Origin: Escherichia phage JLBYU24
Direction: 5' to 3' (one strand)
Sequence record: OK272476.1
DNA: 64,000 nucleotides
The notes under the pieces: model-generated
The model's input: the letters and a program-made list of their open reading frames with translations, nothing else
Told to the model about the DNA's origin: nothing
Databases searched by the model: none
Position numbers and translations under genes: made by a program
Shown here: positions 1-64,000 of the stretch, one piece after another
Layout of the letters: the number at the start of each line of letters is the position of its first letter
How positions within the stretch are numbered: position 1 is the stretch's first letter

Positions 1-1654
1 TCTTCATTTGAAGATGCTGACCATATGCTTGTGGGTCATGGTCTCTATGCGAAATAACAAAAACATTAGTATTTTTTAAACTATCTAAAATAGTTGAAAT
101 AGCTTTTACACCTTCAACATCAGTTGCTGAATCAAAAACTTCATCGAGAATTAGTGTGTTTATTTTAACACCTGAAACTTTTTCAGCAATATCACGCCAA
201 GTAAATAAAAGAGCAATATCAATTCGTGCTTTTTCACCTTGACTAAATGAAGCATAACTAAAATCTTCACGACCACGGGATTTAATTGTCTCATTAAATT
301 CTTCATCTAATGTAAACACATAATCCGCTTCCATTATTTTAAGATAATGGTTAATTTGCTTATTAAATAATGGAATGTACTTTTTAATAATAGCACCTTT
401 AATACCAGAATCTTTGAGCATATCAGTCAAAATTCCTCGGTGGTATTTTTCCATTACTAAATTAGTTTTTGTCTTAACAATTTTATCAAGTTCTTCTTGA
501 AGCAGTGCTATTTCATCAGCATGGTCAATAAACTCAGAAGATGCTTTTTCTATAGCTGCTTTAACTTTTTTAGCTTTATCTACCGTCGTGATTAGAGATT
601 GCTTTTTATTGCGAATATCATTTGCCAACGACTGCTGGGTTTTAATATTATCTCGGTATTCATCAACAAGAACTTTTAAATTATCACGGTGCGTTGAAAG
701 CTGTTCAAATGAATGCGTACATTCAGAAACTTTATCTTTAATTTTAGAAACAACTTTATCGCCGGAACTTAATTGTGACAAACAGGTTGGACATAATCCA
801 CCTTCGTGATACATATTAATGACTTTATTATACGAGTCAATTTTTGATTTAATTAAAACTGCTTCTTGACCGATTTTATTAAATGCATCAGTCGGGTCTT
901 CATCCAAAACAATATTAACTAATCTTTCATTAGCTTCTTCTATTTCCGATTTTAGCGTTCTAGCTTCTTTTGCCAAATCATCATACATATTTTGTAGACG
1001 AGTAAGGTTGTCACCCGTTAATTTTTTCTGGCGTTCAACGTTATCATTATATATTTTAATTTGTTGGATAATACTATCTTTTTTAACATCAAGCACTTGG
1101 TTTTGTGAATTTAATTCACGTATTAGTGCTTTATTAAGCTTATCCATTTCAGCTAATGTTCCTACCTCAAGCAGGTCTTCCACAAGCTTTCTTCGCGCAG
1201 GGGTCGACAAACCCATGAAAGGGGTATACCCTGCTGTACCAAGGACAACAATCTGCTTGAAACTGGCATATGACATTCCGATAAGCTGTTCAAATTCTGC
1301 TTGGAAATCTTTACTGCTGGCAGATTCATTAAGACGTGTACCGTTAACGGTGATTTCGAAAACGTTTGGTTTTTGTCCTCTTTTGATATAGTACTTTTTC
1401 TCATCATATTCCATCCACAGTTCAACTAAAAGTTCTTTCTTATTTGTGCTGTTTATTAATTGACCTTTCTTTACATCACGAAATGGCTTGCCAAAAAGCC
1501 CAAACGTGATGGCTTCTAACATAGTAGACTTACCACCGCCATTTCGTCCAGTAATAAGAGTTTTTTGAACCTTATCTAATTGAATGTCAATAGGATTTCC
1601 ACCTACTGACATTATATTTTGATACCTAACTCGGTTTAGTTTAAAATTCTTCAC
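1..1654 (-). CDS. 46: Recombination endonuclease subunit gp46 (Rad50/SbcC-like ATPase); C-terminal end runs off the window
   Basis: Minus-strand ORF with Walker A GRNGGGKST, signature SFSQGEKAR, Walker B LILDEVFD, H-loop VISHR; upstream of gene 47 as in T4; likely GTG start at 1654 overlapping upstream stop (alternative ATG at 1612). Confidence 0.9.
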   Translation of the reverse strand, partial: MKNFKLNRVRYQNIMSVGGNPIDIQLDKVQKTLITGRNGGGKSTMLEAITFGLFGKPFRDVKKGQLINSTNKKELLVELWMEYDEKKYYIKRGQKPNVFEITVNGTRLNESASSKDFQAEFEQLIGMSYASFKQIVVLGTAGYTPFMGLSTPARRKLVEDLLEVGTLAEMDKLNKALIRELNSQNQVLDVKKDSIIQQIKIYNDNVERQKKLTGDNLTRLQNMYDDLAKEARTLKSEIEEANERLVNIVLDEDPTDAFNKIGQEAVLIKSKIDSYNKVINMYHEGGLCPTCLSQLSSGDKVVSKIKDKVSECTHSFEQLSTHRDNLKVLVDEYRDNIKTQQSLANDIRNKKQSLITTVDKAKKVKAAIEKASSEFIDHADEIALLQEELDKIVKTKTNLVMEKYHRGILTDMLKDSGIKGAIIKKYIPLFNKQINHYLKIMEADYVFTLDEEFNETIKSRGREDFSYASFSQGEKARIDIALLFTWRDIAEKVSGVKINTLILDEVFDSATDVEGVKAISTILDSLKNTNVFVISHRDHDPQAYGQHLQMK

Positions 1655-1914
1655 AAAAGATTCCTTTTAATGTATCTTTTAGACCATTCTATCATATCAT
1701 CATAATCTAAAAAGTATTCATCAAATTCAGCCACGCAAACAACACCTTGTGTTGTTTTTGATGTAATATAAATTATTCCAACATATCTAGAATCTTCTTC
1801 GGTATAATCAATATTTGCTATGAATTCATCATTAATGTCAAATGTCGAAAACTTCACAGTATGCATCCTTAATACAAGATACAGCCATATCTCGCAATGA
1901 TTTAGGTGTGTCAT
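1651..1914 (-). CDS. Hypothetical protein (T4 46.1-like position)
   Basis: ORF track, same strand as flanking genes; start uncertain (internal Met at 1866). Confidence 0.5.
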   Translation of the reverse strand: MTHLNHCEIWLYLVLRMHTVKFSTFDINDEFIANIDYTEEDSRYVGIIYITSKTTQGVVCVAEFDEYFLDYDDMIEWSKRYIKRNLL

Positions 1915-2101
1915 TATCTAAAATGTTGAAGTTAAAAGATACAGCCCAGTCAGTGCAGACTGTAACCTTTTTAATACAATTATCTTCAACCTCTAGCGGT
2001 TCAAACCAATATTCAATAATTTCTTTATGACCAATATCATCTTTTACTTCGCATTCAAAATGCTGACTCATCATAACATTTTTAAATTCATCAAAAGTCA
2101 T
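1838..2101 (-). CDS. Hypothetical protein (T4 46.2-like position)
   Basis: ORF track; start overlaps gene 47 stop (ATGA). Confidence 0.6.
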   Translation of the reverse strand: MTFDEFKNVMMSQHFECEVKDDIGHKEIIEYWFEPLEVEDNCIKKVTVCTDWAVSFNFNILDNDTPKSLRDMAVSCIKDAYCEVFDI

Positions 2102-3117
2102 TGTGTTGCCTCTACATATAACTGATTTGCATATTGAATAAGTGCTTCACGATCAGAATCAGTGATGTCTGGAATTGCATTAATGTATTCTTCCATCAAC
2201 GTCTGAAGAGATTGAACTTCAACTTCTTCACTGTCATCTGACTCGACAGAGTTATCAATCTTTGACACAACTCGTAATGAATGCACAACTTTTTCTAGTT
2301 CAGATTCGAACTTCGTCAGATTTTTGTCTACTTCAGTTACTATAACACGTACTGATAGATTTGTAAAATCTTTATAGTCAATTTTTCCTTTAAATGGATA
2401 ATGAATTCTACGGTGCCAGGTAGTATTGTTTGGAATAAATTCCATTCGTTCTGTTTCTGTATCAAACATCCAGAATCCACGAGGGTCATTCTCGTCACCT
2501 GCAGTTAGTGTCCATGGTGTCCCAATATATCTGACGTTAGCAGCCTCAGAGATAGTATGGAAGTGACCAGACCACACCTCTTTATAAGTCTTAAGGAAAT
2601 CAGGTTCAAGACCGTGAGATTTCATTCCTTTATAAAAATAAAATCCATTCAGCTCCCAGTGACCAACACAAAAAGAAGCAGATGAAGTTTTGATGTGTTC
2701 AAGAATTTCACCAGTATTTTCTTCGCACATCCAAGGAATCAAATCAATCAAACACCCGTCAAAATCTACTGTAGTAGGCTTATCATATACTTTAACATTA
2801 GGATATTTAGCCAAAAGCTCAGTAGAGGCATTTGGAGTTAAAGTATTTTTAAAGTGCATATCATGGTTTCCTACAACAGTATGTAGGGTAATACCAGCAT
2901 CATCAAGCATTTGAACTATTTCACGAGCGAACTCCATAGTTTTATGTGTGATTGCTTTTCGCACATCAAAAATATCGCCGTATTGAATCCATGTAGTAAT
3001 TCCATTTTTCTTAGAATATTCTATTGCTTGTTTAATTCCATCCAACTGAATAGATTGAACCCACTCATCATCGGCTTTAACGCCTAAATGCCAATCACCT
3101 AAATTTAAAATTTTCAT
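2098..3117 (-). CDS. 47: Recombination endonuclease subunit gp47 (Mre11/SbcD-like phosphoesterase)
   Basis: 339 aa; calcineurin-like motifs LGDWHLG, GNHD, GHWE, GHFH; adjacent to 46. Confidence 0.93.
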   Translation of the reverse strand: MKILNLGDWHLGVKADDEWVQSIQLDGIKQAIEYSKKNGITTWIQYGDIFDVRKAITHKTMEFAREIVQMLDDAGITLHTVVGNHDMHFKNTLTPNASTELLAKYPNVKVYDKPTTVDFDGCLIDLIPWMCEENTGEILEHIKTSSASFCVGHWELNGFYFYKGMKSHGLEPDFLKTYKEVWSGHFHTISEAANVRYIGTPWTLTAGDENDPRGFWMFDTETERMEFIPNNTTWHRRIHYPFKGKIDYKDFTNLSVRVIVTEVDKNLTKFESELEKVVHSLRVVSKIDNSVESDDSEEVEVQSLQTLMEEYINAIPDITDSDREALIQYANQLYVEATQ

Positions 3118-3254
3118 ATATCAAGAACCGTCATTGAAATGCAAAATAAAATTATTGAAATAAATCCATCTGGAGTGCTAAAGAAACCAATCCAGCATGC
3201 TCTAGTGAATAGATAAAATGCAAGAAAAAGTATCACATATCCAAGAAATATCAT
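3114..3254 (-). CDS. Small hydrophobic protein (46 aa), below ORF-track cutoff
   Basis: Manual translation MIFLGYVILFLAFYLF...; stop overlaps gene 47 start (ATGA). Confidence 0.35.
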   Translation of the reverse strand: MIFLGYVILFLAFYLFTRACWIGFFSTPDGFISIILFCISMTVLDI

Positions 3255-3280
3255 TATATCAAACTCCGTATAAAGCTAAA

Positions 3281-3292
3281 GGGCCGAAGCCC
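3281..3292 (-). terminator. UUCG-tetraloop hairpin at a-gt stop
   Basis: gggccgaagccc; minus-strand RNA GGGC-UUCG-GCCC followed by U-rich tract. Confidence 0.45.
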
Positions 3293-3293
3293 T

Positions 3294-4496
3294 TTATTTT
3301 GTAATAATGTCAAACTGTTCTTTAAAGCAGAAGCTTGAATCTTGATGCTGATACAAAAATTCATATGCTTTTTCTCGCTCACGGTCATAAAGAGCTCGGT
3401 CAGATGACAGTTCTTTAATATGTTCAAATGTTGATTCCATGTCATTTTCATCAAACCAAATGATACCGCTATCATGCGAGGTCAAAGGATTATTATCAAC
3501 ACGGAATTTTAAATTTTCGCCAGTAGATTTCCAAAATACCGGAATTGTTCCACATGCACCAAGCTCGAGATGAGTATATTCTAAAGAACGTTGTAGATAT
3601 TTTTTATCCAACTTACTCAACTGATAACCAAAACCGGATTTACTCATGCGTTCAAGCATTTCGCTATTTACATAACGGTCAAGAATTTGCGTTGGCAAAT
3701 TAGGAGCAATTTTAATTTGGTCTACTTGATGAAGACGATAATACTCGTATGGAATTCCTTTTTCTTTAATAGGAATAAACGCTGGAGAACGTTCCAGACC
3801 TTCCATAATAGTACTTAGTCCTGCAGGTTTAAGATGTTTTTCATGAAAATCAAACATCTGATAAAAACCTTTCCATGTAGTAGTACGACCAATCCAACGG
3901 TTGATATTCATGTTAATTTCAGAAACATCTTTCCAGTAGGTTGATCGAACCTTCGCAATATCCATCGGAGGCTGAAAGTTATATACTGTCGGCGCTTCTT
4001 CAATATCATCAAACAGAGAAACTGTTTCAGGATACCACTCTTTCATCAGAACTTTATTAAAATCACCATTATCAGAATGGCTAAAAATAACATCAGCTCG
4101 ACGAACAGTTTCTTCTAATCCCAAATTTCGACGCAAAGAAAGAGAAGAATGGTCATGTTGATAAACTACAATACGAACAGAAGGTTTAATGTTATCAATA
4201 ATTTTTTTATAGTTATTAATCGTGTCTTCTTCAACCGAAGTAGCAGGAACCGAATTGATAATTAGAATATCACAATCATTTACCAGCTTAAGTGTTTTAT
4301 CATATTCTTTTGCCAATAAAACCGGAATTGAAAATGATTTATAATCATGCGCGCAATTACGAGTAAATGATTTATCTTTAGCATAAACCAAAGTTACTTC
4401 ATGACCATTTTTAATAAACCAATCACGTTGCTCGAGTGAGAATTTTGTTACACCACAACCTTCAAGACCTCGAGCCATAAAAATACATACTTTCAT
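3294..4496 (-). CDS. a-gt: DNA alpha-glucosyltransferase
   Basis: 400 aa, recalled near-identity to T4 alpha-gt, T4 position between 47 and 55. Confidence 0.9.
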   Translation of the reverse strand: MKVCIFMARGLEGCGVTKFSLEQRDWFIKNGHEVTLVYAKDKSFTRNCAHDYKSFSIPVLLAKEYDKTLKLVNDCDILIINSVPATSVEEDTINNYKKIIDNIKPSVRIVVYQHDHSSLSLRRNLGLEETVRRADVIFSHSDNGDFNKVLMKEWYPETVSLFDDIEEAPTVYNFQPPMDIAKVRSTYWKDVSEINMNINRWIGRTTTWKGFYQMFDFHEKHLKPAGLSTIMEGLERSPAFIPIKEKGIPYEYYRLHQVDQIKIAPNLPTQILDRYVNSEMLERMSKSGFGYQLSKLDKKYLQRSLEYTHLELGACGTIPVFWKSTGENLKFRVDNNPLTSHDSGIIWFDENDMESTFEHIKELSSDRALYDREREKAYEFLYQHQDSSFCFKEQFDIITK

Positions 4497-4520
4497 TTAA
4501 TATCCTCTTTGTTTTGGTTT

Positions 4521-4545
4521 ATTTTACCAAAAATTTATAAAGCAA
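4521..4545 (-). promoter_or_regulatory. Putative MotA-dependent middle promoter for a-gt
   Basis: Minus strand TTGCTTTA (MotA-box-like, 4538-4545) then 11 nt then TGgTAAAAT (-10 at 4521-4526), ~25 nt upstream of a-gt start. Confidence 0.4.
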
Positions 4546-4548
4546 TAT

Positions 4549-4564
4549 AGGAGCCGAAGCTCCT
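4549..4564 (-). terminator. UUCG-tetraloop hairpin
   Basis: aggagccgaagctcct, weak U tract. Confidence 0.35.
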
Positions 4565-4736
4565 ATCCGCATAATACGCCATACAGAGGCTCGTTAGAAC
4601 TTTTAAATTTTATGCGCTTATATTTTATAGTTCCTTCTGCTTTAGCTTTATCATGAGACTCTTTAAAGCGTCTCATCATTTCCTCTTTAGAGGAACGAAT
4701 TTTATTATAATCTATTTCAGAAGTCTGGATGTTCAT
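4563..4736 (-). CDS. Small hypothetical protein (57 aa), below ORF-track cutoff
   Basis: Manual translation MNIQTSEIDYNKIRSSKEEMMRRFKESH...; ends at hairpin. Confidence 0.35.
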   Translation of the reverse strand: MNIQTSEIDYNKIRSSKEEMMRRFKESHDKAKAEGTIKYKRIKFKSSNEPLYGVLCG

Positions 4737-4739
4737 CTT

Positions 4740-4946
4740 TCATAACTGCCACCATTTTTTGACTTGATAAGAATCAACCCACACTTTCATATTAGGGTCT
4801 GCTCTTACAATAGGAGGATTAACTTCTTTAATTGAACTATCATGGTATTCTTTTTCAGAAATTTTCACACAAAGATGACCATTCAAAGATTCAGTAAATC
4901 CTGCATTAATTTTAAGACGCTTGAATTTTACGTGTGTAAGCATCAA
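4740..4946 (-). CDS. Hypothetical protein
   Basis: ORF track, co-oriented tightly packed. Confidence 0.55.
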   Translation of the reverse strand: MMLTHVKFKRLKINAGFTESLNGHLCVKISEKEYHDSSIKEVNPPIVRADPNMKVWVDSYQVKKWWQL

Positions 4947-5229
4947 TCATATCCTCAATTTGCGATCTAGTAGTCTTCCAAAGAATACTGATGAGTTCAT
5001 CGTTATATGGCTGTTTTAGAATATCCCGACTTTTCTTGATAGCATATTCGTATTGAGCAAAATTATTGTTTTCAGCTGCGATCTGAGCGTGCTTATAAAG
5101 ACGATTCAGTTCGCGTTTGTTTTTAGACAATAACTTATTTGCTTTTCTTTCTGCTTCAAGACGGTTCTTTTCTTCAATAGAAGAAATAAGCTTTTCCACT
5201 TCATCATTAATTTCGGGTTTATCAGTCAT
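4912..5229 (-). CDS. Hypothetical protein
   Basis: ORF track, charged helical protein. Confidence 0.6.
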   Translation of the reverse strand: MTDKPEINDEVEKLISSIEEKNRLEAERKANKLLSKNKRELNRLYKHAQIAAENNNFAQYEYAIKKSRDILKQPYNDELISILWKTTRSQIEDMIDAYTRKIQAS

Positions 5230-5230
5230 A

Positions 5231-5449
5231 TTATTTCTCTAATATAAAATAAAAATCATCATCTGTTAAATGATACCTGTAATTTAATTCTACACCATTA
5301 GATTTAAAAGCGGTATCATACGGATTTTCTGGATCAATATCAATGTCAAGAGCTAAAACTTCCCTGAGATACATTTTAAGCAAATAGGGAATAGCTTCAA
5401 CTTCAGGTATTTCTTCCAAGAATCCGGAGAGGTTAATCGTTAGCCTCAT
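5231..5449 (-). CDS. Hypothetical protein
   Basis: ORF track. Confidence 0.6.
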
Positions 5450-5996
5450 ATAAAAAATCCAAACTAGGAGAATCGTCTACAACACTTTTCTTTTCAGCCC
5501 CCGGTGTTCTATAGGTTGATTCTTCGTAATGCGTCATTTTATCGTAGATGTCTTGAATAAAAGTTTCATCTACTAACGCAACCATATCGTCGTCACGACT
5601 GTCATAGACATTGTGAACGAAGTAACTATATTTCTTTGCAACTTCCTTACGTTCTTTTTTAATACGCTGGACGAATGCATTAAAACAAGCTTGAGTTATA
5701 TACGCATGTGGGTTTTTATATTTCGTTTCATCAAAATTGTGAAGCCCCTTAATAGAAGCTTCTATACCATCTGCAATCATTTCTTGTTTCCAAGACTGGG
5801 TGTATCCTGAAAAGTTGAAACGTTTAGATAAGCCTTCTGCAATAAGCATAATGGCTAATCCAATAGTATCATTTTGACGAACTACTTTATTTGGGTCTTT
5901 ATTATTTGCTAATTCTGTTTTCCAATCAATAATAGCTTGTAAAAGCTCTTTATTGTTTACGTAATTATATTTAGGCTTAGTTTCTGACATTTTCAC
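5433..5996 (-). CDS. 55: Late-transcription sigma factor gp55
   Basis: 187-aa ORF, (MK)[20 protein letters not shown]... recalled as T4 gp55 (185 aa); start may be at 5990. Confidence 0.9.
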
Positions 5997-6068
5997 CTCT
6001 TAGCTCAATTCATAGATCTATTATATCATAATATTTGAAGATCTATCTTAAAGCATAGAGGATATCAG

Positions 6069-6338
6069 TTATCTAAGTAAGCAGTATGCTTGGAACACTT
6101 TTTCCATCATCTTTTTAAATTCATGAATATCTATATAATGACTAGTTAAATCAGCATGATATAAAAAGTCTAAAAACTTTTCATGTGTGCTAGCATATTC
6201 GCTTTCATTTAATTCAGAAACATGGCTTTCCCAATATCCAACACCAGTCTTATTTGGGAAAAATGAAATTTTCATGTATTGGTCAACATAGAAAATTCCA
6301 TAATTTTCAATAGTAATAGAAATATTAATAAATTTCAT
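6069..6338 (-). CDS. Hypothetical protein
   Basis: ORF track. Confidence 0.6.
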   Translation of the reverse strand: MKFINISITIENYGIFYVDQYMKISFFPNKTGVGYWESHVSELNESEYASTHEKFLDFLYHADLTSHYIDIHEFKKMMEKVFQAYCLLR

Positions 6339-6550
6339 ACATTCATCAACTTAGCCGCTTCGAGAGCTGCATCTAGTGAATCAAATTGGTCGACGTATTC
6401 AATCAATTCGCCGTAATTAGCGTATAACCACCATTGGCTAAATTCATACTCAAGGATGAATCCATTTCCTTCAATTTGAGTTAAACCAATGCCATTTGTA
6501 TTTACTTCATATCCGGCAAGACGCAAATCGTTAATAAGAGCTTCGTTCAT
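6335..6550 (-). CDS. Hypothetical protein
   Basis: ORF track, ATGA overlap with neighbour. Confidence 0.6.
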   Translation of the reverse strand: MNEALINDLRLAGYEVNTNGIGLTQIEGNGFILEYEFSQWWLYANYGELIEYVDQFDSLDAALEAAKLMNV

Positions 6551-6552
6551 AA

Positions 6553-6879
6553 TTATACCTTAGTAATTTTCAGGTCAGCAAATTTTTTCTTGCGTTGATT
6601 TTTCATACGACGAATAGTTTTATCGGAAATTTCATGTTTTTGATAAGCTTTAGATTCTACGCCAAAAGCTTTAACATCAAATTCTGACAAGATATATTGA
6701 ACCAACAATTCGCGGATAGTGTTGCGTCCAATCTTCTGATCATTCTGTTTCATCGTCTGATGAAGCTCTTTTTCCCATTTATCCAAACTTTGAGGAGTTA
6801 CAATATCGCCTTTTTCTAGCAAAGAAACTACTTTATCATATGCATAAGAATTGATGGCGTTTTTAATTTGAATAGTCAT
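6553..6879 (-). CDS. Hypothetical protein
   Basis: ORF track. Confidence 0.65.
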   Translation of the reverse strand: MTIQIKNAINSYAYDKVVSLLEKGDIVTPQSLDKWEKELHQTMKQNDQKIGRNTIRELLVQYILSEFDVKAFGVESKAYQKHEISDKTIRRMKNQRKKKFADLKITKV

Positions 6880-6912
6880 ACATTATCCTCAATTGCGTTA
6901 AAATTTTATTAT

Positions 6913-6932
6913 CCAAAAAGGGCCGAAGCCCT
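6913..6932 (-). terminator. Rho-independent-type terminator (UUCG hairpin + U run)
   Basis: Minus RNA GGGCUUCGGCCC followed by UUUUUGG, just downstream of ORF 6932..7132. Confidence 0.55.
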
Positions 6933-7132
6933 TAGCTAAACTGTTTGGCACCCTTCCAGCCTTCGTACATCATTGCGGCTGATATTAATATTGCTCCTGA
7001 GCATTTTGAATATTTGTGATTCCAAAACCAGTTTAGAAAAACTTCGTCATCAATACCTTGGGCTATCATATTTTCAAAGAACTGACGACGAGCTTCAGCA
7101 ATTCGTTGCGATAATTTAGATTCAGGATTCAT
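6932..7132 (-). CDS. Hypothetical protein
   Basis: ORF track. Confidence 0.6.
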   Translation of the reverse strand: MNPESKLSQRIAEARRQFFENMIAQGIDDEVFLNWFWNHKYSKCSGAILISAAMMYEGWKGAKQFS

Positions 7133-7348
7133 TTAAATTTTCCAGTTACCATTTTCATCAATAAATTTAATCCAGTCATTTACTGACCACTTAGTTGTAT
7201 CGCCTTTTGGAGTAACATTTAAAGTGTATAACCCCTGCTTAAAAAGCATTCGTTTGATATTCATATTTTCCTCAGCTGTAACGATAACACTCGTTTGATT
7301 TGCGCTTAGCAACTCGTTGAGATGTATTGTAATCAAAATCATCGTCAA
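7133..7348 (-). CDS. Hypothetical protein (start uncertain, possibly 7267)
   Basis: ORF track; overlaps next ORF if first ATG used. Confidence 0.45.
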   Translation of the reverse strand: MTMILITIHLNELLSANQTSVIVTAEENMNIKRMLFKQGLYTLNVTPKGDTTKWSVNDWIKFIDENGNWKI

Positions 7349-7565
7349 TGTAAACTGATTTTTTCAACTTTCTTACTTCACCACGTAATTGACGATTTAG
7401 CTCATCTTTAACTTCTGAATCAATGCCTTTCATTCTACGCCATTTATCAGAGCGAAAAATGTTTTCAACCATATCTTTATGACTTACACCATCAGGAGCT
7501 TTACGCTTTCCGAAATAGTCATAATCACGAACTTTTAAGTCTTTACGACGATACGTTTTACCCAT
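7272..7565 (-). CDS. Hypothetical basic protein
   Basis: ORF 7272..7610 trimmed to Met at 7565 (MGKTYRRKD...) to remove overlap with upstream ORF. Confidence 0.55.
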   Translation of the reverse strand: MGKTYRRKDLKVRDYDYFGKRKAPDGVSHKDMVENIFRSDKWRRMKGIDSEVKDELNRQLRGEVRKLKKSVYIDDDFDYNTSQRVAKRKSNECYRYS

Positions 7566-7740
7566 GGAGTTTGATTTCCTTAGCAACTGAACTAAATACA
7601 GCACGGTCACAAATCATCTGTTTATGTAACTTGAGTATAAGATAATAAACTTCAAAACCGTTTACATAAGTAACACGAACAACATTACCATTAATAAAAT
7701 AATATTGTCCCTTTTTAATTTCTTTATCAACCACAACCAT
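7558..7740 (-). CDS. Hypothetical protein
   Basis: ORF track, downstream of early promoter. Confidence 0.55.
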   Translation of the reverse strand: MVVVDKEIKKGQYYFINGNVVRVTYVNGFEVYYLILKLHKQMICDRAVFSSVAKEIKLHG

Positions 7741-7770
7741 ATCAAATCCTCAAAGGCAATTCATATGTTA

Positions 7771-7800
7771 ATAATACCACGGTTTGAACTTGTTGTAAAC
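7771..7800 (-). promoter_or_regulatory. T4-type early promoter
   Basis: Minus strand GTTTAC (7795-7800), 18-nt spacer, TATTAT (7771-7776); AT-rich upstream. Confidence 0.5.
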
Positions 7801-7875
7801 AACTTTGTGAAAATTATTTTAGGGAATGATAAGAAGGGAACGATAGCTTAGAATGGTAATATACAGAATGTAAGA

Positions 7876-7895
7876 AAGAAAGGCCCAGAGGGCCC
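7876..7895 (-). terminator. Hairpin terminator downstream of nrdH
   Basis: Minus RNA GGGCC-loop-GGGCC then UUUCUUUC. Confidence 0.55.
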
Positions 7896-7898
7896 GTC

Positions 7899-8207
7899 TT
7901 AATCTTCTATGATATCTCTATCATATCCAAGTGAAATGAGAGTTTCTTTGAAGTGTTTAATGTTCTTTTGTCTAGAATCATTAATGAAAATGACTGGATA
8001 ACGAATGTTAAGAGATGTGAATCCAGCGCGTTTAGCAAGAGATACAATCAGCGGACGATCATACTCAATCTTACCATTATTTGTAAGAACTTTATAGAAA
8101 GTAAAAGGAGCATTGAGCTCCTTTAGAAGTTTTGTAACTGATTGACATCCAGGACAACGACCTACTTCATCTGGAATTCCATAGACTTCAATCTTGTTCT
8201 GTTTCAC
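7899..8207 (-). CDS. nrdH: Glutaredoxin-like protein NrdH
   Basis: 102 aa, CPGC redox motif, adjacent to nrdG/nrdD. Confidence 0.85.
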   Translation of the reverse strand: MKQNKIEVYGIPDEVGRCPGCQSVTKLLKELNAPFTFYKVLTNNGKIEYDRPLIVSLAKRAGFTSLNIRYPVIFINDSRQKNIKHFKETLISLGYDRDIIED

Positions 8208-8209
8208 AA

Positions 8210-8422
8210 CTATTCCTTACTAAGAGCAGCATTCAGCTTGTTAGTAATTTTATCCAGACGCTTATTGAACTCGCTAGAAGATAAGCCCTTTTCTGGAGAA
8301 ATTAAACTAATAACGAAAAATACAACAATAAAAGGAATAAGGAAAATAGCTCCAACTGCCATAAACAGAAAGAATGTTACAGTTGTAAGAAAATCAGCTA
8401 AACCTTTACGAAATTTATACAT
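8210..8422 (-). CDS. Small membrane protein
   Basis: 70 aa with central hydrophobic span FFLFMAVGAIFLIPFIVVFFVISLI. Confidence 0.6.
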   Translation of the reverse strand: MYKFRKGLADFLTTVTFFLFMAVGAIFLIPFIVVFFVISLISPEKGLSSSEFNKRLDKITNKLNAALSKE

Positions 8423-8537
8423 ATTTTACCCTTAATTGATTAACCAAGCATTGATAAGCACTAAACTATATTGCGAATAAAATTCTGGACCAAAATGAAA
8501 AATCATATCATTTATAGTATCCATAATGTAATTCAAT

Positions 8538-9008
8538 TTAATCATGTGTCCACACCCCATCGGTATTTGACCAAAGTCGCTGATTATCTGATCCTCGCCA
8601 CAGCTTTTTGGTCGGAAGATTTTTCTCATACTTCCCATCAATAATAACATCAACATATTTAAGCATTTCTAGTTGTTTAATATCTTCAAACTTATATCCT
8701 GTCCACAACCAAATGCTTTTATTGGGATAAAGATTTTTTACTGTTTGAACAATGCAATGAATCACATCTCTGTTATCAGGATAAAGAGGGTCACCCCCAG
8801 TTATAGTTAATCCTTCTATATAATCATTATTCAAACATTCAATTAATTGCTCTAGTGTCTCTCCAGTGAATGGAATACCATTTCTAGCATTCCATGTTGA
8901 TTTATTATAACACCCTTCGCATTTATGCAAACAACCTGTAACGAAAAGAACGACCCTGCAACCAGGGCCATTCACAAAATCGCAAGGATAAAATCTATCA
9001 TAATTCAT
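8538..9008 (-). CDS. nrdG: Anaerobic ribonucleotide reductase activating protein (radical SAM)
   Basis: 156 aa, CxxxCxxC-type cluster GCLHKCEGC, start overlaps nrdD stop. Confidence 0.9.
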   Translation of the reverse strand: MNYDRFYPCDFVNGPGCRVVLFVTGCLHKCEGCYNKSTWNARNGIPFTGETLEQLIECLNNDYIEGLTITGGDPLYPDNRDVIHCIVQTVKNLYPNKSIWLWTGYKFEDIKQLEMLKYVDVIIDGKYEKNLPTKKLWRGSDNQRLWSNTDGVWTHD

Positions 9009-10822
9009 TGGTGTTTAACCCTATGCATGATTTCTTTATTTTTACCGAGATTAAATCCGCGCTCGTTCGGATTTCCCAAATAACCACATGTTCTTCTTAT
9101 GGTATTCATCTTTTTAGGATCAGTTTCTCCACAAATAGAACAAACAAATCCGTTTTCAGTAGGAGTCATTTCATGAGTACTTCCACACGTAAAACATTTA
9201 TCTACTGGCATATTAACACCAAAATAATCTAAATGTTGTGCAGCATAATCCCACACGGCCTCAAGACCTTTTAAGTTATTTTTCATATCAGGAAGTTCAA
9301 CATAAGAAATGTGACCACCTGTCGCAATGAAATGATATGGCGCTTCACGAGAAATCTTTTCAAACGGAGTAATATTTTCTTCTACTGAAACATGGAAACT
9401 GTTAGTGTACCAGCCTTTATCAGTAACATCCTTTACACTTCCATATTTCTCAGTATCAAGTTTACAGAAGCGATAACAAAGGTTTTCAGCAGGTGTAGAA
9501 TACAAGCTAAAAGCAAAACCAGTTCTTTCAGTCCACTGCTTAAGACGAGCATTCATTTTAGTTAAAATTTCCTGTCCAATATCACGACCGACAAGAATAT
9601 TCAATTCGTGAATACCAATGTATCCTAAGGACACTGAACTTCTACCGTTTTTAAATAACTCAATTATGTCGTCATCAGGTTTAAGACGGACCCCGAATGC
9701 ACCTTCTTGGTAAAGAATAGGAGCAACAGTCGCTTTAACTCCTTTTAATGAACTAATTCTACACATCAATGCTTCAAAACACAAATCCATTCGTTCATTG
9801 AACAATTCGGCAAATTTCTGTTCATTGAACTGTGTTCCAATATAAGAATCTAATGCAATACGAGGAAGATTCAGTGTTACAACGCCAAGATTATTACGTC
9901 CATCAAGAATTTCATTACCAGTCGAATCTTTCCATACGCTCAAGAAACTGCGGCAACCCATTGGAGAAACAGGAATAGATGAACCTGTGATAGCTTTATT
10001 GTTCTTAGCTGAAATAATATCAGGATACATTCTTTTGCTTGCACACTCTAGAGCAAGCTGTTTAATATCATAGTTCGGATCGTCTTTGTAAAGATTAACA
10101 CCTTCTTCAACGAACATAACAAGCTTAGGGAAAATAGGAGTTATCCCATCACGACCGAGACCTTTAATACGATTTTTCAGAATTGCTTTCTGAATCATTC
10201 GTTCAGTCCAGTCAGTTCCCGTGCCAAATGTAATTGTTACAAAAGGCGTTTGTCCATTTGAACTAAAGAGAGTATTTACTTCATATTCATAAGCTTGGAA
10301 CGCATCGTATACGTCTTTTTCTGTTTTAGATTGGGCATAATTCAACGCATCAGCGATTTGCCATTTTTCTGCATCCTCAATATGTTTTGCATAGGTGCGT
10401 TTAACATAAGGAGAAAGGACTTTGTCTACATTTGCAAAAGTCGTTCCACCGTATTGATGGGAAGCAACCTGTGCAGTAATTTGTGCCATAATTGCAGTAG
10501 CAACACCGATTGATTTAGGAGTTTCAATCTGTGCATTACCGAGCTTAAATCCGTTCTCAAGCATTCCTTTTAAATCTACTAAACAGCAATTAGTAAATGG
10601 AAGAGCAGGGGAATAATCAATATCATGGAAATGAATAATTCCGCTTTCATGCGCTTTCATAATAAAAGACGGGACCATATTTTTGGCAATGTGTTTAGAC
10701 ACAATACCAGCCATAAGGTCCCGTTGAGTTGGAAAAACACGAGAATCTTTATTAGCATTCTCGTTCAAAAGGTCTTTATTAGTTTTATGAATCAATCCTT
10801 CAATTTCTTTTTCAATTGTCAT
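9005..10822 (-). CDS. nrdD: Anaerobic ribonucleoside-triphosphate reductase (class III), uninterrupted
   Basis: 605 aa, C-terminal glycyl-radical motif RRTCGY and Zn-ribbon cysteines CFTCGS...CSIC. Confidence 0.95.
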   Translation of the reverse strand: MTIEKEIEGLIHKTNKDLLNENANKDSRVFPTQRDLMAGIVSKHIAKNMVPSFIMKAHESGIIHFHDIDYSPALPFTNCCLVDLKGMLENGFKLGNAQIETPKSIGVATAIMAQITAQVASHQYGGTTFANVDKVLSPYVKRTYAKHIEDAEKWQIADALNYAQSKTEKDVYDAFQAYEYEVNTLFSSNGQTPFVTITFGTGTDWTERMIQKAILKNRIKGLGRDGITPIFPKLVMFVEEGVNLYKDDPNYDIKQLALECASKRMYPDIISAKNNKAITGSSIPVSPMGCRSFLSVWKDSTGNEILDGRNNLGVVTLNLPRIALDSYIGTQFNEQKFAELFNERMDLCFEALMCRISSLKGVKATVAPILYQEGAFGVRLKPDDDIIELFKNGRSSVSLGYIGIHELNILVGRDIGQEILTKMNARLKQWTERTGFAFSLYSTPAENLCYRFCKLDTEKYGSVKDVTDKGWYTNSFHVSVEENITPFEKISREAPYHFIATGGHISYVELPDMKNNLKGLEAVWDYAAQHLDYFGVNMPVDKCFTCGSTHEMTPTENGFVCSICGETDPKKMNTIRRTCGYLGNPNERGFNLGKNKEIMHRVKHQ

Positions 10823-11292
10823 TTTAAACTCTTTCTAAGCTGCTTCTTAAATGAAGCTATTAATTGTGTTTTAGTGTCAGATTCATTATATTCAAATCCT
10901 CTTTGAAGCATCTCAGCCATCATTTCCTCTTTTCCTAAACGAGAAAATTCCTTTGATTTATCTCCAACGAAGTTAGGGTGAATATTATTTTGGGTGTAAT
11001 CGGATTTTAAATAAGTAAGTAAATTTTCTAACCATTCAAGATAATCAACACCTTGTCCCTTTAAGCCAGAACGATTAAATTTATGCTTCATTTGACCTTC
11101 CGCAGCATTGCAGAGATTACAGAGCAATCCACGTACCTTTCCTGCTTTTGGTCCATTTAATTCATGGTCATGGTCGAGGTGATTAGCTTGAACATCAGGA
11201 TTTAGTTCTCGTTGGCAAATTAAACATTTACCATTTTGTGCATCATAAAATTTCTGTTTTTCTTCTTTATATAATTTGCCAGTCAATAACAT
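10819..11292 (-). CDS. 49: Endonuclease VII (Holliday junction resolvase)
   Basis: 157 aa, His-Cys box HLDHDHELNGPKAGKVRGLLCNLCN. Confidence 0.92.
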   Translation of the reverse strand: MLLTGKLYKEEKQKFYDAQNGKCLICQRELNPDVQANHLDHDHELNGPKAGKVRGLLCNLCNAAEGQMKHKFNRSGLKGQGVDYLEWLENLLTYLKSDYTQNNIHPNFVGDKSKEFSRLGKEEMMAEMLQRGFEYNESDTKTQLIASFKKQLRKSLK

Positions 11293-11333
11293 AATAAACC
11301 CTTACCTTAAATAGATAAGGGTATTTATTATTT

Positions 11334-11510
11334 TCAAGTATTGTAAAACATTCGATGCAATCGCTTATATTGTCGAATCATCTTTTTAGTAGGACGAGAA
11401 TAAGTTCCTATACAAGTGGTCATATTAGGGTCAGTAGGACTTCCTTTAATAAAAAGTTTCCAAACCTTACCACCATTTAACTTTTCAGTATAAATTAATT
11501 CGGTTTTCAT
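11334..11510 (-). CDS. Small hypothetical protein (58 aa), below ORF-track cutoff
   Basis: Manual translation MKTELIYTEKLNGGKVWKLF...; TAATG overlap with upstream ORF. Confidence 0.4.
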   Translation of the reverse strand: MKTELIYTEKLNGGKVWKLFIKGSPTDPNMTTCIGTYSRPTKKMIRQYKRLHRMFYNT

Positions 11511-11974
11511 TAAAACGCTCGGTCAGAAAAAGAAATTTGAGTTTCAAGCCATTCAATATATTCTGCCGCGGCTTGCATTAAATTTCCTTCGTAATCATCA
11601 ATATCTTTTTTCAACGCCGATTTAGATAATGCATATGAAATGCGTTCACCCTGAAATCCAGCTTTAGGTTTATGAAGAACTTGATCAATTCGTTCTACAA
11701 CTTCTTCAATTTCGCCATTTTCTGCGGATTCAGTATTCCACAAGCACCAATACGTAATTGGCTTATCGTAGATGTTAATAATCTTTCCATCAGAAAGTTC
11801 AATTTCAATAATTCCAGTATCAGGTTCTATATCATCTTCGCATTCTTTTGCAAGTTCACGAACTTTAAAGACAGTACCTGCACTAAGTTCCGGCCAGTAA
11901 TTACACAGCCCTTTATCAGCACGATTAATTCTAAACCACTTATCTACTGCAATCATACCCCATCTCCATATCAA
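11510..11974 (-). CDS. Hypothetical protein (154 aa)
   Basis: ORF track; position between 49 and nrdC. Confidence 0.65.
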   Translation of the reverse strand: MIWRWGMIAVDKWFRINRADKGLCNYWPELSAGTVFKVRELAKECEDDIEPDTGIIEIELSDGKIINIYDKPITYWCLWNTESAENGEIEEVVERIDQVLHKPKAGFQGERISYALSKSALKKDIDDYEGNLMQAAAEYIEWLETQISFSDRAF

Positions 11975-12079
11975 TTAAGTCATTTATCGTCGGTTCATTA
12001 TATACTGTTTCTTCATCAGTGTAAACCGGTTCTTCCGGCTCTGGCTCTACTGTTTCCCATCTAGCCGCCCACCAAGGTT

Positions 12080-12400
12080 TTATAGCGTAATCCATTCTCG
12101 TACTGTCTGAGTTACTACACGTTCACGGGGCTCGACTAGTTCAACAGTCGGAACTGCATAATACCAGTCAGAATGATAAGAACCTGACCGAGATTCATTT
12201 ACAGCCACATGTACATTATGTTTTGGACTAAAGTAAACACACTGACGATATTGACATTTACCATCTTGCACCCAGTCTTCTATTTCGACAGGTTTAAGAT
12301 AATCGGAAAAATCGAAATCATAGTTTTCCGAAAATGCATCATGGTCTTCAATGATTTCGCTCAGAACTGCATCAACATCTAATTTATTTTCAATAGTCAT
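12080..12400 (-). CDS. Hypothetical acidic protein
   Basis: ORF track. Confidence 0.65.
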   Translation of the reverse strand: MTIENKLDVDAVLSEIIEDHDAFSENYDFDFSDYLKPVEIEDWVQDGKCQYRQCVYFSPKHNVHVAVNESRSGSYHSDWYYAVPTVELVEPRERVVTQTVREWITL

Positions 12401-12583
12401 TTTTCACCAATTAATTTCGCAATTTATTAAGTTCTTCATCATCAATCCAGGATTCTAGTCCTGATGGCAGGTCACATTCAATTTCCCAAAGAAGTTCTTC
12501 AATTTTCTGAAGACGATCTAGTTCTTCGGCTGGAATAGTAACCATTGACGGAGCTCGTGATACATTAATATCGTAAATCATAT

Positions 12584-12799
12584 TTACCCCAGTTTAACCA
12601 TACAATCGCCATATTTCCACTTAGAAATAGACTTTTCGCCATTAGAATAATAAACTTCAAGTTTAGCACGGTTATTTTTAATTTGAATAACCTTGGCTGT
12701 CATCAAAGTTCCATACCCATAATAAACTGCAACTTCATCACCTACATATACCGCGCTTCCGCGGTAATCATGAATATAGTCAGTTCCTTCGAGCATCAT
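12584..12799 (-). CDS. Hypothetical protein
   Basis: ORF track, ATGA overlap with nrdC. Confidence 0.6.
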   Translation of the reverse strand: MMLEGTDYIHDYRGSAVYVGDEVAVYYGYGTLMTAKVIQIKNNRAKLEVYYSNGEKSISKWKYGDCMVKLG

Positions 12800-13059
12800 T
12801 TAAAATATTCTCGCAGTTGGTCAAATCCACCAATATGACTTCCATCAGGAGCAAATACCTGGGGCATTGTCAAGCCGATTTGAGTATCACGACCTAGTTT
12901 AGTCAGAAGCTCAGCGATTTTCTCATCATCAAAAACACCTTTTTCCGGCATAATGTTGATAAATTCAAACGGTTGTTTCTTCACTGTCAAAAGACGTTTT
13001 GCATTATCGCAATACACACATTTGTGGATGTTGCTATCATAACCATATACTTTAAACAT
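12796..13059 (-). CDS. nrdC: Thioredoxin/glutaredoxin (T4 NrdC)
   Basis: 87 aa, CVYC active site, recalled identity to T4 thioredoxin. Confidence 0.92.
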   Translation of the reverse strand: MFKVYGYDSNIHKCVYCDNAKRLLTVKKQPFEFINIMPEKGVFDDEKIAELLTKLGRDTQIGLTMPQVFAPDGSHIGGFDQLREYFK

Positions 13060-13060
13060 A

Positions 13061-13339
13061 TTATTCCTTAATTCCTAGTACTTGTTTAAAAGTCTCGTCG
13101 TAATCAAGACTTTGGCCCGTTTGTTCTTTATGTTTGTATATAATATCACTTACTTCTGATAGCATATTTTTGTATGAACGAGTTAAAGCAGATTTAAGCA
13201 CGCTGTATCTATCAGGAAATTTACCATGTTCATTATAATAAGCTATTGCTAATTCACGGACTGCCTTTTCAGCAGCCTCCATATATTCTTTACGCTTGGT
13301 CATTTTAATCCAAAATATTATTAGGCATTGGTTGAACAC
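13061..13339 (-). CDS. Hypothetical protein (start possibly Met at 13303)
   Basis: ORF track. Confidence 0.6.
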
Positions 13340-13694
13340 TCACAAGTTCTTTAAAGAACTCAGTAGAGTCAGGCAATTTAACCATTTCCGGAGCATGCTT
13401 ACTGAATTTATGTTTACATTGACGGCATTTATATTCAAGCTCTGGTTTACGCCAGTTAATCAATTGAACTTGTTCAGCACCGCATTCAGGGCAATTAGGA
13501 ACGTTTTTAGAAGCTCTTTCACGTCGTTCAACCATAGCCATAATAGCATCCCATGCTGGAGGTTTAAAATCTAAATCGTCGCAGCCATGAATCTTTCCAC
13601 GCATTTCCATATCATCTTCCTCACCAGCCATAATAATTTTAATTAAACTGGAATTACTTGAAGCTGCAATGTCTTCTAATAAACGCTTTTTCAT
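13305..13694 (-). CDS. Zinc-ribbon protein
   Basis: 129 aa, CPECG...CRQCKHKF four-Cys motif. Confidence 0.65.
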
Positions 13695-14620
13695 TTCAAT
13701 ACCTCAATAGCATTACGTAAACCATTTGCTTTTGCATTAAGAGCTTTTAACAATTTGGTGTGTTCGGCAATCTGGGCTTCAACTTCAATCAAACGAGCAT
13801 TGAGATATTCGCGTTCTTCGCTCAGATTATCAACCTTTTCTACTTTAGGCTCTTTTACAACTGTCTTATATGTATTAGGGTTCTTCAGTTTAATTAGAAT
13901 GCGTGAACTATATAACATTGAACCGTTATCTTCGGTTTCGTCATACATTTCTACTACGTCCATGATTTTTAACATCATGCGAAGTTTATAAGACAACGAA
14001 CGAATAGTTTTGTTGTGCTTATTAATTTCTTTAGCTGTCATGGTGCCGAGATTACGTGAGTAATAATAAGGAACCTGGATATTAATTAATACTGATGAAC
14101 CACCTGGCTTGTGTGTTACTTCATCAGCAATAACCCAGTCCTTAACGTGAACTGTATTTGTACGGTCATCGCCCGCGGTAAATAGTTTGCGAGCATGCTT
14201 AAAAAGCATATTCACTTGGTCATTGAATTGACAAGCAAATTTATCAGCAAAGTTAGTTTCAGGAATGGTAGATAACCAATCAGCCAAATGGGTCTTTTTA
14301 ACATCGTTAACAATAGTAAATTCAACCAAATCGGTTATAGATGTCTCAGATTTAATAAAGCTCGGCTTCATAAAGTTTTTAATGTTCTCACGAGCTACAG
14401 TAGAAGATAACATACGAGAACGTTTAAACCATTCAAGCAAATTGCCTAACGAATGAGAATAAGCGTTTTGAGTATCTTTACAGATATGATTTTCCTGACC
14501 AACATATTGAAGGAAATCACGAAGAATATTATTGATTACTGCTCTGTGCCCGATCTGATAATTACGGTGTTTAGTAATAAGACTGTCAAAATAATCAATA
14601 TAATGTTTACGAGTTTTCAT
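13691..14620 (-). CDS. Hypothetical protein with C-terminal coiled-coil tail (309 aa)
   Basis: ORF track; C-terminal heptad-like segment [42 protein letters not shown]. Confidence 0.7.
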   Translation of the reverse strand: MKTRKHYIDYFDSLITKHRNYQIGHRAVINNILRDFLQYVGQENHICKDTQNAYSHSLGNLLEWFKRSRMLSSTVARENIKNFMKPSFIKSETSITDLVEFTIVNDVKKTHLADWLSTIPETNFADKFACQFNDQVNMLFKHARKLFTAGDDRTNTVHVKDWVIADEVTHKPGGSSVLINIQVPYYYSRNLGTMTAKEINKHNKTIRSLSYKLRMMLKIMDVVEMYDETEDNGSMLYSSRILIKLKNPNTYKTVVKEPKVEKVDNLSEEREYLNARLIEVEAQIAEHTKLLKALNAKANGLRNAIEVLK

Positions 14621-14672
14621 ATTCTTCTCACTTGGTTAATGGTTTATACTCCGAGCCATCCTTGGCTTTAAA

Positions 14673-15674
14673 TTACTTAATTAACTGTAAAGCTTGTTCA
14701 AGACGATCAAGACGATTAACGGATTCTTCCCAAATCTTTTTAGCCTGCTCATATTCTTTCTGCGCTTTATTAGAAATTTCTAGAACTTCTTTATAAGCTT
14801 TTTCTAGTGCAATAACTTCTGGACGAATTTCTACCGGTTCAGGTGAATCGTCAAGATTATCCATTAGTTCCTCAAGGGTAGTTTCTTCTTTAGGAGTATT
14901 CACAATTTCCTCACATTTTTGTTGATAAATTTCTTTATCAGTAGGTGAATAAGCACATTTCACTTCACGAAGACTAATTACAATTTTATATCCTTCCCAT
15001 CCGCATATATTCTTAAAAGGATATGTATGAATATTTTCTACTGTTTCCATACAAAGTAATGCAGTCTCTAACTGACGAGTTATAGTGCTAGCAATTGAGA
15101 AAAATTTATTAATATTCTTTTGGTTAGTTTCTGGTGTAAAAAATCCATAATTCACAAAAATAGCTACTTTATTTTTATCAAGCTCATATTCTTTTACGAT
15201 AATCATATCAGAAGCCAAAGGATGAATTTGACGATAATCGCCATAACATAATTTAGAAGCTGATTTTAGAATTTGTCCTTTGAAAAGTCTGAAATTACTA
15301 ATCCAACGACGAGTAAAAATATTCTCAGGGTCTTCTTTATTATTAAGATGATAAGAATTAACATCACCGAACCAATTATATCCTACTACATCTTTAGTTC
15401 GTTTAATTTCTTTCCCAAAATTACCAAGAATATCCCGATTAACCAAATATGAAAGAAGACGAGACTCTTTAAAAGTTTTTTTGATAACATCTTTATCTAC
15501 ACGGCTAGAAATTTTACGAATTTCATGAATAAATTTAGTAGAAGAAACAATACTTGCATCAACACTATTGAGCCATTGATTGATAATAGAAAGAACGATA
15601 TTTTGACCAAACATCGGTATAGCTTTATCATCAATAACGCTATTGAATGATTTGATATATTCGTTACGAGTCAT
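14673..15674 (-). CDS. Hypothetical protein with C-terminal coiled-coil tail
   Basis: ORF 14673..15704 trimmed to Met at 15674 (MTRNEYIKSF, RBS GAGGAG) because the first 10 codons overlie a promoter; C-terminal coiled coil. Confidence 0.7.
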   Translation of the reverse strand: MTRNEYIKSFNSVIDDKAIPMFGQNIVLSIINQWLNSVDASIVSSTKFIHEIRKISSRVDKDVIKKTFKESRLLSYLVNRDILGNFGKEIKRTKDVVGYNWFGDVNSYHLNNKEDPENIFTRRWISNFRLFKGQILKSASKLCYGDYRQIHPLASDMIIVKEYELDKNKVAIFVNYGFFTPETNQKNINKFFSIASTITRQLETALLCMETVENIHTYPFKNICGWEGYKIVISLREVKCAYSPTDKEIYQQKCEEIVNTPKEETTLEELMDNLDDSPEPVEIRPEVIALEKAYKEVLEISNKAQKEYEQAKKIWEESVNRLDRLEQALQLIK

Positions 15675-15702
15675 ATTAATCTCCTCAGTAGAAAGTAAGA
15701 AC

Positions 15703-15732
15703 ATTATACCACATCCTTGTGGCGAAGTAAAC
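15703..15732 (-). promoter_or_regulatory. T4-type early promoter
   Basis: Minus strand GTTTAC (15727-15732), 18-nt spacer, tgTGgTATAAT (-10 at 15703-15708). Confidence 0.5.
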
Positions 15733-16736
15733 TAGTTTAGTGCATTTAGTGCGTTGTTCAATTTAGAACGTTGCTTCGTGAGATTTTTTACTTTTTCTTG
15801 AGCTTTTTCTAGCATCTTTTCAGCTTCTAACACTTCATTAGTTGCTTTAACGAGTTCATCATCTACTGCCTTGATAGACTTCTCAATCGCATCCGCGTGC
15901 CATTTTTCAACAGGTTTAAGACTCGGATTTTCAACAGGAAGAAAATTCACTTTATTGAATTTCCATGCATCATTATTACCTGAACTATACATCCAAAATT
16001 TAGGATCGTTTGATGAGTAATTAGTTTGGGGTTCAGGTTTTTTCTCTTGTGTAACTTCGTCCTTTCTCAAAAAATCATATTTAAATGAAACGATCATATC
16101 AAGTTCATATGTTGTCGTATCTAATTTAAATCGTTCGAAATGCTGCGAAATCTTAGACTGAACAGCAGAAACAACATCCATATACTTAAATGCTTCTGTC
16201 AGCTGTGATTTAAGACATTCACAAATTGAAAGAGAATTTTTAGTACTAGGTTTAAAGCTAATTCGTGCAGTTCTATTATTTTCTTTTAATGGTCTTACTT
16301 CCATCTGAAGAGTATAACCATCAAATTTCAGATTCTTTAAGTTAATATCAGAGCCCTTTAATCGACTAGCAGTAGACAAAATTTGCTTTAATTGTTTACG
16401 AAATAGAGCAATAAATCTCCATTCAATACGATAATGATTTGGATTAAAAAATCCTGTTGATAAATCAACCTTACTCTGACCAACGCCTTGAACAAATAGA
16501 GGATTTTTATAATCAATAGTTTTACAGAAATCGGTGAGCTGCTCACGAGCAGTCATTTGAGTAATATACCCTGCTTCATTAAAATGACGTAACCATTCAC
16601 TGCTATTCATATACTTAAAGTGAATATCACGATTAACTTTATCAGGGTCTAAATTATTTTGGCACAAAAATGTCATAACATTACGGGTATAGCTGGCATT
16701 ACGAACCATATCTTCAATTTGAGAACGAGTTTTCAT
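15732..16736 (-). CDS. Hypothetical protein with C-terminal coiled-coil tail (334 aa)
   Basis: ORF track; C-terminal LVKATNEVLEAEKMLEKAQEKVKNLTKQRSKLNNALNALN. Confidence 0.7.
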   Translation of the reverse strand: MKTRSQIEDMVRNASYTRNVMTFLCQNNLDPDKVNRDIHFKYMNSSEWLRHFNEAGYITQMTAREQLTDFCKTIDYKNPLFVQGVGQSKVDLSTGFFNPNHYRIEWRFIALFRKQLKQILSTASRLKGSDINLKNLKFDGYTLQMEVRPLKENNRTARISFKPSTKNSLSICECLKSQLTEAFKYMDVVSAVQSKISQHFERFKLDTTTYELDMIVSFKYDFLRKDEVTQEKKPEPQTNYSSNDPKFWMYSSGNNDAWKFNKVNFLPVENPSLKPVEKWHADAIEKSIKAVDDELVKATNEVLEAEKMLEKAQEKVKNLTKQRSKLNNALNALN

Positions 16737-16744
16737 AGTGTTCC

Positions 16745-17653
16745 TTAAGATTTAAGTAAATCAACAATTTTAATTAATTTTTCACGCTCAGATTTAGCTT
16801 TACTACTCAATCCAGATAGTCTGAAAATTTCATCGTCATACTGTTGAATAGAAATATTCAGCTCTTCAATTTGCTTATTAAAATAATCAATTTGCTCAGA
16901 ATGTTTTTCATTACTGCGAACTGGTACAGGTTTTGTAGGCAATTTAGTTAAACTGGATTCATCCGGGCGATAAATTAAAATACAACTTGAACCAATCGGG
17001 CATTTAGCACCAGACACATATTCTAATGTTCCGGCTTCTTTTAAAACTTCAAAAGCTAAACAGAGATGATGCCCCATATTAACATAATCTGTAGAGCGAG
17101 CTCTAATATAATAATCATCACCGCGAATACTAAATTTAAAGCATTTAAGGTCTTCTGTATTATTGGTCTTAAAAATCATTTGTTTATCTAGACCTTTAGC
17201 TAATCGAGCGCCTAATGCTAATAATCGTCGTTGATTTTCCCACAAATCCGCAATCATTTGGTCAAATGATAATTTCGGCATTAGTCGACCATAAAGGTCG
17301 TATCCTTTATTATAATTGCGAAGGATTTCACTCGCGTTAATACGAGACAATGCTCCAATTTTATTAAGGGCTTTCATAATGCGATTAGATAAACCCATTC
17401 CAGACCCGTTTGTTCGTTGTAAATGTTTATCTAATCCAAATCCAATATCAACTTTAAACTTATCTAAAATTTCTGCATGAACATCTCTGTCAATAACATT
17501 CAAATCCAAAGTTGGGTTAAATCTATGAAAAAATTTATCTGGCTCTCCACGACGAAGTACAGTCCATTCATTCAATTTTTTATTAACTAAAGATTTAATT
17601 ACTGCATTGACATTATTAATTACTACTGACATATTTTCCTCACTCAATTTCAA
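16745..17653 (-). CDS. Hypothetical protein with C-terminal coiled-coil tail (302 aa)
   Basis: ORF track; C-terminal QIDYFNKQIEELNISIQQYDDEIFRLSG...EREKLIKIVDLLKS. Confidence 0.7.
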   Translation of the reverse strand: MKLSEENMSVVINNVNAVIKSLVNKKLNEWTVLRRGEPDKFFHRFNPTLDLNVIDRDVHAEILDKFKVDIGFGLDKHLQRTNGSGMGLSNRIMKALNKIGALSRINASEILRNYNKGYDLYGRLMPKLSFDQMIADLWENQRRLLALGARLAKGLDKQMIFKTNNTEDLKCFKFSIRGDDYYIRARSTDYVNMGHHLCLAFEVLKEAGTLEYVSGAKCPIGSSCILIYRPDESSLTKLPTKPVPVRSNEKHSEQIDYFNKQIEELNISIQQYDDEIFRLSGLSSKAKSEREKLIKIVDLLKS

Positions 17654-18047
17654 TTTTACTAAATACGCAGAATATGATGGAAAAGACTATATAAGCACCG
17701 CATATAGATTGAACTAATACCATTCCAAAGAACCAAACAATATTATCAAACAATGTCTGTTTTACGTCGAAAGGACGTAAACTTACAGTAATATTATCAC
17801 CTTTTTCTATTGAAGAATACATCTCTGGAGAAATATATTCGCTAAATCTATAACCATCATTCAGCTCATATACAGCAATAAACGATAAACTAGACCCCTT
17901 TCCTTGTGTTCCTGTAAAGGTATTAACTACAGTAACATCATAATCTTTATAATGCATATAATCATTAATAGCATAATAACCATATGCAACTACTACGCAT
18001 AAACAACATATCAATAAATTCAATCTTTTAATTATCAACTGTTTCAT
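17640..18047 (-). CDS. Membrane protein (two predicted TM segments)
   Basis: 135 aa, hydrophobic N- and C-terminal spans. Confidence 0.65.
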   Translation of the reverse strand: MKQLIIKRLNLLICCLCVVVAYGYYAINDYMHYKDYDVTVVNTFTGTQGKGSSLSFIAVYELNDGYRFSEYISPEMYSSIEKGDNITVSLRPFDVKQTLFDNIVWFFGMVLVQSICGAYIVFSIIFCVFSKIEIE

Positions 18048-18102
18048 AATAATCTCAATTAAAAGGGCTTAGAACCATTATACCATCCTTGGTATAAAGC
18101 GG

Positions 18103-18630
18103 TTATGCGAGTACCGTCTTTAACCGTTCTTCAAACTTCCGAAGAGTATTTTGGCGTTCAGCTCTTTGCTTTTTGTAAGTTTCAATACGCTCTGAAATGA
18201 GAGTGTATCGTTCATTTACTGATTCTTTCATAAAATCAGGAATTTCACGAGAAGCTTTAATCTCGTCAAATTTATCAATAACAGCTTGCTCTTCAGCAAT
18301 TAAGTTATCATACATCAAAATATCTTTCTTGATGAACTCAATATCTTCTTGAGTTACACGAGATAATTTAGATGCTTTATCCTTTTTGTACTGTTCGTTA
18401 GTATCACGAGACCAGTGTAATGTACGATTTTTATTCGTATTCTTGTAAATTTCTACAATACCAATCTCATCAATAATAACGATCCAATTCCAACGGGATT
18501 TGTAAATTTGTCCTCCATCAACAGTGATTTCACCTCCAATTGAGATGTCATTAAAGAACTTGCTTTGTGCTTCTGATTTAAATTTACCATCGTTGTAATT
18601 TACCAGGTTGAAAATATCTTTAGCGTTCAT
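18103..18630 (-). CDS. Hypothetical protein (175 aa)
   Basis: ORF 18103..18690 trimmed to Met at 18630 (MNAKDIF, RBS GGAGG); upstream 20 codons overlie a promoter. Confidence 0.65.
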   Translation of the reverse strand: MNAKDIFNLVNYNDGKFKSEAQSKFFNDISIGGEITVDGGQIYKSRWNWIVIIDEIGIVEIYKNTNKNRTLHWSRDTNEQYKKDKASKLSRVTQEDIEFIKKDILMYDNLIAEEQAVIDKFDEIKASREIPDFMKESVNERYTLISERIETYKKQRAERQNTLRKFEERLKTVLA

Positions 18631-18658
18631 TTTCTGTTCCTCCGTAGTTGATAGTTGT

Positions 18659-18688
18659 ATAGTACCATGGAGGAACAGTCTTGTAAAC
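18659..18688 (-). promoter_or_regulatory. T4-type early promoter
   Basis: GTTTAC (18683-18688), 18-nt spacer, TACTAT (18659-18664); shares motif gttgatagttgtatagtaccatgg with 20351 and 35427. Confidence 0.55.
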
Positions 18689-18690
18689 AA

Positions 18691-19005
18691 CTAAAAGAAA
18701 CTTCTTTCACAATTTTTTCCACTGAACCACGCGCTCACTGCTTTCTTAGTCTCAGGAGCAGTGTTATCCATAAACCATTCAAAGGCAGCCTTTTTATGAT
18801 TCTGGAGGGCTTCTCGGGCTTTAATCTGCTCACGGTCTATTAACACTAACATATGAGCCTTTCTTGTCACCAAGGGCTTCTTATGATTCTTGGAGTATTC
18901 CCAATCATTTGTCCATCGCATCGTTGTTGCGAACTGAAATACTGCTTCTTTAATTTTAGTTTCGTAAATTTCACGAGCCTTTGAGTATAACATCACTACC
19001 TCCAT
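18691..19005 (-). CDS. Hypothetical protein
   Basis: ORF track. Confidence 0.6.
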   Translation of the reverse strand: MEVVMLYSKAREIYETKIKEAVFQFATTMRWTNDWEYSKNHKKPLVTRKAHMLVLIDREQIKAREALQNHKKAAFEWFMDNTAPETKKAVSAWFSGKNCERSFF

Positions 19006-19094
19006 TTACCAGTTTAATTCTAGTCATCTTTTTAATGGCAGTCCATATAATCTATTTCTGAACTGCCTTTTTGTCATAGAAGGCCTCTTATGAA

Positions 19095-20063
19095 TTATTT
19101 CAGAAGAGTAACCTCAGCAATTTCTTCCCAACCATTTTTGTCGGTCATAATAAAGTCAGCAAGATAAAGAGCAGTACGCAGTGAAACATTGCGTAAACGA
19201 TTAACATTGACTTTCATCCATGATAATGCTTTATAAGTTTCTTCATCAGAAAGACCACGCTTTTGCATCATGTCGGTTGAAAGAATAACATCTTCAACCC
19301 TGACCATAATTTCTTCATTAGTGTGAACACCCAAATCTAAATAAACCGAGCGGGAAACTAATGCTTGCAAATGTGGAGCAAGTTTAGTACCACGGTCTAA
19401 TTCGCGGTCAATGTCAACGTTTGTGATAAAAACAATCGTTCCTTTAAATTCAAACTCACGCTCAATGCCTTTTTCTTCTAAGTAAGAAGATGCAGTGCTC
19501 CAGCAGACTTTACGGGTCTCTCCAGTGTCCAGAGCAGCTTTCAAAAGATTAAGAATGTCCATATCAGAGAAAACATCCACATCATCAATCAAAAGGACAG
19601 AATTCTCTTCACGATTATTCCAGAGCTGTTCATAAAGACCGATACCAGAGATTTTACCGTTAATGCTTTTATATTCAATGTATCCAATATCATTTGCTTT
19701 ATTTAAAGCTTTATCTAAAGAATACGTTTTACCAATGCCTGCCGCACCAGAGATAATTAATGAACGAATGTTTCCGTTAATAATACCATTCGTCATCATT
19801 CCCATAACATTAAATCTTTTATTAATGCGGGTTTTCATATCTTCATATGATTCTTTAACTTCTTCAACTTTTACACCATCATATGAAATGTCTGATTTGT
19901 AAACCCAAACACCGCGACGCTTACCGTCAATTTCAACAAAAACTTTACCATCTCCTTGTGCATCTACCGGAGCATTATCTGGGAACCATTCGCCTAAGAG
20001 CTCAAAAGTTCCAGAGATTTCTTTACCGAAGTAGATACCCTTATTGATAGTTACAGTTTTCAT
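19095..20063 (-). CDS. P-loop ATPase (AAA-like)
   Basis: 322 aa, Walker A SGAAGIGKT, Walker B VLLIDDVD, ~100-aa N-terminal domain. Confidence 0.75.
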   Translation of the reverse strand: MKTVTINKGIYFGKEISGTFELLGEWFPDNAPVDAQGDGKVFVEIDGKRRGVWVYKSDISYDGVKVEEVKESYEDMKTRINKRFNVMGMMTNGIINGNIRSLIISGAAGIGKTYSLDKALNKANDIGYIEYKSINGKISGIGLYEQLWNNREENSVLLIDDVDVFSDMDILNLLKAALDTGETRKVCWSTASSYLEEKGIEREFEFKGTIVFITNVDIDRELDRGTKLAPHLQALVSRSVYLDLGVHTNEEIMVRVEDVILSTDMMQKRGLSDEETYKALSWMKVNVNRLRNVSLRTALYLADFIMTDKNGWEEIAEVTLLK

Positions 20064-20120
20064 TTTATTCTCCTTTGATTTGATAGGACTACTATAACAT
20101 AGTCCTATCAGTTTGTATAC

Positions 20121-20321
20121 TTATTTTGACATTTCTTCGATGGCACGACGATACCCGTCACGAACTTCACGAAGAGCTTCAAGGCCACACATAGGCTCGA
20201 TACCAGTAATGTGAACTTGATTAATCTGATACTCTACATCTTCTAACTGAGCGAAAACATAACGACGTTCAGCTGCACACCCAGATTTAGCTTTACCGAA
20301 ACGTTTATTCAAAGTAGTCAT
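20121..20321 (-). CDS. Hypothetical small protein
   Basis: ORF track, directly downstream of an early promoter. Confidence 0.55.
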   Translation of the reverse strand: MTTLNKRFGKAKSGCAAERRYVFAQLEDVEYQINQVHITGIEPMCGLEALREVRDGYRRAIEEMSK

Positions 20322-20359
20322 TTTGTATCTCCAATTTACTCATTTGTTTTGATAGTTGT

Positions 20360-20389
20360 ATAGTACCATAAAGCTTTATGCTTGTAAAC
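20360..20389 (-). promoter_or_regulatory. T4-type early promoter
   Basis: GTTTAC (20384-20389), 18-nt spacer, TACTAT (20360-20365). Confidence 0.55.
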
Positions 20390-20413
20390 AGTTTTGTGAA
20401 AAATTTTTGAAAT

Positions 20414-20437
20414 AAAAAAGGGAGCCCGAAGGCTCCC
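20414..20437 (-). terminator. Rho-independent-type terminator
   Basis: Minus RNA GGGAGCC-UUCG-GGCUCCC followed by UUUUUUAUU, immediately after the stop of ORF 20440..21453. Confidence 0.6.
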
Positions 20438-20439
20438 TA

Positions 20440-21453
20440 TCATTTATAATAACTTCGGTGGTTTTCAAGATAGACCTTCTCAAGGAAGTCATCCCAGAAA
20501 CTCATGTCTACTGTTTTAGGCATACCGTTCTTAGAAGCTTCAGTAGATGCTGCTTCTACTTGATCGACCACATCTTCCAAAAACTCTTGAACTGTTTTAA
20601 ATGGATGTTTACCCAACTTCACGTCGAGAATAAATGGAGCATCTTGAAGTGGATAGACTAAGTCACCAGTTTTGTAAATTTCCAATAGTTGGAGTCCACC
20701 ACGACAAGCATGACTTAGTGCTTTCCAATCAATGCCTTCATTGGCTTCGGCCTTACGAGCACGTTCACCGTATTCAGCATCTAATTTGTTCAGTGACTGC
20801 TTAAGCTCAATAAGAGAAAGCGTTGTCTGATATTTACGACCCAACACGGTGTAGAACGTTTGTGGGCCTGTTTTCTCATGATTATGGAACACCCATTCAC
20901 AGAATTCGTTTTCTGGAAGACGATGCTTAATATCTTCAACTTTAGTGCGACGCTGCTTAATAGAACCATCTTCTTGGTAATCAATCCACTGCTCAGGGAT
21001 TTGATTAACTACTTTCAATACATCACGTAATGCAGCCAAACGAGAACCTTTAACACCGTATTTAGAAGCTTGCTTGCGGACATATCCTAAATATGATTTC
21101 ATGTTAGTCGTATAAAAACGAGAACGGTTGTCTTGAATAAACTTCCACACATCAGGCAAATCAGATTTAACTACTAGTTCAGGTGGAGTGTGGAGCATAT
21201 CCAATGCTACAGTTTCACCATCTGCTGCTAATTTAAAGAAATATTTAAGACTGTATAGTTCATGGTCAATATCATCTTTAGTGTTTTTAGATGATGTGTT
21301 GTTAGTGTTTTTGCTCATATGCTCTTTAACGTTTCCGATAAGAATATCACGAGCAGGAGGAACAAAGATTTCTTTAAAATCTACATCAGATTCTGGGGTA
21401 GAAGTTCCATAAAGATGACTACCAAAATAGCTTTTCATTACTGTTTTCATCAT
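20440..21453 (-). CDS. Predicted Pol-beta-superfamily nucleotidyltransferase
   Basis: 337 aa; N-terminal G-S-x9-D-x-D motif (YFGSHLYGTSTPESDVDF); start overlaps upstream membrane-protein stop (ATGA). Confidence 0.7.
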   Translation of the reverse strand: MMKTVMKSYFGSHLYGTSTPESDVDFKEIFVPPARDILIGNVKEHMSKNTNNTSSKNTKDDIDHELYSLKYFFKLAADGETVALDMLHTPPELVVKSDLPDVWKFIQDNRSRFYTTNMKSYLGYVRKQASKYGVKGSRLAALRDVLKVVNQIPEQWIDYQEDGSIKQRRTKVEDIKHRLPENEFCEWVFHNHEKTGPQTFYTVLGRKYQTTLSLIELKQSLNKLDAEYGERARKAEANEGIDWKALSHACRGGLQLLEIYKTGDLVYPLQDAPFILDVKLGKHPFKTVQEFLEDVVDQVEAASTEASKNGMPKTVDMSFWDDFLEKVYLENHRSYYK

Positions 21454-21923
21454 TCAGCCTTATATTCAATAACAGGACATACTTTAGCTTTACGAGCTTT
21501 TAAAAATTCAACGATAATCGATTTCTTGGGTTGAATAGGCTCAAGTCCATTTTTGATTCGTTCTTCGTTTTGTATAATGAGTTCAATTTCTTTATTGAGC
21601 TTTCGGTCGTTATATTTGTCTAACAACCAGGAAGGACCAATTACCGCCGCGACTGCAATAAGAACCATTATTGATATTGTTAAAATACCTATACCAATTG
21701 AAGCCGGAACTAATGTCCATAGACTACTAAAGACAAAGAATTTAATTAAAATTTCTTGGCCAATGATTGCGGCACCTGCTAAAGTTGCAAATCCAACAAT
21801 TGAAACAGCTAATACCGGGAGAAACGTTTTCCAAAAATAAGCACATAACGTTTTTGGACGATTCCATGTGCTGTTAAATGCCGAGTAAATTTTAAAGTGC
21901 CAAGAGTTTTCATTAATAATCAT
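21450..21923 (-). CDS. Membrane protein (about three predicted TM helices)
   Basis: 157 aa, hydrophobic spans FLPVLAVSIVGFATLAGAAIIG and LVPASIGIGILTISIMVLIAVAAVIG. Confidence 0.65.
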   Translation of the reverse strand: MIINENSWHFKIYSAFNSTWNRPKTLCAYFWKTFLPVLAVSIVGFATLAGAAIIGQEILIKFFVFSSLWTLVPASIGIGILTISIMVLIAVAAVIGPSWLLDKYNDRKLNKEIELIIQNEERIKNGLEPIQPKKSIIVEFLKARKAKVCPVIEYKAE

Positions 21924-21925
21924 AA

Positions 21926-22447
21926 TTATCCTTTCATTGAAGGCGTAACGGTTGTTAAATACTTAATCATCGCTTCAGCTTCTGATTTTGATAATGAAAT
22001 TTCTTCATTGTTTTGACGAATAGAAATAAAATCCGGATGACGGTCACCACCAGCTTTTAAAACACATATATAAGTATCAGTTTCATCTTCAATATTTGAA
22101 ATGATTGAAGCAGTTCCACATGAATGCGGTTTTTGATAAATCAATACAGCTTTTCTTCCGCCATTTGACTGTTCATAAACTTTTAATACATCAAACAAAT
22201 CACTTCTTTTATCAATAGCTAAAATGTTATTTTCATCTTCAATGTTAAATCCTTCGGATACTTCATAAAGTGTTACCCATAAATCACCGATGTCAATAAC
22301 AGCATTTACTTTTCCACGGCTTTCAAGAGTATGACAAATTTTCTTGATTTCGTCATAACTCATTTTAATAATATCATCTCCTTGACTAAGAAAGATGTCA
22401 TTTTTAAATTCAACACGAATTAAACCGCTTTCACTTGAAATAAACAT
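21926..22447 (-). CDS. Hypothetical protein, tandem paralog 1
   Basis: 173 aa; shares FNIE-D/S-E, and C-terminal K-YL--V-P-M with ORF 22454..22999. Confidence 0.65.
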   Translation of the reverse strand: MFISSESGLIRVEFKNDIFLSQGDDIIKMSYDEIKKICHTLESRGKVNAVIDIGDLWVTLYEVSEGFNIEDENNILAIDKRSDLFDVLKVYEQSNGGRKAVLIYQKPHSCGTASIISNIEDETDTYICVLKAGGDRHPDFISIRQNNEEISLSKSEAEAMIKYLTTVTPSMKG

Positions 22448-22453
22448 ATTTCC

Positions 22454-22999
22454 TCACTTTGAAATCATAGTTGGAATAACAGAATCAAGATAAGTCTTTA
22501 GTGCAATAGCTTCGTCTTTGGTAAATGTGACAATATGCGATCGAAAATCATCAATTTGACGAATAGTTAAGACATCTCCATCTTCATAACATTTTGATAC
22601 GTTTAAAACAGTTTCATCATTCTGATTGCAAGCGTTAGTAATAATAGCATTGCAATTTTTAAACCATTTTAAACTATGTTTTCTTTCATTAGAATAATAA
22701 AAATATTTAATCTTAGTTATAAAATTATCCCAATTATTAATTGATAAGCATATTGACTCGCTTTCAATATTAAATCCTGGGCATAAAGAATAGAAATGAA
22801 TTTTATGCTCATCATTAATGCTTACAATTTTATCAGTATAAGAATTTTCAATTTGGGTTAAACGAACAATTTCGTTAGGCGTAAAATATAGCATATCGTC
22901 TTCTTGTGTCAAACGATACATATTATTTACTTTTTCTATAGCCAATTCACCAAAAAGTGAACTAACTTCTAATACTAATCGTTTCGCCTCACTCATCAT
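22454..22999 (-). CDS. Hypothetical protein, tandem paralog 2
   Basis: 181 aa; see paralog 1. Confidence 0.65.
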   Translation of the reverse strand: MMSEAKRLVLEVSSLFGELAIEKVNNMYRLTQEDDMLYFTPNEIVRLTQIENSYTDKIVSINDEHKIHFYSLCPGFNIESESICLSINNWDNFITKIKYFYYSNERKHSLKWFKNCNAIITNACNQNDETVLNVSKCYEDGDVLTIRQIDDFRSHIVTFTKDEAIALKTYLDSVIPTMISK

Positions 23000-23131
23000 T
23001 GTATACTCCTCTGAATCATATCAATAATGTTGTTCACCAGATTATAAGTAAACATTGGGTAATTATATTGAATCATCACATACACAACAAACAAAATTTT
23101 CATTCTCTTCTCCTTGACAGTTGACAAGATT

Positions 23132-23161
23132 ACTATACCATAACCTTGCCAACTTGTAAAC
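23132..23161 (-). promoter_or_regulatory. Putative T4-type early promoter
   Basis: GTTTAC (23156-23161), 18-nt spacer, TATAGT (23132-23137). Confidence 0.45.
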
Positions 23162-23326
23162 CATTAAATGACGTTTTCAATAAAATTCTGAAGCTTTGTG
23201 TGAGCATCAACCATGATTTTCATTTCTTCCTTTGCGAAAGCCGTACCTCTTTCCCGAGCAGAATACTCATAGTCAGAAACTGCATTAGCATATTCTTCAA
23301 TTAGCTTCATTAAAAACATCTGCTTT

Positions 23327-23521
23327 TCAGTTTTCATTATTCCACCTAATCATTTCAAGATATTGAACTAATTTAGCTTTAGATTTGTCCAAATCCTTTT
23401 TAGCTGCTTCTATACCATCATATGAATATCCTTCACAATGTTCAACTGCCAATTGGTATGAATCTATTTCAATATCACGTGCTAATTTAATGATTTTTTC
23501 AAACTGTTCACGTGTTAGCAT
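23327..23521 (-). CDS. Hypothetical protein
   Basis: ORF track. Confidence 0.55.
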   Translation of the reverse strand: MLTREQFEKIIKLARDIEIDSYQLAVEHCEGYSYDGIEAAKKDLDKSKAKLVQYLEMIRWNNEN

Positions 23522-23523
23522 AC

Positions 23524-23763
23524 TTAAACTCTCGTATTATGATCGATAATTTCATCAAGAAACATATCTAACGCTTCTAAAGCATTATCAACTTTAGCTT
23601 CAAGTTCATCAATACCTTTATTTGCAATGCCTGACGAAAACCAAGCAAAGTCACTAAGTTCCTCGTCTGCTTTACGAATTAAAGCTACTAATTCCTTAAT
23701 TTTATCTGCTTGTTCGATACTAATCATTATTCCACCACATATGAAAGAGAGAATATTGCACAC
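23524..23763 (-). CDS. Hypothetical protein
   Basis: ORF track. Confidence 0.55.
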
Positions 23764-23915
23764 GCCATGTGAGTTGCAACTTCATCACACATATTATAAC
23801 GTTTCTTAAGAAGTTCTACAAGTTCTTCACTAGTAACTTCATCCATGTCGACGAAAAAATCACCATTAATGATGACGTAGATATTTCCTTCTTGATTGAG
23901 TGCTTCAATTTTCAT
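23727..23915 (-). CDS. Hypothetical protein (62 aa)
   Basis: ORF 23727..23960 trimmed to Met at 23915 ([17 protein letters not shown]); upstream part overlies a promoter. Confidence 0.5.
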
Positions 23916-23943
23916 GATGTTCTCCTCTTTATCCGATGGTTGT

Positions 23944-23973
23944 ATAGTATCACAGCTCAAATGGAAAGTAAAC
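23944..23973 (-). promoter_or_regulatory. T4-type early promoter
   Basis: GTTTAC (23968-23973), 18-nt spacer, TACTAT (23944-23949). Confidence 0.5.
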
Positions 23974-23984
23974 CGGTAAAATGA

Positions 23985-24005
23985 AAAAAGTCTCCCGAAG
24001 GAGAC
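23985..24005 (-). terminator. Rho-independent-type terminator
   Basis: Minus RNA GUCUCC-UUCG-GGAGAC followed by UUUUUUC, just after ORF 24011..24397. Confidence 0.6.
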
Positions 24006-24010
24006 TAACG

Positions 24011-24397
24011 TTATTCGAGGGAAAGAAGATATTTACTCTGGTAAAACATTCCAGTAATATCATCTATCGTGCTTTGAATGGCTGGAGGCATTTCTTTATA
24101 AATGCTGTTAGATTGGTCTAGTATGCGATCAATCATTTTAATTGTGTCGGTAGGAAGTTTACTGGCATCTGGAATTGAAGGCGTGTATTTTCTACCAGAA
24201 TACCCCAAATATTGCTCACCAAATTTATCAATCAAATCTGGCAACTCGGAGAAAATAAAATCGTATGCTTTGTGTCTAGCATAACTTTTAGTTTCAAAAT
24301 GTGCAGAATGAAAATAAGCTTGTGCAGCCATTAATAAACCTAAGTATTCATCTGCCTTTGAAGGTTTTCCACTTTGTGAAAAGTCGCTGAATTTCAT
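24011..24397 (-). CDS. Hypothetical protein at T4 rI.-1 position
   Basis: 128 aa, overlaps rI start. Confidence 0.65.
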
Positions 24398-24687
24398 TCA
24401 GTCTCCAATTTAATGTTCATAATTCTAGCGTATGATTGTGCCATCTCCGCGCCTCGCTCTATACATTCAAAATCAGAAGAGCACGGGTCATTTTTATAGG
24501 TCGTTCTCATAAAACTATAGAATTGTTCAGACGATTCTACGCTTTTATTTTCAAAAAGCATATAAACGTGCCTAATACCAGATTCCATAAATTTATCAAA
24601 ATGAGGATCGACATTCGCTTCAATCGATGGAGATAAAACAAATGACAATCCTAGCATGGCAAAAAGTGCCGTTGCTTTTAAGGCCAT
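24394..24687 (-). CDS. rI: Lysis-inhibition regulator RI (membrane-anchored periplasmic protein)
   Basis: 97 aa, N-terminal signal-anchor LKATALFAMLGLSFVLSPSIEA, recalled identity to T4 RI. Confidence 0.8.
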   Translation of the reverse strand: MALKATALFAMLGLSFVLSPSIEANVDPHFDKFMESGIRHVYMLFENKSVESSEQFYSFMRTTYKNDPCSSDFECIERGAEMAQSYARIMNIKLETE

Positions 24688-24699
24688 AAAGGCCTCCTA

Positions 24700-24912
24700 T
24701 CATTTTTGTCCTGTATTTACTTTATGCCGATGCACGGCCTTAACTTTATCAAGGTATTTTTCAAAATTTCGCAATCTAGTATAGTCTGCCGGAGATTGGT
24801 TGAGTGATACTTCTCGACGCAAAGCTGAAATGATATTTCCAACTTCCCTACGAATTTCATCTAATTGAAGAACAGTAAGATTGCGAAGTTGCTTTTCAGT
24901 TAATTGTAGCAT
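24700..24912 (-). CDS. Hypothetical protein
   Basis: ORF track. Confidence 0.55.
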
Positions 24913-24955
24913 ATAATACCCCTTTAGTTAGATAAACCTATTTATAACTTTTGCA

Positions 24956-25537
24956 CTAACCGAGCTTTTTAGTTAATTCATTCCAATGTTTTCTGCACAA
25001 AGAAACATAAATTTCATCACCAATACAGATTTGATTACCTTCTTTAACTGGTGTTCCATCTTCCATTAATCGAGCTGTCATAATCGCTTTTTTGCCGCAA
25101 TGACAAACTGCCTTTAGTTCAATAAGTTTATCTGCAATCGCTAAAAGTTCTTTAGAACCTTCAAACAATTTTCCAGCGAAATCAGTCCTTAATCCATAAG
25201 CCATAACAGGAACATTATATGTATCAACAATTCGGCTTAATTGGTGCACCTGTTCAGTTTTTAAAAACTGAGCTTCATCTACAAATACGCAATGAATATC
25301 TTTTTGTGCTTCAGCCCATTTATAGAACTCGAAAATATCCATATCATCTGTAATAATATTCGCTTCCTGTTTAATTCCAATGCGAGAAACAACTTCACAG
25401 ACAGAATCGCGAGTATCAATAGCAGGCTTAAGAACTAATACACTCATTCCACGTTCTTTATAATTATGTGCAGCAGTCAAAAGAGAAGCAGATTTTCCAG
25501 CATTCATTGCTGCATAAGTAAAAATTAAACTCGCCAT
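24956..25537 (-). CDS. tk: Thymidine kinase
   Basis: 193 aa, P-loop YAAMNAGKS, C-terminal zinc cysteines CHCGKK...C..C. Confidence 0.93.
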   Translation of the reverse strand: MASLIFTYAAMNAGKSASLLTAAHNYKERGMSVLVLKPAIDTRDSVCEVVSRIGIKQEANIITDDMDIFEFYKWAEAQKDIHCVFVDEAQFLKTEQVHQLSRIVDTYNVPVMAYGLRTDFAGKLFEGSKELLAIADKLIELKAVCHCGKKAIMTARLMEDGTPVKEGNQICIGDEIYVSLCRKHWNELTKKLG

Positions 25538-25546
25538 ATCACCTTC

Positions 25547-25732
25547 TTAAAGCGTATTCACATAAGCTATTAATTCATTTTCTTTCTTATCAAACCGGTC
25601 AGCAAATTCTTCTTGTTGTTCGGGAGATAGCGGGCCGTATTCATCATAAAAGGTGTTTGCTTCTGTATGCTCATCTAGAAGTTCATGGATAAGCTCAAAC
25701 AATTTATCTTTTTGTTCTTTACTTAGACTCAT
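25547..25732 (-). CDS. Hypothetical acidic protein
   Basis: ORF track. Confidence 0.55.
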   Translation of the reverse strand: MSLSKEQKDKLFELIHELLDEHTEANTFYDEYGPLSPEQQEEFADRFDKKENELIAYVNTL

Positions 25733-25898
25733 ATATTAATTTCCAGGAGTTTTAAAATAATTCGCTTTTGCTTAAATATTTCCATAGTTAAATGACCAGT
25801 ATCTTTTTGACCGATTCCAATGGCAAAACCTTTATTAACAGCGAGTTCAATTAAATTATCAAGCTCACGTAACACTTCGTATTGTAACTCAAAACTAT

Positions 25899-26126
25899 TC
25901 ATTTTGGTTTACCTTCTTTAACGAAATCAGGATAAGGATAAAATCCTGAATAAAATCCTTCACCTTTATGATTGATGCATCCTTTATTAGAACAATAGCA
26001 CCAATAATCGAAATCACAAGCCATTTCATCGTTGCATAAAGCAAAAACAACAGGCCACTTACACTTTTCACAGTGGGCATTTTTAAGAATACTAGTTTGG
26101 CTCATAACCATGTAACCTTTAAGCAA
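25899..26126 (-). CDS. Cys-rich small protein (start possibly 26105)
   Basis: Multiple Cys pairs CEKC...C..C...C.C...C; ATGA coupling with upstream ORF if Met at 26105. Confidence 0.45.
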   Translation of the reverse strand: MLKGYMVMSQTSILKNAHCEKCKWPVVFALCNDEMACDFDYWCYCSNKGCINHKGEGFYSGFYPYPDFVKEGKPK

Positions 26127-26314
26127 TATTCTTCTACATGTTGTTTACGACCTTTCTTATCAATAAAGGTATATTCAACGAATGTTCCAATGTAGTCTTT
26201 ATCTACATCATGTGGACTATTAATTGGACATTTAGTACGGCAAATGCGTTCCCATTGACGAATAATTACTGCTTTGTTTTTAGGATCAAACGGATGCGGG
26301 TAATGTACTTTCAT
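26102..26314 (-). CDS. Hypothetical protein
   Basis: ORF track. Confidence 0.55.
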   Translation of the reverse strand: MKVHYPHPFDPKNKAVIIRQWERICRTKCPINSPHDVDKDYIGTFVEYTFIDKKGRKQHVEEYCLKVTWL

Positions 26315-26765
26315 AATCCACCACTATTAAATCAATATCAGGAGTAAACATGTCGATTAATTTAGAAACCTTATCCCAATCGCCGCCAGCAATACCACAA
26401 CCTATGCGTGGAATGTAAATTACCGGTTTAAACAAAAGGGTTTCTGCCTGTAGATTTAATTCTATCATGCAGTTTACTAAAGCACCATAATCAAGATTAG
26501 GACCTGGTTCGTATTGCGTATACAAGTTATAACATATGCCAAAACCATTAGGTTTATGTTTAAAAACAATAGACATATCGCCTAATTTATCACGAGAACC
26601 GTACTCAGTAGTGGTTTTATCTATTTCTAAAATTTTGGGATAGGCTCTTGCTAATTGACCAGCTACACCACTGCCCATTGTATGAAAACAGTTACACCCA
26701 TGCGCAATAATATTACCTTCAAGAAAGAGGGCGACAATATCGCCCTTGATATATTTTACAATCAT
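26286..26765 (-). CDS. Macro-domain protein (ADP-ribose binding/processing fold)
   Basis: 159 aa; HGCNCFHTMGSGVAGQL and IPRIGCGIAGGDW resemble macro-domain motifs. Confidence 0.65.
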   Translation of the reverse strand: MIVKYIKGDIVALFLEGNIIAHGCNCFHTMGSGVAGQLARAYPKILEIDKTTTEYGSRDKLGDMSIVFKHKPNGFGICYNLYTQYEPGPNLDYGALVNCMIELNLQAETLLFKPVIYIPRIGCGIAGGDWDKVSKLIDMFTPDIDLIVVDYESTLPASV

Positions 26766-27103
26766 CTAGTACTCAATCCTCGATTATAAGAATCTACCAA
26801 ACGGTCAACCATTGAATGACAAGCGGCTTTATCTTTTTCCTCCGCAACTGAACATTCTAAGGTATTCCACTTTTTAGCATATCGTTTTAACAATGTATCG
26901 TTTTTGTATCTGCTTGATTTATCTCTTTCTCCGTCTTTATATGCATATATTAATTTCTGCGCAAATTCAGCTTGGCATGCTTTATTTTTCCCGCAATAAT
27001 CCGCTGCAGTACGGTTTACATACTCTCTAATTTCAGTATATGATGTATCTGCTAACGCAGAAAATGAAATTAATCCTATACATAAAACCAAAATTTTAGT
27101 CAT
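26762..27103 (-). CDS. Secreted/periplasmic protein
   Basis: N-terminal signal peptide MTKILVLCIGLISFSALA, 4 Cys in mature part. Confidence 0.6.
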   Translation of the reverse strand: MTKILVLCIGLISFSALADTSYTEIREYVNRTAADYCGKNKACQAEFAQKLIYAYKDGERDKSSRYKNDTLLKRYAKKWNTLECSVAEEKDKAACHSMVDRLVDSYNRGLSTR

Positions 27104-27641
27104 TTACTATTTCCAAAAGTTTATTATTTTTAAGGTAATTAGCCTTTTCTAGGACTTCAGAAGCATATTTAGAACCTGCTTTAACATTCCATCCCGAATT
27201 ATAAGAGGATATTGCTTTTCTTATATCGCCCTTATGTATATTTAACCAATAAGAAAGTTCAATGTACGCCCAGGAAGCTGAATTGGACCGTTTATTCAAC
27301 ATTCTTTTTATTTCAGCATCGGTCATATTATAACCAAGTTCCTTAACTCTTGCTCGCATAGTAGGCAAATAATTTTGGAACATTCCATAAGCGTGATGCT
27401 TTGGTTTAGATTTTAAATTAACTCCGCCAGAGCTTTCTTGCCATAAAATAGCAGCCATTATATGACCTAATCCGCTCTTGTGGATATTTTTGTGTGTTTT
27501 ATATTTTCCATCCTTAGAAAACTGTTCCCCGAATTGATACGCGTAACGCATGTTATCGAGTTGGACATTACTGAAAGTATGCTCGGAGCTATGTGCCATC
27601 ATTGAAATGGCCAATAGACCAGCGAGTAGTGCTTTTCTCAT
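27096..27641 (-). CDS. Secreted lytic-transglycosylase-like (SLT domain) protein
   Basis: Signal peptide MRKALLAGLLAISMMAHS; AAILWQESSGG and MFQ motifs typical of SLT catalytic region. Confidence 0.65.
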   Translation of the reverse strand: MRKALLAGLLAISMMAHSSEHTFSNVQLDNMRYAYQFGEQFSKDGKYKTHKNIHKSGLGHIMAAILWQESSGGVNLKSKPKHHAYGMFQNYLPTMRARVKELGYNMTDAEIKRMLNKRSNSASWAYIELSYWLNIHKGDIRKAISSYNSGWNVKAGSKYASEVLEKANYLKNNKLLEIVND

Positions 27642-27648
27642 GCTTACC

Positions 27649-28110
27649 TCATTGAGTTTTAATTACTGCTTTAGAAGCCTTTCCTGGTAAACGACGACTG
27701 TTAATAATTGCCATCCTGCATTGAAGCGACGGGTCTTTGAACTTCGCATTAGGTTTACAAACTGTAAACCCAAGCCAAAGATTTCCATCTGTGATTTCTA
27801 AACGTCCAGGACGATATTCAACCCCATCAATAAAATCCTCGTCAATGTCAGGACGCGGAGGCATACTCAGGAATTCATTAACTTCTAAAACATGGTCTTT
27901 TATTTTGTGGAATAATTCAAAAACATATGTCTCATCAATCTCCCGTTGAATTGCACGATCAAGAAGATGCTGAGAATATTTTAGATGAAACGATGAGACC
28001 CCTGCTGCTTTTGATGCCTCACGAATCTCATTGTTAATTTGACGAAACTCCGACTCAAAATGACGACGAAGCTTATTTCGACGGATAAAAACTTCTGTAT
28101 TGATAGTCAT
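27649..28110 (-). CDS. regB: Endoribonuclease RegB
   Basis: 153 aa, MTINTEVFIRRNKLRRHFE... recalled as T4 RegB. Confidence 0.85.
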   Translation of the reverse strand: MTINTEVFIRRNKLRRHFESEFRQINNEIREASKAAGVSSFHLKYSQHLLDRAIQREIDETYVFELFHKIKDHVLEVNEFLSMPPRPDIDEDFIDGVEYRPGRLEITDGNLWLGFTVCKPNAKFKDPSLQCRMAIINSRRLPGKASKAVIKTQ

Positions 28111-28137
28111 GTTATTCTCCTCTTAACTGATAGAAAA

Positions 28138-28167
28138 ATTATACCACAGTCAAGAGGAAAAGTAAAC
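28138..28167 (-). promoter_or_regulatory. T4-type early promoter upstream of regB
   Basis: GTTTAC (28162-28167), 18-nt spacer, gTGgTATAAT (28138-28143). Confidence 0.55.
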
Positions 28168-28169
28168 AG

Positions 28170-28490
28170 TTATTCTTTAAATCTAATCAATTTATTCATA
28201 GACTTTGAAACTTCTGCACGAACCTCATGTAAGTTTTTAAGCTGTTCAAGACGCTGCTCATAGTAAGCAATTTCATCTTCTTCGAGACAGTCCTGTGAAT
28301 CTTCTTTAAGATAACGTGCATAGTCCTGAAAAGCTTTACGGACTACTTCCTGGAAGTCATCAAGACTTTGAATTTTCTTAGGAGCGGCAGATACACGACG
28401 AGGTGCAGTATAATACTCATAACCAAACCCTGCACTTAATTGAGCCATTAGTATTTTTCCTCTGGTTGGAACACAGCACGGCAAGCCCAC
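28170..28490 (-). CDS. Hypothetical protein
   Basis: ORF track. Confidence 0.6.
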
Positions 28491-28750
28491 ATACTTGCTT
28501 CTTTGAGTTTCGTTTTAGCAATAGTTAACTGATCGAGGCTTTCGGCGTAATTCTTCGCGAGTTCATCATCTTCACAGCTATCAAATGCTTCCCAAAATTC
28601 ATCGTATAAAGCATCAAAGATAAGTCCTAAACGAACTTCAGCGTCTTTAATAGCATTTACTTTACCGATTTTTTCGTCGGTATGCGGCTTATAACCTTTA
28701 ATGTCTTCAATCATATTTGACTTCCTCACCAGTACATAAATCATATTCAA
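28448..28750 (-). CDS. Hypothetical protein (start uncertain)
   Basis: ORF track; overlaps neighbours if first ATG used. Confidence 0.5.
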
Positions 28751-28928
28751 CTAAACGAATAGGTTCATGAATGCCATATCCCTGAACAGAAATTTCTGTC
28801 GTAGGATAAATTCCATCAATATCACCCATATTCCACGCTTCGTTAAATTGCTGTTCGCCTGAATTACTAAACCACTCGGCGAAAGCATTTAGCACATCTT
28901 TAGAACCTTCAATAATTATCTTTGCCAT
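28707..28928 (-). CDS. Hypothetical protein
   Basis: ORF track. Confidence 0.55.
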   Translation of the reverse strand: MAKIIIEGSKDVLNAFAEWFSNSGEQQFNEAWNMGDIDGIYPTTEISVQGYGIHEPIRLVEYDLCTGEEVKYD

Positions 28929-29290
28929 TATAAGCTCTCAGTAAAGGTACGAGCAATAACGTCGCGCTGCTGTTCCGGAGTCAGAGAATTAAAGCGAACT
29001 GCATAACCTGATACACGGATGGTCAGCTGCGGATATTTTTCCGGATGCTTAACTGCATCTTCCAGAGTTTCACGACGCAGAACGTTAACGTTCAGGTGTT
29101 GACCACCTTCAATTTTAACTGTAGGCTGTGGCTCAATTTCAATTTCACGGGCATGCAAACCGTAGAAAATTTCTGGGTCTACAAAAGAGTCCTCTTTAAA
29201 GGTTTTAGAGACAATAATTCGTGCTTGAATACCATCTTCAAAATAAATAGTACCTTTATGTGTGCCTTCAAGAATTTGATATGCTTTCAT
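28928..29290 (-). CDS. Autonomous glycyl-radical cofactor protein (GrcA/YfiD-like; T4 Y06I-type)
   Basis: 120 aa; C-terminal [60 protein letters not shown] is a glycyl-radical domain (RVSGY) closely resembling E. coli GrcA from memory. Confidence 0.85.
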
Positions 29291-29297
29291 ATAAACC

Positions 29298-29678
29298 TCA
29301 ATTAGAAAATAAATTTATCCAAGATTGTTCTTTAATTAAAAATGGCTCAGAATCATATGCCATTAAACTTTGGGTGATTAGTCCTTTAAAAGGCCCATCA
29401 ATAAATTCCATGGTAAAATATGGAATTTTATTCATTAGCCGTGCATTAGGAGCAGTGCACAAAACTCTGCATCCTTTGAATACGCCTTTTTGTAATTTGT
29501 ATTGCTTGGGATAAAATTCGCTTAAAATGTTATTATTTGCCAAAATTTCAAAATGATTTACCAATTTATTTTTAATAGTTTTTGGCGAAAAATAGAGATA
29601 TTCGAAAAGCTGTGTGTCTGTCATCATTGCATTCCGATTACGAAAAACTGTGGACGAGTAATACCACCAATGCAACAT
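29298..29678 (-). CDS. Hypothetical protein (start possibly 29624)
   Basis: ORF track; TAATG coupling if Met at 29624. Confidence 0.55.
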
Positions 29679-30214
29679 TTACTATTACAGCAGTAGTGTA
29701 CAGTGTCAATATGGACGCTATAAATCTTATCCATATCAGGAGATTTGACAGGCTCATCAATTATATACAAAATTCGCGAAAGCGATAAACCTCTGAACTT
29801 ACTTCCTTTATTACCAATAAAACTGCGCACAGAATCAGTAAATAAACGAAAACGTATATCATCATTAGAATAACGTGAAAATTCCTTTTTAATGTTATTT
29901 GCAGAAATTTTAGCGTAAGCTGAAGTATTAGAAAGAACAATAACTGTTCCGCCATCATACAGCCAATTAGCAGCAAAGTTAGTCACAGCAATTGATTTAC
30001 CGGATTGACGTCCACCATCTAGTCGAAGTGTACAATATTCTTTAAATAAATGCGACGAATCAGGTACATAAAATCCACTATTACAAATTTCTTCTACTCT
30101 AGCATCAGAATGGTGTGTAAAAGCATTCATCAGGGATAGATAAGGACCAGTTAAAAATGTTCTCATTTTATTCTCTCTAAATTTGGGCCATTCCGTGGCG
30201 CATGAATTGTCCAT
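29624..30214 (-). CDS. Small P-loop NTPase-like protein
   Basis: 196 aa; Walker A-like GGRQSGKS, Walker B-like ILYIIDEP, C-terminal Cys cluster CCNSKCC. Confidence 0.6.
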   Translation of the reverse strand: MDNSCATEWPKFRENKMRTFLTGPYLSLMNAFTHHSDARVEEICNSGFYVPDSSHLFKEYCTLRLDGGRQSGKSIAVTNFAANWLYDGGTVIVLSNTSAYAKISANNIKKEFSRYSNDDIRFRLFTDSVRSFIGNKGSKFRGLSLSRILYIIDEPVKSPDMDKIYSVHIDTVHYCCNSKCCIGGITRPQFFVIGMQ

Positions 30215-30307
30215 TTCTGTATTTACCCATTACCGCACTCAGGCTCGACCTTATCACAGGTTGGCGGGAATCCCTCACAGAATCATGAGGTCCAGCTTGT
30301 TCCCATA

Positions 30308-30781
30308 TTATTTGAACGATTTAACGTACTGAATAGAACCTTTACTATTCACAAAGGCAATTTTACCATTTTTATTATACATGGTAGCAGTACGTTGATA
30401 ACCATAAGTTTGTTTACCAGATTGATAACCAACTAATGCGAAATTATCTTCGCCCATTTTATTCTGTTTAGCGCGAATGCGTTCATGACCATGTGCCATA
30501 AGAACCTTAGCATCACCAGTTGCAATGGATCGACGAGTTTTTTCATCTTCAACTGTATTAACAAAGTCGTCAAATGAATCAAATTTAGCATGAGATTTAT
30601 TATACAATTTTCCATCTACTGCATAATTATATCCCTGTACATCCATCTCAACTTCTGTACCATCATCCAATACAGCAGTGATTTTTTGACCTTTTTTAAA
30701 TTTCAAAAGATCAGTAAAAGATTCAGCAATAATTTGAGAATTAATAGCTGCTTCAGTGATAAATTCTTGATATGTTTTCAT
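30308..30781 (-). CDS. Internal-protein-like (capsid-targeted) protein
   Basis: 157 aa; N-terminus MKTYQEFITEA matches the T4 internal-protein capsid targeting sequence; located beside denV/e as ipII/ipIII in T4. Confidence 0.7.
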   Translation of the reverse strand: MKTYQEFITEAAINSQIIAESFTDLLKFKKGQKITAVLDDGTEVEMDVQGYNYAVDGKLYNKSHAKFDSFDDFVNTVEDEKTRRSIATGDAKVLMAHGHERIRAKQNKMGEDNFALVGYQSGKQTYGYQRTATMYNKNGKIAFVNSKGSIQYVKSFK

Positions 30782-30790
30782 ATGTTTCCT

Positions 30791-31207
30791 TTAAATGTAA
30801 ATATTTTTACCGTAATACTTATACCAATGTGGTTTCATTAAAATTTTTTCATCAAGTCGTTGTTGACTCAATTTAATAGCTGATTTGCATGGATTATAAT
30901 CATTTTTCCATTCTACTGGAATATCGCTGATGTCAGGAACTTCAGTATCTTTTATACTGAACCCGCGTTTTAAGCATTCCGTTATAATGTCTAATTGACG
31001 CTTTCGCAAAAATTCTAACTTATCGTAAAAGAACGTAACATGACCAGAACCTAAAATAAACTCGGAAGATATTTTAAAATCTTTAACGCGCTTACCGTTT
31101 GCCACATGCTTACGAACTATACCAAAAACACGCGGCAATTCACGGTATTCTGCGATTAAATGTTGATCAGCAAGTTCAGATACTAAAGTCAAATTAATAC
31201 GAGTCAT
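30791..31207 (-). CDS. denV: Endonuclease V (pyrimidine-dimer DNA glycosylase)
   Basis: 138 aa, [17 protein letters not shown]...WYKYYGK recalled as T4 endo V. Confidence 0.9.
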
Positions 31208-31232
31208 TTTATCCCTCCAATTAACTGTGAAT

Positions 31233-31262
31233 ATACTATCACAATTCTAGGAGAAAGTAAAC
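31233..31262 (-). promoter_or_regulatory. Putative T4-type early promoter
   Basis: GTTTAC (31257-31262), 18-nt spacer, TAGTAT. Confidence 0.4.
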
Positions 31263-31266
31263 AACT

Positions 31267-32235
<969 letters not shown>

Positions 32236-32254
<19 letters not shown>

Positions 32255-32724
32255 TCAGTGATAAAGTTATTTAAATTTTGAGTGTATTTCTTTTCATCAA
32301 AAATCTTTTGCTGTCTGCGTAGCCGCCATGGCATTTCAATGAACACGCACCATATCCCAGATAATATTGCTGCTGTAAAAATATTAACAAGTATGGTTAA
32401 AAGAATCCAATCTCCTATTCTGTCCATTGGATTTTTTATAAAAAAGTAAAATACGAATGATGTCACAGGAAGACTAATAATATACCACAGAATCATAATT
32501 TTATCTGTGAACCAATCAGCGTTCGTTAACTTAGCACGACCATTATGAATACACACGAATTTATCATCTGTTATAATAGATGGCTTAGCTGCTTGATATC
32601 CCATTCTAAACTCCCTAATCAACAAATTTTTCATATCTTCGGAACAACCATTCCAGTCAACTCTATCAACTGAAATGCCATCATCCCCATCATCTAAATC
32701 ATACCAGCGAGTTTTTAAAATCAT
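32236..32724 (-). CDS. Membrane protein
   Basis: 162 aa, two hydrophobic helices. Confidence 0.6.
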
Positions 32725-33083
32725 TTAATTTTCCTACAATCACTCACAAACTCTTCCATTGATTCTTTTTCAATATAAGACATGTAGCTATTATATTCCT
32801 TTAATTGTATTTTGTAATCCTTTTTTCTTTGCCAATTTATTTTAAAATTATCATAATGAAAATATAACATTGTACCAAAGAATGAAAATAATGAAATAAT
32901 TTTAGTATAGTGAAGTTCACTCCAAACTTCTATTATATTTACTGTGCCGTCAATGTTTAAAATAAGACAGTCAATTAACAATCCAAAAAGACTACCCGCA
33001 AGAGCTGCAGCCAACGCTACAGCAAAAATTAAAAATGACTCAGGAAGAGAATATTTGACTTTATTTAGTTTTGGCTTTTGCAT
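32721..33083 (-). CDS. Membrane protein
   Basis: 120 aa, hydrophobic spans. Confidence 0.6.
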   Translation of the reverse strand: MQKPKLNKVKYSLPESFLIFAVALAAALAGSLFGLLIDCLILNIDGTVNIIEVWSELHYTKIISLFSFFGTMLYFHYDNFKINWQRKKDYKIQLKEYNSYMSYIEKESMEEFVSDCRKIK

Positions 33084-33478
33084 CGTGATTCCTTAACAAA
33101 TTTCATAATTTCATCAAATTCATGCGCAGCAAGTTTAAGCTGATGTTCCTTTTTAATCTTTTTACACTGAGCTTTCCAATCACGTACACGTTTACGATAG
33201 TGTCTTCCTTGATACCAATATCCTATCCAATTTATAGGTACTAATAAAAGCGGAACTACCAATGGAAGAATTAGTGTTGCTCCAAATATTGCACCAGATT
33301 CAATATCAGTCATAACGTCTATAACTATTCCAGCAATCAGCAGAATCATAAATGATACGGCTACCACAGGACCTATTAATACATCAGTAGAAATTATCTG
33401 ACGCTTTAATTCATACTTTAAGGGTTTACTTGGAAGATACATTGATGGCTTTGACATATTCTCTACATTCCTTAACAA
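33065..33478 (-). CDS. Membrane protein
   Basis: 137 aa, hydrophobic spans. Confidence 0.6.
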   Translation of the reverse strand: MLRNVENMSKPSMYLPSKPLKYELKRQIISTDVLIGPVVAVSFMILLIAGIVIDVMTDIESGAIFGATLILPLVVPLLLVPINWIGYWYQGRHYRKRVRDWKAQCKKIKKEHQLKLAAHEFDEIMKFVKESRCKSQN

Positions 33479-34031
33479 ATTTTTCTAATAATAAATCGCT
33501 TTCAAAATTAGGATTTTCTACGAATTTATCAAAAAGATCATCAACAATAGTTAAGATATTCTTTTTACTAAGAATACGTTTATTTTCATATTTTGTTTCA
33601 GAGTCAACTATAAGAGTAAAGAAATATTTCTTTCCCTGAAATTTTACCGTAGTATCAATATAGAACAAATTTGACTTTTGTAAATTACGTTTAAACCATG
33701 CGTCACTTAAACTGTAAACGCCAAGATAATCATAATCGTCATTTAAATAACAAACTGTCCATTCAGGAGAAATGAAATCAGTAAATTCAACATCAAAATC
33801 ACACGTCAATGAATGAATTGATTCAATACTTTTAATGAGTATTCCAGGACGTATTAAAGACTTTTTACCTTTATAAAATCCAGAAAGACTTTCATCAGTT
33901 TCATATGAAGAACCCCAATAATAATTACGTCCTTCTGCCATACGTTTAAGAGCATTTAATAATTGGTCTGGAACATCAACCTGTCTTTGGAACTCTTCAA
34001 ACATTGAATTGAAATCACTTTGCATTTTCAT
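33426..34031 (-). CDS. Hypothetical protein (201 aa)
   Basis: ORF track. Confidence 0.6.
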   Translation of the reverse strand: MKMQSDFNSMFEEFQRQVDVPDQLLNALKRMAEGRNYYWGSSYETDESLSGFYKGKKSLIRPGILIKSIESIHSLTCDFDVEFTDFISPEWTVCYLNDDYDYLGVYSLSDAWFKRNLQKSNLFYIDTTVKFQGKKYFFTLIVDSETKYENKRILSKKNILTIVDDLFDKFVENPNFESDLLLEKFVKECREYVKAINVSSK

Positions 34032-34051
34032 TCCTACTTACTCCAAGTAAT

Positions 34052-34067
34052 AGGGGCCGAAGCCCCT
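34052..34067 (-). terminator. UUCG-tetraloop hairpin
   Basis: aggggccgaagcccct; weak U tract. Confidence 0.4.
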
Positions 34068-34072
34068 TATCA

Positions 34073-34666
34073 TTATTTCAGAGAATTAATATATTCCTGG
34101 ACATCGGCAGAGGTAGTTTCAACCCCAGAAATATTGCCATTAAAGGTTTCAACTCGGGCAAGAGTATCTTCAATATCAACCTTAGTCAGCGCTGCAATTT
34201 CAACTACATCATCAGCAGTACTAATTCCAAGTGCATTTGCGGCGCGAGTTTCACGGATATATTCCAATTTAACCGCAAGTTCTTGACGAGCATCATCCAA
34301 TTCAACTACTTTCTTGGCGATTTCAATTCGCATTTCAGCATAACCATCAGCTTTAGTAGTCAACTGTTCAGCTGTTCGACGATATAGCAAGCCGAGTTTA
34401 GCATGCATTGTTACATCTTGACCTTCAGAAAGAAGCTTGCGAATTTCACGCTCTTTTGATTCGGCCTGCTTATTCTTTTCGACAATAAGTTCACGAATAC
34501 GCTTTTCTTCATTAATAGATTTAACAGAAGCAGTTTTTAGATCTTTAATCTTATCAAGTAGTTTTGCTGCCGCAGCAGTATACTGTTCTTCAACAGATAG
34601 ATTTTTAGCCATAGCAGAACCAAGTTTAGTGCGAATAAACTCAACAATTTTCTTCAGCATGTTCAT
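34073..34666 (-). CDS. Coiled-coil protein (PspA-like, low confidence)
   Basis: 197 aa, almost entirely helical/charged heptad-like sequence. Confidence 0.6.
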
Positions 34667-34710
34667 AGCATTTCCTTTAGTTAATTAAGGGTTTTATAAT
34701 CCGTGGGAGT

Positions 34711-34740
34711 ATTATACTCTACTCCCAAGAGTTTGTAAAC
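34711..34740 (-). promoter_or_regulatory. T4-type early promoter
   Basis: GTTTAC (34735-34740), 18-nt spacer, TATAAT (34711-34716). Confidence 0.55.
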
Positions 34741-35073
34741 TTATTCTTCGTCCAATTCATCAATAAATTTATCGATACTACTATTAATAGACTCATCGAT
34801 GATTAACAAAGCATCATCATCTATAATATTAATATTTTCTAAAGCATCAATATAAGCTTGATTGACTATAGACCATGCCCTTTGAAAATATGGGGCTTCA
34901 TCATCAGGACTGAACCAACGTACACCTTCAAAGATACGTTTAGCATAATCCAACACCCATTGTACAGGCATGTTTTGAGAGCGTTCATTAAACTCTTCAA
35001 AGTCCTTAGATTCAAAAAGCTCTTCAGGATAATAATTTCTATTACAAAAAGCTTTACTAAAGTTACGTTTCAT
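34741..35073 (-). CDS. Hypothetical acidic protein
   Basis: ORF track. Confidence 0.6.
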   Translation of the reverse strand: MKRNFSKAFCNRNYYPEELFESKDFEEFNERSQNMPVQWVLDYAKRIFEGVRWFSPDDEAPYFQRAWSIVNQAYIDALENINIIDDDALLIIDESINSSIDKFIDELDEE

Positions 35074-35099
35074 AATGTTCTCCTCAAAGTTATAGGCTC

Positions 35100-35129
35100 A
35101 TAATATCTCAATCATGAGCCTGTGTAAAC
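35100..35129 (-). promoter_or_regulatory. T4-type early promoter
   Basis: GTTTAC (35124-35129), 18-nt spacer, TATTAT. Confidence 0.5.
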
Positions 35130-35393
35130 TTATTTCATATTATTGAAATATTCTTCAGCAATTTCATCATTATCATGATAAACTTTAGAAGACAGTTTAA
35201 CATAACTTTCAGCAGTGAACATGTTAATCACAACCTTTACAGTATACCACTGACCATCTTCATTACCCATTACTGCGTAAGTTTCAAACAACGGATGATC
35301 AGGACCGATAACTTTAATATCATTCACTGTACGACCGAAATCTTCTGAAACACATTTCATAAAGAAGTTGAACAGCTCACCGTAATTATCCAT
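35130..35393 (-). CDS. Hypothetical protein (87 aa)
   Basis: ORF 35130..35456 trimmed to Met at 35393 (MDNYGELF, RBS GGAGA); upstream codons overlie a promoter. Confidence 0.6.
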   Translation of the reverse strand: MDNYGELFNFFMKCVSEDFGRTVNDIKVIGPDHPLFETYAVMGNEDGQWYTVKVVINMFTAESYVKLSSKVYHDNDEIAEEYFNNMK

Positions 35394-35436
35394 TTCATTC
35401 TCCAAGTTGTTTTCTGTATCAGTAGTTGATAGTTGT

Positions 35437-35466
35437 ATAGTACCATGGAAGGACAAGGATGTAAAC
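35437..35466 (-). promoter_or_regulatory. T4-type early promoter
   Basis: GTTTAC (35461-35466), 18-nt spacer, TACTAT. Confidence 0.5.
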
Positions 35467-35600
35467 CGTTTTGTGAAAAAATTTTTAAAAAGTTTTGGGG
35501 AATTCTAGGGCAGGGAGGGGAAATCAAAGGATAGGATAATATATTATAAAGGGTAGAAACTAAATGATGTCTAGAGAGGCCTGGAAAGGCCTAGATACCA

Positions 35601-35630
35601 AAAAGCCCCAACCTTTCGGCTAGGGCTAAG
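35601..35630 (-). terminator. GAAA-tetraloop terminator (copy 1 of a 30-nt repeat)
   Basis: Minus RNA AGCCCUAGCC-GAAA-GGUUGGGGCU then UUUUU, immediately downstream of ORF 35635..36108. Confidence 0.6.
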
Positions 35631-35634
35631 AATG

Positions 35635-36108
35635 TTATTTGATTTGTTTAGCAGACCAAATGCGGTCTTTAATAATTTTTTGGATGTCTTCAACATATTC
35701 AAGAGAGTGAACATGTGGGTTATCTTTGAAACTATAAGCACGAGCTAGCTTTTGGCCTTCAGTTTTAATTACTAAAAGCTCTTTAAGGATAGCTTCATAT
35801 TTGGAGATAATTCCTTTAACAATATTTTTCTCTTGTGCGACTTTAGGATCTGCTTTAGGAGCAGGTTTACCTGAAGCCTTTGCAAAAGCAGCTCCAGTAG
35901 CAACTAAACTTTTCCAGGCCATACTAACTGCATTTCCCGTAAATCCTTCCGCTTTCATATCGCGAGCAAATTGGAATCGTGACTCATCGGAAGCATCTTT
36001 ATAGGAATATTTACCCGCGGCAATGGCAGCTTTTGCAACAGCTTGAATTTCAGTGCTAGATGCTTCATTTAACACCGCTTCATTTAAAAATTGAGCATAT
36101 GATTTCAT
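35635..36108 (-). CDS. Internal-protein-like (capsid-targeted) protein
   Basis: 157 aa; N-terminus MKSYAQFLNEA resembles the IP capsid-targeting sequence; Ala/Lys-rich. Confidence 0.6.
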   Translation of the reverse strand: MKSYAQFLNEAVLNEASSTEIQAVAKAAIAAGKYSYKDASDESRFQFARDMKAEGFTGNAVSMAWKSLVATGAAFAKASGKPAPKADPKVAQEKNIVKGIISKYEAILKELLVIKTEGQKLARAYSFKDNPHVHSLEYVEDIQKIIKDRIWSAKQIK

Positions 36109-36154
36109 CTTATTTCCTGTTTTAATTTGTAGATTTAATATACTTATTTATACT

Positions 36155-36185
36155 AAAAAGCCCCAACCTTTCGGTCGGGGCTAAG
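36155..36185 (-). terminator. GAAA-tetraloop terminator (copy 2), end of tRNA/small-RNA transcription unit
   Basis: Minus RNA AGCCCCGACC-GAAA-GGUUGGGGCU (10-bp stem) then UUUUU. Confidence 0.65.
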
Positions 36186-36189
36186 CCTT

Positions 36190-36498
36190 GCGGCAACCTT
36201 GTCGGGGTTCCACCTGCTAAGGCAAGTGTTTGTACGAAACGCCGGGATTCGAACCCGGTTATTAAGTAGTTGACGCTACTCAATATTTTTAAAAGGCCAT
36301 ATCTCGACCATATCCGAACGTTCCGTCAAAAACGCTACTCGGCTTACGGCAAAGATATTTCCTCGAATCGATAATTCGGTGCGCCGTTTCTGCTGTGATG
36401 TAAGGGGGCATTAACCGATCGTAAAGATTTGTTAATGCCAGTCCTTACCCAGGGAACATCAGTCCGACGACTTACCGGTAGCGACCCGGTTTCTTGTT
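36190..36498 (-). ncRNA. Structured small-RNA region downstream of tRNA-Arg (candidate T4 species-1/species-2-type stable RNAs), including a tRNA-like element at about 36234..36325
   Basis: No ORF; canonical T-arm CCGGG-TTCGAAT-CCCGG with 7-bp acceptor pairing CGGAACG/CGTTTCG but a non-canonical 60-nt interior; 9-bp inverted repeat GGCATTAAC/GTTAATGCC. Confidence 0.45.
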
Positions 36499-36574
36499 TG
36501 GTCGAGGCAGTAGGGATCGAACCTACGACCTAGGACTTAGAAGGTCCTTGCTCTTCCTTCTGAGCTATGCCTCG
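36499..36574 (-). tRNA. tRNA-Arg (anticodon UCU), CCA encoded
   Basis: Manual fold: acceptor CGAGGCA/TGCCTCG, anticodon stem AGGAC/GTCCT, loop CTTCTAA, T-loop TTCGATC. Confidence 0.85.
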
Positions 36575-36578
36575 GATT

Positions 36579-36653
36579 TGGCGGACGTGATAGGATTCGA
36601 ACCTATAACCAATCGCTTAACAGGCGATCGCTCTGCCATTGAGCTACACATCC
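36579..36653 (-). tRNA. tRNA-Asn (anticodon GUU), CCA encoded
   Basis: Manual fold: all stems canonical; anticodon loop CTGTTAA. Confidence 0.8.
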
Positions 36654-36657
36654 AAAT

Positions 36658-36744
36658 TGGTGGGGAGTGATGGAGTCGAACCACCCGAGTCGCAATGACA
36701 ATGGATTTACAGTCCACACCGCTACCTCTACGGGATAACTCCCC
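36658..36744 (-). tRNA. tRNA-Tyr (anticodon GUA), long variable arm, CCA encoded
   Basis: Manual fold: acceptor GGGGAGT/ACTCCCC, anticodon loop CTGTAAA, long variable arm. Confidence 0.7.
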
Positions 36745-36756
36745 TAATTCATAATT

Positions 36757-36831
36757 TGGTGGCCCTGGGTGGAATTGAACCACCATCTGGCGATTATGAG
36801 TCGCTTGCTTGAACCTTCCAGCTACAGGGCC
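36757..36831 (-). tRNA. tRNA with CAU anticodon (Ile-lysidine type as in T4, or Met), CCA encoded
   Basis: Manual fold: acceptor GGCCCTG/CAGGGCC, anticodon loop CTCATAA. Confidence 0.75.
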
Positions 36832-36832
36832 T

Positions 36833-36908
36833 TGGTGCTGATTGACGGAATCGAACCGCCGACCTTCTCATTACAAGTGAGTTGCTCTACCTACTGAGCT
36901 AAATCAGC
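36833..36908 (-). tRNA. tRNA-Thr (anticodon UGU), CCA encoded
   Basis: Manual fold: acceptor GCTGATT/AATCAGC, D-stem GCTC/GAGC, anticodon loop CTTGTAA. Confidence 0.8.
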
Positions 36909-36913
36909 AAAAC

Positions 36914-37003
36914 TGGCGGAGGCGATAGGATTTGAACCTATGAGTCGCCGGAGCGACTGCCGGTTTTCAAGACCGGTGCATTAAACCACTCTGCCACGCC
37001 TCC
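36914..37003 (-). tRNA. tRNA-Ser (anticodon UGA), long variable arm, CCA encoded
   Basis: Manual fold: acceptor GGAGGCG/CGCCTCC, anticodon stem CCGGT/ACCGG, loop CTTGAAA. Confidence 0.8.
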
Positions 37004-37009
37004 AAATAT

Positions 37010-37660
37010 TTATATATTGTTAATTTGATTTAGAATTCTTTTTGCTTGAGTATGACTTACGCCAATATGCTTAGCATATTTAGACAATTCGCCACGTTTA
37101 GAAAAATCATATAATTTAGAAATTTCTATTCTTCTTTTTCTTTCATCCGCAGAAACTTTTGCTTCGTTTGCTTTTGCTATTTTACGTTTAGCTTCTTGAG
37201 AATGAGTTTTACCAGCAAAGCCATTCTTCATTAATCCATTTGAAGACCATCCTTTTAATTTTCCGTTAGAATGTGCCTTTTTAACACCCAATGAAATTAA
37301 TTCGCGTTGCTGATCTGTCATAGGATAATTATTTATATGGTCCCATCCACCTTCACCTCCAAGTTTTAAATTATACACATCTGGTCTATTTAAAAACTCT
37401 TCTGTGACAATATTTTTCTCGGCTTCAAGCATAGATTCTTTATCGTCAAAATACTCTAATATTTCTTTAGAAAAATTTTCTATACCATATTTATCTTGGG
37501 CTCTTTTTAATAATTTACCAGAACCCATATATCCATCATCTAAATTTTCGGTAGAATGCACACCAATATAAATTTTATTATTAATTTTATTTGTTATTTT
37601 ATAAAGATAAAAATGCATATCAGTCCCTAATAAAGAACTGAGCGTCTCACGACGAGTCAT
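37010..37660 (-). CDS. GIY-YIG homing endonuclease (Seg-like) inserted between the tRNA subclusters
   Basis: 216 aa; GIY-YIG motifs FYLYKITN...KIYIGVH, conserved R/E/N positions, basic C-terminal DNA-binding region; start may be Met at 37618. Confidence 0.8.
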   Translation of the reverse strand: MTRRETLSSLLGTDMHFYLYKITNKINNKIYIGVHSTENLDDGYMGSGKLLKRAQDKYGIENFSKEILEYFDDKESMLEAEKNIVTEEFLNRPDVYNLKLGGEGGWDHINNYPMTDQQRELISLGVKKAHSNGKLKGWSSNGLMKNGFAGKTHSQEAKRKIAKANEAKVSADERKRRIEISKLYDFSKRGELSKYAKHIGVSHTQAKRILNQINNI

Positions 37661-37664
37661 AAAT

Positions 37665-37738
<74 letters not shown>

Positions 37739-37743
37739 AAATT

Positions 37744-37832
37744 TGGTGCGAGAAGTGGGACTCGAACCCACAAGGAAATCATTCCGCAGCATTTTAAGTG
37801 CTGTGCCTTTACCAATTTGACCATTCTCGCGC
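37744..37832 (-). tRNA. tRNA-Leu (anticodon UAA), long variable arm, CCA encoded
   Basis: Manual fold: acceptor GCGCGAG/CTCGCGC, anticodon loop CTTAAAA. Confidence 0.8.
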
Positions 37833-37904
37833 TGGGAATAAAGGACTCGAACCTTTGCATCCTGGAATCAAAATCCAGTGCCTTACCAACTTGGCTAATT
37901 CCCA
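37833..37904 (-). tRNA. tRNA-Gln (anticodon UUG), 3' end abuts tRNA-Leu, CCA not encoded
   Basis: Manual fold: U1-A72 acceptor TGGGAAT/ATTCCCA, anticodon stem CTGGA/TCCAG, loop TTTTGAT. Confidence 0.75.
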
Positions 37905-37990
37905 ATTATTAACAAAGGCTCTTAAGCAAGAACCCTTGATGATAGAGGGTATTAATCAGTGCGGTATGAGTTAATAATAACAAATAATTC

Positions 37991-38506
37991 TTAAAGCAAA
38001 TTAAACATTTTAACAGTCGGCAAAACAATTTCTTTTTCTATATAAGAGTATTTAACACTCTCAACTACGCGCAGAAAATCATAATCATAATATTCAGAAG
38101 CACTGCCTAAAATATTAATAAGTCCTTCAAGCACTTTATTACCATTCACAAAGAATAAGTCAAATACACGTTCTTCGTCTTCTTCGGATTTATTACCAAG
38201 GTCAACTTCTATGTCAAAGACCTTTTTAATGAATTCTGGATAAAGTTGTTCTGAGAACAGTCCTTCAACCAAGTATTCATAAATAAAAAGCGATTGCTCG
38301 CTGAACAAGCCATTACCACAATAACGTTCAGCTTTAGTACTAGAATGTCTGCTTTTAAACTTCTTTAAAAGATATTGGAATTGTAAGATTTCATGCTCTT
38401 CTACGCCAAACAGTGTTTTAGTTTTATAGTTGTCACCATCATTTTCCCAGGTAGTGACATCAATTACGTAACCCTGTGGAATTGTAGTACCTAAACAAAT
38501 ATTCAT
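37991..38506 (-). CDS. Hypothetical protein (171 aa)
   Basis: ORF track. Confidence 0.65.
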   Translation of the reverse strand: MNICLGTTIPQGYVIDVTTWENDGDNYKTKTLFGVEEHEILQFQYLLKKFKSRHSSTKAERYCGNGLFSEQSLFIYEYLVEGLFSEQLYPEFIKKVFDIEVDLGNKSEEDEERVFDLFFVNGNKVLEGLINILGSASEYYDYDFLRVVESVKYSYIEKEIVLPTVKMFNLL

Positions 38507-38796
38507 TTGCTCACCATATTAATGTAAGTATATTCAATACATTCAAGACCCAAAGGATTCTTGAAAATATCATATTCAAGAGGACCTTTTTCCGTTTCAA
38601 TAAAGAAATCAAAATTTACTGTATTAAATTTACGGTCTTCCTTCACTAATTTAACTTGAGAAGATGAACGGTCAACATAAACCTTTTCAACTTCAAAACA
38701 TGTTAAAACACCATAATCATCAATCAAGGCTTTAGCCGCGTCTTGATCATATTTATATCCATTTTCAATTGATGATACTTTAGCATAAAGAATCAT
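38503..38796 (-). CDS. Hypothetical protein (97 aa)
   Basis: ORF track, ATGA coupling. Confidence 0.65.
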   Translation of the reverse strand: MILYAKVSSIENGYKYDQDAAKALIDDYGVLTCFEVEKVYVDRSSSQVKLVKEDRKFNTVNFDFFIETEKGPLEYDIFKNPLGLECIEYTYINMVSK

Positions 38797-38799
38797 TAT

Positions 38800-39189
38800 T
38801 TACCCTTCATCAACAATAGTATGAGTGTGGGCATTTACAATTTGCCACCAATCAAAGCGATTAGAACCATACATTGGTTTGTTCTCATTTTCTTTGATAA
38901 TGTCACGGAGTTCATCTTCGGTAGCGGCTTTCGCGATTAAATCAGCATATCCACCACGAGGATAATAATTATCACCTGCAAAAAGTAAAAAGTTTGGTTT
39001 AATATTATTAAACTCTTCAAGAGTAATAACTGTTCCGCCAGGTTGAACAATATCTACATAACTATATCCTAATTTTTGAGCAGCATCTACTGCTTCAAGC
39101 AGGGTATCATGAGCCCATCCAATTTGGCAATCTGGCTTTTCAGATGGATTAGCCTGATAATCCGCGTACACTTTATACATTCTATTCAC
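38800..39189 (-). CDS. Hypothetical protein (129 aa)
   Basis: ORF track. Confidence 0.65.
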   Translation of the reverse strand: MNRMYKVYADYQANPSEKPDCQIGWAHDTLLEAVDAAQKLGYSYVDIVQPGGTVITLEEFNNIKPNFLLFAGDNYYPRGGYADLIAKAATEDELRDIIKENENKPMYGSNRFDWWQIVNAHTHTIVDEG

Positions 39190-39367
39190 CTTTAGAAATT
39201 TTATCCATAACGATAGCGATTAAACCAATTAAAAATGCTACTACAAGTGAAAACACATTTTCTGCTGTAGTCAATAATCCGCATATAAATCCAACAAACA
39301 TTGAAAAACTAAAAGCAGAAGCAGAAATTGCAATAGCAACATTTCGAATTAATTCACAACGTTTCAT
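39182..39367 (-). CDS. Small membrane protein
   Basis: 61 aa, two hydrophobic helices. Confidence 0.6.
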   Translation of the reverse strand: MKRCELIRNVAIAISASAFSFSMFVGFICGLLTTAENVFSLVVAFLIGLIAIVMDKISKGE

Positions 39368-39395
39368 TTTATTCTCCTCGGTAGTTGATAGGGTA

Positions 39396-39425
39396 ATAGT
39401 ATCACTACCCTATCTAAAAGTAAAC
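39396..39425 (-). promoter_or_regulatory. T4-type early promoter
   Basis: GTTTAC (39420-39425), 18-nt spacer, TACTAT; spacer contains palindrome GGGTAATAGTATCACTACCC. Confidence 0.5.
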
Positions 39426-39659
39426 TTATTTTTTACGAAAAATTGATTTATTTTCTGCTGCCCATTTTTCAATAACTGCAGCAGGACCAGTAACAACAAT
39501 TTTATCACCGTAATCTTCTGCGGCGAGTTGACCGAAATTATCTAATGCATCACGAAGAACTCCATGAGGCATTTCACCCATTTTATCTTTCTTGCCGGTG
39601 TAAATAAACTCAACTTTTACATCAGAAGATTCAGCGATAAACTCTTTGAAAGTTTTCAT
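39426..39659 (-). CDS. Internal-protein-like small protein (77 aa)
   Basis: Starts MKTFKEFIAE (IP capsid-targeting-sequence-like); ORF-track entry 39426..39725 trimmed because upstream codons overlie the promoter. Confidence 0.7.
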   Translation of the reverse strand: MKTFKEFIAESSDVKVEFIYTGKKDKMGEMPHGVLRDALDNFGQLAAEDYGDKIVVTGPAAVIEKWAAENKSIFRKK

Positions 39660-39693
39660 TTTGATTTCCATTTGGTTTTGTTTTGATAGAGTA

Positions 39694-39723
39694 ATAGTAT
39701 CACTACTAAAACCCTGTGTAAAC
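39694..39723 (-). promoter_or_regulatory. T4-type early promoter
   Basis: GTTTAC (39718-39723), 18-nt spacer, TACTAT; ~65-nt region near-duplicated at 40004-40070. Confidence 0.5.
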
Positions 39724-39735
39724 AACTTTGTGAAA

Positions 39736-39993
39736 TTATTTTAAATCTTCTAATCGTTTCTTCATCTTAGAACCATTTTTAGCAATTTCTCCTGCATCTG
39801 AGCATAATGCTAAAAGCGCTTTAACTTTAGTTTGGTCTCCTTTAAAAGATGAAGGATCGACTGCAGCAGCAAGTTCTTTAATACGAGAGAAAAGACGCTC
39901 AGCTTCAGCTAAAGCCATTCCAAGCTTTACTTCCATACCGTGGGAAGATTCGGTGATAGTAGTTTTTGTAGCAAACTCTTTGAAAGTTTTCAT
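39736..39993 (-). CDS. Internal-protein-like small protein (85 aa)
   Basis: Starts MKTFKEFATK (IP capsid-targeting-sequence-like). Confidence 0.7.
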   Translation of the reverse strand: MKTFKEFATKTTITESSHGMEVKLGMALAEAERLFSRIKELAAAVDPSSFKGDQTKVKALLALCSDAGEIAKNGSKMKKRLEDLK

Positions 39994-40003
39994 TTTATTT
40001 TCC

Positions 40004-40033
40004 TAATTAATTTTGATGAGATAATAGTATCAC
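40004..40033 (-). promoter_or_regulatory. T4-type early promoter
   Basis: GTTTAC (40028-40033), 18-nt spacer, TACTAT. Confidence 0.5.
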
Positions 40034-40065
40034 TACCTCATCAACGTGTAAACAACTTTGTGAAA

Positions 40066-40762
<697 letters not shown>

Positions 40763-40763
<1 letters not shown>

Positions 40764-41476
40764 TATAGTACCTTTAGTGTATTTTTAATTTTAGAAAAAA
40801 GTTCTTCAAGAGAACCATCGTTTGTAATTACTAAATCGCCATCACGAATTGGCAATCCAGCTTCTGTAATATGAGTATCATTGGATTTTTGACCAGGACG
40901 AACTACATGAATTACTGTAGCACCCATCGCCCTAGCCGCATCCATTTCATGATCTTGACGAGTATCAGGAACGATATAATAATCATAACCTGAGTTAAAT
41001 TTATCAAGATAATCTAAAGCAAATAATTTTACCCAATACATGCGGTCGAAGTTATTAACAATCAAATCCGTACCTAGGGCTTGCATCAGACGACGGACTG
41101 ACCATTGATCTTCAATATTATTTATAACGTCAGCAATCTTGTTAAATGCTACGAAATTAACTGCGTCATCAAAAACAAACACACCTTTAATTGGGCTTTT
41201 ACTATTAAGATAGCAAAATGCTTGTTCCATAATCGTAATTACTTCTAATTTAGTCAGATTTAAATTAGTTTCACGATCATAGTCAATTCCTTCAAACTCT
41301 TTACGAGTTAAACAAGGATAGTCAGTGTTTGCTGCAAATACACCCCATGCATAAGCCAATGCATCTTTAATAGGACCAGCAAGTTGATATTTAACTGCAG
41401 AATAATTATTCATGATAAAATCTGCAGTAGTATCTTTTCCACTACGCTTTACACCACTTAAAAAGATTAGTTTCAT
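40763..41476 (-). CDS. 1: Deoxynucleoside monophosphate kinase
   Basis: 237 aa; P-loop LSGVKRSGKDT; T4 gene order. Confidence 0.92.
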
Positions 41477-41525
41477 ATGTTTCTCCTCAAATTTAGTTAA
41501 GATTATAACACATGAAACTGAAGCA

Positions 41526-42056
41526 TTAAACTTCTGCTATAATTTTACCATCTTTTTCTACTTGAAAATACGTATAAGGAATCGTTGCTGTACATACTAA
41601 AGCCGGGTCTGAATCTTCCGTGTAGCTAAATTCTACTTCAGACAGGTCAGAAACCCAAGGCTTATAAAAATTTATTGACATCACGATTTCAGTTTTACTA
41701 TTATCTAAAATGTAAAGCGTAATGTATTCAGGACCTGTTTTTTGGGCAGTATTTTCGCCTGTAAGATAGTTACTAGTTCCTAACATCCATTCATACATTC
41801 CTATCCACGACTTAAGCTCTTCATCAACTATAAATCTCACGATGAGTGGGTCGTACTCAAATGTAACTCCTGGACGTTGTGCTCTGCCCAGTCCAAACGG
41901 CCCAGTCACGGTATCAGTAACAGGTATCCTAATTCCTGGAATAGGAACTGACTGAGCATTTAAAGTAAAAGCAGATGTAGTATTACTATGCGGTATTGAT
42001 ACTACAAAGTTAGTTGTATTTGCTTGGTTAAAAATTTGTTGTAGTGCTTGCGACAT
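41526..42056 (-). CDS. 3: Tail completion protein gp3
   Basis: ORF 41526..42137 trimmed to Met at 42056 (RBS GAGGA), giving 176 aa as recalled for T4 gp3. Confidence 0.8.
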   Translation of the reverse strand: MSQALQQIFNQANTTNFVVSIPHSNTTSAFTLNAQSVPIPGIRIPVTDTVTGPFGLGRAQRPGVTFEYDPLIVRFIVDEELKSWIGMYEWMLGTSNYLTGENTAQKTGPEYITLYILDNSKTEIVMSINFYKPWVSDLSEVEFSYTEDSDPALVCTATIPYTYFQVEKDGKIIAEV

Positions 42057-42162
42057 ATATTCCTCATAATGCTTTATAAGTGTTGGTGGTATAATGGGTC
42101 TAAGTCCCTTCCATTCAATTCCAATTAGAACAAACAATAGAAAAGAATGGAAGATAATAGAA

Positions 42163-42987
42163 TTAGATATTTGACCAGACTTTGTTTGCAGAGAAACGTT
42201 TTCCTTTTGAAACGAACTGCTGAAGTGGCATTAACACAACGTTCGCCCAGTCTTTCGGGGCGATTTCAACGAGGCTACCCATAATATTACCAGGTATATA
42301 TGCCTTAATCATTTGGTCTGCACCCCTAAATCCTTTCACTTGACTCCAATCAATTTTTAATTTCGTTTTATTAGTAATAGTAGGTGTATTTGCATATTGC
42401 TTTAGAAGCTCTTCTAGGAATTGCTGACGAGCTTTAGGTGGAATATAGTGCAAGTTTAATCCGTACATTAAATTATGTTTACCTAAACCGAGGTAAATTA
42501 TCAAAGGAAATTTATCCCAATAAGGAAGAGTTTCTTTGTGTTTAGCATCGTAAGCAAAAGCATATATTCGTCCCGGCTGCGGGCGAACAACTTTATGTCC
42601 TTTTACCTGCTTAATAGTTTCAGCAAACCACTTTCTGGTTTTATTATTAATTGCTGCACCTTCATTACGAATTTTATCACGCAATGTTTGCCTGAATGAA
42701 TTTATCATAAGCAGTTGTCTTTCTTGCTTATTGAGTTTATTCATTGGTTTTGATTCAAGCTTTTGAATCTTTTCAGCCGTTTTAATTCCTGAAGCATATT
42801 TTGACATTGCCGAAGTAAACGTAGAGTATTTGATTCCTCTTTCTTCAGCAAATTGCTTTCCTGTCATTCCTTTTGCTTTGGCCTTTCTGTATTCAAGACC
42901 TATCTGAATCCATTTCTTTTCGTTTAATGATTGCTTAACCTTTGGAACTTGGGGAGTGCTTTCATTAATTATTTGAAAAATAGCCAT
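42163..42987 (-). CDS. 2: DNA end protector protein gp2
   Basis: 274 aa, T4 gene order and length. Confidence 0.85.
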
Positions 42988-43439
42988 TATGCCCCCTTAA
43001 AGCCAAGAGCTCGTAATCCATCTTCTGTTAGAATTCTAAATTTTATTCCACGCTTTTCAGCTAAAGATTGTGCTGCTTTCCATTTGTCAGTATTAACAGA
43101 ATATGTATAAATTTCATTCATAAATCTTTTCTTCGCTGCGGTTGTTAGATGTGCTGGTTTAACTGGTGGTTGTGTTTCTTTTTTAGGTTTTATTTCAATA
43201 AAAAATTCTTGTCCAGAAGAATCTTTCATCCAAATATCCATGAAGTATCTACGTTTTTTCCCTTCTGCATTACAAAAATAAGGAATTACTGCTGTTTCAC
43301 TACCCCATGCAATAATTTCTGGATTTTTATCTAACCATTCAAAAAAGAATTTTTCCCAATTTGATCTATACGTAATTTTTTTAGGGTCACCTCTATATTT
43401 TGATATATTTTTAGGAACCCATTTTCCAGAATATGCCAT
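42987..43439 (-). CDS. 4: Head completion protein gp4
   Basis: 150 aa, T4 gene order and length, ATGA coupling with gp2. Confidence 0.85.
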
Positions 43440-43450
43440 TGGATTCTCCT

Positions 43451-43458
43451 TATAAATA
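43451..43458 (+). promoter_or_regulatory. Late promoter (TATAAATA) for gene 53
   Basis: Exact TATAAATA 29 nt upstream of gene 53 start. Confidence 0.6.
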
Positions 43459-43465
43459 GATAATA

Positions 43466-43473
43466 TATTTATA
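43466..43473 (-). promoter_or_regulatory. Late promoter (TATAAATA) for gene 4-2-3, divergent from the gene 53 promoter
   Basis: Minus-strand TATAAATA ~27 nt upstream of gene 4 start. Confidence 0.6.
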
Positions 43474-43486
43474 AACAGGAGGGCCC

Positions 43487-44077
43487 ATGCTCTTTACATT
43501 TTTTGATCCGATTGAATATGCGGCCAAAACGGTGAATAAAAACGCGCCGACTATTCCTATGACAGATATTTTTAGAAACTATAAAGACTATTTCAAACGC
43601 GCTCTTGCGGGATATCGCTTACGCACTTACTATATCAAAGGTTCACCACGCCCGGAAGAATTAGCAAATGCTATATATGGAAATCCGCAGTTGTATTGGG
43701 TTTTATTGATGTGTAATGATAATTATGACCCGTATTATGGATGGATTACTTCACAAGAAGCTGCTTATCAAGCATCTATACAAAAATACAAAAACGTAGG
43801 TGGAGACCAAATAGTATATCATGTGAATGAAAACGGTGAAAAATTTTATAATTTAGTATCATACGATGATAATCCATATGTTTGGTATGATAAAGGCGAT
43901 AAAGCTAAAAAATATCCTCAATATGAAGGAGCGCTTGCTGCGGTCGATACGTATGAAGCTGCTGTTCTTGAAAATGAAAAACTTCGTCAAATAAAAATAA
44001 TAGCAAAATCAGACATCAATTCATTTATGAACGACCTTATACGTATAATGGAGAAATCTTATGGAAATGATAAGTAA
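43487..44077 (+). CDS. 53: Baseplate wedge protein gp53
   Basis: 196 aa, T4 order and length. Confidence 0.85.
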   Translation: MLFTFFDPIEYAAKTVNKNAPTIPMTDIFRNYKDYFKRALAGYRLRTYYIKGSPRPEELANAIYGNPQLYWVLLMCNDNYDPYYGWITSQEAAYQASIQKYKNVGGDQIVYHVNENGEKFYNLVSYDDNPYVWYDKGDKAKKYPQYEGALAAVDTYEAAVLENEKLRQIKIIAKSDINSFMNDLIRIMEKSYGNDK

Positions 44078-45788
44078 TAACCTCAATTGGTTTGTTGGTG
44101 TTGTTGAAGATAGAATGGACCCATTAAAATTAGGTCGTGTTCGTGTTCGTGTTGTTGGTCTGCATCCACCTCAAAGAGCACAAGGTGATGTAATGGGTAT
44201 TCCAACTGAAAAATTACCATGGATGTCAGTTATTCAACCTATAACTTCTGCAGCAATGTCAGGAATTGGAGGCTCCGTTACTGGTCCGGTAGAAGGAACT
44301 AGAGTTTATGGTCATTTTTTAGACAAATGGAAAACTAACGGAATTGTCCTTGGCACGTATGGTGGAATAGTTCGCGAAAAACCGAATAGACTTGAAGGAT
44401 TTTCTGACCCAACTGGGCAGTATCCTAGACGTTTAGGAAATGATACGAACGTATTAAACCAAGGCGGAGAAGTAGGATATGATTCGTCTTCTAATATTAT
44501 CCAAGATAGCAATCTAGATACTGCGATAAATCCCGATGATAGACCGCTATCAGAAATTCCAACTGATGATAATCCAAATATGTCAATGGCTGAAATGCTT
44601 CGCCGTGATGAAGGATTAAGACTAAAAGTTTATTGGGATACTGAAGGATATCCGACAATTGGTATTGGTCATCTTATCATGAAGCAGCCAGTTCGTGATA
44701 TGACTCAAATTAATAAAGTTTTATCAAAACAAGTTGGTCGTGAAATTACCGGAAATCCAGGTTCTATTACAATGGAAGAAGCGGTAGCTTTATTTGAACG
44801 TGATTTGGCTGATATGCAACGTGACATTAAATCACATTCTAAAGTTGGCCCAGTTTGGCAAGCAGTTAATCGTTCTCGTCAAATGGCATTAGAAAATATG
44901 GCATTTCAGATGGGTGTTGGCGGTGTAGCTAAATTTAACACAATGTTAACTGCTATGTTAGCCGGAGATTGGGAAAAGGCATATAAAGCTGGTCGTGATT
45001 CATTGTGGTATCAACAAACAAAAGGCCGTGCATCCCGTGTTACCATGATTATTCTTACGGGAAATTTAGAATCATATGGCGTTGAAGTGAAAACCCCAGC
45101 TAGGTCTCTATCAGCAATGGCTGCTACTGTAGCTAAATCTTCTGACCCTGCTGACCCTCCTATTCCAAATGACTCGAGAATTTTATTCAAAGAACCAGTT
45201 TCTTCATATAAAGGTGAATATCCTTATGTGCATACAATGGAAACTGAAAGTGGACATATTCAGGAATTTGATGATACCCCTGGGCAAGAACGATATAGAT
45301 TAGTTCATCCAACTGGGACTTATGAAGAAGTATCACCGTCAGGGAGAAGAACAAGAAAAACTGTTGATAATTTGTATGATATAACCAACGCTGATGGTAA
45401 TTTTTTGGTAGCTGGCGATAAAAAGACTAACGTCGGTGGGTCAGAAATTTATTACAACATGGATAATCGTCTCCACCAAATAGATGGAAGCAATACAATA
45501 TTTGTGCGTGGCGATGAAACTAAGACGGTTGAAGGTAATGGAACTATCCTAGTTAAAGGTAATGTTACTATTGTAGTTGAAGGTAATGCTGACATTACAG
45601 TTAAAGGAGATGCTACCACTTTAGTTGAAGGAAATCAGACTAATACAGTAAATGGAAATCTTTCTTGGAAAGTTGCTGGGACAGTTGATTGGGACGTTGG
45701 TGGTGATTGGACAGAAAAAATGGCATCTATGAGTTCTATTTCATCTGGTCAATACACAATTGATGGATCGAGGATTGACATTGGCTAA
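44061..45788 (+). CDS. 5: Baseplate hub/cell-puncturing protein gp5 with lysozyme domain
   Basis: 575 aa; internal lysozyme domain MAEMLRRDEGLRLKVYWDTEGYPTIGIGHL similar to gene e; C-terminal VEGN/VKGN beta-helix repeats. Confidence 0.95.
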   Translation: MEMISNNLNWFVGVVEDRMDPLKLGRVRVRVVGLHPPQRAQGDVMGIPTEKLPWMSVIQPITSAAMSGIGGSVTGPVEGTRVYGHFLDKWKTNGIVLGTYGGIVREKPNRLEGFSDPTGQYPRRLGNDTNVLNQGGEVGYDSSSNIIQDSNLDTAINPDDRPLSEIPTDDNPNMSMAEMLRRDEGLRLKVYWDTEGYPTIGIGHLIMKQPVRDMTQINKVLSKQVGREITGNPGSITMEEAVALFERDLADMQRDIKSHSKVGPVWQAVNRSRQMALENMAFQMGVGGVAKFNTMLTAMLAGDWEKAYKAGRDSLWYQQTKGRASRVTMIILTGNLESYGVEVKTPARSLSAMAATVAKSSDPADPPIPNDSRILFKEPVSSYKGEYPYVHTMETESGHIQEFDDTPGQERYRLVHPTGTYEEVSPSGRRTRKTVDNLYDITNADGNFLVAGDKKTNVGGSEIYYNMDNRLHQIDGSNTIFVRGDETKTVEGNGTILVKGNVTIVVEGNADITVKGDATTLVEGNQTNTVNGNLSWKVAGTVDWDVGGDWTEKMASMSSISSGQYTIDGSRIDIG

Positions 45789-45798
45789 TATACTTCCA

Positions 45799-46317
45799 AT
45801 GAGCGCTGATTTAGGAGAATCCATGGAAGGTTCTTCTATCGACGTCACCTTTACCGCTCAATTAGAAACAGGTGAAACGTTAGTATCTATAAATATAACT
45901 AGTTACGAAGAAACTCCTGGGGTTTTAGTAGAAGAAAATCGCTTATACGGAACGTATGAATCTGTATTTGGTTTTGGAAATGACGCGTTGAAATATCGTT
46001 TAGGTGATGAATTTAAAACTGCTGCTTCATGGGAAGAACTTCCTACTGATTCTGACACTCAGTTGTATTTGTGGAAAGCTCCTCAAAATCTCCAGAAGAC
46101 ATTCACTTACGAAGTAACATTAATATATGACTACCAAGAACAAAGTGAATCTGGAGGTTCTGGCAGTAATTCTAGGTCATCTTCTGATACTACTGAACCG
46201 ACGGATCCTCCTGCTCCAGTAAGAAAAACTCTAGTTAAAAATTACACAAAAACTATAGTTGGAAATTGGAGTCGTTGGGCTAATAAATTGAGAAGCTATG
46301 TGTATGAGAGGCCATAA
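45799..46317 (+). CDS. Hypothetical protein gp5.1-like
   Basis: ORF 45760..46317 trimmed to first ATG after gp5 stop. Confidence 0.65.
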
Positions 46318-46611
46318 ATGTCAGGATTAAGTTATGATAAGTGTGTTACTGCCGGCCATGAAGCATGGCCTCCAACAGTTGTGAATGCTACGCAAAGTAA
46401 AGTATTCACTGGAGGAATTGCTGTTCTCGTAGCAGGTGATCCAATTACAGAACATACAGAAATTAAAAAGCCATATGAAACACATGGCGGAGTGACACAA
46501 CCTAGAACTTCTAAGGTATATGTCACTGGAAAGAAAGCTGTTCAAATGGCTGATCCAATATCATGCGGTGATACTGTGGCTCAGGCATCATCTAAAGTAT
46601 TCATTAAATAG
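46318..46611 (+). CDS. 5.4: PAAR-repeat spike-tip protein gp5.4
   Basis: 97 aa, T4 length and position after gene 5. Confidence 0.8.
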
Positions 46612-46619
46612 GATTTAAA

Positions 46620-48602
46620 ATGGCAAATACCCCTGTAAATTATCAATTAACAAGAACAGCAAATGCTATTCCCGAGATATTCGTCGGGGGTACGTTTGCT
46701 GAAATAAAACAAAACCTCATTGAATGGCTTAATGGCCAAAATGAATTTTTGGATTATGATTTTGAAGGCTCAAGATTAAACGTTCTGTGTGACCTTTTGG
46801 CTTATAATACGCTGTACATTCAACAGTTTGGTAATGCTGCTGTGTATGAAAGCTTTATGCGTACTGCTAACTTACGAAGTTCAGTTGTTCAAGCTGCACA
46901 AGATAACGGATATTTACCTACTTCAAAATCCGCTGCACAGACCGAAATTATGTTAACATGCACCGACGCATTGAATAGGAATTACATTACAATTCCTCGC
47001 GGAACTCGCTTTTTAGCATATGCAAAAGATACTTCTGTTAATCCATATAACTTCGTTTCTACCGAAGACGTTATTGCTATTCGTGATAAAAATAACCAAT
47101 ATTTTCCGCGTTTAAAATTGGCCCAGGGACGTATAGTAAGAACTGAAATCATTTATGATAAATTAACACCTATTATCATTTATGATAAAAATATTGATAG
47201 AAACCAGGTTAAATTATATGTTGATGGAGCGGAATGGATTAACTGGACGAGAAAGTCAATGGTTCATGCTGGTTCAACATCAACGATTTACTATATGCGT
47301 GAAACTATTGATGGAAACACTGAATTCTATTTTGGTGAAGGTGAAATTTCTGTTAATGCTTCTGAAGGAGCTTTGACCGCTAATTATATCGGAGGTCTTA
47401 AACCTACTCAGAACTCTACGATTGTCATTGAGTACATCAGTACTAATGGCGCTGACGCAAACGGAGCAGTCGGATTTTCATACGCAGATACATTAACAAA
47501 TATAACTGTCATCAATATTAATGAAAATCCAAACGATGACCCAGATTTTGTTGGAGCAGATGGTGGCGGTGATCCAGAAGATATTGAGCGTATTCGCGAA
47601 TTGGGTACTATTAAACGCGAAACCCAGCAACGATGCGTAACTGCGACAGATTATGATACATTTGTCTCAGAAAGATTTGGTTCTATTATTCAAGCCGTTC
47701 AGACTTTCACTGATTCTACTAAACCTGGTTATGCATTTATTGCTGCTAAACCTAAATCAGGATTGTATTTAACTACTGTGCAGCGTGAAGATATTAAAAA
47801 TTATCTCAAAGATTATAATTTAGCACCTATTACACCATCAATTATTTCTCCTAATTATCTTTTTATTAAGACTAATTTAAAAGTCACATATGCTTTAAAT
47901 AAGCTGCAAGAATCTGAACAGTGGCTTGAAGGTCAAATAATTGATAAAATTGATCGTTATTATACCGAAGACGTAGAAATTTTTAACTCATCTTTCGCTA
48001 AATCTAAGATGTTGACATATGTAGATGATGCAGATCATTCTGTCATTGGTTCATCAGCGACTATTCAAATGGTTCGTGAAGTACAAAACTTCTATAAAAC
48101 GCCTGAAGCGGGTATTAAATACAATAATCAAATAAAAGATCGTTCTATGGAATCTAATACGTTTTCATTTAATTCTGGACGAAAGGTTGTAAATCCTGAT
48201 ACTGGTTTAGAAGAAGATGTATTATATGACGTTCGTATAGTATCAACAGACCGAGATTCTAAAGGAATTGGTAAAGTTATTATTGGTCCATTTGCTTCTG
48301 GCGATGTTACAGAAAATGAAAACATTCAGCCGTATACAGGCAATGATTTTAATAAATTAGCAAATTCTGATGGACGTGACAAATATTATGTTATCGGTGA
48401 AATAAATTATCCAGCTGACATGATTTATTGGAATATCGCTAAAATTAATTTAACATCTGAAAAATTTGAAGTTCAGACTATTGAATTATATTCTGACCCA
48501 ACCGATGATGTTATCTTTACTCGCGATGGTTCACTGATTGTATTTGAAAATGACTTACGTCCACAATACTTAACTATCGATTTGGAGCCTATATCACAAT
48601 GA
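46620..48602 (+). CDS. 6: Baseplate wedge protein gp6
   Basis: 660 aa, T4 order and length. Confidence 0.9.
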   Translation: MANTPVNYQLTRTANAIPEIFVGGTFAEIKQNLIEWLNGQNEFLDYDFEGSRLNVLCDLLAYNTLYIQQFGNAAVYESFMRTANLRSSVVQAAQDNGYLPTSKSAAQTEIMLTCTDALNRNYITIPRGTRFLAYAKDTSVNPYNFVSTEDVIAIRDKNNQYFPRLKLAQGRIVRTEIIYDKLTPIIIYDKNIDRNQVKLYVDGAEWINWTRKSMVHAGSTSTIYYMRETIDGNTEFYFGEGEISVNASEGALTANYIGGLKPTQNSTIVIEYISTNGADANGAVGFSYADTLTNITVININENPNDDPDFVGADGGGDPEDIERIRELGTIKRETQQRCVTATDYDTFVSERFGSIIQAVQTFTDSTKPGYAFIAAKPKSGLYLTTVQREDIKNYLKDYNLAPITPSIISPNYLFIKTNLKVTYALNKLQESEQWLEGQIIDKIDRYYTEDVEIFNSSFAKSKMLTYVDDADHSVIGSSATIQMVREVQNFYKTPEAGIKYNNQIKDRSMESNTFSFNSGRKVVNPDTGLEEDVLYDVRIVSTDRDSKGIGKVIIGPFASGDVTENENIQPYTGNDFNKLANSDGRDKYYVIGEINYPADMIYWNIAKINLTSEKFEVQTIELYSDPTDDVIFTRDGSLIVFENDLRPQYLTIDLEPISQ

Positions 48603-51600
48603 CAGTAAAAGCACCTTCAGTCACTAGTCTCAGAATTTCCAAGTTATCCGCAAATCAGGTGCAAGTACGCTGGGATGACGTTGGTGCTAATTTCTACTAT
48701 TTTGTAGAAATCGCTGAGACAAAAACAAACTCGGGGGAAAATCTCCCGAGTAATCAATACAGATGGATTAACTTAGGATATACTGCAAATAACAGCTTCT
48801 TTTTTGATGATGCTGACCCATTGACATCATACATTATCAGAGTAGCTACAGCTGCACAAGATTTTGAGCAGTCTGATTGGATTTATACCGAAGAGTTTGA
48901 AACTTTTGCTACAAATGCTTATACATTTCAAAACATGATTGAAATGCAATTAGCTAATAAATTCATTCAGGAAAAATTTACTCTTAATAATTCTAACTAT
49001 GTTAATTTTAATAATGACACTATAATGGCTGCATTGATGAATGAATCGTTCCAATTCAGCCCATCATATGTTGACGTTTCATCAATAAGTAATTTTATTA
49101 TTGGTGAAAATGAATATCATGAAATACAAGGTTCTATTCAGCAAGTATGTAAGGATATTAACCGAGTTTATTTGATGGAATCAGAAGGGATTTTATACCT
49201 TTTTGAGCGTTATCAACCTGTAGTTAAAGTATCCAATGATAAAGGACAAACTTGGAAAGCTGTAAAGCTCTTCAATGACCGCGTAGGATATCCTTTATCT
49301 AAGACAGTATATTACCAATCTGCGAACACAACATACGTTCTAGGATACGACAAGATTTTCTATGGCCGCAAATCGACTGATGTTAGATGGTCAGCTGACG
49401 ATGTCAGATTTAGTTCTCAGGATATAACATTCGCTAAACTTGGCGACCAGTTACATTTAGGATTTGATGTAGAAATTTTTGCCACTTACGCGACTTTGCC
49501 AGCGAATGTATACCGCATTGCAGAAGCTATTACTTGCACCGATGATTACATTTACGTTGTCGCCAGAGACAAAGTTAGATACATAAAAACGAGTAATGCA
49601 CCTATAGATTCTGATCCATTATCTCCAACATATTCGGAAAGACTTTTTGAACCTGATACCATGACTATAACCGGAAATCCTAAAGCAGTATGTTATAAAA
49701 TGGATTCTATCGGTGATAAAGTTTTTGCTCTTATTATTGGTGAAGTTGAAACATTAAATGCTAATCCTAGAACATCAAAAATAATTGATTCCGCTGATAA
49801 AGGAATATATGTTTTAAATCATGACGAAAAAACATGGAAAAGAGTTTTCGGTAATACCGAAGAAGAAAGAAGACGTATTCAACCCGGATATGCGAATATG
49901 TCAACTGATGGTAAATTAGTTTCTCTGTCTTCGAGTAATTTTAAATTTTTAAGTGATAACGTTGTTAATGACCCTGAAACTGCTGTAAAATACCAGTTAA
50001 TCGGTGCTGTTAAATACGAATTTCCTCGCGAATGGTTAGCTGATAAACATTATCATATGATGGCGTTTATAGCGGATGAAAAATCTGATTGGGAGACTTT
50101 TACTCCTCAACCGATGAAATACTACGCAGAACCGTTCTTTAATTGGTCTAAAAAATCTAACACTCGTTGTTGGATAAACAACTCTGATAAAGCTGTTGTA
50201 GTTTATGCAGATTTGAAATACACCAAAGTTATTGAAAATATTCCAGAAACGTCACCAGATAGATTAGTGCATGAATACTGGGATGATGGCGATTGCACTA
50301 TAGTAATGCCAAATGTTAAATTCACTGGATTTAAAAAATATGCATCTGGGATGCTTTTCTATAAAGCCTCTGGTGAAATAATTTCTTACTATGATTTTAA
50401 CTATCGCGTGAGAGATACAGTAGAAATTATTTGGAAGCCAACTGAAGTATTTTTAAAAGCATTTTTACAAAACCAAGAGCATGAAACTCCTTGGTCGCCT
50501 GAAGAAGAGCGTGGATTGGCTGACCCTGATTTAAGACCATTGATTGGCACAATGATGCCTGATTCTTATTTGTTGCAGGATTCGAATTTTGAGGCATTTT
50601 GCGAAGCATATATTCAGTATCTTTCTGATGGATATGGAACTCAGTATAACAATTTACGAAATTTAATTCGTAACAAATATCCACGAGAAGAGCATGCATG
50701 GGAATATTTGTGGTCAGAGATATATAAAAGAAACATTTATTTAAATGCTGACAAACGTGATGCTGTTGCAAGATTTTTCGAATCACGTAGCTATGATTTT
50801 TATTCTACTAAAGGAATTGAAGCATCATACAAATTTCTTTTTAAAGTTCTTTATAATGAAGAGGTTGAAATTGAAATTGAATCTGGGGCTGGTACTGAAT
50901 ATGATATAATCGTTCAATCTGATTCTTTGACTGAAGACTTAGTAGGACAAACGATTTATACAGCTACAGGAAGATGTAATGTTACTTATATAGAAAGAAG
51001 CTATTCTAATGGTAAATTGCAATGGACCGTAACTATTCATAATCTTTTGGGACGATTAATTGCTGGCCAAGAAGTTAAAGCAGAAAGACTTCCTAGTTTT
51101 GAAGGCGAAATTATTCGTGGAGTTAAAGGAAAGGATTTGCTTCAAAATAATATAGACTATATTAATAGAAGTCGATCATATTATGTAATGAAAATTAAAT
51201 CCAATTTACCTTCTTCTCGTTGGAAATCTGACGTTATTCGTTTTGTTCATCCAGTAGGGTTTGGATTTATAGCAATTACCCTTTTAACGATGTTTATTAA
51301 TGTTGGTTTAACTCTTAAACACACAGAGACTATAATTAATAAATACAAAAACTATAAATGGGATTCTGGATTGCCTACTGAATATGCTGATAGAGTAGCT
51401 AAATTGACTCCAACTGGTGAAATTGAGCATGATTCGGTAACAGGCGAAGCAATTTATGAGCCTGGCCCAATGGCTGGTGTAAAATATCCTCTTCCTGATG
51501 ACTATAATGCTGAAAATAACAATTCAATATTTCAAGGTCAATTGCCGTCTGAACGACGTAAATTAATGAGTCCTCTATTTGACGCATCTGGAACAACATT

Positions 51601-51697
51601 TGCGCAATTTAGAGATTTAGTTAATAAACGTCTAAAAGATAATATAGGAAATCCAAGAGACCCTGAAAATCCAACACAGGTTAAAATAGATGAATGA
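48599..51697 (+). CDS. 7: Baseplate wedge protein gp7
   Basis: 1032 aa, T4 order and length. Confidence 0.9.
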   Translation: MTVKAPSVTSLRISKLSANQVQVRWDDVGANFYYFVEIAETKTNSGENLPSNQYRWINLGYTANNSFFFDDADPLTSYIIRVATAAQDFEQSDWIYTEEFETFATNAYTFQNMIEMQLANKFIQEKFTLNNSNYVNFNNDTIMAALMNESFQFSPSYVDVSSISNFIIGENEYHEIQGSIQQVCKDINRVYLMESEGILYLFERYQPVVKVSNDKGQTWKAVKLFNDRVGYPLSKTVYYQSANTTYVLGYDKIFYGRKSTDVRWSADDVRFSSQDITFAKLGDQLHLGFDVEIFATYATLPANVYRIAEAITCTDDYIYVVARDKVRYIKTSNAPIDSDPLSPTYSERLFEPDTMTITGNPKAVCYKMDSIGDKVFALIIGEVETLNANPRTSKIIDSADKGIYVLNHDEKTWKRVFGNTEEERRRIQPGYANMSTDGKLVSLSSSNFKFLSDNVVNDPETAVKYQLIGAVKYEFPREWLADKHYHMMAFIADEKSDWETFTPQPMKYYAEPFFNWSKKSNTRCWINNSDKAVVVYADLKYTKVIENIPETSPDRLVHEYWDDGDCTIVMPNVKFTGFKKYASGMLFYKASGEIISYYDFNYRVRDTVEIIWKPTEVFLKAFLQNQEHETPWSPEEERGLADPDLRPLIGTMMPDSYLLQDSNFEAFCEAYIQYLSDGYGTQYNNLRNLIRNKYPREEHAWEYLWSEIYKRNIYLNADKRDAVARFFESRSYDFYSTKGIEASYKFLFKVLYNEEVEIEIESGAGTEYDIIVQSDSLTEDLVGQTIYTATGRCNVTYIERSYSNGKLQWTVTIHNLLGRLIAGQEVKAERLPSFEGEIIRGVKGKDLLQNNIDYINRSRSYYVMKIKSNLPSSRWKSDVIRFVHPVGFGFIAITLLTMFINVGLTLKHTETIINKYKNYKWDSGLPTEYADRVAKLTPTGEIEHDSVTGEAIYEPGPMAGVKYPLPDDYNAENNNSIFQGQLPSERRKLMSPLFDASGTTFAQFRDLVNKRLKDNIGNPRDPENPTQVKIDE

Positions 51698-52694
51698 TTC
51701 AAGTGTTATCTATCGTGCGATAGTTACTTCAAAATTTAGAACAGAAAAAATGTTGAATTTTTATAATTCAATTGGAAGTGGTCCGGATAAAAACACTATC
51801 TTTATCACATTTGGAAGATCAGAACCGTGGTCATCAAATGAAAATGAGGTGGGCTTTGCCCCACCTTATCCAACCGATTCTGTATTAGGCGTAACTGACA
51901 TGTGGACGCATATGATGGGAACAGTAAAGGTTCTTCCATCAATGCTTGATGCTGTTATTCCTCGCAGAGATTGGGGAGATACTAGATATCCGGATCCATA
52001 CACATTTAGAATTAACGATATTGTAGTGTGTAACTCAGCTCCTTACAACGCTACTGAATCAGGCGCGGGTTGGTTAGTGTATCGTTGTTTAGATGTTCCT
52101 GATACCGGAATGTGTTCAATAGCATCTTTAACTGATAAGGATGAATGTCTCAAATTAGGTGGAAAATGGACTCCTTCTGCTAGGTCAATGACTCCTCCTG
52201 AAGGTCGAGGAGACGCGGAAGGAACAATCGAACCCGGCGACGGATATGTTTGGGAATATCTTTTTGAGATTCCGCCTGATGTATCTATAAATAGATGCAC
52301 GAATGAATATATCGTGGTTCCTTGGCCTGAGGAATTAAAAGAAGACCCGGCTAGATGGGGGTATGAAGATAATCTCACTTGGCAGCAAGATGATTTTGGA
52401 TTAATTTACCGTGTTAAGGCAAATACTATCCGTTTTAAAGCATATTTAGATTCAGTTTATTTTCCTGAAGCTGCATTGCCAGGAAATAAAGGATTTAGAC
52501 AAATATCAATAATCACGAATCCTCTTGAAGCTAAAGCTCATCCAAATGACCCAAATGTTAAAGCTGAAAAGGATTATTATGATCCGGAAGATTTAATGAG
52601 GCATTCGGGCGAAATGATTTATATGGAAAATAGGCCACCTATTATTATGGCAATGGATCAGACAGAAGAAATCAATATTCTGTTTACATTTTAA
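51690..52694 (+). CDS. 8: Baseplate wedge protein gp8
   Basis: 334 aa, T4 order and length. Confidence 0.9.
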   Translation: MNDSSVIYRAIVTSKFRTEKMLNFYNSIGSGPDKNTIFITFGRSEPWSSNENEVGFAPPYPTDSVLGVTDMWTHMMGTVKVLPSMLDAVIPRRDWGDTRYPDPYTFRINDIVVCNSAPYNATESGAGWLVYRCLDVPDTGMCSIASLTDKDECLKLGGKWTPSARSMTPPEGRGDAEGTIEPGDGYVWEYLFEIPPDVSINRCTNEYIVVPWPEELKEDPARWGYEDNLTWQQDDFGLIYRVKANTIRFKAYLDSVYFPEAALPGNKGFRQISIITNPLEAKAHPNDPNVKAEKDYYDPEDLMRHSGEMIYMENRPPIIMAMDQTEEINILFTF

Positions 52695-52698
52695 ATTA

Positions 52699-52723
52699 AG
52701 GGAGCCCATGGGCTCCCTTTTTC
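52699..52723 (+). terminator. Hairpin terminator after gene 8
   Basis: GGGAGCC-CAUG-GGCUCCC followed by UUUUUC. Confidence 0.55.
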
Positions 52724-52725
52724 TT

Positions 52726-52733
52726 TATAAATA
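52726..52733 (+). promoter_or_regulatory. Late promoter (TATAAATA) for gene 9
   Basis: Exact TATAAATA 25 nt upstream of gene 9 start. Confidence 0.65.
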
Positions 52734-52757
52734 CTATAAACTCATAAGGAAACCGCT

Positions 52758-53624
52758 ATGTTCATTCAAGAACCAAAGAAATTGATTGATACCGGCGAAA
52801 TTGGTAACGCTTCTACTGGTGATATCTTATTCGACGGTGGTAATAAAATTAATAGTGATTTTAACGCAATTTATAATGCGTTTGGCGATCAACGTAAAAT
52901 GGCAGTAGCAAATGGCACCGGAGCAGATGGTCAAATTATCCATGCTACTGGATATTATCAAAAACACTCTATTGCAGAGTATGCAACTCCAGTAAAAGTT
53001 GGCACTAGGCATGACATTGATACCTCTACTGTAGGTGTTAAAGTTATCATTGAAAGAGGCGAACTCGGCGATTGTGTCGAATTCATTAACTCTAATGGAT
53101 CAATATCAGTTACTAATCCTTTGACAATTCAAGCTATTGATTCAATTAAAGGTGTTTCAGGTAATTTAGTAGTAACTAGTCCATATAGTAAAGTAACTTT
53201 ACGCTGTATTTCATCTGATAATTCTACATCGGTTTGGAATTATTCTATTGAAAGTATGTTTGGACAAAAGGAATCACCAGCTGAAGGTACATGGAATATT
53301 TCTACATCTGGATCAGTTGACATTCCATTATTTCATCGCACTGAATACAATATGGCTAAATTGCTAGTTACATGCCAATCGGTAGATGGAAGAAAAATTA
53401 AAACAGCAGAAATAAATATTCTTGTGGATACTGTTAATTCAGAGGTCATTTCTTCTGAATATGCTGTCATGCGAGTTGGGAATGAAACCGAAGAAGACGA
53501 AATCGCTAATATTGCATTTAGTATTAAAGAAAATTACGTAACGGCGACTATAAGTTCTTCAACTGTCGGTATGAGAGCAGCAGTTAAAGTTATCGCTACG
53601 CAGAAAATCGGGGTGGCTCAATAA
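52758..53624 (+). CDS. 9: Baseplate protein gp9 (long tail fiber socket)
   Basis: 288 aa, T4 order and length. Confidence 0.9.
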   Translation: MFIQEPKKLIDTGEIGNASTGDILFDGGNKINSDFNAIYNAFGDQRKMAVANGTGADGQIIHATGYYQKHSIAEYATPVKVGTRHDIDTSTVGVKVIIERGELGDCVEFINSNGSISVTNPLTIQAIDSIKGVSGNLVVTSPYSKVTLRCISSDNSTSVWNYSIESMFGQKESPAEGTWNISTSGSVDIPLFHRTEYNMAKLLVTCQSVDGRKIKTAEINILVDTVNSEVISSEYAVMRVGNETEEDEIANIAFSIKENYVTATISSSTVGMRAAVKVIATQKIGVAQ

Positions 53625-55432
53625 TGAAACAAAATATTAATATCGGTAATGTTGTTGATGATGGTACCGGTGACTACCTGCGTAAAGGTGGTATAAAAAT
53701 AAATGAAAACTTTGATGAGCTTTATTATGAACTCGGTGATGGTGATGTTCCATATTCAGCCGGTGCCTGGAAAACTTATAATGCTTCATCAGGACAAACA
53801 TTAACAGCAGAATGGGGAAAATCATACGCTATTAATACATCTTCTGGAAGAGTGACTATAAATCTTCCAAAGGGTACAGTTAATGATTACAACAAGGTAA
53901 TTAGAGCTAGAGACGTATTTGCTACGTGGAACGTCAACCCAGTTACACTAGTAGCTGCTTCCGGCGATACGATTAAAGGGTCTGCAGTACCAGTTGAAAT
54001 TAATGTTCAATTCAGCGATTTAGAACTAGTGTATTGTGCCCCAGGACGTTGGGAATATGTCAAAAATAAACAAATTGACAAAATTACCAGTTCAGACATT
54101 AGTAATGTAGCTCGTAAAGAATTTTTAGTTGAAGTTCAAGGACAAACGGACTTTTTAGATGTTTTCCGTGGAACTAGTTATAATGTAAATAACATCAGAG
54201 TAAAACATCGTGGTAACGAATTATATTACGGCGATGTGTTTAGCGAAAACAGTGATTTTGGCTCTCCAGGCGAAAATGAAGGAGAACTGGTTCCTCTTGA
54301 TGGATTTAATATTCGATTAAGACAGCCTTGTAATATTGGTGACACTGTTCAAATTGAAACATTTATGGATGGTGTATCGCAGTGGAGAAGTTCATATACA
54401 AGACGTCAAATTAGATTGTTAGATTCAAAATTAACGTCAAAAACTTCTCTAGAAGGAAGTATTTACGTTACTGATTTATCAACAATGAAATCAATTCCAT
54501 TTTCTGCTTTTGGATTAATTCCAGGAGAACCTATTAATCCTAACTCTCTTGAGGTTCGTTTTAATGGGATTTTGCAGGAATTGGCTGGCACAGTTGGAAT
54601 GCCATTATTTCATTGTGTTGGTGCCGATTCAGACGATGAAGTAGAATGCTCTGTTTTAGGTGGAACTTGGGAACAATCTCATACCGATTATTCAGTTGAA
54701 ACTGATGAAAACGGCATACCGGAAATTTTACATTTCGATAGAGTATTTGAGCATGGTGACATTATCAATATCACCTGGTTTAATAATGATTTGGGTACAT
54801 TATTAACAAAAGATGAGATTATTGATGAAACTGATAATCTCTATGTATCGCAAGGACCAGGGGTAGATATTTCCGGTGATGTAAATTTAACAGACTTCGA
54901 TAAAATTGGTTGGCCAAATGTAGAAGCAGTTCAATCTTATCAACGCGAATTTAATGCTGTTTCAAATATCTTTGATACGATTTATCCTATTGGAACTATA
55001 TATGAAAACGCTGTTAATCCAAACAACCCTGTTACATATATGGGATTCGGCTCATGGAAATTATTTGGGCAAGGAAAAGTTTTAGTTGGATGGAATGAAG
55101 ATATTTCGGATCCGAATTTTGCTCTAAATAACAACGATTTAGATTCTGGCGGAAATCCTTCGCATACTGCAGGTGGAACAGGTGGTTCTACTTCTGTTAC
55201 ATTGGAAAATGCTAATCTTCCTGCAACTGAAACAGATGAAGAAGTTCTAATAGTTGATGAAAATGGATCAGTCATTGTTGGTGGGTGTCAATACGATCCA
55301 GATGAATCCGGTCCAATTTACACTAAATACCGTGAAGCTAAAGCATCTACTAACTCTACTCACACTCCGCCAACATCAATAACTAACATTCAACCATATA
55401 TTACAGTTTATCGTTGGATAAGGATTGCATAA
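53624..55432 (+). CDS. 10: Baseplate wedge protein gp10
   Basis: 602 aa, T4 order and length. Confidence 0.9.
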
Positions 55433-56091
55433 TGAGTTTACTTAATAATAAAGCGGGAGTTATTTCCCGCTTAGCCGATTTTCTTGGTTTTAGACCTAAA
55501 GCTGGTAATATAGATGTAATGAATCGTCAATCAGTTGGGTCAGTGACAATTTCTCAATTAGCGAAAGGATTCTATGAACCAAACGTAGAATCAGCTATTA
55601 ATGATGTTCATAATTTTTCTATAAAAGACATTGGTACAATTATTACTAATAAAACTGGTGTTTCTCCTGAGGGTGTTTCTCAAACTGATTATTGGGCATT
55701 TTCTGGAACTGTAACAGACGATTCTCTTCCTCCGGGTTCTCCTGTCACAGTATTAGTATTTGGTCTTCCAGTTTCAGCAACTACTGGAATGACGGCAATT
55801 GAGTTTGTTGCAAAAGTTCGTGTTGCCCTTCAAGAAGCTATTGCGTCATTTACTGCTATCAACTCATATAAAGACCATCCGACAGATGGTAGTAAATTAG
55901 AAGTTACTTATTTAGATAATCAAAAACATGTATTAAGCACATATTCTACATATGGAATAACTATTTCACAGGAAATTATTTCTGAGTCTAAACCTGGCTA
56001 CGGTACATGGAATTTATTAGGCGCACAAACTGTAACTTTAGATAATCAGCAGACTCCTACAGTACTTTATCATTTTGAGAGAACAGCATGA
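55432..56091 (+). CDS. 11: Baseplate wedge protein gp11 (short tail fiber attachment)
   Basis: 219 aa from ATG overlapping gp10 stop (TAATG). Confidence 0.88.
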
Positions 56092-57671
56092 GTAATAATA
56101 CATATCAACACGTTTCTAATGAATCTCGTTATGTAAAATTTGATCCAACTGGTACAAATTTTCCGGAAGAGATTACTGATGTTCAGGCTGCTATAGCAGC
56201 CATTTCTCCTGCTGGCGTAAATGGAGTTCCTGATGCATCGTCAACAACAAAGGGAATTTTATTTCTTGCCACTGAACAGGAAGTTATAGATGGAACTAAT
56301 AATACCAAAGCAGTTACACCGGCAACGTTGGCAACAAGATTATCATATCCAAATGCTACCGAAGAAGTTTATGGACTTACACGTTATTCAACAGACGATG
56401 AAGCTGTAGCTGGTGTTAATAATGAATCATCTATAACTCCGGCTAAATTTACTACAGCAATTAATCACATTTTTGATACACGAATTTCTTCTGAAAGTTC
56501 ACTTGGCGTTATTAAGTTATCATCTCTACCGCAAGCATTAGCTGGTGCAGATGATACTACTGCAATGACTCCATTAAAAACGCAGCAGTTAGCTATTAAA
56601 TTAATTGCGCAAATTGCTCCTTCTGAAACCACAGCTACCGAATCGGACCAAGGTGTTGTTCAATTAGCAACAGTAGCGCAGGTTCGTCAGGGAACTTTAA
56701 GAGAAGGTTATGCGATTTCTCCTTATACGTTTATGAATTCATCTGCTACTGAAGAATATAAAGGCGTAATTAAATTAGGAACACAGTCAGAAGTTAACTC
56801 GAATAATGCTTCTGTTGCGGTTACTGGCGCAACTCTGAATGGTCGTGGTTCTACGACGTCAATGAGAGGCGTAGTTAAATTAACTACAACCGCCGGTTCA
56901 CAGAGTGGAGGCGATGCTTCATCAGCCTTAGCTTGGAATGCTGATGTTATCCATCAAAGAGGCGGTCAAACTATTAATGGAACACTCCGCATTAATAACA
57001 CGCTTACAATAGCTTCAGGTGGAGCAAATATTACCGGAACAGTTAACATGACCGGTGGTTATATTCAAGGTAAGCGTGTCGTAACACAAAATGAAATTGA
57101 TAGAACTATTCCTGTCGGAGCTATTATGATGTGGGCCGCTGATAGTCTTCCTAGTGATGCTTGGCGTTTTTGCCACGGTGGAACTGTTTCAGCATCAGAT
57201 TGTCCATTATATGCTTCTAGAATTGGAACAAGATACGGCGGAAGTTCATCAAATCCTGGATTACCTGATATGCGTGGTCTTTTTGTTCGCGGCTCTGGTC
57301 GTGGCTCTCACTTAACAAATCCAAATGTTAATGGTAATGACCAGTTTGGTAAGCCTAGATTAGGTGTAGGTTGTACTGGTGGATATGTTGGTGAAGTACA
57401 GAAACAACAGATGTCTTATCATAAACATGCTGGCGGATTTGGTGAGCATGATGATTCTGGAGCATTCGGTAATACCCGTAGATCAAATTTTGTTGGTACA
57501 CGTAAAGGACTTGACTGGGATAACCGTTCATACTTCACCAATGACGGATATGAAATTGACCCGGCATCACAACGAAATTCCAAATATACATTAAATCGTC
57601 CTGAATTAATTGGAAATGAAACACGTCCATGGAACATTTCTTTAAACTACATAATTAAGGTAAAAGAATGA
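56088..57671 (+). CDS. 12: Short tail fiber protein gp12
   Basis: 527 aa, T4 order and length, ATGA coupling. Confidence 0.9.
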
Positions 57672-59131
57672 CAGATATTGTACTGAATGACTTACCATTC
57701 GTTGACGGCCCTCCTGCGGAGGGCCAGAGCCGCATTTCCTGGATTAAAAACGGCGAAGAAATATTAGGAGCTGACACACAGTATGGAAGCGAAGGTTCAA
57801 TGAATAGACCTACAGTTTCTGTACTAAGAAATGTTGAAGTTCTTGATAAAAACATTGGAATACTTAAAACATCTTTAGAAACCGCAAATAGTGATATTAA
57901 AACCATCCAGGGCATCTTAGATGTATCTGGTGATATTGAAGCTTTGGCTCAAATAAGTATCAATAAAAAGGATATTTCTGACCTTAAAACGCTAACCAGT
58001 GAACATACAGAAATATTAAATGGAACTAATAGTACGGTTGACAGCATTCTTGCTGATATTGGTCCATTTAACTCTGAGGCCAACTCTGTATATAGAACGA
58101 TCAGAAATGATTTACTTTGGATTAAACGTGAATTAGGTCAATATACAGGTCAAGATATTAATGGTCTTCCTGTTGTAGGAAATCCTAGCACTGGAATGAA
58201 GCATCGCATTATTAATAATACTGATGTCATTACTTCACAGGGAATACGTTTAAGCGAATTAGAAACAAAATTTATTGAATCTGATGTAGGTTCTTTGACT
58301 ATTGAAGTTGGCAATCTTCGTGAAGAGCTTGGACCGAAACCGCCGTCATTTTCCCAAACTGTTTATAGTCGTTTAAATGAAATTGACACTAAACAGACAA
58401 CAGTTGAGTCTGACATTAGTGCTATTAAGACCTCAATAGGATATCCGGGAAATAATTCGATTATCACGAGTGTTAATACAAACACTGATAATATTGCATC
58501 TATTAATTTAGAGCTAAATCAAAGTGGAGGTATTAAACAGCGTTTAACCGTTATTGAAACTTCTATTGGTTCAGACGATATTCCTTCGAGTATTAAAGGA
58601 CAAATCAAAGATAATACAACTTCAATCGAAGCTCTAAACGGAATTGTGGGTGAAAACACTTCATCCGGTTTAAGAGCGAATGTTTCGTGGTTAAACCAAA
58701 TTGTTGGAACTGATTCTAGCGGTGGACAACCGTCTCCTCCTGGGTCTCTTTTAAACCGAGTTTCTACAATTGAAACTTCTGTTTCAGGCTTGAATAACGA
58801 TGTTCAAAACCTACAGGTAGAAATTGGTAATAACAGCACAGGAATTAAAGGGCAAGTTGTAGCGTTAAATACTTTAGTAAATGGAACTAACCCAAATGGT
58901 TCAACTGTCGAAGAACGCGGATTAACCAATTCAATAAAAGCTAACGAAACCAACATTGCATCAGTTACACAAGAAGTGAATACCGCTAAAGGTAGTATAT
59001 CTTCTCTGCAAGGTGATGTTCAAGCTCTCCAAGAAGCAGGTTATATTCCTGAAGCTCCAAAAGATGGCCAAGCTTACGTTCGTAAAGACGGCGAATGGGT
59101 ATTACTTTCTACCTTTTTATCACCAGCATAA
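57668..59131 (+). CDS. wac: Fibritin (whisker antigen control)
   Basis: 487 aa, extended coiled-coil repeats, C-terminal foldon-like [27 protein letters not shown]. Confidence 0.9.
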
Positions 59132-59134
59132 CAT

Positions 59135-59150
59135 GGGGCCGCAAGGCCCC
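59135..59150 (+). terminator. GNRA-tetraloop hairpin after wac
   Basis: GGGGCC-GCAA-GGCCCC; U tract displaced. Confidence 0.45.
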
Positions 59151-59163
59151 AAAGGATTTTTAA

Positions 59164-60865
<1,702 letters not shown>

Positions 60866-60906
60866 TAAATATTATAAACTAATTAAAGCCCAGATTAGGA
60901 GAAATC

Positions 60907-64000
<3,094 letters not shown>

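Follow-up and report, generated by a model that had tools for sequence, protein, structure and literature searches.

The genes nrdC.3 to nrdC.6 of T4-like phages form a tandem array of diverged paralogs that belong to one superfamily, and the repetition seen among their products is due to common descent and not to chance. The genes themselves were already known; their union in one superfamily seems not to have been recognised before. We analysed a stretch of 64,000 nucleotides (the window; sequence record OK272476.1), which derives from a T4-like phage (Tequatrovirus), Escherichia phage JLBYU24. To judge by the identities given in Table 1, its ORFs A, B, C and D are the orthologs of T4 nrdC.3, nrdC.4, nrdC.5 and nrdC.6, respectively. 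We consider it probable that the family has expanded and that its members, expressed early, bind and counter host defence proteins, their tails oligomerising paralog by paralog.

As a reading made from the sequence alone (the sequence-only reading) had noticed, the four ORFs are consecutive and share one orientation (minus strand). Its coordinates were recovered for the first three. The fourth had been started at TTG 17653, an over-extended position that runs into the end of the gene upstream; the true start of NrdC.6 is ATG 17632, which has a ribosome-binding site, with GAGTGAGGAAAAT just before it. The spacer between nrdC.5 and nrdC.4 harbours a site that may act as an early promoter, as suggested by its match to the consensus.

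Table 1. Position of the nrdC.3-6 orthologs, their C-terminal tails and a putative promoter in the window.
Feature	Position	Strand	Details
NrdC.3 ortholog (A)	13691..14620	-	309 aa; 60% identity to T4 NrdC.3; phrog_1435
NrdC.4 ortholog (B)	14673..15674	-	333 aa; 97% identity to T4 NrdC.4; phrog_1435
NrdC.5 ortholog (C)	15732..16736	-	334 aa; 90% identity to T4 NrdC.5; Pfam DUF7235
NrdC.6 ortholog (D)	16745..17632	-	295 aa; 96.5% identity to T4 NrdC.6 over 259 aa
NrdC.3 heptad/helical tail	13694..13834	-	aa 263-309; heptad scan
NrdC.4 C-terminal helix	14676..14825	-	aa 284-333; AF2 helix, borderline heptads
NrdC.5 heptad tail	15735..15908	-	aa 277-334; heptad scan
NrdC.6 helix-break-helix tail	16748..16909	-	aa 242-295; AF2 and heptad segment
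T4-early-type promoter-like site (putative)	15703..15732	-	nrdC.5/nrdC.4 spacer; GTTTAC, 17 nt, TGgTATAAT; then SD GAGGAG

Among the four proteins, BLASTP yields a significant match for A and B (25% identity, E 4e-6), the remaining pairs being not significant, which agrees with the earlier observation that the N-terminal heads are only weakly similar. Pairwise HMM-HMM comparison, which had been proposed as a check, connects all four members. In HHalign, A matches the NrdC.4 family with a probability of 97.5% (E 8e-12), the NrdC.3/4 profile matches C with a probability of 70% (E 4e-5) over 236 collinear columns that reach the C-terminus, and the expanded A/B/C profile matches the D family with a probability of 80% (E 1.4e-5) over 69 core columns. 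NrdC.3, NrdC.4 and NrdC.5 are, as their profiles show, homologous end to end, and they have an N-terminal M(K)TR motif and a terminal tail motif in common. NrdC.6 is a more distant relative, connected through HHalign, AF2 topology and shared Foldseek hits; with moderate statistics it forms the weakest link of the four. The profile-profile similarity extends into the non-tail core, and F48_57 still matches the B family when its tail is removed. A further protein, IME523_085 (Kanagawavirus), matches both the C and the D HMMs, but was downgraded as a clean bridge between them because compositional bias in a coiled-coil tail can inflate scores, and after rescaling and tail removal its signal proved to reside mostly in that tail.

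Structures were modelled with AF2 for B and D only, the two most distant members. The depth of the MSAs was limited because the homolog search, with its mixed A/B/C alignment, missed many Tequatrovirus NrdC.3/4 proteins and the VR7-type NrdC.5. Confidence is moderate for both models (pLDDT 76-78). In the model of B (pLDDT 75.9) a helical bundle (residues 1-84) is followed by a beta-hairpin (88-101), a helix (116-140), strands (158-178), a helix (185-208), further strands (212-235), a disordered acidic linker (239-283) and a final helix (285-332); the model of D (pLDDT 78.5) displays the same order of elements. In Foldseek searches of BFVD the two models retrieved third-party proteins of full length in common, e.g. 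A0A7G3KGN9 of IME523 (E 1.4e-6 for B, 5.4e-7 for D), and the B model also matched NrdC.3 of phage fPS-65 (E 6.7e-9). Similarity of profiles outside the tail is accordingly accompanied by a shared fold, as compared between B and D, and neither unrelated folds nor non-helical C-termini were seen in these two models. In the architecture common to all four, a variable bundle of helices at the N-terminus precedes a two-layer core of the order alpha-beta-beta-alpha-beta-beta, which a flexible linker joins to a C-terminal amphipathic helix of 47-58 residues with heptads.

In Pfam and PHROGs the four ORFs are spread over three families. C matches PF23882 (DUF7235) over its full length (386.7 bits, cut-off 30), while A, B and D do not match this model, so that C is its sole member among the four. 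Both A (E 1e-115) and B (E 1.9e-169) match phrog_1435; their Pfam match is by proxy only, B homologs at 39-46% identity carrying the precomputed label PF26897, a model absent from the Pfam copy scanned, and membership rests on phrog_1435 together with these homolog labels. D matches phrog_2257 (E 2.3e-152), and its homologs at 96-99% identity are labelled PF26899. Many GenBank records assign these genes to thioredoxins or glutaredoxins. We reject this assignment: a thioredoxin-family Pfam match was found for none of the four, the translations contain no CxxC, and the predicted folds differ. The label "thioredoxin" is a carry-over in annotation from the gene names nrdC.x.

The heptad-like, charged C-terminal tails described by the sequence-only reading, which had quoted the C-terminus of the third ORF (C), were likewise found. 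In a crude heptad scan, in which each protein was compared with 200 shuffles, unbroken registers were detected in A (259-309), C (277-334) and D (249-282 in the 302-aa numbering), whose maxima were equalled by 0 of 200 shuffles; the score of B was borderline (0.62, p 0.08). The tail of C, with 58 residues in unbroken register (score 0.78), matches Pfam weakly and there only coiled-coil families. A C-terminal heptad segment occurs in 5 of the 52 window ORFs of at least 150 aa, namely A, C, D, fibritin (the positive control) and one other. AF2 places C-terminal helices at the above-mentioned residues of B and at 242-271 and 277-294 of D (pLDDT about 80-90). Coiled coils, taken as a predicted helix in which four or more heptads follow each other without a break and form a hydrophobic a/d seam, are in this way indicated significantly for A, C and D and at a borderline level for B, the helices being those modelled for B and D. 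Charged residues make up a fraction of 0.32-0.40 in the tails versus 0.25 in the cores.

Between paralogs, the tails are 12-24% identical, and only a terminal L..A[LI]..L[KN] motif is common to them. Within each lineage, by contrast, the tail is the best conserved segment: that of NrdC.4 retains 58-68% identity across genera, compared to 22-45% for the core, and the tail motif of D (DDEIFRLSGL..KAK.ER.K...LLK) is invariant across genera. Tails that are divergent between paralogs yet conserved within lineages argue for paralog-specific self-association or partners, and most likely each tail forms a homo-oligomeric coiled coil of its own paralog. The notion that all four use one and the same tail to oligomerise therefore fails, the tails being lineage-specific.

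Members of the NrdC.3-6 family were found in T4-like phages only, always beside nrdC, with a copy number of 1 to 4 by genus at one syntenic slot. A HMMER scan of 1.84 billion representatives recovered 20 proteins only, and therefore no remote cellular homologs at the sequence level; PDB sequence searches returned no solved homolog, and the head of P0071 had no match in the phage collection. In 653 phage records two allele classes of NrdC.3 are present, with 60% and >90% identity to the window copy. The window copy is itself a recombinant mosaic, T4-like in residues 1-80 and Mosigvirus-like in residues 81-280; over this central stretch of 200 residues its identity is 92-100% with a Mosigvirus allele versus 38-58% with T4. 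Gene fusion and frameshift variants also exist in the family; for example, nrdC.6 of the T4 reference strain has lost its tail by a frameshift. The variable copy number and the mosaic NrdC.3 are in keeping with the diversifying family of repeated architecture and divergent heads that had been proposed. Together with the two allele classes and the fusion and frameshift variants, we read them as signatures of an arms race.

A function has been demonstrated experimentally for one member. On cells that carry Dsr1, a T4 deletion mutant regains the ability to plate when T4 nrdC.5 is expressed by itself (PMC9391042; Srikant, Guegler and Laub, eLife 2022). Dsr1 rescue is known for T4 NrdC.5 only, to which the window allele is 90% identical. 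Orthology to this gene thus provides a function where none was thought to be readable from sequence, and the published anti-Dsr1 activity fits the earlier comparison with specificity or decoy modules. The searchable literature holds no published binding or mechanism for NrdC.5. T4 is the best-studied phage, and in the literature searched no function is reported for NrdC.3, NrdC.4 or NrdC.6. The neighbouring nrdC.1 inhibits Septu (preprint 10.1101/2025.11.20.689424), the nrdC.1-6 block can be deleted in T4 and is dispensable in the laboratory host (PMC9825161), and the trigger of Dsr1 is the major capsid protein, which belongs to the late proteins (preprint PMC12803255). Across the superfamily we found no invariant residues of catalytic type and no match to an enzyme family; together with the lack of a solved homolog in PDB, this makes a binder rather than an enzyme the best reading, and NrdC.3, NrdC.4 and NrdC.6 are good candidates for immune inhibitors that have so far gone unrecognised.

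In the mechanism that we propose, NrdC.3-6, which are made early in infection, would inhibit immune proteins of the host by binding them stoichiometrically. NrdC.5 would neutralise the SIR2-TPR NADase Dsr1 before the late capsid trigger appears, whereas NrdC.3, NrdC.4 and NrdC.6 would have arisen by duplication and been redirected against variants of Dsr1 or further defence proteins, and the tails, by oligomerising, may add avidity. Direct binding, tail oligomerisation and an anti-defence role of the three remaining members are all presumed here.

Other explanations of the array were weighed against this mechanism. The four genes could be unrelated neighbours whose tails resemble each other through convergent low-complexity sequence, as the significance of BLASTP for A-B alone and the division into three Pfam/PHROGs families would suggest. 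Yet the profile-profile matches run through the non-tail core, the tail-less F48_57 still finds the B family, and the models of B and D agree in their element order and share Foldseek hits, so that convergence is largely refuted and deserves almost no credence. A closer association, in which all four proteins join through their coiled-coil tails into one hetero-oligomeric complex with a single early function, as the common tail of the sequence-only reading implies, would account for adjacent, co-oriented genes and for helical heptad tails with a similar L..A[LI]..L[KN] end in every member. Such a complex is nevertheless very unlikely: nrdC.5 complements the Dsr1 phenotype alone, related phages possess one or three members only, the T4 reference strain lacks the NrdC.6 tail, and the tails are conserved within a lineage but not between paralogs.

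The proteins might also be basic nucleic-acid binders that serve host takeover or genome protection, with Dsr1 rescue as an indirect effect, e.g. of altered timing or amount of the trigger. Indeed, with a pI of about 9.2 and a net charge of +9 to +10, A, C and D are strongly basic, which would also suit nucleic-acid binding and counts against the inhibitor reading. B, however, is neutral with a linker charge of -9, families of DNA- or RNA-binding proteins gave no significant match, the genes can be dispensed with in the laboratory host, and a fast turnover of alleles would rather be expected of proteins with variable host targets; we hold this explanation to be unlikely. A T4 capsid-targeting sequence, considered since the N-termini begin with MKT, was rejected: the T4 capsid-targeting cleavage motif is (L/I)xE, which is absent from these N-termini. 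NrdC.3-6 proteins are not known from T4 head proteomes.

Several known systems invite comparison. One is T4 NrdC.5 (PF23882) itself, of which ORF C is the ortholog at the same locus with a full-length Pfam match, while A, B and D belong to other families (PF26897, PF26899). Similarly non-essential, variable blocks are found in T-even phages as hyperplastic anti-defence loci (the dmd-tifA-adfA "anti-TA island" and the slot of the internal proteins ipI/ipII/ipIII), with alternative genes per syntenic slot, each directed against a specific host defence; their occupants are, however, unrelated genes, whereas those of the nrdC.3-6 slot are paralogs that arose by tandem expansion. A functional analogue is DSAD1 of an SPbeta-like phage, which blocks a SIR2 NADase with a virion-protein-recognising sensor by binding DSR2. 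The comparison with NrdC.3-6 is one of function, and DSR2 differs from Dsr1 in its sensor domain and its trigger (the tail tube for DSR2, the major capsid protein for Dsr1). Also among the closest known systems are phage tail terminator and tail completion proteins (lambda gpU, T5 p142, Mu, SPP1 gp17-like, pyocin collar). It is conceivable, though quite unlikely, that the array encodes early mimics of virion proteins with a tail-terminator-like core sandwich, each paralog pre-loading and blocking the sensor of a different pattern-recognition defence protein and its tail matching the oligomeric state of an oligomeric sensor. In HHalign, no match was obtained to gp3 and gp15, which are the tail terminators of the phage itself. 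Such mimics might be aimed, for example, at the TPR domain by which Dsr1/Avs7-type sensors detect capsid protein, and, if true, they would represent a general "decoy ligand" strategy against immunity that senses structural proteins.

For annotation, these results correct the widespread naming of nrdC.3-6 genes as "thioredoxin". For the evolution of the family, they suggest a route by which an immune inhibitor diversifies, i.e. by tandem duplication and by the exchange of cassettes between genera.

The array is real, beyond chance, and consists of paralogous genes already known from T4: the T4 reference annotation and BLASTP map its four members, here called A to D, to nrdC.3, nrdC.4, nrdC.5 and nrdC.6 (see the table below). 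They are flanked in the window by nrdC, nrdC.1 and nrdC.2 on one side and by nrdC.7-nrdC.11 on the other, and the surrounding 5.7 kb share 97-98% identity with many Tequatrovirus genomes, Shigella phage Sf23 matching best. The fourth reading frame, previously drawn as 16745..17653, begins at the ATG at 17632, behind a good Shine-Dalgarno sequence, rather than at the TTG at 17653. In the spacer that precedes nrdC.4 there is a putative promoter of T4-early type (GTTTAC-17-TGgTATAAT, followed by GAGGAG), identified by its match to the consensus. Homologs of nrdC.3-nrdC.10 (window region 13691-20063) are labelled 'thioredoxin' in many GenBank records, apparently a carry-over from the gene names: none of A-D contains CxxC or matches a thioredoxin family, and the NrdC.4 and NrdC.6 models lack the thioredoxin fold.

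Coordinates and assignments of the features discussed (window positions unless a locus is named; L002, T4 locus; L020, Klebsiella phage F48 locus)
Feature	Coordinates	Strand	Assignment	Family or length
NrdC.2	13305-13694		zinc-ribbon protein	129 aa
A	13691-14620	minus	T4 NrdC.3 ortholog, 60% identity	phrog_1435/PF26897
B	14673-15674	minus	T4 NrdC.4 ortholog, 97% identity	phrog_1435/PF26897
C	15732-16736	minus	T4 NrdC.5 ortholog, 90% identity	phrog_2351/PF23882 (DUF7235)
D	16745-17632	minus	T4 NrdC.6 ortholog, 96.5% identity over 259 aa	phrog_2257/PF26899
NrdC.8	18103-18630			175 aa
NrdC.10	19095-20063		sub-threshold P-loop / AAA / STAND-like matches	
NrdC.11	20440-21453		nucleotidyltransferase	phrog_388
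Other heptad-tailed ORF	34073-34666	minus		phrog_1203; 197 aa
T4 reference nrdC.6	L002:8990-9894 (NC_000866)		frameshifted relative to D	275 aa
F48 gp57	L020:4501-5448		single Marfavirus member	

PHROGs and Pfam place the four proteins in three families, and BLASTP among them detects only the pair A-B. Family alignments drawn from 20 loci in five genera were compared with HHalign, which linked A to B (E 8e-12, probability 97.5%), the A/B profile to C (E 4e-5, probability 70%, over 236 collinear columns reaching exactly to the C-termini) and an expanded A/B/C profile to D (E 1.4e-5, probability 80%, over 69 core columns outside the tail). The joint A/B/C alignment displays several motifs shared in the middle of the proteins and, at the C-terminus, L..A[LI]..L[KN]. 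NrdC.3/4/5 of all genera invariably carry threonine and arginine at positions 3-4 (M-K-T-R or M-T-R), which NrdC.6 lacks; this N-terminus is not a T4 capsid-targeting sequence, since no (L/I)xE cleavage site follows it.

AlphaFold2 models were made for B and D, the two most distant members (pLDDT 75.9 and 78.5), and present the same order of elements: a helical bundle, a long helix, a beta-hairpin, a helix, a second beta-hairpin, a low-confidence linker and a C-terminal helix. In BFVD both models share matches to full-length third-party proteins from other T4-like phages, namely one of Enterobacter phage IME523 (E 1.4e-6 with B, 5.4e-7 with D) and others of Yersinia fHe-Yen9-01 and Serratia CBH8, and B also matches an NrdC.3 (E 6.7e-9). 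The HMM matches through which IME523_085 seems to connect C with D fall mostly within the tail, a region in which scores can be raised by composition. Homology among A, B and C is secure, and that of D to the other three is likely.

The C-terminal tails bear out the earlier description of four look-alike ORFs with tails of coiled-coil type. In a simple heptad scan against 200 shuffles of each protein, unbroken registers span 51 residues in A and 58 in C, and D has a segment of 34; their observed maxima were reached by 0/200 shuffles each, and B is borderline. Such a C-terminal segment occurs in only 5/52 window ORFs of at least 150 aa (A, C, D, the coiled-coil protein fibritin as positive control, and one other, with a score of 0.68). 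The models carry long C-terminal helices (B 285-332; D 242-271/277-294), and weak Pfam matches within the tails are exclusively to coiled-coil families. The tails measure 47-58 residues, somewhat longer than the ~40 initially proposed. Within each orthologous lineage they are the most conserved segment (in P0180, a homolog of the NrdC.4 lineage, 64% identity vs 22% in the core), and among paralogs their identity is only 12-24%; the tails are thus paralog-specific, and the common tail envisaged for all four is not upheld. NrdC.8 likewise ends in a charged, helical-looking segment (...QRAERQNTLRKFEERLKTVLA), whose heptad score of 0.60 is borderline; HHalign detects no homology between it and the four array proteins, and a DRT1 paper includes nrdC.8 in its list of T4 genes that are downregulated when the cells express DRT1. 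A further database protein, P0071 (173 aa, from an 803-bp ENA contig), joins a tail 100% identical to that of NrdC.5 to an unrelated 120-residue head, which found no match in the phage collection, and reflects either genuine tail shuffling or a chimeric assembly.

The window NrdC.3 is a mosaic, a recombinant produced by inter-genus cassette exchange: residues 1-80 are T4-like (88-91%), and over residues 81-280 it shares 92-100% identity with Mosigvirus HX01 gp097 against only 38-58% with T4. Distinct NrdC.3 allele classes occur across the phage collection. Relative to the window gene, the T4 reference nrdC.6 bears a one-base deletion (GCTGAAT -> GCTG-AT) that frameshifts the last ~36 codons, so that the annotated protein lacks the coiled-coil tail, which the DNA beyond still encodes in another frame. 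P0057 (299 aa; longest contig 167 kb) is a natural nrdC.5::nrdC.3 fusion, in which the middle of NrdC.5 continues into the C-terminal two-thirds of NrdC.3 through a short ..KVN/..QVN common to both partners, nrdC.4 having been removed by deletion. NrdC.2 is a further variable gene adjoining the array: its window form (CPEC...CRQC) extends 25 residues beyond the C-terminus of T4 NrdC.2 (104 aa), with an identity of only 77%.

The family is narrowly distributed. Only 20 proteins emerged when 1.84 billion representative proteins were scanned in full by HMMER with the A/B/C profile, and in tblastn searches of 50,697 phage records the four proteins each matched 553-741, mostly named as Escherichia, Shigella, Yersinia, Salmonella or Citrobacter phages, or as Tequatrovirus. 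Every inspected locus comes from a T4-like phage, and in all inspected genera the family lies in the same neighbourhood upstream of nrdC, immediately adjoined by nrdC.2 in the multi-copy genera. Copy number ranges from one in Kanagawavirus (IME523) and Marfavirus (F48), through three in Gaprivervirus (VR7) and Dhakavirus (Bp7), both with NrdC.4-, 5- and 6-types, and in Mosigvirus (HX01; NrdC.6-, 5- and 3-types), to four in Tequatrovirus. The core of F48 gp57 matches the NrdC.4 HMM, but its tail scores far higher with the NrdC.5 HMM (40 bits); this protein is either ancestral-like or a mosaic. The diversifying family proposed in the sequence-only reading is upheld.

The statement that no function can be read is out of date, as a counter-defence function has been published for one member. 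A T4 clone lacking a block of accessory genes cannot plate on ECOR17, nor on MG1655 that carries dsr1 of ECOR17, and nrdC.5 expressed alone restores its plating (Srikant, Guegler and Laub, PMC9391042). The neighbouring nrdC.1 is a Septu inhibitor (2025 preprint, 10.1101/2025.11.20.689424), the nrdC.1-6 block can be deleted from T4 (genome-reduction study, PMC9825161), and a phage major capsid protein, probably a late gene product, is reported to trigger Dsr1 through its TPR sensor (2026 preprint, PMC12803255). NrdC.10 and NrdC.11, encoded in the same non-essential early region, could be additional counter-defence candidates.

Most likely, NrdC.3-6 would be made early and inhibit host immune proteins by stoichiometric binding: NrdC.5 may occupy or lock Dsr1 ahead of the capsid trigger, the other paralogs would be retargeted duplicates, and the C-terminal helix may provide paralog-specific homo-oligomerisation and avidity. 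That A-D are instead nucleic-acid-binding proteins is a less likely alternative, kept alive by the strongly basic character of A, C and D (pI about 9.2); searches found no enzyme or nucleic-acid-binding family match for A-D, the superfamily as a whole showed no catalytic-type invariant residues, and PDB sequence searches found no solved structure for NrdC.3-6.

Already known, then, are four T4 genes, one of them with a published counter-defence function; none of the cited papers on nrdC.5/Dsr1, Septu, genome reduction or the Dsr1 trigger handles NrdC.3-6 as one family. What is new is that three Pfam/PHROG families are unified as one superfamily with a common architecture, and on this basis an anti-defence role is predicted for each of NrdC.3, NrdC.4 and NrdC.6.

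Follow-up and report, generated by a model that had tools for sequence, protein, structure and literature searches.

Introduction

Work on the early promoters of bacteriophage T4, and on their GTTTAC -35 element, goes back decades. The hexamer lies at -36 to -31 (PMC1524935), and for the phage pair PST and T4 the consensus has been given as TTTACW-N17-TAYWAT (PMC4122927). Such "uber" promoters, which combine UP, -35, TGn and -10 elements, out-compete the promoters of the host and are stimulated further by ADP-ribosylation of the alpha subunit by Alt (PMC2988021). Primer-extension products have been obtained on T4 DNA, both in vivo and in vitro, for Pe40.4 and Pe35.3, and start coordinates are given for Pe40.4 (41,225), Pe35.3 (35,662) and Pe57954 (57,954) (PMC6024815).

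Two further systems bear on the sites described here. Promoter-early stem-loop (PeSL) cassettes have been reported from T4-like phages (Arbiol et al. 2010, PMC2839356; Comeau et al. 2014, PMC4122927). At the T4 genes e, soc, 49 and I-TevI, read-through RNA pairs the Shine-Dalgarno (SD) sequence, whereas RNA started at an internal late promoter lacks the 5' arm of the hairpin and is translatable (PMC3014915).

The window analysed here is a 64,000-nt stretch of Escherichia phage JLBYU24 (OK272476.1), in which a first-pass annotation had read a repeated GTTTAC/TAnnnT motif as a family of early promoters. This reading matches the published T4 consensus, and the sites are orthologous to T4 promoters; they are very probably the early promoters (Pe) of a T4-like phage and depend on sigma-70. 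Their activity in JLBYU24 itself, and the role of the hairpins that accompany them, are what we infer from the comparisons below.

Results

Genome context

The window belongs to a Tequatrovirus, a T4-like coliphage. The 4-kb stretch around 18103-18690 matches hundreds of Tequatrovirus genomes at 95-99% identity, and the window is 92-98% identical to T4 and collinear with it over an interval that begins at 33.3 kb and reaches at least 79 kb of the T4 genome; the alignment is interrupted where T4 has homing-endonuclease genes or where the small ORFs differ. The G+C content is about 35%. The sign of the GC skew flips at about 43-44 kb, at the boundary between the early and middle genes, on the minus strand, and the late genes, on the plus strand. 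A true MotA-box site is present nearby, at 41502-41531.

Occurrence of the motif

The pattern GTTTAC-N18-TAnnnT has 16 exact matches in the window, all on the minus strand and confined to 7.3-40.1 kb, compared with a chance expectation of 0.84 (mean of 100 dinucleotide shuffles; maximum 4). The first-pass annotation had counted at least 14 such minus-strand sites, and the sequence at 18659-18688 reads as it described. The late-gene half of the window contains no match, all 16 being on the early-gene strand, and short intergenic gaps hold 14 of them. T4 shows the same strand bias (16 minus and 0 plus in 49 kb), as do five other phages.

Allowing one mismatch gave 37 matches where 26.6 are expected by chance, so that most of these are noise. 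Exact GTTTAC with a spacer of N17 or N19 yielded just two plus-strand matches, neither with supporting context, and both were judged to be chance occurrences. A generic sigma-70 scan for TTGACA/TATAAT was not enriched (99 found, 86.7 expected), and support for the family consequently rests on the family-specific pattern. The position-weight-matrix search suggested by the first-pass annotation was built and run, with 75 columns from the 14 intergenic sites, but the matrix was overfitted (leave-one-out scores of 1-49) and returned no sites beyond its training set at a score of at least 8; relaxed patterns were used instead.

The features are listed in Table 1, and sites are cited below by the higher of their two coordinates. 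Four sites outside the main set of exact intergenic matches merit comment. The intragenic site in gene 55.5 is a real promoter, given its match to T4 Pe40.4, and the one-mismatch site in gene 47 belongs to the family, given its match to Pe35.3. A second one-mismatch member, upstream of nrdC.10, is real-looking, as the full context is present. The exact match inside gene 49.1 is the doubtful member: TGn and a hairpin are missing, the upstream flank is G+C-rich, and the site could be the one match expected by chance from the shuffles.

Table 1. Early-promoter sites and associated hairpins in the window
Feature	Coordinates	Strand	Details
nrdC.8 early promoter	18659-18688	-	GTTTAC 18688-18683; TGG + TACTAT 18664-18659; SD GGAGG; ATG 18630
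nrdC.8 hairpin	18634-18678	-	5' arm CTGTTCCTCC in spacer; 3' arm GGAGGAACAG over SD; z = -5.4
ipI upstream early promoter	40024-40053	-	14-bp hairpin 40013-40044 around -10
Promoter of extra internal-protein-like gene	39694-39723	-	ATG 39659, MKTFKEF...; without T4 orthologue
trna.4 early promoter	39396-39425	-	12-bp hairpin 39387-39414
e.8 early promoter	35437-35466	-	Exact block CCATGGTACTATACAACTATCAAC; true ATG 35393
e.7 early promoter	35100-35129	-	TATTAT, no TGn; 11-bp hairpin 35094-35121
e.6 early promoter	34711-34740	-	TATAAT, no TGn; 11-bp hairpin 34700-34730
denV early promoter, directly after gene e	31233-31262	-	denV ATG 31207
denV hairpin, split by promoter	31212-31256	-	Outer stem TTTCTCC/GGAGGGA covers denV SD
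regB early promoter	28138-28167	-	TGG + TATAAT; ATG 28110; 130-nt region 100% identical to T4
regB hairpin, 18 pairs	28115-28161	-	5' arm in spacer; 3' arm over SD GAGGAG; z = -4.9
mobD.5 early promoter	23944-23973	-	True ATG 23915; canonical terminator 23989-24006 just upstream
mobD.2 early promoter	23132-23161	-	T4 Pe57954 orthologue; 13-bp covarying stem 23120-23153 around TGGTATAG
Promoter of extra 66-aa ORF (20121-20321)	20360-20389	-	Canonical terminator 20419-20438 just upstream
nrdC.10 upstream promoter, one mismatch	20091-20120	-	GTATAC-N18-TATAGT with TGT (TGTTATAGT); 12-bp hairpin 20081-20110
nrdC.4 early promoter	15703-15732	-	True ATG 15674; TATAATG overlap of ATG and -10
55.6 early promoter	7771-7800	-	TGG + TATTAT
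Early promoter within 3' part of gene 55.5	7326-7355	-	T4 Pe40.4 orthologue (start 41,225)
One-mismatch promoter inside gene 47	2339-2368	-	TTTTAC-N18-TATAGT with TGT; T4 Pe35.3 orthologue (start 35,662)
Exact pattern match inside gene 49.1	11997-12026	-	Predicted +1 11990, 34 nt to pin ATG

Promoter architecture

A -35 element GTTTAC at -36 to -31 is found at the 16 exact sites and, with one mismatch, at two more. The 18-nt spacer given by the first-pass annotation holds as a description of the GTTTAC-N18 pattern, but not as a sigma-70 spacer, for it counts in the G. Placed in sigma-70 register, the -35 hexamer is TTTACA or TTTACT and the spacer has the optimal length of 17 nt, which gives TTTAC(A/T)-N17-TAYWAT. 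GTTTAC, TGn and TAnnnT are conserved in the Mosigvirus orthologues, while the spacers diverge.

The -10 hexamers of the 16 sites are TACTAT (seven), TATAAT (four), TATTAT (two), and TAGTAT, TATAGT and TACAAT (one each). Every variant retains T-12, A-11 and T-7, the positions that established structural work has shown to matter most to sigma-70. An extended -10 motif (TGn at -15 to -13) is present in 12 of the 14 intergenic sites; the two that lack it have TATTAT (e.7) or TATAAT (e.6), and the weaker hexamers TACTAT, TAGTAT and TATAGT are always accompanied by TGn. The upstream flank is A/T-rich, the 26 nt preceding the sites averaging 78% A+T against 66% (sd 0.09) at random control positions, and A-tracts or T-tracts upstream of 11 of 15 sites mark a putative A/T-rich UP element at -40 to -60. 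The prevalence of non-consensus -10 hexamers, which had been called notable, is thus unsurprising: the key bases are kept, TGn and the A/T-rich flank are present, and the variants fall within the published consensus.

Downstream, an A stands seven nucleotides past the -10 hexamer in 16 of the 18 family members; the predicted +1 positions include 18652, 28131, 23125 and 31226. An SD sequence and ATG follow 19-24 nt past the predicted +1 in 11 of the 14 intergenic sites, and the predicted leader is 19-24 nt long in 12 of 17 family members. The 24-nt block GTTGATAGTTGTATAGTACCATGG, said to be often present, is found without mismatch just twice, at 18647 and 35425, and with three mismatches at 20348; a short CTATCAA-like motif around +1 is a much commoner shared element. 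Some sites share longer modules. The -10/leader module is 100% identical between sites 35466 and 18688, the upstream modules of which are unrelated, and the upstream module is 96% identical between 40053 and 39723. In addition, promoter cassettes have TACTAT in common by descent.

Correspondence with T4 promoters

With the exception of 39723, all promoter sites have counterparts in T4 that precede named early genes, though at 39425 and 34740 the T4 alignment covers part of the promoter only. On this basis the sites were assigned to ipI, trna.4, e.8, e.7, e.6, denV, regB, mobD.5, mobD.2, nrdC.10, nrdC.8, nrdC.4 and 55.6. The nrdC.8 promoter, with its predicted +1 at A 18652, is 97% identical to T4 53,943-53,914. 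Promoter features are absent from the T4 GenBank and RefSeq records and from that of the close relative phage R5505.

The first-pass annotation had placed transcript 5' ends about 7 nt past the -10 element, and in T4 this prediction is effectively borne out. In the T4 orthologues of sites 7355, 2368 and 23161, counting seven bases on from the -10 hexamer leads precisely to the published starts at 41,225, 35,662 and 57,954, respectively, although these coordinates may partly derive from the T4 promoter list and not from nucleotide-resolution mapping (PMC6024815).

Several sites coincide with differences in gene content. The single trna.4 promoter of T4 is a chimera, its 5' half corresponding to 39723 and its 3' half to 39425, and in the window these two promoters flank the extra internal-protein-like gene. 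Similarly, promoters 20389 and 20120 enclose a 66-aa ORF at a place where a single promoter is found in T4. The promoter following gene e (31262) precedes ipIII in T4 and denV in the window, reflecting an e-denV rearrangement.

Open reading frames that translate promoters

A promoter that fills the gap between co-oriented genes will be read as protein by any ORF caller that extends a frame upstream as far as the preceding stop codon. Accordingly, the first 20 codons of ORF 18103-18690, 21 of 35130-35456, 10 of 14673-15704 and 15 of 23727-23960 lie over promoters, as had been noted, and a fifth such ORF is found at 39426-39725. The extended N termini are artefacts, which arise when an ORF is opened at whichever start codon comes first after a stop. 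The peptide HGTIQLSTT, correctly flagged as artefactual, is the translation of CATGGTACTATACAACTATCAACTAC and heads two ORFs that encode unrelated proteins. Starting instead at the downstream Met that follows an SD sequence, also as proposed, the four ORFs encode 175, 87, 333 and 62 aa, the lengths of T4 nrdC.8, e.8, nrdC.4 and mobD.5, respectively. The false 343-aa form of nrdC.4 arises from an ATG that overlaps the -10 hexamer (TATAATG). Two public records annotate this long form (1032 nt), starting at the ATG inside TATAATG, whereas the annotation of phage R5505 has the short forms of both nrdC.8 and nrdC.4.

Hairpins around the -10 element

At most promoters the spacer is complementary to the transcribed leader, such that the -10 hexamer and +1 lie in or near the loop of a hairpin; at nrdC.8 the loop holds both. 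Compared with dinucleotide shuffles, the hairpin has z of -2.6 or lower in 9 of 14 promoters. Pairing of each spacer with its own leader averages -12.2 kcal/mol, against -7.9 kcal/mol with the leaders of other promoters, and this preference has a permutation p of about 2e-4 in the window, about 2e-4 in T4, and about 0.004 and 2e-4 in two Mosigvirus genomes.

The stems are maintained while their sequences change. Over the 13 pairs of the mobD.2 stem, pairing reaches 97.7% in a set of ten distinct sequences, and four of the pairs have changed on both sides, whereas registers slid by 1-3 columns give only 21-69% pairing; GTTTAC and TATAGT are fixed in this promoter as the stem sequence turns over. 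The formal pair count was made on mobD.2, which has no indels; an IMG/VR pattern scan for this promoter gave four loci, and the comparative genomes were drawn from a phage collection. The distal stem of regB is TGACTG/CAGTTA, AGTTG/CAACT or GTAAG/CTTAC according to clade; this covariation was read from the sequences and from per-sequence folds, as MAFFT misregistered the arms, the spacer of one clade being 1 nt shorter. The denV stem is TCTCCTGTAG/CTACAGGAGA in T4 and TTCCTCCAAG/CTTGGAGGAA in Mosigvirus, the arms differing but being equally paired.

The hairpins around -10 all lack a U-tract on their 3' side, and none was called as a sense-strand terminator; the terminator role described for PeSL stem-loops is therefore not supported by the sequence here. 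The canonical terminators, at 20419-20438 and 23989-24006, are separate from these hairpins, and each lies just upstream of a promoter.

A possible translational gate at regB, denV and nrdC.8

At three genes the 3' arm of the hairpin covers the SD sequence. Read-through RNA of regB, denV and nrdC.8 is predicted to fold at -14.5 to -22.4 kcal/mol in several clades with the SD paired, whereas the promoter-started RNA is predicted to be essentially unstructured (0 to -2.5 kcal/mol); for nrdC.8 in the window, the predicted values are -20.2 kcal/mol for read-through RNA and 0.0 for the promoter's own transcript. The stems at these genes differ among Tequatrovirus, Mosigvirus and a third clade, yet stay paired. 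The one exception is the Mosigvirus nrdC.8 leader (-13.6 kcal/mol), where the stem closes around -10 and leaves the SD outside.

These folds suggest, tentatively, an early-promoter gate: regB, denV and nrdC.8 might be translatable only from RNA started at their own promoters, with read-through RNA silent, and synthesis would then be limited to the first 2-3 min. We regard this as possible rather than probable. Under such a gate, regB would be translated from own-promoter transcripts only. RNA secondary structure is known to protect against cleavage by RegB, and the GGAG of the regB read-through RNA would for this reason be shielded from the enzyme. A literature search found no description of early-promoter hairpins that sequester the SD, although the older T4 literature may contain one.

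Discussion

Proposed mechanism

The most plausible account of the sites is that unmodified E. coli RNA polymerase would recognise an A/T-rich UP-like flank, (G)TTTAC(A/T), a 17-nt spacer ending in TGn, and TAnnnT. Transcription would start about 7 nt past the -10 element, usually at the A of CTATCAA, so that the leader would have about 22 nt and a strong SD. Each promoter occupies a gap of 60-100 nt between two co-oriented early genes. Most appear to be composite PeSL cassettes in which the spacer is complementary to the leader, so that read-through RNA would fold into a hairpin around -10, whereas promoter-started RNA would be made without the 5' arm. The cassettes also mark sites of gene gain and loss between related phages.

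Alternative explanations

With 65% A+T in the genome, loose sigma-70-like matches as frequent as in shuffles, and most one-mismatch matches attributable to noise, one might take the whole family for a product of chance or composition. The exact pattern says otherwise, as none of the 100 shuffles gave more than four matches, every match is on one strand, the 14 intergenic sites have a fixed SD/ATG geometry, and T4 and Mosigvirus have kept the sites. The bias in strand and position, together with the shuffle control, already refutes this reading, and its probability is negligible. The TGn/-10 part is also common to MotA/AsiA-dependent middle promoters, and a true MotA-box site lies nearby. At the -35 position, however, the sites have GTTTAC and not a MotA box, (a/t)(a/t)TGCTT(t/c)A, centred at -30, and their T4 orthologues are listed as Pe. 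Moreover, the T4 paper regards 1 min post-infection as representing early-promoter activity, with middle transcription barely under way, its explicit statement of 1-min activity being for Pe148.6 alone, outside the window. Middle promoters are thus very improbable. Slightly more can be said for the idea that the blocks owe their conservation chiefly to a role as cassettes for recombination or termination, their promoter likeness being secondary: gene gain and loss junctions fall inside them, as in the chimeric trna.4 promoter of T4 and at the 66-aa ORF; their modules are mosaic, as at 35466 and 18688; and PeSL-mediated shuffling has been published. But the invariant positions are exactly those contacted by sigma-70 (-35, TGn, T-12, A-11 and T-7), whereas the stems vary freely, and the T4 orthologues initiate transcription. 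Recombination is better taken to follow from the repetition of promoter sequence than to compete with promoter function as an explanation, and we consider a primary cassette role highly unlikely.

The remaining alternatives concern not the promoters themselves but what overlaps them. Genuine translation of the extended N termini (for example LFTRLFLHGTIQLSTTEEQK-) would agree with the long nrdC.4 of two public records. Yet the extensions begin upstream of the predicted +1 and so are missing from the promoter's own transcript, no SD precedes them, three of the four start with TTG, and the T4 reference as well as R5505 annotate short forms. That one nucleotide block should yield an identical "peptide" before two unrelated proteins further speaks against translation, for which there remains very little probability. 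The inverted repeats around -10, in turn, overlap the region melted in the open complex, and could act on DNA, as a cruciform or in promoter melting, or be neutral by-products, instead of acting in RNA. Against this, the sense strand has G-T at several stem positions, which would make C-A on the other strand, and the compensatory changes, which include G-U intermediates, fit selection on RNA. Sense folds are also stabler than antisense folds by 1.5-3.5 kcal/mol on average in six genomes, a difference that is weakly significant and confounded by G-over-C skew. A role in DNA, or none, is thus unlikely but deserves some weight.

Significance

The promoter family is already known: these are textbook T4 early promoters in a close T4 relative, and the finding is correct but ordinary. 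Promoter-plus-hairpin cassettes, too, were already described in 2010-2014. The analysis therefore adds little to biology, and its practical value lies in annotation, where starts in promoter gaps should be placed at the Met after the SD sequence; in two or more public records nrdC.4 is annotated with the extension that comes from its promoter. The spacer-to-SD hairpin of regB, denV and nrdC.8 is the sole point that deserves a small experiment. If the gate works as predicted, it would show T4-like phages silencing immediate-early translation despite continuing read-through transcription.

Comparison with known systems

The sites resemble T4 early promoters in all main respects: GTTTAC at -36 to -31, a 17-nt spacer, TGn, TAnnnT, an A/T-rich flank and a position upstream of early genes. 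They are moreover orthologous to T4 promoters, including Pe35.3, Pe40.4 and Pe57954. Nothing essential sets them apart, the differences being the extra promoter 39723 and the split pair 20389/20120, which stem from cassette insertions.

The likeness to PeSL cassettes is similarly close, as early promoters occur together with stem-loops placed between -35 and -10 or across -10, and the units are intergenic, occur in plastic parts of the genome and coincide with insertion/deletion junctions. In RB49-type cassettes, however, the stems consist of a G-tract and a C-tract and have been shown to terminate transcription, whereas those of the window are heterogeneous and have no U-tract.

With the gates of T4 e, soc, 49 and I-TevI, the regB, denV and nrdC.8 sites share a predicted geometry. 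They differ in the promoter, which is late at the T4 genes (TATAAATA) and early and sigma-70-type at the window sites. The timing would differ as well, since the known late-promoter gates delay translation, whereas an early-promoter gate would limit it to the first minutes. The three sites are thus predicted to work like the e/soc/49/I-TevI class without being members of it.

Apparent gene gain or loss at early promoters

The 77-aa gene that separates early promoters 39723 and 39425 (minus-strand sites named by the window coordinate of their 5' end) is without a counterpart in T4, and its N terminus, MKTFKEF, resembles the adjacent ipI-type internal protein. The trna.4 promoter of T4 is a chimera of these two flanking promoters, and from its sequence it looks like the trace of a promoter-promoter recombination through which the cassette was gained or lost. 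A 66-aa ORF, beginning MTTLNKRFGKAKSG, is inserted between a pair of promoter cassettes; at this place T4 carries just one promoter, that of nrdC.10. The ORF is present in phage R5505 as well.

At the e-denV junction (31207-31262, minus strand), comparison with T4 65.3-66.5 kb reveals that the promoter following gene e directly drives denV, an arrangement shared by phages N2 and sb3. In T4, by contrast, e and denV are separated by ipIII and ipII, each preceded by an early promoter. The breakpoints of this rearrangement are located within the promoter and leader.

Features of the window and of two public phage records
Feature	Location	Strand	Remarks
Terminator	20419-20438	-	Canonical G+C-rich hairpin, then T-run; directly upstream of early promoter 20389
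Terminator	23989-24006	-	Canonical G+C-rich hairpin, then T-run; directly upstream of early promoter 23973
66-aa ORF	20121-20321	-	Between two promoter cassettes
tRNA cluster	36499-37904	-	Nine genes: Arg, Asn, Tyr, Met, Thr, Ser, Gly, Leu, Gln
77-aa gene	39426-39659	-	Promoters 39723 and 39425 on its two sides
MotA-box site	41502-41531	-	GTTTAATGCTTCA-N11-TGTTATAAT; TGCTT at about -30
nrdC.4, long form	L010 167..1198		1032 nt; Shigella phage sb3, public annotation
nrdC.4, long form	L011 173..1204		1032 nt; Escherichia phage ECO07P3, public annotation

Promoter and leader elements

Promoters 20389 and 23973 are each paired with a terminator, the hairpin of which is separate from those around the -10 hexamer. 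In a third clade (IMG/VR contigs L021-L023; RegB identity 67-68%), GTTTAC-N18-TACTAT is retained about 70 nt upstream of regB. There, the spacer arm TCTCCTGTAAG is a perfect complement of the Shine-Dalgarno region CTTACAGGAGA, and a second CTTAC copy is predicted to offer an alternative, shorter hairpin.

The first-pass annotation held that certain ORF N termini are translated promoter sequence, and this artefact is indeed found in the public nrdC.4 annotations of sb3 and ECO07P3. A length of 1032 nt, as opposed to the 1002 nt annotated in T4, places the start at an ATG overlapping the -10 hexamer, TATAATG.

Outside the early family, the MotA-box site has the appearance of a T4 middle promoter, judging by its sequence, with the gene 1 Shine-Dalgarno and ATG (MKLIFLSGVKRSGKD) ~20 nt downstream.

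Comparison with T4

Relative to T4, the window lacks two homing-endonuclease genes, mobB and mobC, as well as the nrdD intron with I-TevII, and other sequence stands in place of the mobD region (window positions 4484-4512, 9008/8988, 10284-10287 and 21461-22429). The segB gene, which interrupts the tRNA cluster of T4, is apparently missing here, and the set of nine tRNAs in the window differs from the eight of T4 (Arg, Ile, Thr, Ser, Pro, Gly, Leu and Gln).

Follow-up and report, generated by a model that had tools for sequence, protein, structure and literature searches.

In a window of 64,000 nucleotides from Escherichia phage JLBYU24 (OK272476.1), which is a T4-like Tequatrovirus, five tightly packed genes on the minus strand make up a T-even early transcription unit with the order mobD.2–mobD.1–(y05I paralog)–(membrane protein)–nrdC.11. 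The unit ends in a nucleotidyltransferase of the RlaP family that most likely acts in the repair of tRNA, and it is in T4 that the cutting and mending of tRNA are classically studied. The enzyme itself is already known, as a conserved T-even gene previously put in the RlaP family, and the finding is to that extent largely ordinary. What is new concerns the membrane protein encoded just upstream, a member of phrog_944, whose placement beside different RNA-repair enzymes in other phages provides a concrete lead.

The features of the unit are collected in Table 1. A preliminary description of this DNA had recognized four of the genes with exact coordinates, and these are real genes, with the 337-residue nucleotidyltransferase found by tblastn in 1517 phage records (at least 95% identical in 482 of them) and the 157-residue membrane protein in 1259 (below 60% identity in 1096). 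The count of four fell one short, as the 35-residue mobD.2 ortholog at 22996..23103 was overlooked. The early promoter and the strong terminator that had been described were both located, and transcription would run from 23160..23132 to 20438..20409. The promoter agrees with the consensus at 10 of 12 positions and has a TG ahead of its second hexamer, while the terminator stem (20438..20419), one base past the stop codon of the nucleotidyltransferase gene, is followed by TTTTTATTT; a terminator is annotated at the homologous site in NC_054922. The range first given for the operon, 20121–22999, holds in the main, but 20121..20439 falls outside the unit, past its terminator, and contains a 66-residue ORF (20121..20321) with its own early-type promoter. 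Within the unit, an AAGGAG Shine-Dalgarno sequence precedes mobD.2, the stop of which overlaps the start of the 181-codon gene by ATGA, and a Shine-Dalgarno-like sequence is found at each of the three junctions that follow, where the genes are first 6 nt and then 2 nt apart and finally overlap by 4 nt (ATGA).

Table 1. Features of the nrdC.11 transcription unit of phage JLBYU24 and of the small unit beyond it, with positions in the window.
Feature	Position	Strand	Basis and remarks
T4-type early promoter	23132..23160	-	GTTTACA, 17-nt spacer, TATAGT, TGG upstream; drives the unit
mobD.2 ortholog, 35 aa, first gene	22996..23103	-	phrog_3515, E = 1e-21; mobD.2 annotated at the same T4 position
mobD.1 ortholog, 181 aa, T4_y05I family	22454..22999	-	phrog_1502; Pfam T4_y05I_N and T4_y05I_C
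Second T4_y05I paralog, 173 aa	21926..22447	-	Pfam T4_y05I_N and T4_y05I_C; not in T4
Membrane protein, 157 aa, phrog_944	21450..21923	-	phrog_944, 1.6e-50; hydropathy; not in T4
Diverged middle of the membrane-protein gene	21540..21830	-	blastn against KAW1E185; flanks 96–98% identical to other Tequatroviruses
nrdC.11 ortholog, 337 aa, RlaP-family (PF10127) nucleotidyltransferase	20440..21453	-	Pfam RlaP; phrog_388, 6.7e-138
Intrinsic terminator ending the unit	20409..20438	-	8 pairs, 6 of them G-C, loop of 4, T-run
Separate small unit: promoter 20388..20360 and 66-aa ORF 20121..20321	20121..20388	-	phrog_6200; early-type promoter; not in T4

Judged by its sequence, the 337-residue protein is the ortholog of T4 NrdC.11 and belongs to the RlaP family. 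Both its gene identity and its family were established directly. It is 98% identical to the T2 protein, and its gene has about 95% DNA identity and synteny with T4 nrdC.11 (NP_049709; T4p095), which, like its T-even orthologs, occupies the same place between nrdC.10 and the mobD.1 block. T4 differs in that mobD, an HNH homing endonuclease gene, lies directly upstream of nrdC.11, where JLBYU24 has the membrane gene and the second y05I paralog; no T4 DNA match was found across 21455..22428, the region of those two genes. T4 also lacks the downstream 66-residue ORF. The Pfam model for RlaP (PF10127) matches residues 7–135 at 43.9 bits (E = 3.1e-11), above its gathering threshold of 23 bits, in an alignment that spans HMM positions 23–142 of 249 only. 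The same model was matched by all 107 of the diverse relatives scanned (best E = 2.2e-19), and a precomputed match accompanies each of the 120 close relatives listed. When the NrdC.11 clade was aligned by hhalign with canonical full-length RlaPs, a probability of 94.3% (E = 1e-7) was obtained over about 121 N-terminal columns only, with the C-terminal 200 or so residues, including a β-rich insert at 155–209, remaining unaligned. The RlaP family was reportedly named by Burroughs and Aravind in 2016.

It had earlier been stated that the protein could not be assigned to a characterised family from its sequence alone, a view countered by the above-threshold match to PF10127, by the orthology with T4 nrdC.11 and by the literature. 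Annotation of the gene as a nucleotidyltransferase (COG3541) goes back to 2006 (PMC1524935), and a 2025 preprint names T4 NrdC.11 an RlaP and places it in cluster 5 of the RlaP sequence similarity network, or SSN (PMC12776372). With the bacterial RlaPs (PfRlaP and PaRlaP, Rtc operons, SSN cluster 1a) it shares PF10127, the GS and DxD elements and the third Asp, and its predicted structure suggests a similar overall build, with an N-terminal nucleotidyltransferase domain followed by a helical C-terminal domain. In contrast to them, members of the NrdC.11 clade have some 80 additional residues, the β-rich insert and a C-terminal domain that cannot be aligned. They are often encoded in tandem with a canonical RlaP, and they form the separate SSN cluster 5 (PMC12776372). 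The T4 clade of RlaP has a C-terminal module of its own.

The nucleotidyltransferase signature reported earlier is present and conserved in the 337-residue protein, as GSHLYGTSTPESDVD, with the spacing G-S-x10-D-x-D and not x9 as had been given. On realignment with 107 relatives of 34–55% identity the motif was kept, G11 and S12 being invariant and D23, D25, D61, D63 and D85 each present in at least 90% of the sequences. The third catalytic Asp that had been sought is represented by the conserved D63, as hhalign maps the GS, the DxD and the third Asp onto the GS, D39/D41 and D72 of canonical RlaPs, with D63 falling on D72. These direct comparisons support the assignment of the last gene to the Pol-β superfamily of nucleotidyltransferases, with a conserved GS...DxD motif and a third conserved Asp, D63.

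The fold class also rests on a direct comparison. An AF2 model built from 20 close relatives was unusable (pLDDT 53); the model built from the 107-sequence alignment reached a pLDDT of 94.4 and predicts an N-terminal nucleotidyltransferase domain, the β-rich insert at 155–209 and a helical C-terminal domain. Its best structural matches are to HalB, 3c18 and KNTase/ANT, that is, to transferases of the MNT/KNTase/HalB type, and cGAS/DncV is absent among the top structural matches. Of the two topologies between which a decision had been called for, cGAS/DncV-like and MNT/KNTase, the predicted fold thus sides with the latter and remains that of a nucleotidyltransferase. Searches of the PDB with the sequence and with the 107-sequence profile gave nothing meaningful, the profile finding no chain, HalB included, at E ≤ 10, in a set that apparently does not contain the crystal structure of PfRlaP.

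A role in RNA repair is supported by the observed gene neighbourhoods of the cellular relatives of the NrdC.11 clade, which are 34–54% identical to it over their full length, since these adjoin canonical RlaP (14 loci), the ligase domain of Pnkp (4), RtcB (4) and TROVE/Ro60 (4). The tandem arrangement in the 14 loci suggests that NrdC.11-like and canonical RlaPs are not functionally equivalent. No RNA ligase or Pnkp gene was found beside nrdC.11 in the window or in most phage loci; in one contig of a phage (L079) the nucleotidyltransferase gene is overlapped at its start by a gene for an AAA_33 kinase-like protein, with a metallophosphatase gene upstream. The gene for the NrdC.10 AAA ATPase lies downstream of the nucleotidyltransferase gene in 38 of 78 phage loci and in no cellular locus, and its adjacency was therefore treated as lineage synteny and NrdC.10 rejected as a partner.

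Biochemical work on the bacterial enzymes indicates what the activity might be. PfRlaP and PaRlaP add one or two NMPs to the 3'-OH of RNA, and not to DNA or protein, and they improve the aminoacylation of a repaired tRNA that is short of one nucleotide (PMC12776372). It is by analogy with these characterised RlaPs, which belong to subcluster 1a and not to that of NrdC.11 (PMC12776372), that the phage enzyme would take RNA as its substrate and act in tRNA repair. In the proposed mechanism, the GS loop and the carboxylate triad D23/D25/D63 would hold an NTP together with a pair of divalent metal ions, and the enzyme would restore nucleotides trimmed from cut tRNAs ahead of re-ligation, after which the Pnkp and the RNA ligase of the phage could close the loop again at its full length. 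The pathway that the enzyme is predicted to serve would be the Pnkp–Rnl1 pathway by which T4 counters the anticodon nucleases PrrC and RloC, although no Pnkp or ligase gene lies within the JLBYU24 unit. Ahead of ligation, the enzyme is predicted to put back the nucleotide that RloC-type nucleases take off (PMC12776372, PMC7824862), and PMC7824862 makes this prediction for phage RlaPs. No experiment that examines T4 NrdC.11 by biochemistry or genetics came up in the literature searched. T4 remains viable in the laboratory after loss of the nrdC.11–mobD.3 segment (PMC9825161), so that any role of nrdC.11 must be a conditional one.

The location of the gene in an early transcription unit and the lack of an adjacent ligase in phage genomes could also fit an enzyme of attack or regulation, which would tail the 3' ends of intact host tRNA, rRNA or mRNA to disable or mark them, as nucleotidyltransferase toxins of the MenT type do, during host takeover. 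In total RNA from E. coli, PfRlaP and PaRlaP do label tRNAs and rRNAs of full length, and they discriminate little between NTPs (PMC12776372). Tailing of this kind is nevertheless unlikely, given that RlaPs acting on tRNA mimics prefer the 3' end of a broken anticodon to the acceptor end (PMC12776372), that the repair genes for RtcB, Pnkp ligase and Ro60/TROVE occur alongside the cellular relatives, and that no toxin or antitoxin model was matched above threshold (NCBIfam MntA, E = 0.061 and 13.2 bits, far under its cutoff of 60). The chances are slimmer for a transferase of the MNT/ANT type that would attach nucleotides to a protein or a small molecule, with AMPylation of a toxin or defence protein of the host as one example. 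KNTase/ANT(4') and MNT-HEPN complexes are indeed among the nearest solved folds, and the modelled C-terminal helical bundle appears similar to HEPN/KNTase_C. Against this, both MntA and NTP_transf_2 (PF01909, E = 0.096 and 13.5 bits, cutoff 21) stay under their cutoffs, E. coli proteins are not substrates of RlaPs (PMC12776372) and the gene neighbourhoods favour RNA repair.

The remaining alternatives involve the 157-residue protein, which had been described as having three transmembrane helices. It is a membrane protein, with residues 33–100 hydrophobic by hydropathy, and the number of helices is uncertain, at two to three; two fit better, since homologs of 125–135 residues are shorter and the N- and C-termini are charged and conserved. 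The conserved motifs of phrog_944 are an N-terminal SWH..LCxYFW and a C-terminal LKAKKxKxCPxIE, and W8, C27, Y29, K147 and C149 are invariant in the alignment. Pfam gave no recognisable nucleotide-sensing domain, and PADLOC had no match for the protein, in a 2023 library that may predate Hailong. From the ATGA overlap of its gene with the nucleotidyltransferase start, the two are translationally coupled in JLBYU24, and the claim of co-transcription made earlier stands. The claim of functional coupling does not, and an obligate pair was rejected: in T4 mobD replaces the membrane gene together with the second paralog, in several Straboviridae the membrane gene and the nucleotidyltransferase gene are tens of kilobases apart on the same contig, and many phages (Pakpunavirus, ICP1-like and GAP32-like) encode the membrane protein but no nucleotidyltransferase of this kind close by.

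These observations weigh on a Hailong-like or anti-Hailong system, in which the enzyme would make short oligodeoxyadenylates, as HalB does, either gating the membrane protein or replenishing the inhibitory DNA signal that keeps the HalA channel of the host closed. The likeness to HalB (PDB 9dbh, 9dbj), an oligodeoxyadenylate-producing protein of 217 residues, is at the level of the fold only, with 16% identity and no sequence similarity detected, even by the profile. RlaPs, moreover, are inactive on DNA and add just one or two nucleotides (PMC12776372), the family and the cellular neighbourhoods favour RNA repair, and the membrane protein, apparently of another family than the Hailong membrane partner and freely dissociable, is not an obligate partner, all of which makes such a system improbable. 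The least credible reading, and one to be dropped since the enzyme is an NrdC.11 ortholog of the RlaP family, is the earlier suggestion of a CD-NTase-like (CBASS) synthase of signalling nucleotides with the small membrane protein as its effector in superinfection exclusion, to which abortive infection may be added, for although the GS...DxD motif and the Pol-β superfamily are common to the cGAS/DncV-like CD-NTases and the overlap of the two genes would suit it, PADLOC returned no family at E ≤ 0.1 and no model matching any of six proteins, RlaP is the sole Pfam family above threshold, the structural comparison is as given above, no cognate effector architecture is present, and the membrane protein is without a sensing domain and is replaced, distant or alone in the phages just named.

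In different groups of unrelated phages, phrog_944 repeatedly lies on the same strand as, and zero to two small genes upstream of, differing RNA-repair enzymes. In Tevenvirinae and in phages of Acinetobacter the enzyme is RlaP, and in Pakpunavirus it is Rnl1, accompanied by an AAA_33 kinase. Biquartavirus-like phages have a PF09414 ligase with a PHA02142 OB domain, two further T4-like contigs have Rnl2, and a single metagenomic contig has a HAD phosphatase of the Pnkp type. As some of these phages encode RlaP tens of kilobases away, the membrane gene appears to track RNA-repair genes generally and not RlaP in particular. A strict and universal link was rejected, for no RNA-repair gene was seen in about 29 of the 40 different contexts downstream of the membrane gene, and the other genes found downstream include those for HNH endonucleases and for dNMP-kinase-like, RuvC-like and Pol X-like proteins. 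It is tentatively proposed from these placements, with the odds against it, that the phrog_944 protein may belong to the RNA-repair machinery of phages as an accessory component that has so far escaped notice. If so, its invariant N- and C-terminal motifs, which contain Cys and His, and its diverged transmembrane core would mark a membrane-anchored factor that aids or regulates tRNA repair. A membrane component goes without mention in the RNA-repair literature available (PMC12776372; PMC7824862, section 3.4.9).

The two MobD.1/y05I paralogs are, like the phrog_944 membrane protein, co-transcribed accessory genes and not required partners of the enzyme. A PDB search with MobD.1 and NrdC.10 gave no matches. 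The tandem paralogy noted in the preliminary description is borne out by 27% identity (BLASTP E = 1e-12) and by the two Pfam domains that both proteins contain, T4_y05I_N (cutoff 24.9 bits) scoring 139.4 bits (6.8e-41) in the 181-residue protein and 115.2 bits (2.3e-33) in the 173-residue protein, and T4_y05I_C (cutoff 27 bits) scoring 74.3 bits (9.8e-21) and 80.1 bits (1.5e-22), respectively. The gene for the 181-residue protein aligns with the DNA of T4 mobD.1 at 94%.

The gene for the 337-aa nucleotidyltransferase (NTase) is already known, being, by sequence comparison, the ortholog of T4 nrdC.11 and a member of the RlaP family. Pfam PF10127, titled 'RNA repair pathway DNA polymerase beta family', matched the protein at 43.9 bits (cutoff 23), and phrog_388 matched at 6.7e-138. 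Among 1.84 billion representative proteins searched, 3506 relatives were found, of which 106, at 34-55% identity, were aligned with the query; all 107 sequences match PF10127, G11 and S12 are invariant, and D23, D25, D61, D63 and D85 are each kept in at least 90% of them. The GS/DxD signature noticed in the preliminary description is conserved among these relatives, but its spacing is G-S-x10-D-x-D, not x9. In an hhalign comparison with canonical full-length RlaPs from bacterial loci (probability 94.3%, E=1e-7), the GS loop and the DxD pair line up with their counterparts, and D63 falls on the third Asp that is invariant in the canonical proteins; the alignment covers the N-terminal ~121 columns only.

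Two Pseudomonas RlaPs have been characterised in a preprint (Carruthers, Fatma and Huang, Dec 2025; PMC12776372): they attach one or two NMPs (or dNMPs) to an RNA 3'-OH, do not use DNA or protein as substrates, favour the end at the broken anticodon when given a tRNA mimic, and increase the aminoacylation of a repaired tRNA short of one nucleotide. The preprint proposes that RlaP acts as the antidote when 'smart' ribotoxins, RloC for example, attack, and counts T4 NrdC.11 among the RlaPs, within a separate cluster by similarity (number 5). PMC7824862 makes this prediction for phage RlaPs too, and nrdC.11 has been labelled a COG3541 nucleotidyltransferase since 2006 (PMC1524935). Laboratory T4 can do without the nrdC.11-mobD.3 segment (PMC9825161), and the literature yielded no direct experiment on T4 NrdC.11.

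Cellular gene neighbourhoods independently support a probable RNA-repair role for the NrdC.11 clade. With one genome scanned for each prokaryotic species, 156 relatives were found (34-54% identity over full length), whose neighbours were clustered and representatives scanned against Pfam; a Pnkp ligase domain, RtcB and TROVE/Ro60 are each found beside the gene in 4 loci. In 14 cellular genomes (loci among L177-L256, e.g., L194 5001-6730), the gene directly after an NrdC.11-like long RlaP encodes a canonical full-length RlaP of ~255 aa, which suggests two non-redundant paralogs working together. Phage contig L079 carries an AAA_33 kinase-like gene that overlaps the NTase start, and has a metallophosphatase upstream. 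The NTase, like the rest of its clade, would most likely restore nucleotides at broken tRNA 3' ends before ligation; the frequent tandem with canonical RlaP and the unalignable C-terminal half caution that the clade may differ from PfRlaP in exact function.

The neighbouring membrane protein had been given three TM helices; the hydrophobic stretch is present (residues 33-100), but the count is uncertain, and the existence of shorter homologs and the conserved charged termini agree better with two helices. Within its family, phrog_944, the terminal residues W8, C27, Y29, K147 and C149 are invariant. The middle of the gene (21540..21830) is strongly diverged, with flanking DNA 96-98% identical among Tequatrovirus; the protein is <60% identical in 1096 of 1259 phage records, and two or more allele classes, among them one of 157 aa and one of 153 aa (~54% identical), occur in T-even phages. 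Its coupling to the NTase is not obligate. In the 78 phage loci with the NTase, direct adjacency of a membrane-protein homolog is confined to those whose NTase is at least 76% identical; in other Tevenvirinae and in Acinetobacter phages, intervening genes separate the two and the homolog lies 0.4-1.7 kb upstream, and within 4 kb of the NTase it was undetected in most of the distant loci. In several Straboviridae, contig coordinates put tens of kb between the two genes, and the phages that carry phrog_944 (1259 records) include Pakpunavirus, ICP1, GAP32 and others without such an NTase nearby. The most constant neighbour of phrog_944 is a y05I-like gene upstream (29 of 80 loci, all Tevenvirinae).

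A CBASS-like signalling NTase with a membrane effector had been raised as an interpretation, together with a comparison of cGAS/DncV-like and MNT/KNTase topologies and a search for a third Asp. That comparison placed the protein on the MNT/KNTase side, third Asp present; the structural matches listed for the NTase include no cGAS, DncV or CD-NTase structure, and none of six proteins matched the PADLOC defence models. Given also the RlaP membership and the dissociable membrane gene, the signalling interpretation is unsupported.

In various phage groups, phrog_944 is repeatedly followed, 0-2 small genes downstream and on the same strand, by an RNA-repair enzyme of differing type: RlaP in T-even and Acinetobacter phages; Rnl1 and an AAA_33 kinase, with metallophosphatase and HD genes upstream, in Pakpunavirus; a PF09414 ligase with a PHA02142 OB domain in Biquartavirus-like contigs; Rnl2 in L139 and L171; and a Pnkp-type HAD phosphatase in L135. 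This lead rests on the membrane gene of the window and on loci L124, L132, L133, L142, L153, L116, L138, L150, L168, L169, L139, L171, L135 and L079; no RNA-repair gene is seen in about 29 of the 40 distinct contexts downstream. Counted conservatively, five independent enzyme types occur in roughly 30 independent contexts against a rough expectation of 1-2 (P around 0.03, our own estimate), an excess that is only suggestive. As a separate observation, NAD-salvage genes (NMNAT-Nudix, NAMPT, PRPP synthase) often lie within a few kb of the RlaP gene in distant phages (L053, L056, L059, L061, L068, L069, L070, L082), and the same genes follow the membrane-protein/Rnl1/kinase cluster of PAK_P4 (L005 5774-8399).

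Features of the transcription unit and its surroundings
Feature	Position	Strand	Remarks
nrdC.10, 322-aa AAA-type gene	19095-20063		Downstream of nrdC.11; T4 comparison
12-bp inverted repeat	20080-20119		GATAGGACTACTATAACATAGTCCTATC; overlaps promoter-like site upstream of nrdC.10
66-aa ORF with own early-type promoter	20121-20388	-	phrog_6200; between nrdC.11 and nrdC.10, past terminator
Terminator	20438..20409	-	8-bp G+C-rich hairpin then TTTTTATTT; one base past last stop codon
nrdC.11, 337 aa	20440..21453	-	T4 comparison
Membrane gene, 157 aa	21450..21923	-	phrog_944
Second y05I paralog, 173 aa	21926..22447	-	
mobD.1, 181 aa	22454..22999	-	T4 comparison
Sigma-70 near-consensus match	22885-22912	-	Inside mobD.1 coding region
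mobD.2 ortholog, 35 aa	22996..23103	-	phrog_3515; between promoter and 181-aa gene
Early promoter	23160..23132	-	GTTTACA-17 nt-TATAGT with upstream TGG
rI.-1 and rI			Upstream of unit; T4 comparison

The four minus-strand ORFs of the preliminary description were recovered at exactly the same coordinates, and the terminator and an upstream promoter of typical T4 early type are present too, but the unit has a fifth gene, the mobD.2 ortholog. The described range of 20121-22999 as one operon holds except for the first ~320 bases, which contain a separate 66-aa ORF, beyond the terminator, that T4 is without and that was found in only 2 of the loci compared. In transcription order, the four ORFs are joined by gaps of 6 and 2 nt and then an ATGA overlap, and a Shine-Dalgarno-like sequence precedes each junction. 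The sigma-70 match (TTGACA, 16-nt spacer, TATATT with TG; 11/12) may act as an early promoter within the unit or may have arisen by chance, the DNA being AT-rich. The 181-aa and 173-aa genes are true paralogs, as proposed (27% identity, E=1e-12), and both score well above threshold with Pfam T4_y05I_N and T4_y05I_C; a search found no solved structure or function for the two.

The window is, as judged by its sequence, from a T4-like Tequatrovirus; matches to 20000-23200 occur in 700 phage records and reach 95-98% identity in the best, and genes were identified by comparison with the T4 RefSeq record and direct blastn. T4 differs in carrying the HNH homing endonuclease mobD (L002 14430-15209) where the window carries the 173-aa and 157-aa genes, and blastn gave no T4 match for 21455..22428. 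In another locus (L016, 3240-3995), an inserted mobD homolog separates the membrane gene from nrdC.11 and has left the membrane gene in place; the T4 arrangement is therefore derived. A review gives the mobD insertion site as nrdC.11/mobD.1 (PMC2988022). HNH or homing-endonuclease-like genes also follow the membrane gene in other lineages (L173 4457-4921), and, since they occur there as well as in T4 and L016, homing into this junction seems to have recurred.

NrdC.10 is P-loop/AAA-like, with weak AAA_14, AAA_22 and STAND matches, and is called 'helicase loader' or 'clamp loader' in public records. It lies downstream of nrdC.11 in 38 of the 78 phage loci, is better conserved than the NTase (61-100% identity), and is absent from the cellular loci of NTase relatives. 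Annotation errors have been propagated by gene name: nrdC.11 orthologs are 'thioredoxin' in many records, and RefSeq mislabels mobD.1 or mobD.4 orthologs as 'molybdopterin-guanine dinucleotide biosynthesis protein MobD'.

What the first reader, a model, noticed from the sequence alone, without database searches (positions are those of the whole stretch)
26286..26765. Macro-domain protein in the tk-regB interval
The 159-aa protein has motifs resembling the macro-domain ADP-ribose pocket (HGCNCF...GSGVAGQL and IGCGIAGGDW). Macro domains bind or hydrolyse ADP-ribose and derivatives, so a phage copy could reverse ADP-ribosylation by host defences or degrade ADP-ribose-derived signals. In T4 this interval holds the vs.x genes, one of which is the anti-CBASS sponge Acb2, so it is an anti-defence neighbourhood.
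Basis: partly seen in the sequence, partly recalled or inferred. Interest (0 to 1): 0.65.

Follow-up and report, generated by a model that had tools for sequence, protein, structure and literature searches.

The report
Phage macrodomain that counters DarTG defence
The gene is a real macro-domain protein, a divergent copy of phage T4 gene tk.4 (recently named adfM), which lets T4 escape the bacterial DarTG2 system that ADP-ribosylates phage DNA; so the finding is right but already known.

Summary

A November 2025 preprint found tk.4 as the only T4 gene needed on DarTG2 hosts; a clean knockout was sensitised, and the gene was renamed adfM.

Two points are added here:
- **Active site.** This phage family does not have the catalytic lysine of DarG and TARG1. 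It has an invariant glutamine (Q84) plus H22, N25, G122 and G124. That is the active site of Streptomyces SCO6735, an enzyme shown to cleave thymidine-linked ADP-ribose from DNA.
- **Divergent allele.** The window copy is only 57-58% identical to the T2/T4/T6 protein, while flanking genes are 95-100% identical. It is a mosaic allele and is itself untested.

Most likely function: a glutamine-type ADP-ribosyl glycohydrolase that strips DarT2 marks from phage DNA. Novelty is low.

The parts
26286..26765 (-). Coding sequence of the 159-aa macro-domain protein, an allele of T4 tk.4/adfM. The end coordinate includes the stop codon.
   Evidence: ORF. Pfam Macro above cut-off. PHROG 335 at E 2e-71. 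100% nucleotide identity to vB_EcoM-G28 G28_00112 'Macro domain protein, conserved domain tk.4 PHA02595'. 58% amino-acid identity to T4 Tk.4, E 4e-70. AlphaFold2 model with pLDDT 94.2.
26688..26702 (-). Motif H22-G23-C24-N25-C26. H22 corresponds to SCO6735 H24. G23 corresponds to V25, whose backbone holds the proposed catalytic water. N25 corresponds to SCO6735 N27, DarG N22 and PhiKZ AdfM N23.
   Evidence: H22, G23, N25 and C26 are invariant in 112-119 homologues. Residue equivalences come from hhalign. The roles of the SCO6735 residues come from PMC9411070. PhiKZ AdfM N23A has reduced activity.
26655..26678 (-). Glycine-rich loop 1 (M30-G31-S32-G33-V34-A35-G36-Q37), which lines the ADP-ribose pocket. 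S32 occupies the place of the DNA-positioning K34 of SCO6735.
   Evidence: G33 and A35 are invariant; M30 and G31 are nearly so. Alignment to SCO6735, DarG and TARG1.
26514..26528 (-). Motif N80-L81-Y82-T83-Q84. Q84 occupies the position of the catalytic K84 of TARG1 and K80 of DarG, and of the essential Q85 of SCO6735.
   Evidence: N80, Y82 and Q84 are invariant in 119 of 119 homologues. The alignment holds in MAFFT A1, the profile-to-TARG1 alignment, hhalign to SCO6735 and distant phage homologues.
26376..26411 (-). Phosphate-binding loop 2 (P119-R-I-G122-C-G124-I-A-G-G-D-W130). G122 and G124 correspond to G126 and G128 of SCO6735. A126 stands where TARG1 has D125.
   Evidence: P119 and W130 are invariant; I121, G122 and G124 are nearly so. 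The phmmer alignment to 5e3b fixes the numbering. G128E lowers SCO6735 activity.
26762..26765 (-). ATGA overlap: the tk.4 start codon overlaps the stop codon of vs, indicating co-transcription and probable translational coupling.
   Evidence: The minus-strand sequence reads ACTAGATGATTGT.
26295..26680 (.). Divergent mosaic patch. Nucleotide identity to T4 falls to 38-72% here, against 82-100% on both sides.
   Evidence: Identity in successive 40-column blocks of a global alignment to T4. Per-gene protein identities: flanking genes 95-100%, Tk.4 58%.
26102..26314 (-). Downstream gene tk.3 (70 aa, 96% identical to T4). Its start overlaps the last 29 nt of the macro-domain ORF.
26762..27103 (-). 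Upstream gene vs (valyl-tRNA synthetase modifier, 97% identical to T4), in the same transcriptional orientation.

Best explanation
The ORF encodes a single-domain, stand-alone ('orphan antitoxin-like') macrodomain enzyme. It is the allele, in this Tequatrovirus, of T4 Tk.4/AdfM.

Proposed mechanism (inferred): on hosts carrying DarTG2, the DarT2 toxin ADP-ribosylates thymidines in TNTC motifs of single-stranded phage DNA and blocks replication. The phage protein binds the ADP-ribose in its macro pocket (loops 30-37 and 119-130) and hydrolyses the ribose-thymine N-glycosidic bond, restoring the DNA.

The chemistry is most likely that described for Streptomyces SCO6735, not that of DarG or TARG1. 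There is no catalytic lysine. An invariant glutamine (Q84), held in place by N25, positions the distal ribose, and a backbone-held water at residue 23 starts the reaction.

Shown here: the macro fold, class membership, the residue equivalences, orthologous position and the mosaic divergence. Taken from the literature for relatives: the anti-DarTG2 phenotype (T4 allele) and thymidine-ADPr hydrolysis (SCO6735). Inferred: that this 57-58%-identical allele does the same thing by this mechanism.
For: - **Macro domain.** Pfam PF01661 scores 33.1 bits against a cut-off of 22. The AF2 model has pLDDT 94.2 and pTM 0.89.
- **Orthology to T4 tk.4.** The gene sits in the same slot between tk.3 and vs, is 58% identical (E 4e-70), and is labelled tk.4 PHA02595 in GenBank.
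- **Function of the orthologue.** tk.4 was the single significant hit of a T4 transposon library on a DarTG2 host, and a clean knockout was sensitised.
- **Active site.** Q84, N25, H22 and G23 are invariant, and G122 and G124 nearly so, across 112-119 homologues, and the T4 allele retains all six. hhalign (probability 99.0%, E 3.4e-18) maps them onto SCO6735 Q85, N27, H24, V25, G126 and G128.
- **SCO6735 biochemistry.** In SCO6735, Q85A abolishes and N27S nearly abolishes cleavage of thymidine-linked ADP-ribose on DNA. The enzyme protects cells from DarT.
- **Independent precedent.** An unrelated phage macrodomain, PhiKZ gp104, removes DarT2 marks in vitro.
Against: - No biochemistry exists for any Tk.4-family protein. 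The T4 evidence is genetic plus structural similarity only.
- The window allele is only 55-58% identical to the tested T2/T4/T6 allele, so its specificity could differ.
- The family lacks the two DNA-positioning lysines of SCO6735: K34 is S32 here, and K89 lies in a 5-residue loop segment that is absent. In SCO6735, K34E nearly abolished DNA activity.
- The SCO6735 mechanism itself rests partly on molecular dynamics.
- Sequence alignment around Q84 is sensitive to loop gaps. One MAFFT run (A3) placed SCO6735 Q85 differently.
- I could not inspect model coordinates to confirm the N25-Q84 geometry.
Confidence: 0.68

Rival explanations
1. It is a metabolic 'phosphatase': an ADP-ribose-1''-phosphate phosphatase or O-acetyl-ADP-ribose deacetylase like yeast Poa1p or YmdB, clearing small ADP-ribose derivatives rather than repairing DNA.
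Confidence: 0.08
2. It removes ADP-ribose from proteins, either marks placed by host ADP-ribosyltransferase toxins or those placed by the phage's own Alt/ModA/ModB enzymes.
For: TARG1 and SCO6735 also hydrolyse glutamate-linked protein mono-ADP-ribose. T4-like phages carry their own ADP-ribosyltransferases.
Against: From established knowledge, Alt and ModA modify arginine, a linkage that macrodomains are not known to cleave. No protein-linked phenotype has been reported. The DarTG2 screen gave tk.4 as its single hit.
Confidence: 0.08
3. It protects without catalysis, either by binding and blocking DarT2 directly or by sequestering an ADP-ribose-derived signal such as Thoeris gcADPR.
For: Catalytically dead SCO6735 Q85A, DarG K80A and TARG1 K84A all inhibit DarT in vitro, SCO6735 most strongly. 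A sharply divergent allele is what direct protein-protein antagonism might produce.
Confidence: 0.08
4. The window allele has drifted to a different substrate than the T4 allele. Candidates are marks left by another DarT-like enzyme, or ADP-ribosylated RNA bases.
For: It is only 57-58% identical to the T4 allele inside a backbone that is otherwise 95-100% identical. At least three allele classes occupy this locus, at >=90%, about 74-77% and about 57% identity to the window protein. Differences include loop 2 (GCGIAGGD here, GAGIGKGN in T4).
Against: The H22, N25, Q84, G122 and G124 positions are identical in both alleles. Mosaic exchange of accessory genes is common in these phages and need not imply a new function; the neighbouring tk.1/tk.2 region is also divergent. 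T4 remains sensitive to the mRNA ADP-ribosyltransferase system CmdTAC, so at least the T4 allele does not reverse that mark.
Confidence: 0.08

Closest known systems
T4 Tk.4 = AdfM (anti-DarT factor Macrodomain), bioRxiv 10.1101/2025.11.20.689424
   Same: Same genomic slot between tk.3 and vs. Same single-domain size (155 against 159 aa). Same family (PHROG 335, PHA02595). All invariant active-site residues are shared.
   Different: Only 57-58% amino-acid identity, with the divergence confined to a patch at about 26295-26680. The window protein has four extra C-terminal residues and a 29-nt overlap with tk.3, where T4 has 4 nt. Loop 2 differs: GCGIAGGD against GAGIGKGN. The window allele has no experimental data.
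Streptomyces coelicolor SCO6735 (PDB 5E3B) and its close relative Bacteroides BT1257 (2AFC/2FG1)
   Different: About 26-29% identity. The phage protein lacks K34 and K89 and has a loop after the glutamine that is 5 residues shorter. Its motif is N-L-Y-T-Q rather than N-M-I-G-Q-H-G. SCO6735 is a cellular, DNA-damage-inducible gene.
DarG antitoxin of DarTG2 (M. tuberculosis 5M3I, T. aquaticus 5M31)
   Different: No catalytic lysine (K80 corresponds to Q84 here). No C-terminal DarT-binding domain. No adjacent darT gene. 27.8 bits against a family cut-off of 250. About 20-23% identity.
PhiKZ gp104, also named AdfM (Cell Rep 2026, PMC13309987)
   Same: A phage-encoded stand-alone macrodomain that counters DarTG2. 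It was shown in vitro to remove DarT2 marks from DNA.
   Different: It is a lysine-type, DarG-like protein with the motif F-P-T-K-D-N-W. It is barely alignable to the window protein by BLASTP (E 0.001 over 31 residues). It is imported into the phage nucleus. The two proteins share a name but are not orthologues.
Human TARG1/OARD1 (4J5R, 2LGR)
   Different: Both TARG1 catalytic residues are replaced: K84 by Q84 and D125 by A126.

Membership tests
Macro domain superfamily (Pfam PF01661) | Sequence match above the curated gathering score | tested here: met
   33.1 bits against a cut-off of 22, E 6.2e-8, covering profile positions 2-117 of 118.
Macro domain superfamily (Pfam PF01661) | Three-layer alpha/beta/alpha macro fold | tested here: met
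   [not shown]
Macro domain superfamily (Pfam PF01661) | Binding of ADP-ribose in the cleft formed by the two glycine-rich loops | not testable with these tools
   Both loops are present and conserved: MGSGVAGQ at 30-37 and PRIGCGIAGGDW at 119-130. Binding itself needs an assay or a liganded structure.
T4 Tk.4 / AdfM family (PHA02595, PHROG 335) | Orthologous position between tk.3 and vs in a T4-like genome | tested here: met
   The gene order tk, tk.x, tk.3, this gene, vs, vs.1, regB matches T4.
T4 Tk.4 / AdfM family (PHA02595, PHROG 335) | Full-length sequence homology to T4 Tk.4 | tested here: met
   58% identity over 155 residues without gaps, E 4e-70. PHROG 335 at E 2e-71.
T4 Tk.4 / AdfM family (PHA02595, PHROG 335) | Required for phage growth on a DarTG2 host | not testable with these tools
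   Reported for the T4 allele only. T2, T4 and T6 share that allele, and the window allele is 55-57% identical to it.
Glutamine-type ALC1-like macrodomain hydrolases (SCO6735 type) | Glutamine at the position of TARG1 K84 / DarG K80 | tested here: met
   Q84 is invariant in 119 of 119 homologues. It aligns to TARG1 K84 and DarG K80 and to SCO6735 Q85 by hhalign. It is kept in Felixounavirus, Pakpunavirus, Bacillus and Vibrio phage homologues.
Glutamine-type ALC1-like macrodomain hydrolases (SCO6735 type) | Asn27, His24 and loop Gly126/Gly128 equivalents | tested here: met
   N25, H22, G122 and G124 are invariant or nearly so.
Glutamine-type ALC1-like macrodomain hydrolases (SCO6735 type) | DNA-positioning lysines K34 and K89, and the mobile loop that is 5 residues longer | tested here: not met
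   K34 aligns to S32 (Ala, Ser or Gly across the family). The loop after Q84 is 5 residues shorter, so there is no counterpart of K89.
Glutamine-type ALC1-like macrodomain hydrolases (SCO6735 type) | Hydrolysis of thymidine-linked ADP-ribose on ssDNA | not testable with these tools
   Shown for SCO6735. It needs a gel-shift or AMP-Glo assay for this protein.
DarG antitoxin (NCBIfam NF048014; PADLOC DarG) | Whole-protein score at or above the family cut-off | tested here: not met
   27.8 bits against a cut-off of 250, with only the macro part of the 338-position profile matched. PADLOC gives 27.7 bits.
DarG antitoxin (NCBIfam NF048014; PADLOC DarG) | Catalytic lysine (K80) | tested here: not met
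   Q84 stands at that position.
DarG antitoxin (NCBIfam NF048014; PADLOC DarG) | C-terminal DarT-binding domain and an adjacent darT gene | tested here: not met
   The protein is a single 159-aa domain. Its neighbours are tk.3 and vs, and no ADP-ribosyltransferase lies nearby.
   [not shown]

The most novel reading that the evidence does not exclude
The sharply divergent alleles at the tk.4 locus (>=90%, about 75% and about 57% identity classes on near-identical backbones) could be specificity variants. Each would be tuned to a different DarT2 lineage, or to a different nucleic-acid ADP-ribosylation mark. The locus would then be a hot spot of an ongoing arms race, with the glutamine-type chemistry a phage-wide solution present in about 5% of sequenced phages.
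Probability: 0.12. Interest if true: 0.5.

Novelty: already known. Interest (0 to 1): 0.2.

Why it matters
DarTG systems stop phages by ADP-ribosylating their DNA, and stand-alone phage macrodomains that erase the mark are one way phages escape. For this gene the main point is already public: GenBank annotates it as a macro domain protein, and the T4 orthologue has been named AdfM on genetic evidence.

What this analysis adds is modest but testable:
- **A different active site.** The T4-type AdfM family is not a DarG copy. It carries the glutamine-type active site of SCO6735, and this is conserved in homologues found in 2776 of 50,697 phage records. That predicts Q84 and N25 as the residues to mutate. 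It also means that two unrelated enzymes now share the name AdfM.
- **An untested allele.** The locus is allelically very diverse, and the allele here has not been tested.

This matters for predicting which therapeutic or model phages resist DarTG2-bearing hosts.

Tried and rejected
- **SCO6735 in a plain MAFFT alignment.** In A3 the gap around the post-glutamine loop was placed differently, and SCO6735 Q85 did not align with Q84. I relied instead on three lines: the consistent ungapped alignment to TARG1 and DarG; the published structural equivalence of SCO6735 Q85 with TARG1 K84 and DarG K80; and a profile-profile hhalign. A later MAFFT run with more phage sequences agreed.
- **Fragment search for the SCO6735 sequence.** A C-terminal fragment search returned only 30 residues. 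Querying with BT1257 gave the full alignment.
- **Model geometry.** I looked for model coordinates to measure the N25-Q84 distance, but none are exposed to scripts.
- **Bacterial gene context.** A bacterial homologue (P0095, Pelagimonas) has no DarT or other toxin next to it, so context gave no functional clue.
- **Hairpin inside the ORF.** The terminator-like hairpin at 26728-26746 is not significantly more stable than shuffled sequence (z -1.67, 16 of 200 shuffles as good). I do not treat it as a feature of the system.
- **Thoeris and CBASS-type sponge roles.** No sequence or fold evidence points that way.
- **Reversal of CmdTAC mRNA ADP-ribosylation.** T4, which carries tk.4, is strongly restricted by CmdTAC.

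Full report
**Observation.** The ORF listing gives an ATG-initiated ORF of 159 aa at 26286..26765 on the minus strand. HGCNC is at residues 22-26, MGSGVAGQ at 30-37 and PRIGCGIAGGDW at 119-130. These map to 26688-26702, 26655-26678 and 26376-26411. The start codon overlaps the stop codon of the upstream gene in an ATGA, and the last 29 nt overlap the start of the downstream gene.

**Which genome and which gene.** The 480 bases are 100% identical to Escherichia phage vB_EcoM-G28. In that record the CDS (G28_00112) is annotated 'Macro domain protein ... conserved domain tk.4 PHA02595'. RefSeq versions of related phages call it 'phosphatase'.
- Comparing the window with the T4 reference shows the T4 gene order rI.-1, rI, rI.1, tk, tk.x, tk.3, this gene, vs, vs.1, regB, vs.3-vs.8.
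- The gene is therefore the positional orthologue of T4 tk.4.
- vs.4, which is Acb2, is at 28451-28714, just beyond regB and not inside that interval.

**It is a macro domain.**
- Pfam Macro PF01661 matches over nearly its whole length, above the gathering score (33.1 against 22 bits).
- PHROG 335 matches at E 2e-71.
- An AlphaFold2 model built on 112 homologues is confident (pLDDT 94.2, pTM 0.89).
- A profile search of the PDB ranks BT1257 (3.5e-19), TARG1 (1.6e-16), SCO6735 (4.9e-15), Poa1p (2.4e-14) and DarG (4e-12 and 2e-10).
- The best NCBIfam and PADLOC hits are both DarG, but far below the family cut-off (27.8 against 250 bits).

**What is already published.** A bioRxiv preprint of November 2025 (10.1101/2025.11.20.689424) screened a T4 transposon library on a host expressing DarTG2.
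- It found tk.4 as the single significant hit.
- A clean tk.4 knockout was sensitised to DarTG2.
- The authors noted structural similarity to M. tuberculosis DarG.
- They renamed the gene adfM and proposed that it removes ADP-ribose from DNA.
- No enzymology is reported there.

Independently, a 2026 Cell Reports paper (PMC13309987) gave the same name to PhiKZ gp104. That paper showed in vitro that gp104 removes DarT2 marks from a TNTC oligonucleotide, and that an N23A mutant has reduced activity.

**Active site.** I verified my recalled sequences of TARG1 and the M. tuberculosis DarG macrodomain against the PDB. I recovered the T. aquaticus DarG, BT1257 and SCO6735 sequences from printed alignments.
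- In alignments to TARG1 and DarG, the window protein has Q84 where TARG1 has the catalytic K84 and DarG has K80. It has A126 where TARG1 has D125.
- Across 119 homologues Q84 is invariant, as are H22, G23, N25, C26, G33, A35, D49, N80, Y82, P119 and W130.
- The literature resolves the apparent loss of the catalytic residue. SCO6735 of Streptomyces coelicolor is a stand-alone ALC1-like macrodomain with Q85 at exactly this position.
- In SCO6735, Q85A abolishes activity, N27S nearly abolishes it and G128E lowers it. A water held by the V25 backbone is proposed to start the reaction.
- SCO6735 cleaves thymidine-linked ADP-ribose from ssDNA and protects cells from DarT (PMC9411070; review PMC9967889).
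- A profile-profile alignment of the phage family against SCO6735, BT1257 and ALC1 (probability 99.0%, E 3.4e-18) maps H22 to H24, G23 to V25, N25 to N27, Q84 to Q85, G122 to G126 and G124 to G128.
- Two SCO6735 features are missing. K34 corresponds to S32, and the loop after the glutamine is five residues shorter, so K89 has no counterpart.
- Distant phage homologues from Felixounavirus, Pakpunavirus, a Bacillus phage and a Vibrio schitovirus all keep the N-x-x-[T/G]-Q motif.
- PhiKZ gp104 has the DarG-type F-P-T-K motif and is barely alignable to the window protein.

The two proteins called AdfM are therefore different lineages using different catalytic residues.

**The allele in this window.** The protein is only 58% identical to T4 Tk.4 and 55-57% identical to the T2 and T6 proteins, which are 99-100% identical to T4's.
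- Flanking genes are much closer to T4: rI.-1, rI, rI.1 and vs.1 are 100% identical, tk 99.5%, tk.3 96%, vs 97% and regB 99%.
- At the nucleotide level, identity to T4 is 98-100% in vs and 88-90% in the first 80 nt of the gene.
- It falls to 38-72% between about 26295 and 26680, then returns to 82-100% in tk.3.
- This is a sharply bounded mosaic replacement.
- tblastn finds homologues in 2776 phage records. The identity bands suggest at least three allele classes at this locus in T4-like phages: 318 records at >=90%, 122 records at 60-80% (the Tequatrovirus examples seen are about 74-77%), and the T4 type at about 57%.
- All active-site residues named above are the same in both alleles.
- I found no experiment on the window-type allele.

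**Most likely mechanism.** The gene is co-transcribed with vs and tk.3, with overlapping stop and start codons. The protein would act on DarTG2 hosts by binding ADP-ribose attached to N3 of thymidine in single-stranded phage DNA and hydrolysing the glycosidic bond through the glutamine-type mechanism.

| Basis | Steps |
|---|---|
| Shown here | Macro fold, class, residue equivalences, synteny, mosaic structure |
| Shown elsewhere for relatives | DarTG2 phenotype (T4 allele), dT-ADPr hydrolysis (SCO6735, and PhiKZ gp104 with a different active site) |
| Inferred | This allele has the same substrate and chemistry |

I put this at about 0.68.

**Rivals.**
- *A small-molecule 'phosphatase' role.* This is the source of the RefSeq and PHROG name. 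As far as I know it rests on the historical A1pp label, plus similarity to Poa1p.
- *Protein de-ADP-ribosylation.* This is possible in vitro for this class but has no supporting phenotype.
- *Non-catalytic inhibition of DarT.* It has precedent in dead mutants of SCO6735, DarG and TARG1. It does not explain an invariant catalytic constellation.
- *A shifted substrate for this allele.* This cannot be excluded and is the most novel reading.
- *Reversal of CmdTAC RNA marks.* This is unlikely, at least for the T4 allele, because T4 is strongly restricted by CmdTAC.

**Verdict.** The finding is real and correctly interpreted in its essentials, but it is already annotated in GenBank and its function has been reported for the orthologue. 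The added value here is the glutamine-type (SCO6735-like) assignment, the non-orthology of the two AdfM proteins, and the untested, strongly divergent allele. Interest is low (0.2) and novelty is 'already known'.

Noticed in passing
window 25547-26094 (minus strand): A second mosaic patch lies just downstream of tk.3. T4 tk.1 has no counterpart here and T4 tk.2 matches at only 54%. The window instead carries three small ORFs of 61, 57 and 68 aa (PHROGs 653, 3452 and 2306, all of unknown function). The 68-aa ORF is cysteine-rich. T2 and T6 have annotated ORFs of the same sizes as the 57- and 68-aa ones in this slot; I did not compare their sequences.
   Followed up: partly
window 26728-26746 (minus strand), inside codons 7-13 of the macro-domain ORF: A terminator-like hairpin of 8 pairs followed by a T-rich run sits 17 nt into the coding sequence. 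Two related phage records have a 'terminator' feature overlapping the matched gene region (H29 and H33). Folding of the 86-nt context is not significantly better than shuffles (z -1.67).
   Followed up: partly
literature: PMC13309987 and bioRxiv 10.1101/2025.11.20.689424: The name AdfM has been given independently to two non-orthologous phage macrodomains. PhiKZ gp104 is lysine-type and DarG-like (F-P-T-K motif). T4 Tk.4 is glutamine-type and SCO6735-like (Y-T-Q motif). They are barely alignable by BLASTP.
   Followed up: yes
window 26762-27103 (minus strand), gene vs: The gene immediately upstream, translationally overlapped with the macro-domain gene, is vs (valyl-tRNA synthetase modifier). 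In T4 it was the most strongly depleted gene in minimal glucose medium relative to LB in the same transposon screen.
   Followed up: no
window 30572-31207: Further along, denV is only 78% identical to T4. The internal-protein gene in the place of ipII is about 33% identical, and vs.8 aligns over only 196 of 219 residues at 88%. The region as a whole is a patchwork of conserved and replaced modules.
   Followed up: no
[not shown]
   Followed up: no
L006 9132-9599 (phage T6 tk.4): T6 differs from T2 and T4 by two residues in loop 1 (HTMKAG instead of HTMGSG). This puts a lysine one position before the SCO6735 K34 equivalent.
   Followed up: no

Follow-up and report, generated by a model that had tools for sequence, protein, structure and literature searches.

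Vs.1 of T4-type phages as a predicted early exported SLT-fold enzyme, and its conserved neighbour Vs

Murein-cleaving enzymes comparable to Vs.1

Family 1 lytic transglycosylases feature a signature that consists of a catalytic Glu in an E-S motif, followed by G-L-M-Q and A-Y-N-x-G motifs. A single catalytic carboxylate marks a lytic transglycosylase, while the hydrolytic goose-type lysozymes have extra Asp residues. Vs.1, a protein of T4-type phages, shares 13–20% identity with the family 1 enzymes Slt70, MltE and MltC from E. coli and Slt and MltF from P. aeruginosa. It has none of the superhelical, lipoprotein or LysM accessory domains of family 1 and features an extra N-terminal helix and hairpin (residues ~25–58) that these enzymes lack. 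Additionally, Vs.1 differs from them in that a phage encodes it and produces it early during infection. In function it comes closest to the small specialised transglycosylases that open peptidoglycan locally without lysis, for instance EtgA from the EPEC type III system. VirB1, IpgF and P19 are likewise small specialised lytic transglycosylases of secretion or conjugation machines. Unlike the EtgA-type enzymes, Vs.1 has no known associated envelope-spanning machine, and linking it to the spanins, the holin/antiholin or another T4 assembly is speculation.

Exported endolysins have been described in two types, the signal-peptide type (Lys44 of Oenococcus phage fOg44) and the signal-anchor-release (SAR) type (Lyz of P1). 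Both are sole lysis enzymes and are encoded by late genes. Vs.1 is like them in that it is a predicted muralytic enzyme sent out by Sec well before lysis. It differs from the SAR type in that its N-terminus, rather than being a releasable membrane anchor, is a signal of the cleavable type with a short core (~13 residues) and an A-x-S site. A signal-anchor-release reading was rejected for Vs.1 and its neighbour Vs because both have a short hydrophobic core (13–15 residues) with an A-x-A or A-x-S site behind it.

Lysis in T4 requires e and t. Two murein-cleaving enzymes, endolysin e (GH24) and the tail lysozyme gp5, come from the same phage as Vs.1, and a 2020 study credits T4 with two lysozyme genes, e and 5 (PMC7650644). 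Vs.1 is unrelated in sequence to T4 e, in agreement with the original prediction, made from the DNA alone, of an enzyme distinct from the endolysin. Vs.1 would be a third murein-cleaving enzyme of T4 next to e and gp5, one that is predicted to be exported early and that is costly to lose in a transposon screen. Establishing what an early periplasmic transglycosylase does would close a gap in the knowledge of the most thoroughly studied phage.

T4 Spackle (gp61.3) is a small, helical, cysteine-bearing protein. Two studies describe it as an early periplasmic inhibitor of the gp5 lysozyme (PMC7677548, PMC7650644). Vs resembles Spackle in that it is an early T4 protein of periplasmic appearance whose gene is located beside or close to a muralytic function. 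Unlike Spackle, Vs carries a cytoplasmic annotation, and no structural or sequence match between Vs and Spackle or a known inhibitor was detected.

The SLT resemblance of vs.1 was already known, since Nolan et al. reported the match in six T4-like phages in 2006, citing an earlier PSI-BLAST result for T4 (PMC1524935). GenBank records also carry the label 'SLT domain-containing protein'. Biochemical or localisation data on Vs.1 were not found in the accessible literature, and no accessible paper discusses a signal peptide in Vs. The analysis presented here suggests, with a probability of about 0.7, that Vs.1 is an early-made, Sec-exported, soluble periplasmic lytic transglycosylase that works on the host sacculus before lysis as a non-essential accessory relevant to fitness.

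Layout and expression of the vs.1-vs locus

The 64-kb window, which is the whole stretch of DNA that was analysed, belongs to a T4-type phage (Tequatrovirus). The 2-kb region that surrounds vs.1 and vs shares 99.8% identity with Escherichia phage JLBYU31, and at least 80% of it is covered by 599 phage records. The two adjacent ORFs originally noticed are both present, and fill positions 26762–27641 exactly on the minus strand. The 181-aa ORF at 27096–27641 is T4 Vs.1 with 100% identity. The 113-aa ORF at 26762–27103 is T4 Vs with 97% identity, an identification that had been missed, and it is annotated as 'valyl-tRNA synthetase modifier'. Vs matches PHROG 1256 (E = 5.2e-40), and its homologues carry a precomputed PF26829 assignment. 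The sole difference between this Vs and T4 Vs is a 2-aa deletion and one substitution at the tail of the N-terminal hydrophobic segment. FSASASA before the Asp in T4 becomes FSALA (SASA to LA), which leaves the signal 2 residues shorter, limits the variation to the predicted cleavage region and keeps the mature sequence identical. The gene order regB, vs.1, vs, tk.4 (macro domain) and onward to tk matches that of T4. The features of the locus are as follows.

28138–28166, minus strand: T4-type early promoter upstream of regB, predicted function (consensus scan and direct reading)
27649–28110, minus strand: regB endoribonuclease gene in the T4-like position (Pfam REGB_T4, E = 1.4e-68), first gene of the transcription unit, given as context
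27096–27641, minus strand: vs.1 CDS, 181-aa precursor of a predicted exported SLT-fold (GH23) lytic transglycosylase
27588–27641, minus strand: predicted Sec signal peptide of Vs.1, residues 1–18, cut after Ala-His-Ser (n/h/c-region analysis)
27435–27437, minus strand: codon of Glu69, the predicted catalytic acid/base of the E-S motif (invariant in 37 homologues)
27096–27103, minus strand: 8-nt overlap of the vs.1 stop and the vs start, ATGACTAA (direct reading)
26762–27103, minus strand: vs CDS, 113-aa precursor of a predicted exported four-helix protein with four conserved Cys
27050–27103, minus strand: predicted Sec signal peptide of Vs, residues 1–18, ending in Ala-Leu-Ala before Asp (sequence reading)
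26762–26765, minus strand: ATGA overlap of the vs stop and the tk.4 start (direct reading)

The 8-nt overlap suggests that vs.1 and vs are translationally coupled. The junction was checked in six other genera, and the two genes overlap or share a base in five of these and are separated by a 7-nt gap in one. The early promoter reads GTTTACT-N17-TGgTATAAT from 28166 to 28138 and is the likely source of a transcript that runs through regB, vs.1 and vs. A convincing minus-strand terminator was not seen between this promoter and vs. A MotA-box (middle promoter) pattern was also sought and was absent from the regB promoter to vs.1, the nearest one being inside tk.4 at 26459–26484. Both T4 proteins have been classified from proteome data, as they are listed as 'early-RNA_middle-Protein' in a published supplement (PMC9697503). 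The early expression proposed for the pair is consistent with both the promoter and this T4 class. A GC-rich 8-bp hairpin (AGGGCGA...TCGCCCT, both strands) is located at 26728–26746, after the vs stop and inside the start of tk.4. The scan flagged it as terminator-like, though it has a poor T-tail on the minus strand; the hairpin could influence the read-through or the stability of mRNA past the end of vs.

Fold, catalytic residues and export of Vs.1

The motif WQESSGG, which had pointed to an SLT-type catalytic region in the 181-aa ORF, corresponds to residues 67–73 of Vs.1. This region is supported by a Pfam SLT (PF01464) match over residues 61–154 (25.1 bits against a gathering cut-off of 21.3, E = 1.4e-5), and 33 of 37 homologues match the same family (best E = 1.3e-7). 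A structure model built with 37 sequences (pLDDT 88.8, pTM 0.82) is alpha-helical and lysozyme-like in fold and can be superimposed on lytic transglycosylases of solved structure. A structure prediction lacking the SLT fold had been named as the result that would speak against the idea, and the model is a confident SLT fold. Foldseek searches with the model placed SLT/family 1 families on top with weak E-values (best 7e-3). Searches of Vs.1 against the sequences of solved structures, as a single sequence and as the 37-sequence profile, gave nothing significant, and NCBIfam gave no match for either Vs.1 or Vs.

All three family 1 motifs are found in Vs.1. The E-S motif is present as E69-S70, and E69 is invariant in the 37 homologues. 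G86-M-F88-Q89 is a variant of G-L-M-Q in which G, F and Q are invariant, N90 is likewise invariant, and S146-Y147-N148-S-G150 provides the third motif with invariant Y, N and G. The only invariant acidic residues in the 37 homologues are E69 and E128, and no conserved Asp was found among them, including between the E-S and G-x-x-Q motifs. This pattern favours transglycosylase chemistry over that of a goose-type lysozyme. The original prediction of a secreted muramidase keeps its SLT/GH23 enzyme fold, while the term 'muramidase' gives way, since lytic transglycosylase is most likely the better name to judge from these residues.

Sec signals were recognized by a basic n-region, an uncharged hydrophobic core of 7–15 residues and small residues at -3/-1. 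The N-terminus of Vs.1 is MRK-ALLAGLLAISMMA-HS followed by SEH, with a maximum Kyte-Doolittle(9) value of 2.74, and that of Vs is MTK-ILVLCIGLISFSALA followed by DTS, with a maximum of 3.47. All three features are seen in both proteins, and their hydrophobic cores are short. The predicted cuts fall between AHS and SEH in Vs.1 and between ALA and DTS in Vs, which gives the mature N-termini SEHTFSNVQLDNMR for Vs.1 and DTSYTEIR for Vs. Among the 140 ORFs of the window that start with ATG and have 60 aa or more, 7 pass a crude version of the rule, including Vs.1, Vs and antiholin RI. The rI antiholin gene (97 aa, 24394–24687, minus strand) provides an internal positive control for exported proteins. 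With a slightly looser rule, all 37 aligned Vs.1 homologues pass, including those from Ackermannviridae and Felixounavirus, whereas identity among these homologues is 43% in the signal region versus 62% in the mature part. A signal-like N-terminus is also found in 7 of 7 Vs-like proteins, in which the signal segment is hydrophobic but variable among homologues. The AlphaFold models leave both N-termini at low confidence and outside the folded domains: the Vs.1 model has a pLDDT of ~60 at residues 1–20 and above 90 for most of the remainder, and the Vs model falls below 50 at residues 1–3 and 10–18. The proposal that both ORFs begin with signal peptides is upheld by these n/h/c features and by their conservation. 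We infer that Vs.1 is exported via Sec and cut after residue 18, and Vs is very probably exported too. A lipoprotein reading of Vs, based on LVLC at residues 5–8, was rejected: the -1 residue is Leu, Cys8 is unconserved, and the segment departs from the lipobox [LVI][ASTVI][GAS]C.

According to the mechanism that we propose, vs.1 and vs would be transcribed together with regB from the early promoter and translationally coupled via the 8-nt overlap. The 181-aa precursor would be processed to a soluble, basic (pI ~9.7), 163-aa periplasmic SLT/GH23 enzyme, in which Glu69, as the single conserved catalytic carboxylate, may cut the MurNAc-GlcNAc bonds of host peptidoglycan. Vs.1 would begin to work in the early-middle period, well ahead of the holin/endolysin step, and modify the sacculus as a non-essential accessory and not as the lysis enzyme itself. 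A point against this mechanism is that early export of an active murein-cleaving enzyme would be expected to do harm unless the activity is weak or kept in check. Mature Vs would be a protein of ~95 aa that forms a four-helix bundle with two likely disulfides. Candidate roles for Vs.1 include sacculus conditioning, lysis timing, helping envelope-spanning assemblies and muropeptide release.

Relatives of Vs.1 were found by tblastn in 2,045 phage records from three phage groups. They include Aeromonas and Acinetobacter T4-like phages, Ackermannviridae (Det7 gp70) and Felixounavirus (finno gp46), and all relatives that were inspected have signal-like N-termini and the same motifs. In Escherichia phage finno (L007:1-2400), gp46 adjoins rIIA/rIIB, being encoded right after them and near the spanins. 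In Acinetobacter phage W16 (L009:1948-2112), a block of vs.1, vs and a third protein is located two genes from rI (lysis inhibition). The repeated occurrence close to lysis-timing genes is no more than suggestive.

The Vs protein, rival readings and neighbouring genes

The sequence features of Vs and its annotation are at odds, and this is the more interesting tension of the vs.1/vs pair. The AlphaFold model of Vs, made from an alignment without a row for the T4 reference Vs, is a four-helix bundle over residues 20–111 (pLDDT 79), and the mature part contains four cysteines, C37, C43, C84 and C95. A Vs-like protein is encoded directly 3' of vs.1 in Klebsiella, Acinetobacter, Krischvirus, Tegunavirus, Gualtarvirus and Gelderlandvirus phages. 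The divergent members share ~32% identity with Vs (hhalign probability 97.5%). Across seven genera the pattern C-x5-C ... C-x8-10-C is conserved, the proteins share a G-[LI]-x tail (GLS, GLT, GLL, GLQ or GIT), and their pI varies from 4.4 to 8.9 with no conserved charge. A HMMER search with the Vs profile against 1.84 billion representative proteins gave 8 matches, all from phages, which indicates a narrow family with no bacterial relative to lend Vs a function. A sequence search of Vs against solved structures gave a chance ribosomal match only, and comparison of its fold gave no functional lead. In five non-T4 genera, the Vs-like gene is followed by a gene for a third protein of 130–148 aa (L008:3363-3755, L009:1221-1652, L011:1218-1655, L012:1152-1598 and L013:1218-1619). 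This protein features a signal-like N-terminus, often with NA or A before a W, and two conserved Cys, and completes an exported run of vs.1, vs and the third gene ahead of the macro-domain gene. It is absent from T4 and from the window, and a Pfam scan of the third protein and the divergent Vs-like proteins gave nothing.

Fitness data on T4 are provided by the HIDEN-SEQ transposon screen (bioRxiv 10.1101/2025.11.20.689424). Both vs and vs.1 are classed as non-essential in that screen. Insertion counts per site after liquid LB competition are 22.6 for vs.1 and 26.6 for vs, while the neighbours regB, tk.4 and vs.3 have 178.6, 289.6 and 652, and gene e has ~2.5. A shift from LB to M9-glucose gives a log2FC of -2.19 for vs (adjusted p reported as 0) and of -0.87 for vs.1 (p 0.0055, adjusted p 0.155). 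In the clinical strain CFE299, vs.1 is depleted with a log2FC of -1.20 (adjusted p 0.015). The authors of the screen confirmed that a vs deletion has a plaque defect in M9-glucose. Depletion of vs.1 insertions could stem partly from polarity on vs; that insertions in the upstream regB are undepleted argues, weakly, that the effect is not simple polarity.

The annotation of Vs as a cytoplasmic protein that binds valyl-tRNA synthetase and is unrelated to Vs.1 has a real chance of being right, somewhat short of even. Its N-terminus would then be unused for export, or export would be partial, and the adjacency of the two genes would reflect the general synteny of T4-like phages. The predicted mature Vs is 11.0 kDa, and the purified synthetase-modifying factor was reportedly ~10 kDa. 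Biochemical work of the 1970s is reported to show that Vs binds valyl-tRNA ligase and alters its properties (Muller and Marchin 1975, 1977, as related in PMC8076793). In HIDEN-SEQ, vs is also the gene most depleted in minimal medium, a result that the authors interpret through the synthetase annotation. T4-like phages keep the entire block from regB to tk in synteny, so that adjacency by itself is weak evidence for a connection of vs.1 with vs. However, the signal-like N-terminus with its Ala-x-Ala site is kept in seven genera despite sequence drift, and lies outside the fold at residues 1–18. No in-frame alternative start skips this signal, the next Met being residue 98, and the four conserved Cys in the mature part are typical of periplasmic disulfides. 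His-tagged full-length Vs was insoluble in the E. coli cytoplasm (PMC8076793). The assignment itself goes back to a 1986 record (X04567) that names the gene only 'ORF 60.9', and the basis on which this ORF was equated with the genetic vs locus was not found in accessible records. The predicted signal peptide, the four conserved Cys, the adjacency to vs.1 and the similar depletion of the two genes together fit a periplasmic location of Vs and sit badly with the cytoplasmic annotation.

Two ways of joining Vs to Vs.1 remain tentative. Vs may work with Vs.1 in the periplasm, whether by inhibiting or timing it or as a subunit that activates or targets it, for which Spackle, the early periplasmic inhibitor of the gp5 lysozyme domain (PMC7677548), is an analogue within T4. 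The adjacency or overlap of the two genes in seven Straboviridae genera, the exported look of both proteins and the similar depletion of vs and vs.1 insertions, unlike those of regB and tk.4, speak for such a partnership. A simple inhibitor is harder to reconcile with the cost of vs.1 insertions themselves, with the Vs-like proteins having no conserved charge (pI 4.4–8.9) and with the occurrence of Vs.1 without Vs in other phage families. It is likewise possible, though doubtful as a whole, that Vs is not, or not solely, the cytoplasmic synthetase modifier of its annotation but an exported, disulfide-bonded periplasmic protein that forms with Vs.1 a conserved two-gene envelope module that aids fitness, especially in minimal medium, and to which most non-T4 genera add a third exported protein. 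If such a module exists, the assignment of the 'vs' ORF to the gene, or the in vivo relevance of synthetase binding, needs to be revisited, and a wrong annotation of Vs would mean correcting a label copied into hundreds of phage genomes. For Vs.1 itself, a catalytically dead or non-enzymatic peptidoglycan binder, or a virion component for DNA entry, is very improbable. T7 gp16, which appears at rank 45 of the matches, does carry an SLT-type domain in the virion. The catalytic Glu and both flanking motifs of Vs.1 are invariant in 37 homologues, which argues for retained catalysis, and a predicted cleavable signal with early/middle timing misfits a tail or head component. Additionally, gp5 already serves entry of T4 (PMC7650644). 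The early exported transglycosylase reading of Vs.1 is the one that we prefer.

Other differences from T4 were observed near the locus. The gene after vs, tk.4 (26286–26765, minus strand), matches Pfam Macro (E = 6e-8). A 2025 preprint gives the name AdfM to the macrodomain protein of T4, which counteracts the defence toxin DarT2, and we infer that AdfM is tk.4. The first part of the gene (~26317–26616) is unaligned to T4 by blastn, which indicates that the N-terminal half of tk.4 is divergent here. The segment between tk and tk.3 (25537–26101) has been exchanged relative to T4, with other small ORFs (61, 57 and 75 aa) and no blastn match to T4 tk.1 or tk.2. Between vs.8 and e (30308–31207, minus strand), where T4 has the order e, ipIII, ipII, denV, the window has e, a denV-like ORF (138 aa) and a single 157-aa ORF. 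The latter starts with MKTYQEFITEA, similar to the leader that targets T4 internal proteins to the capsid, and the region looks like a swap of internal proteins.
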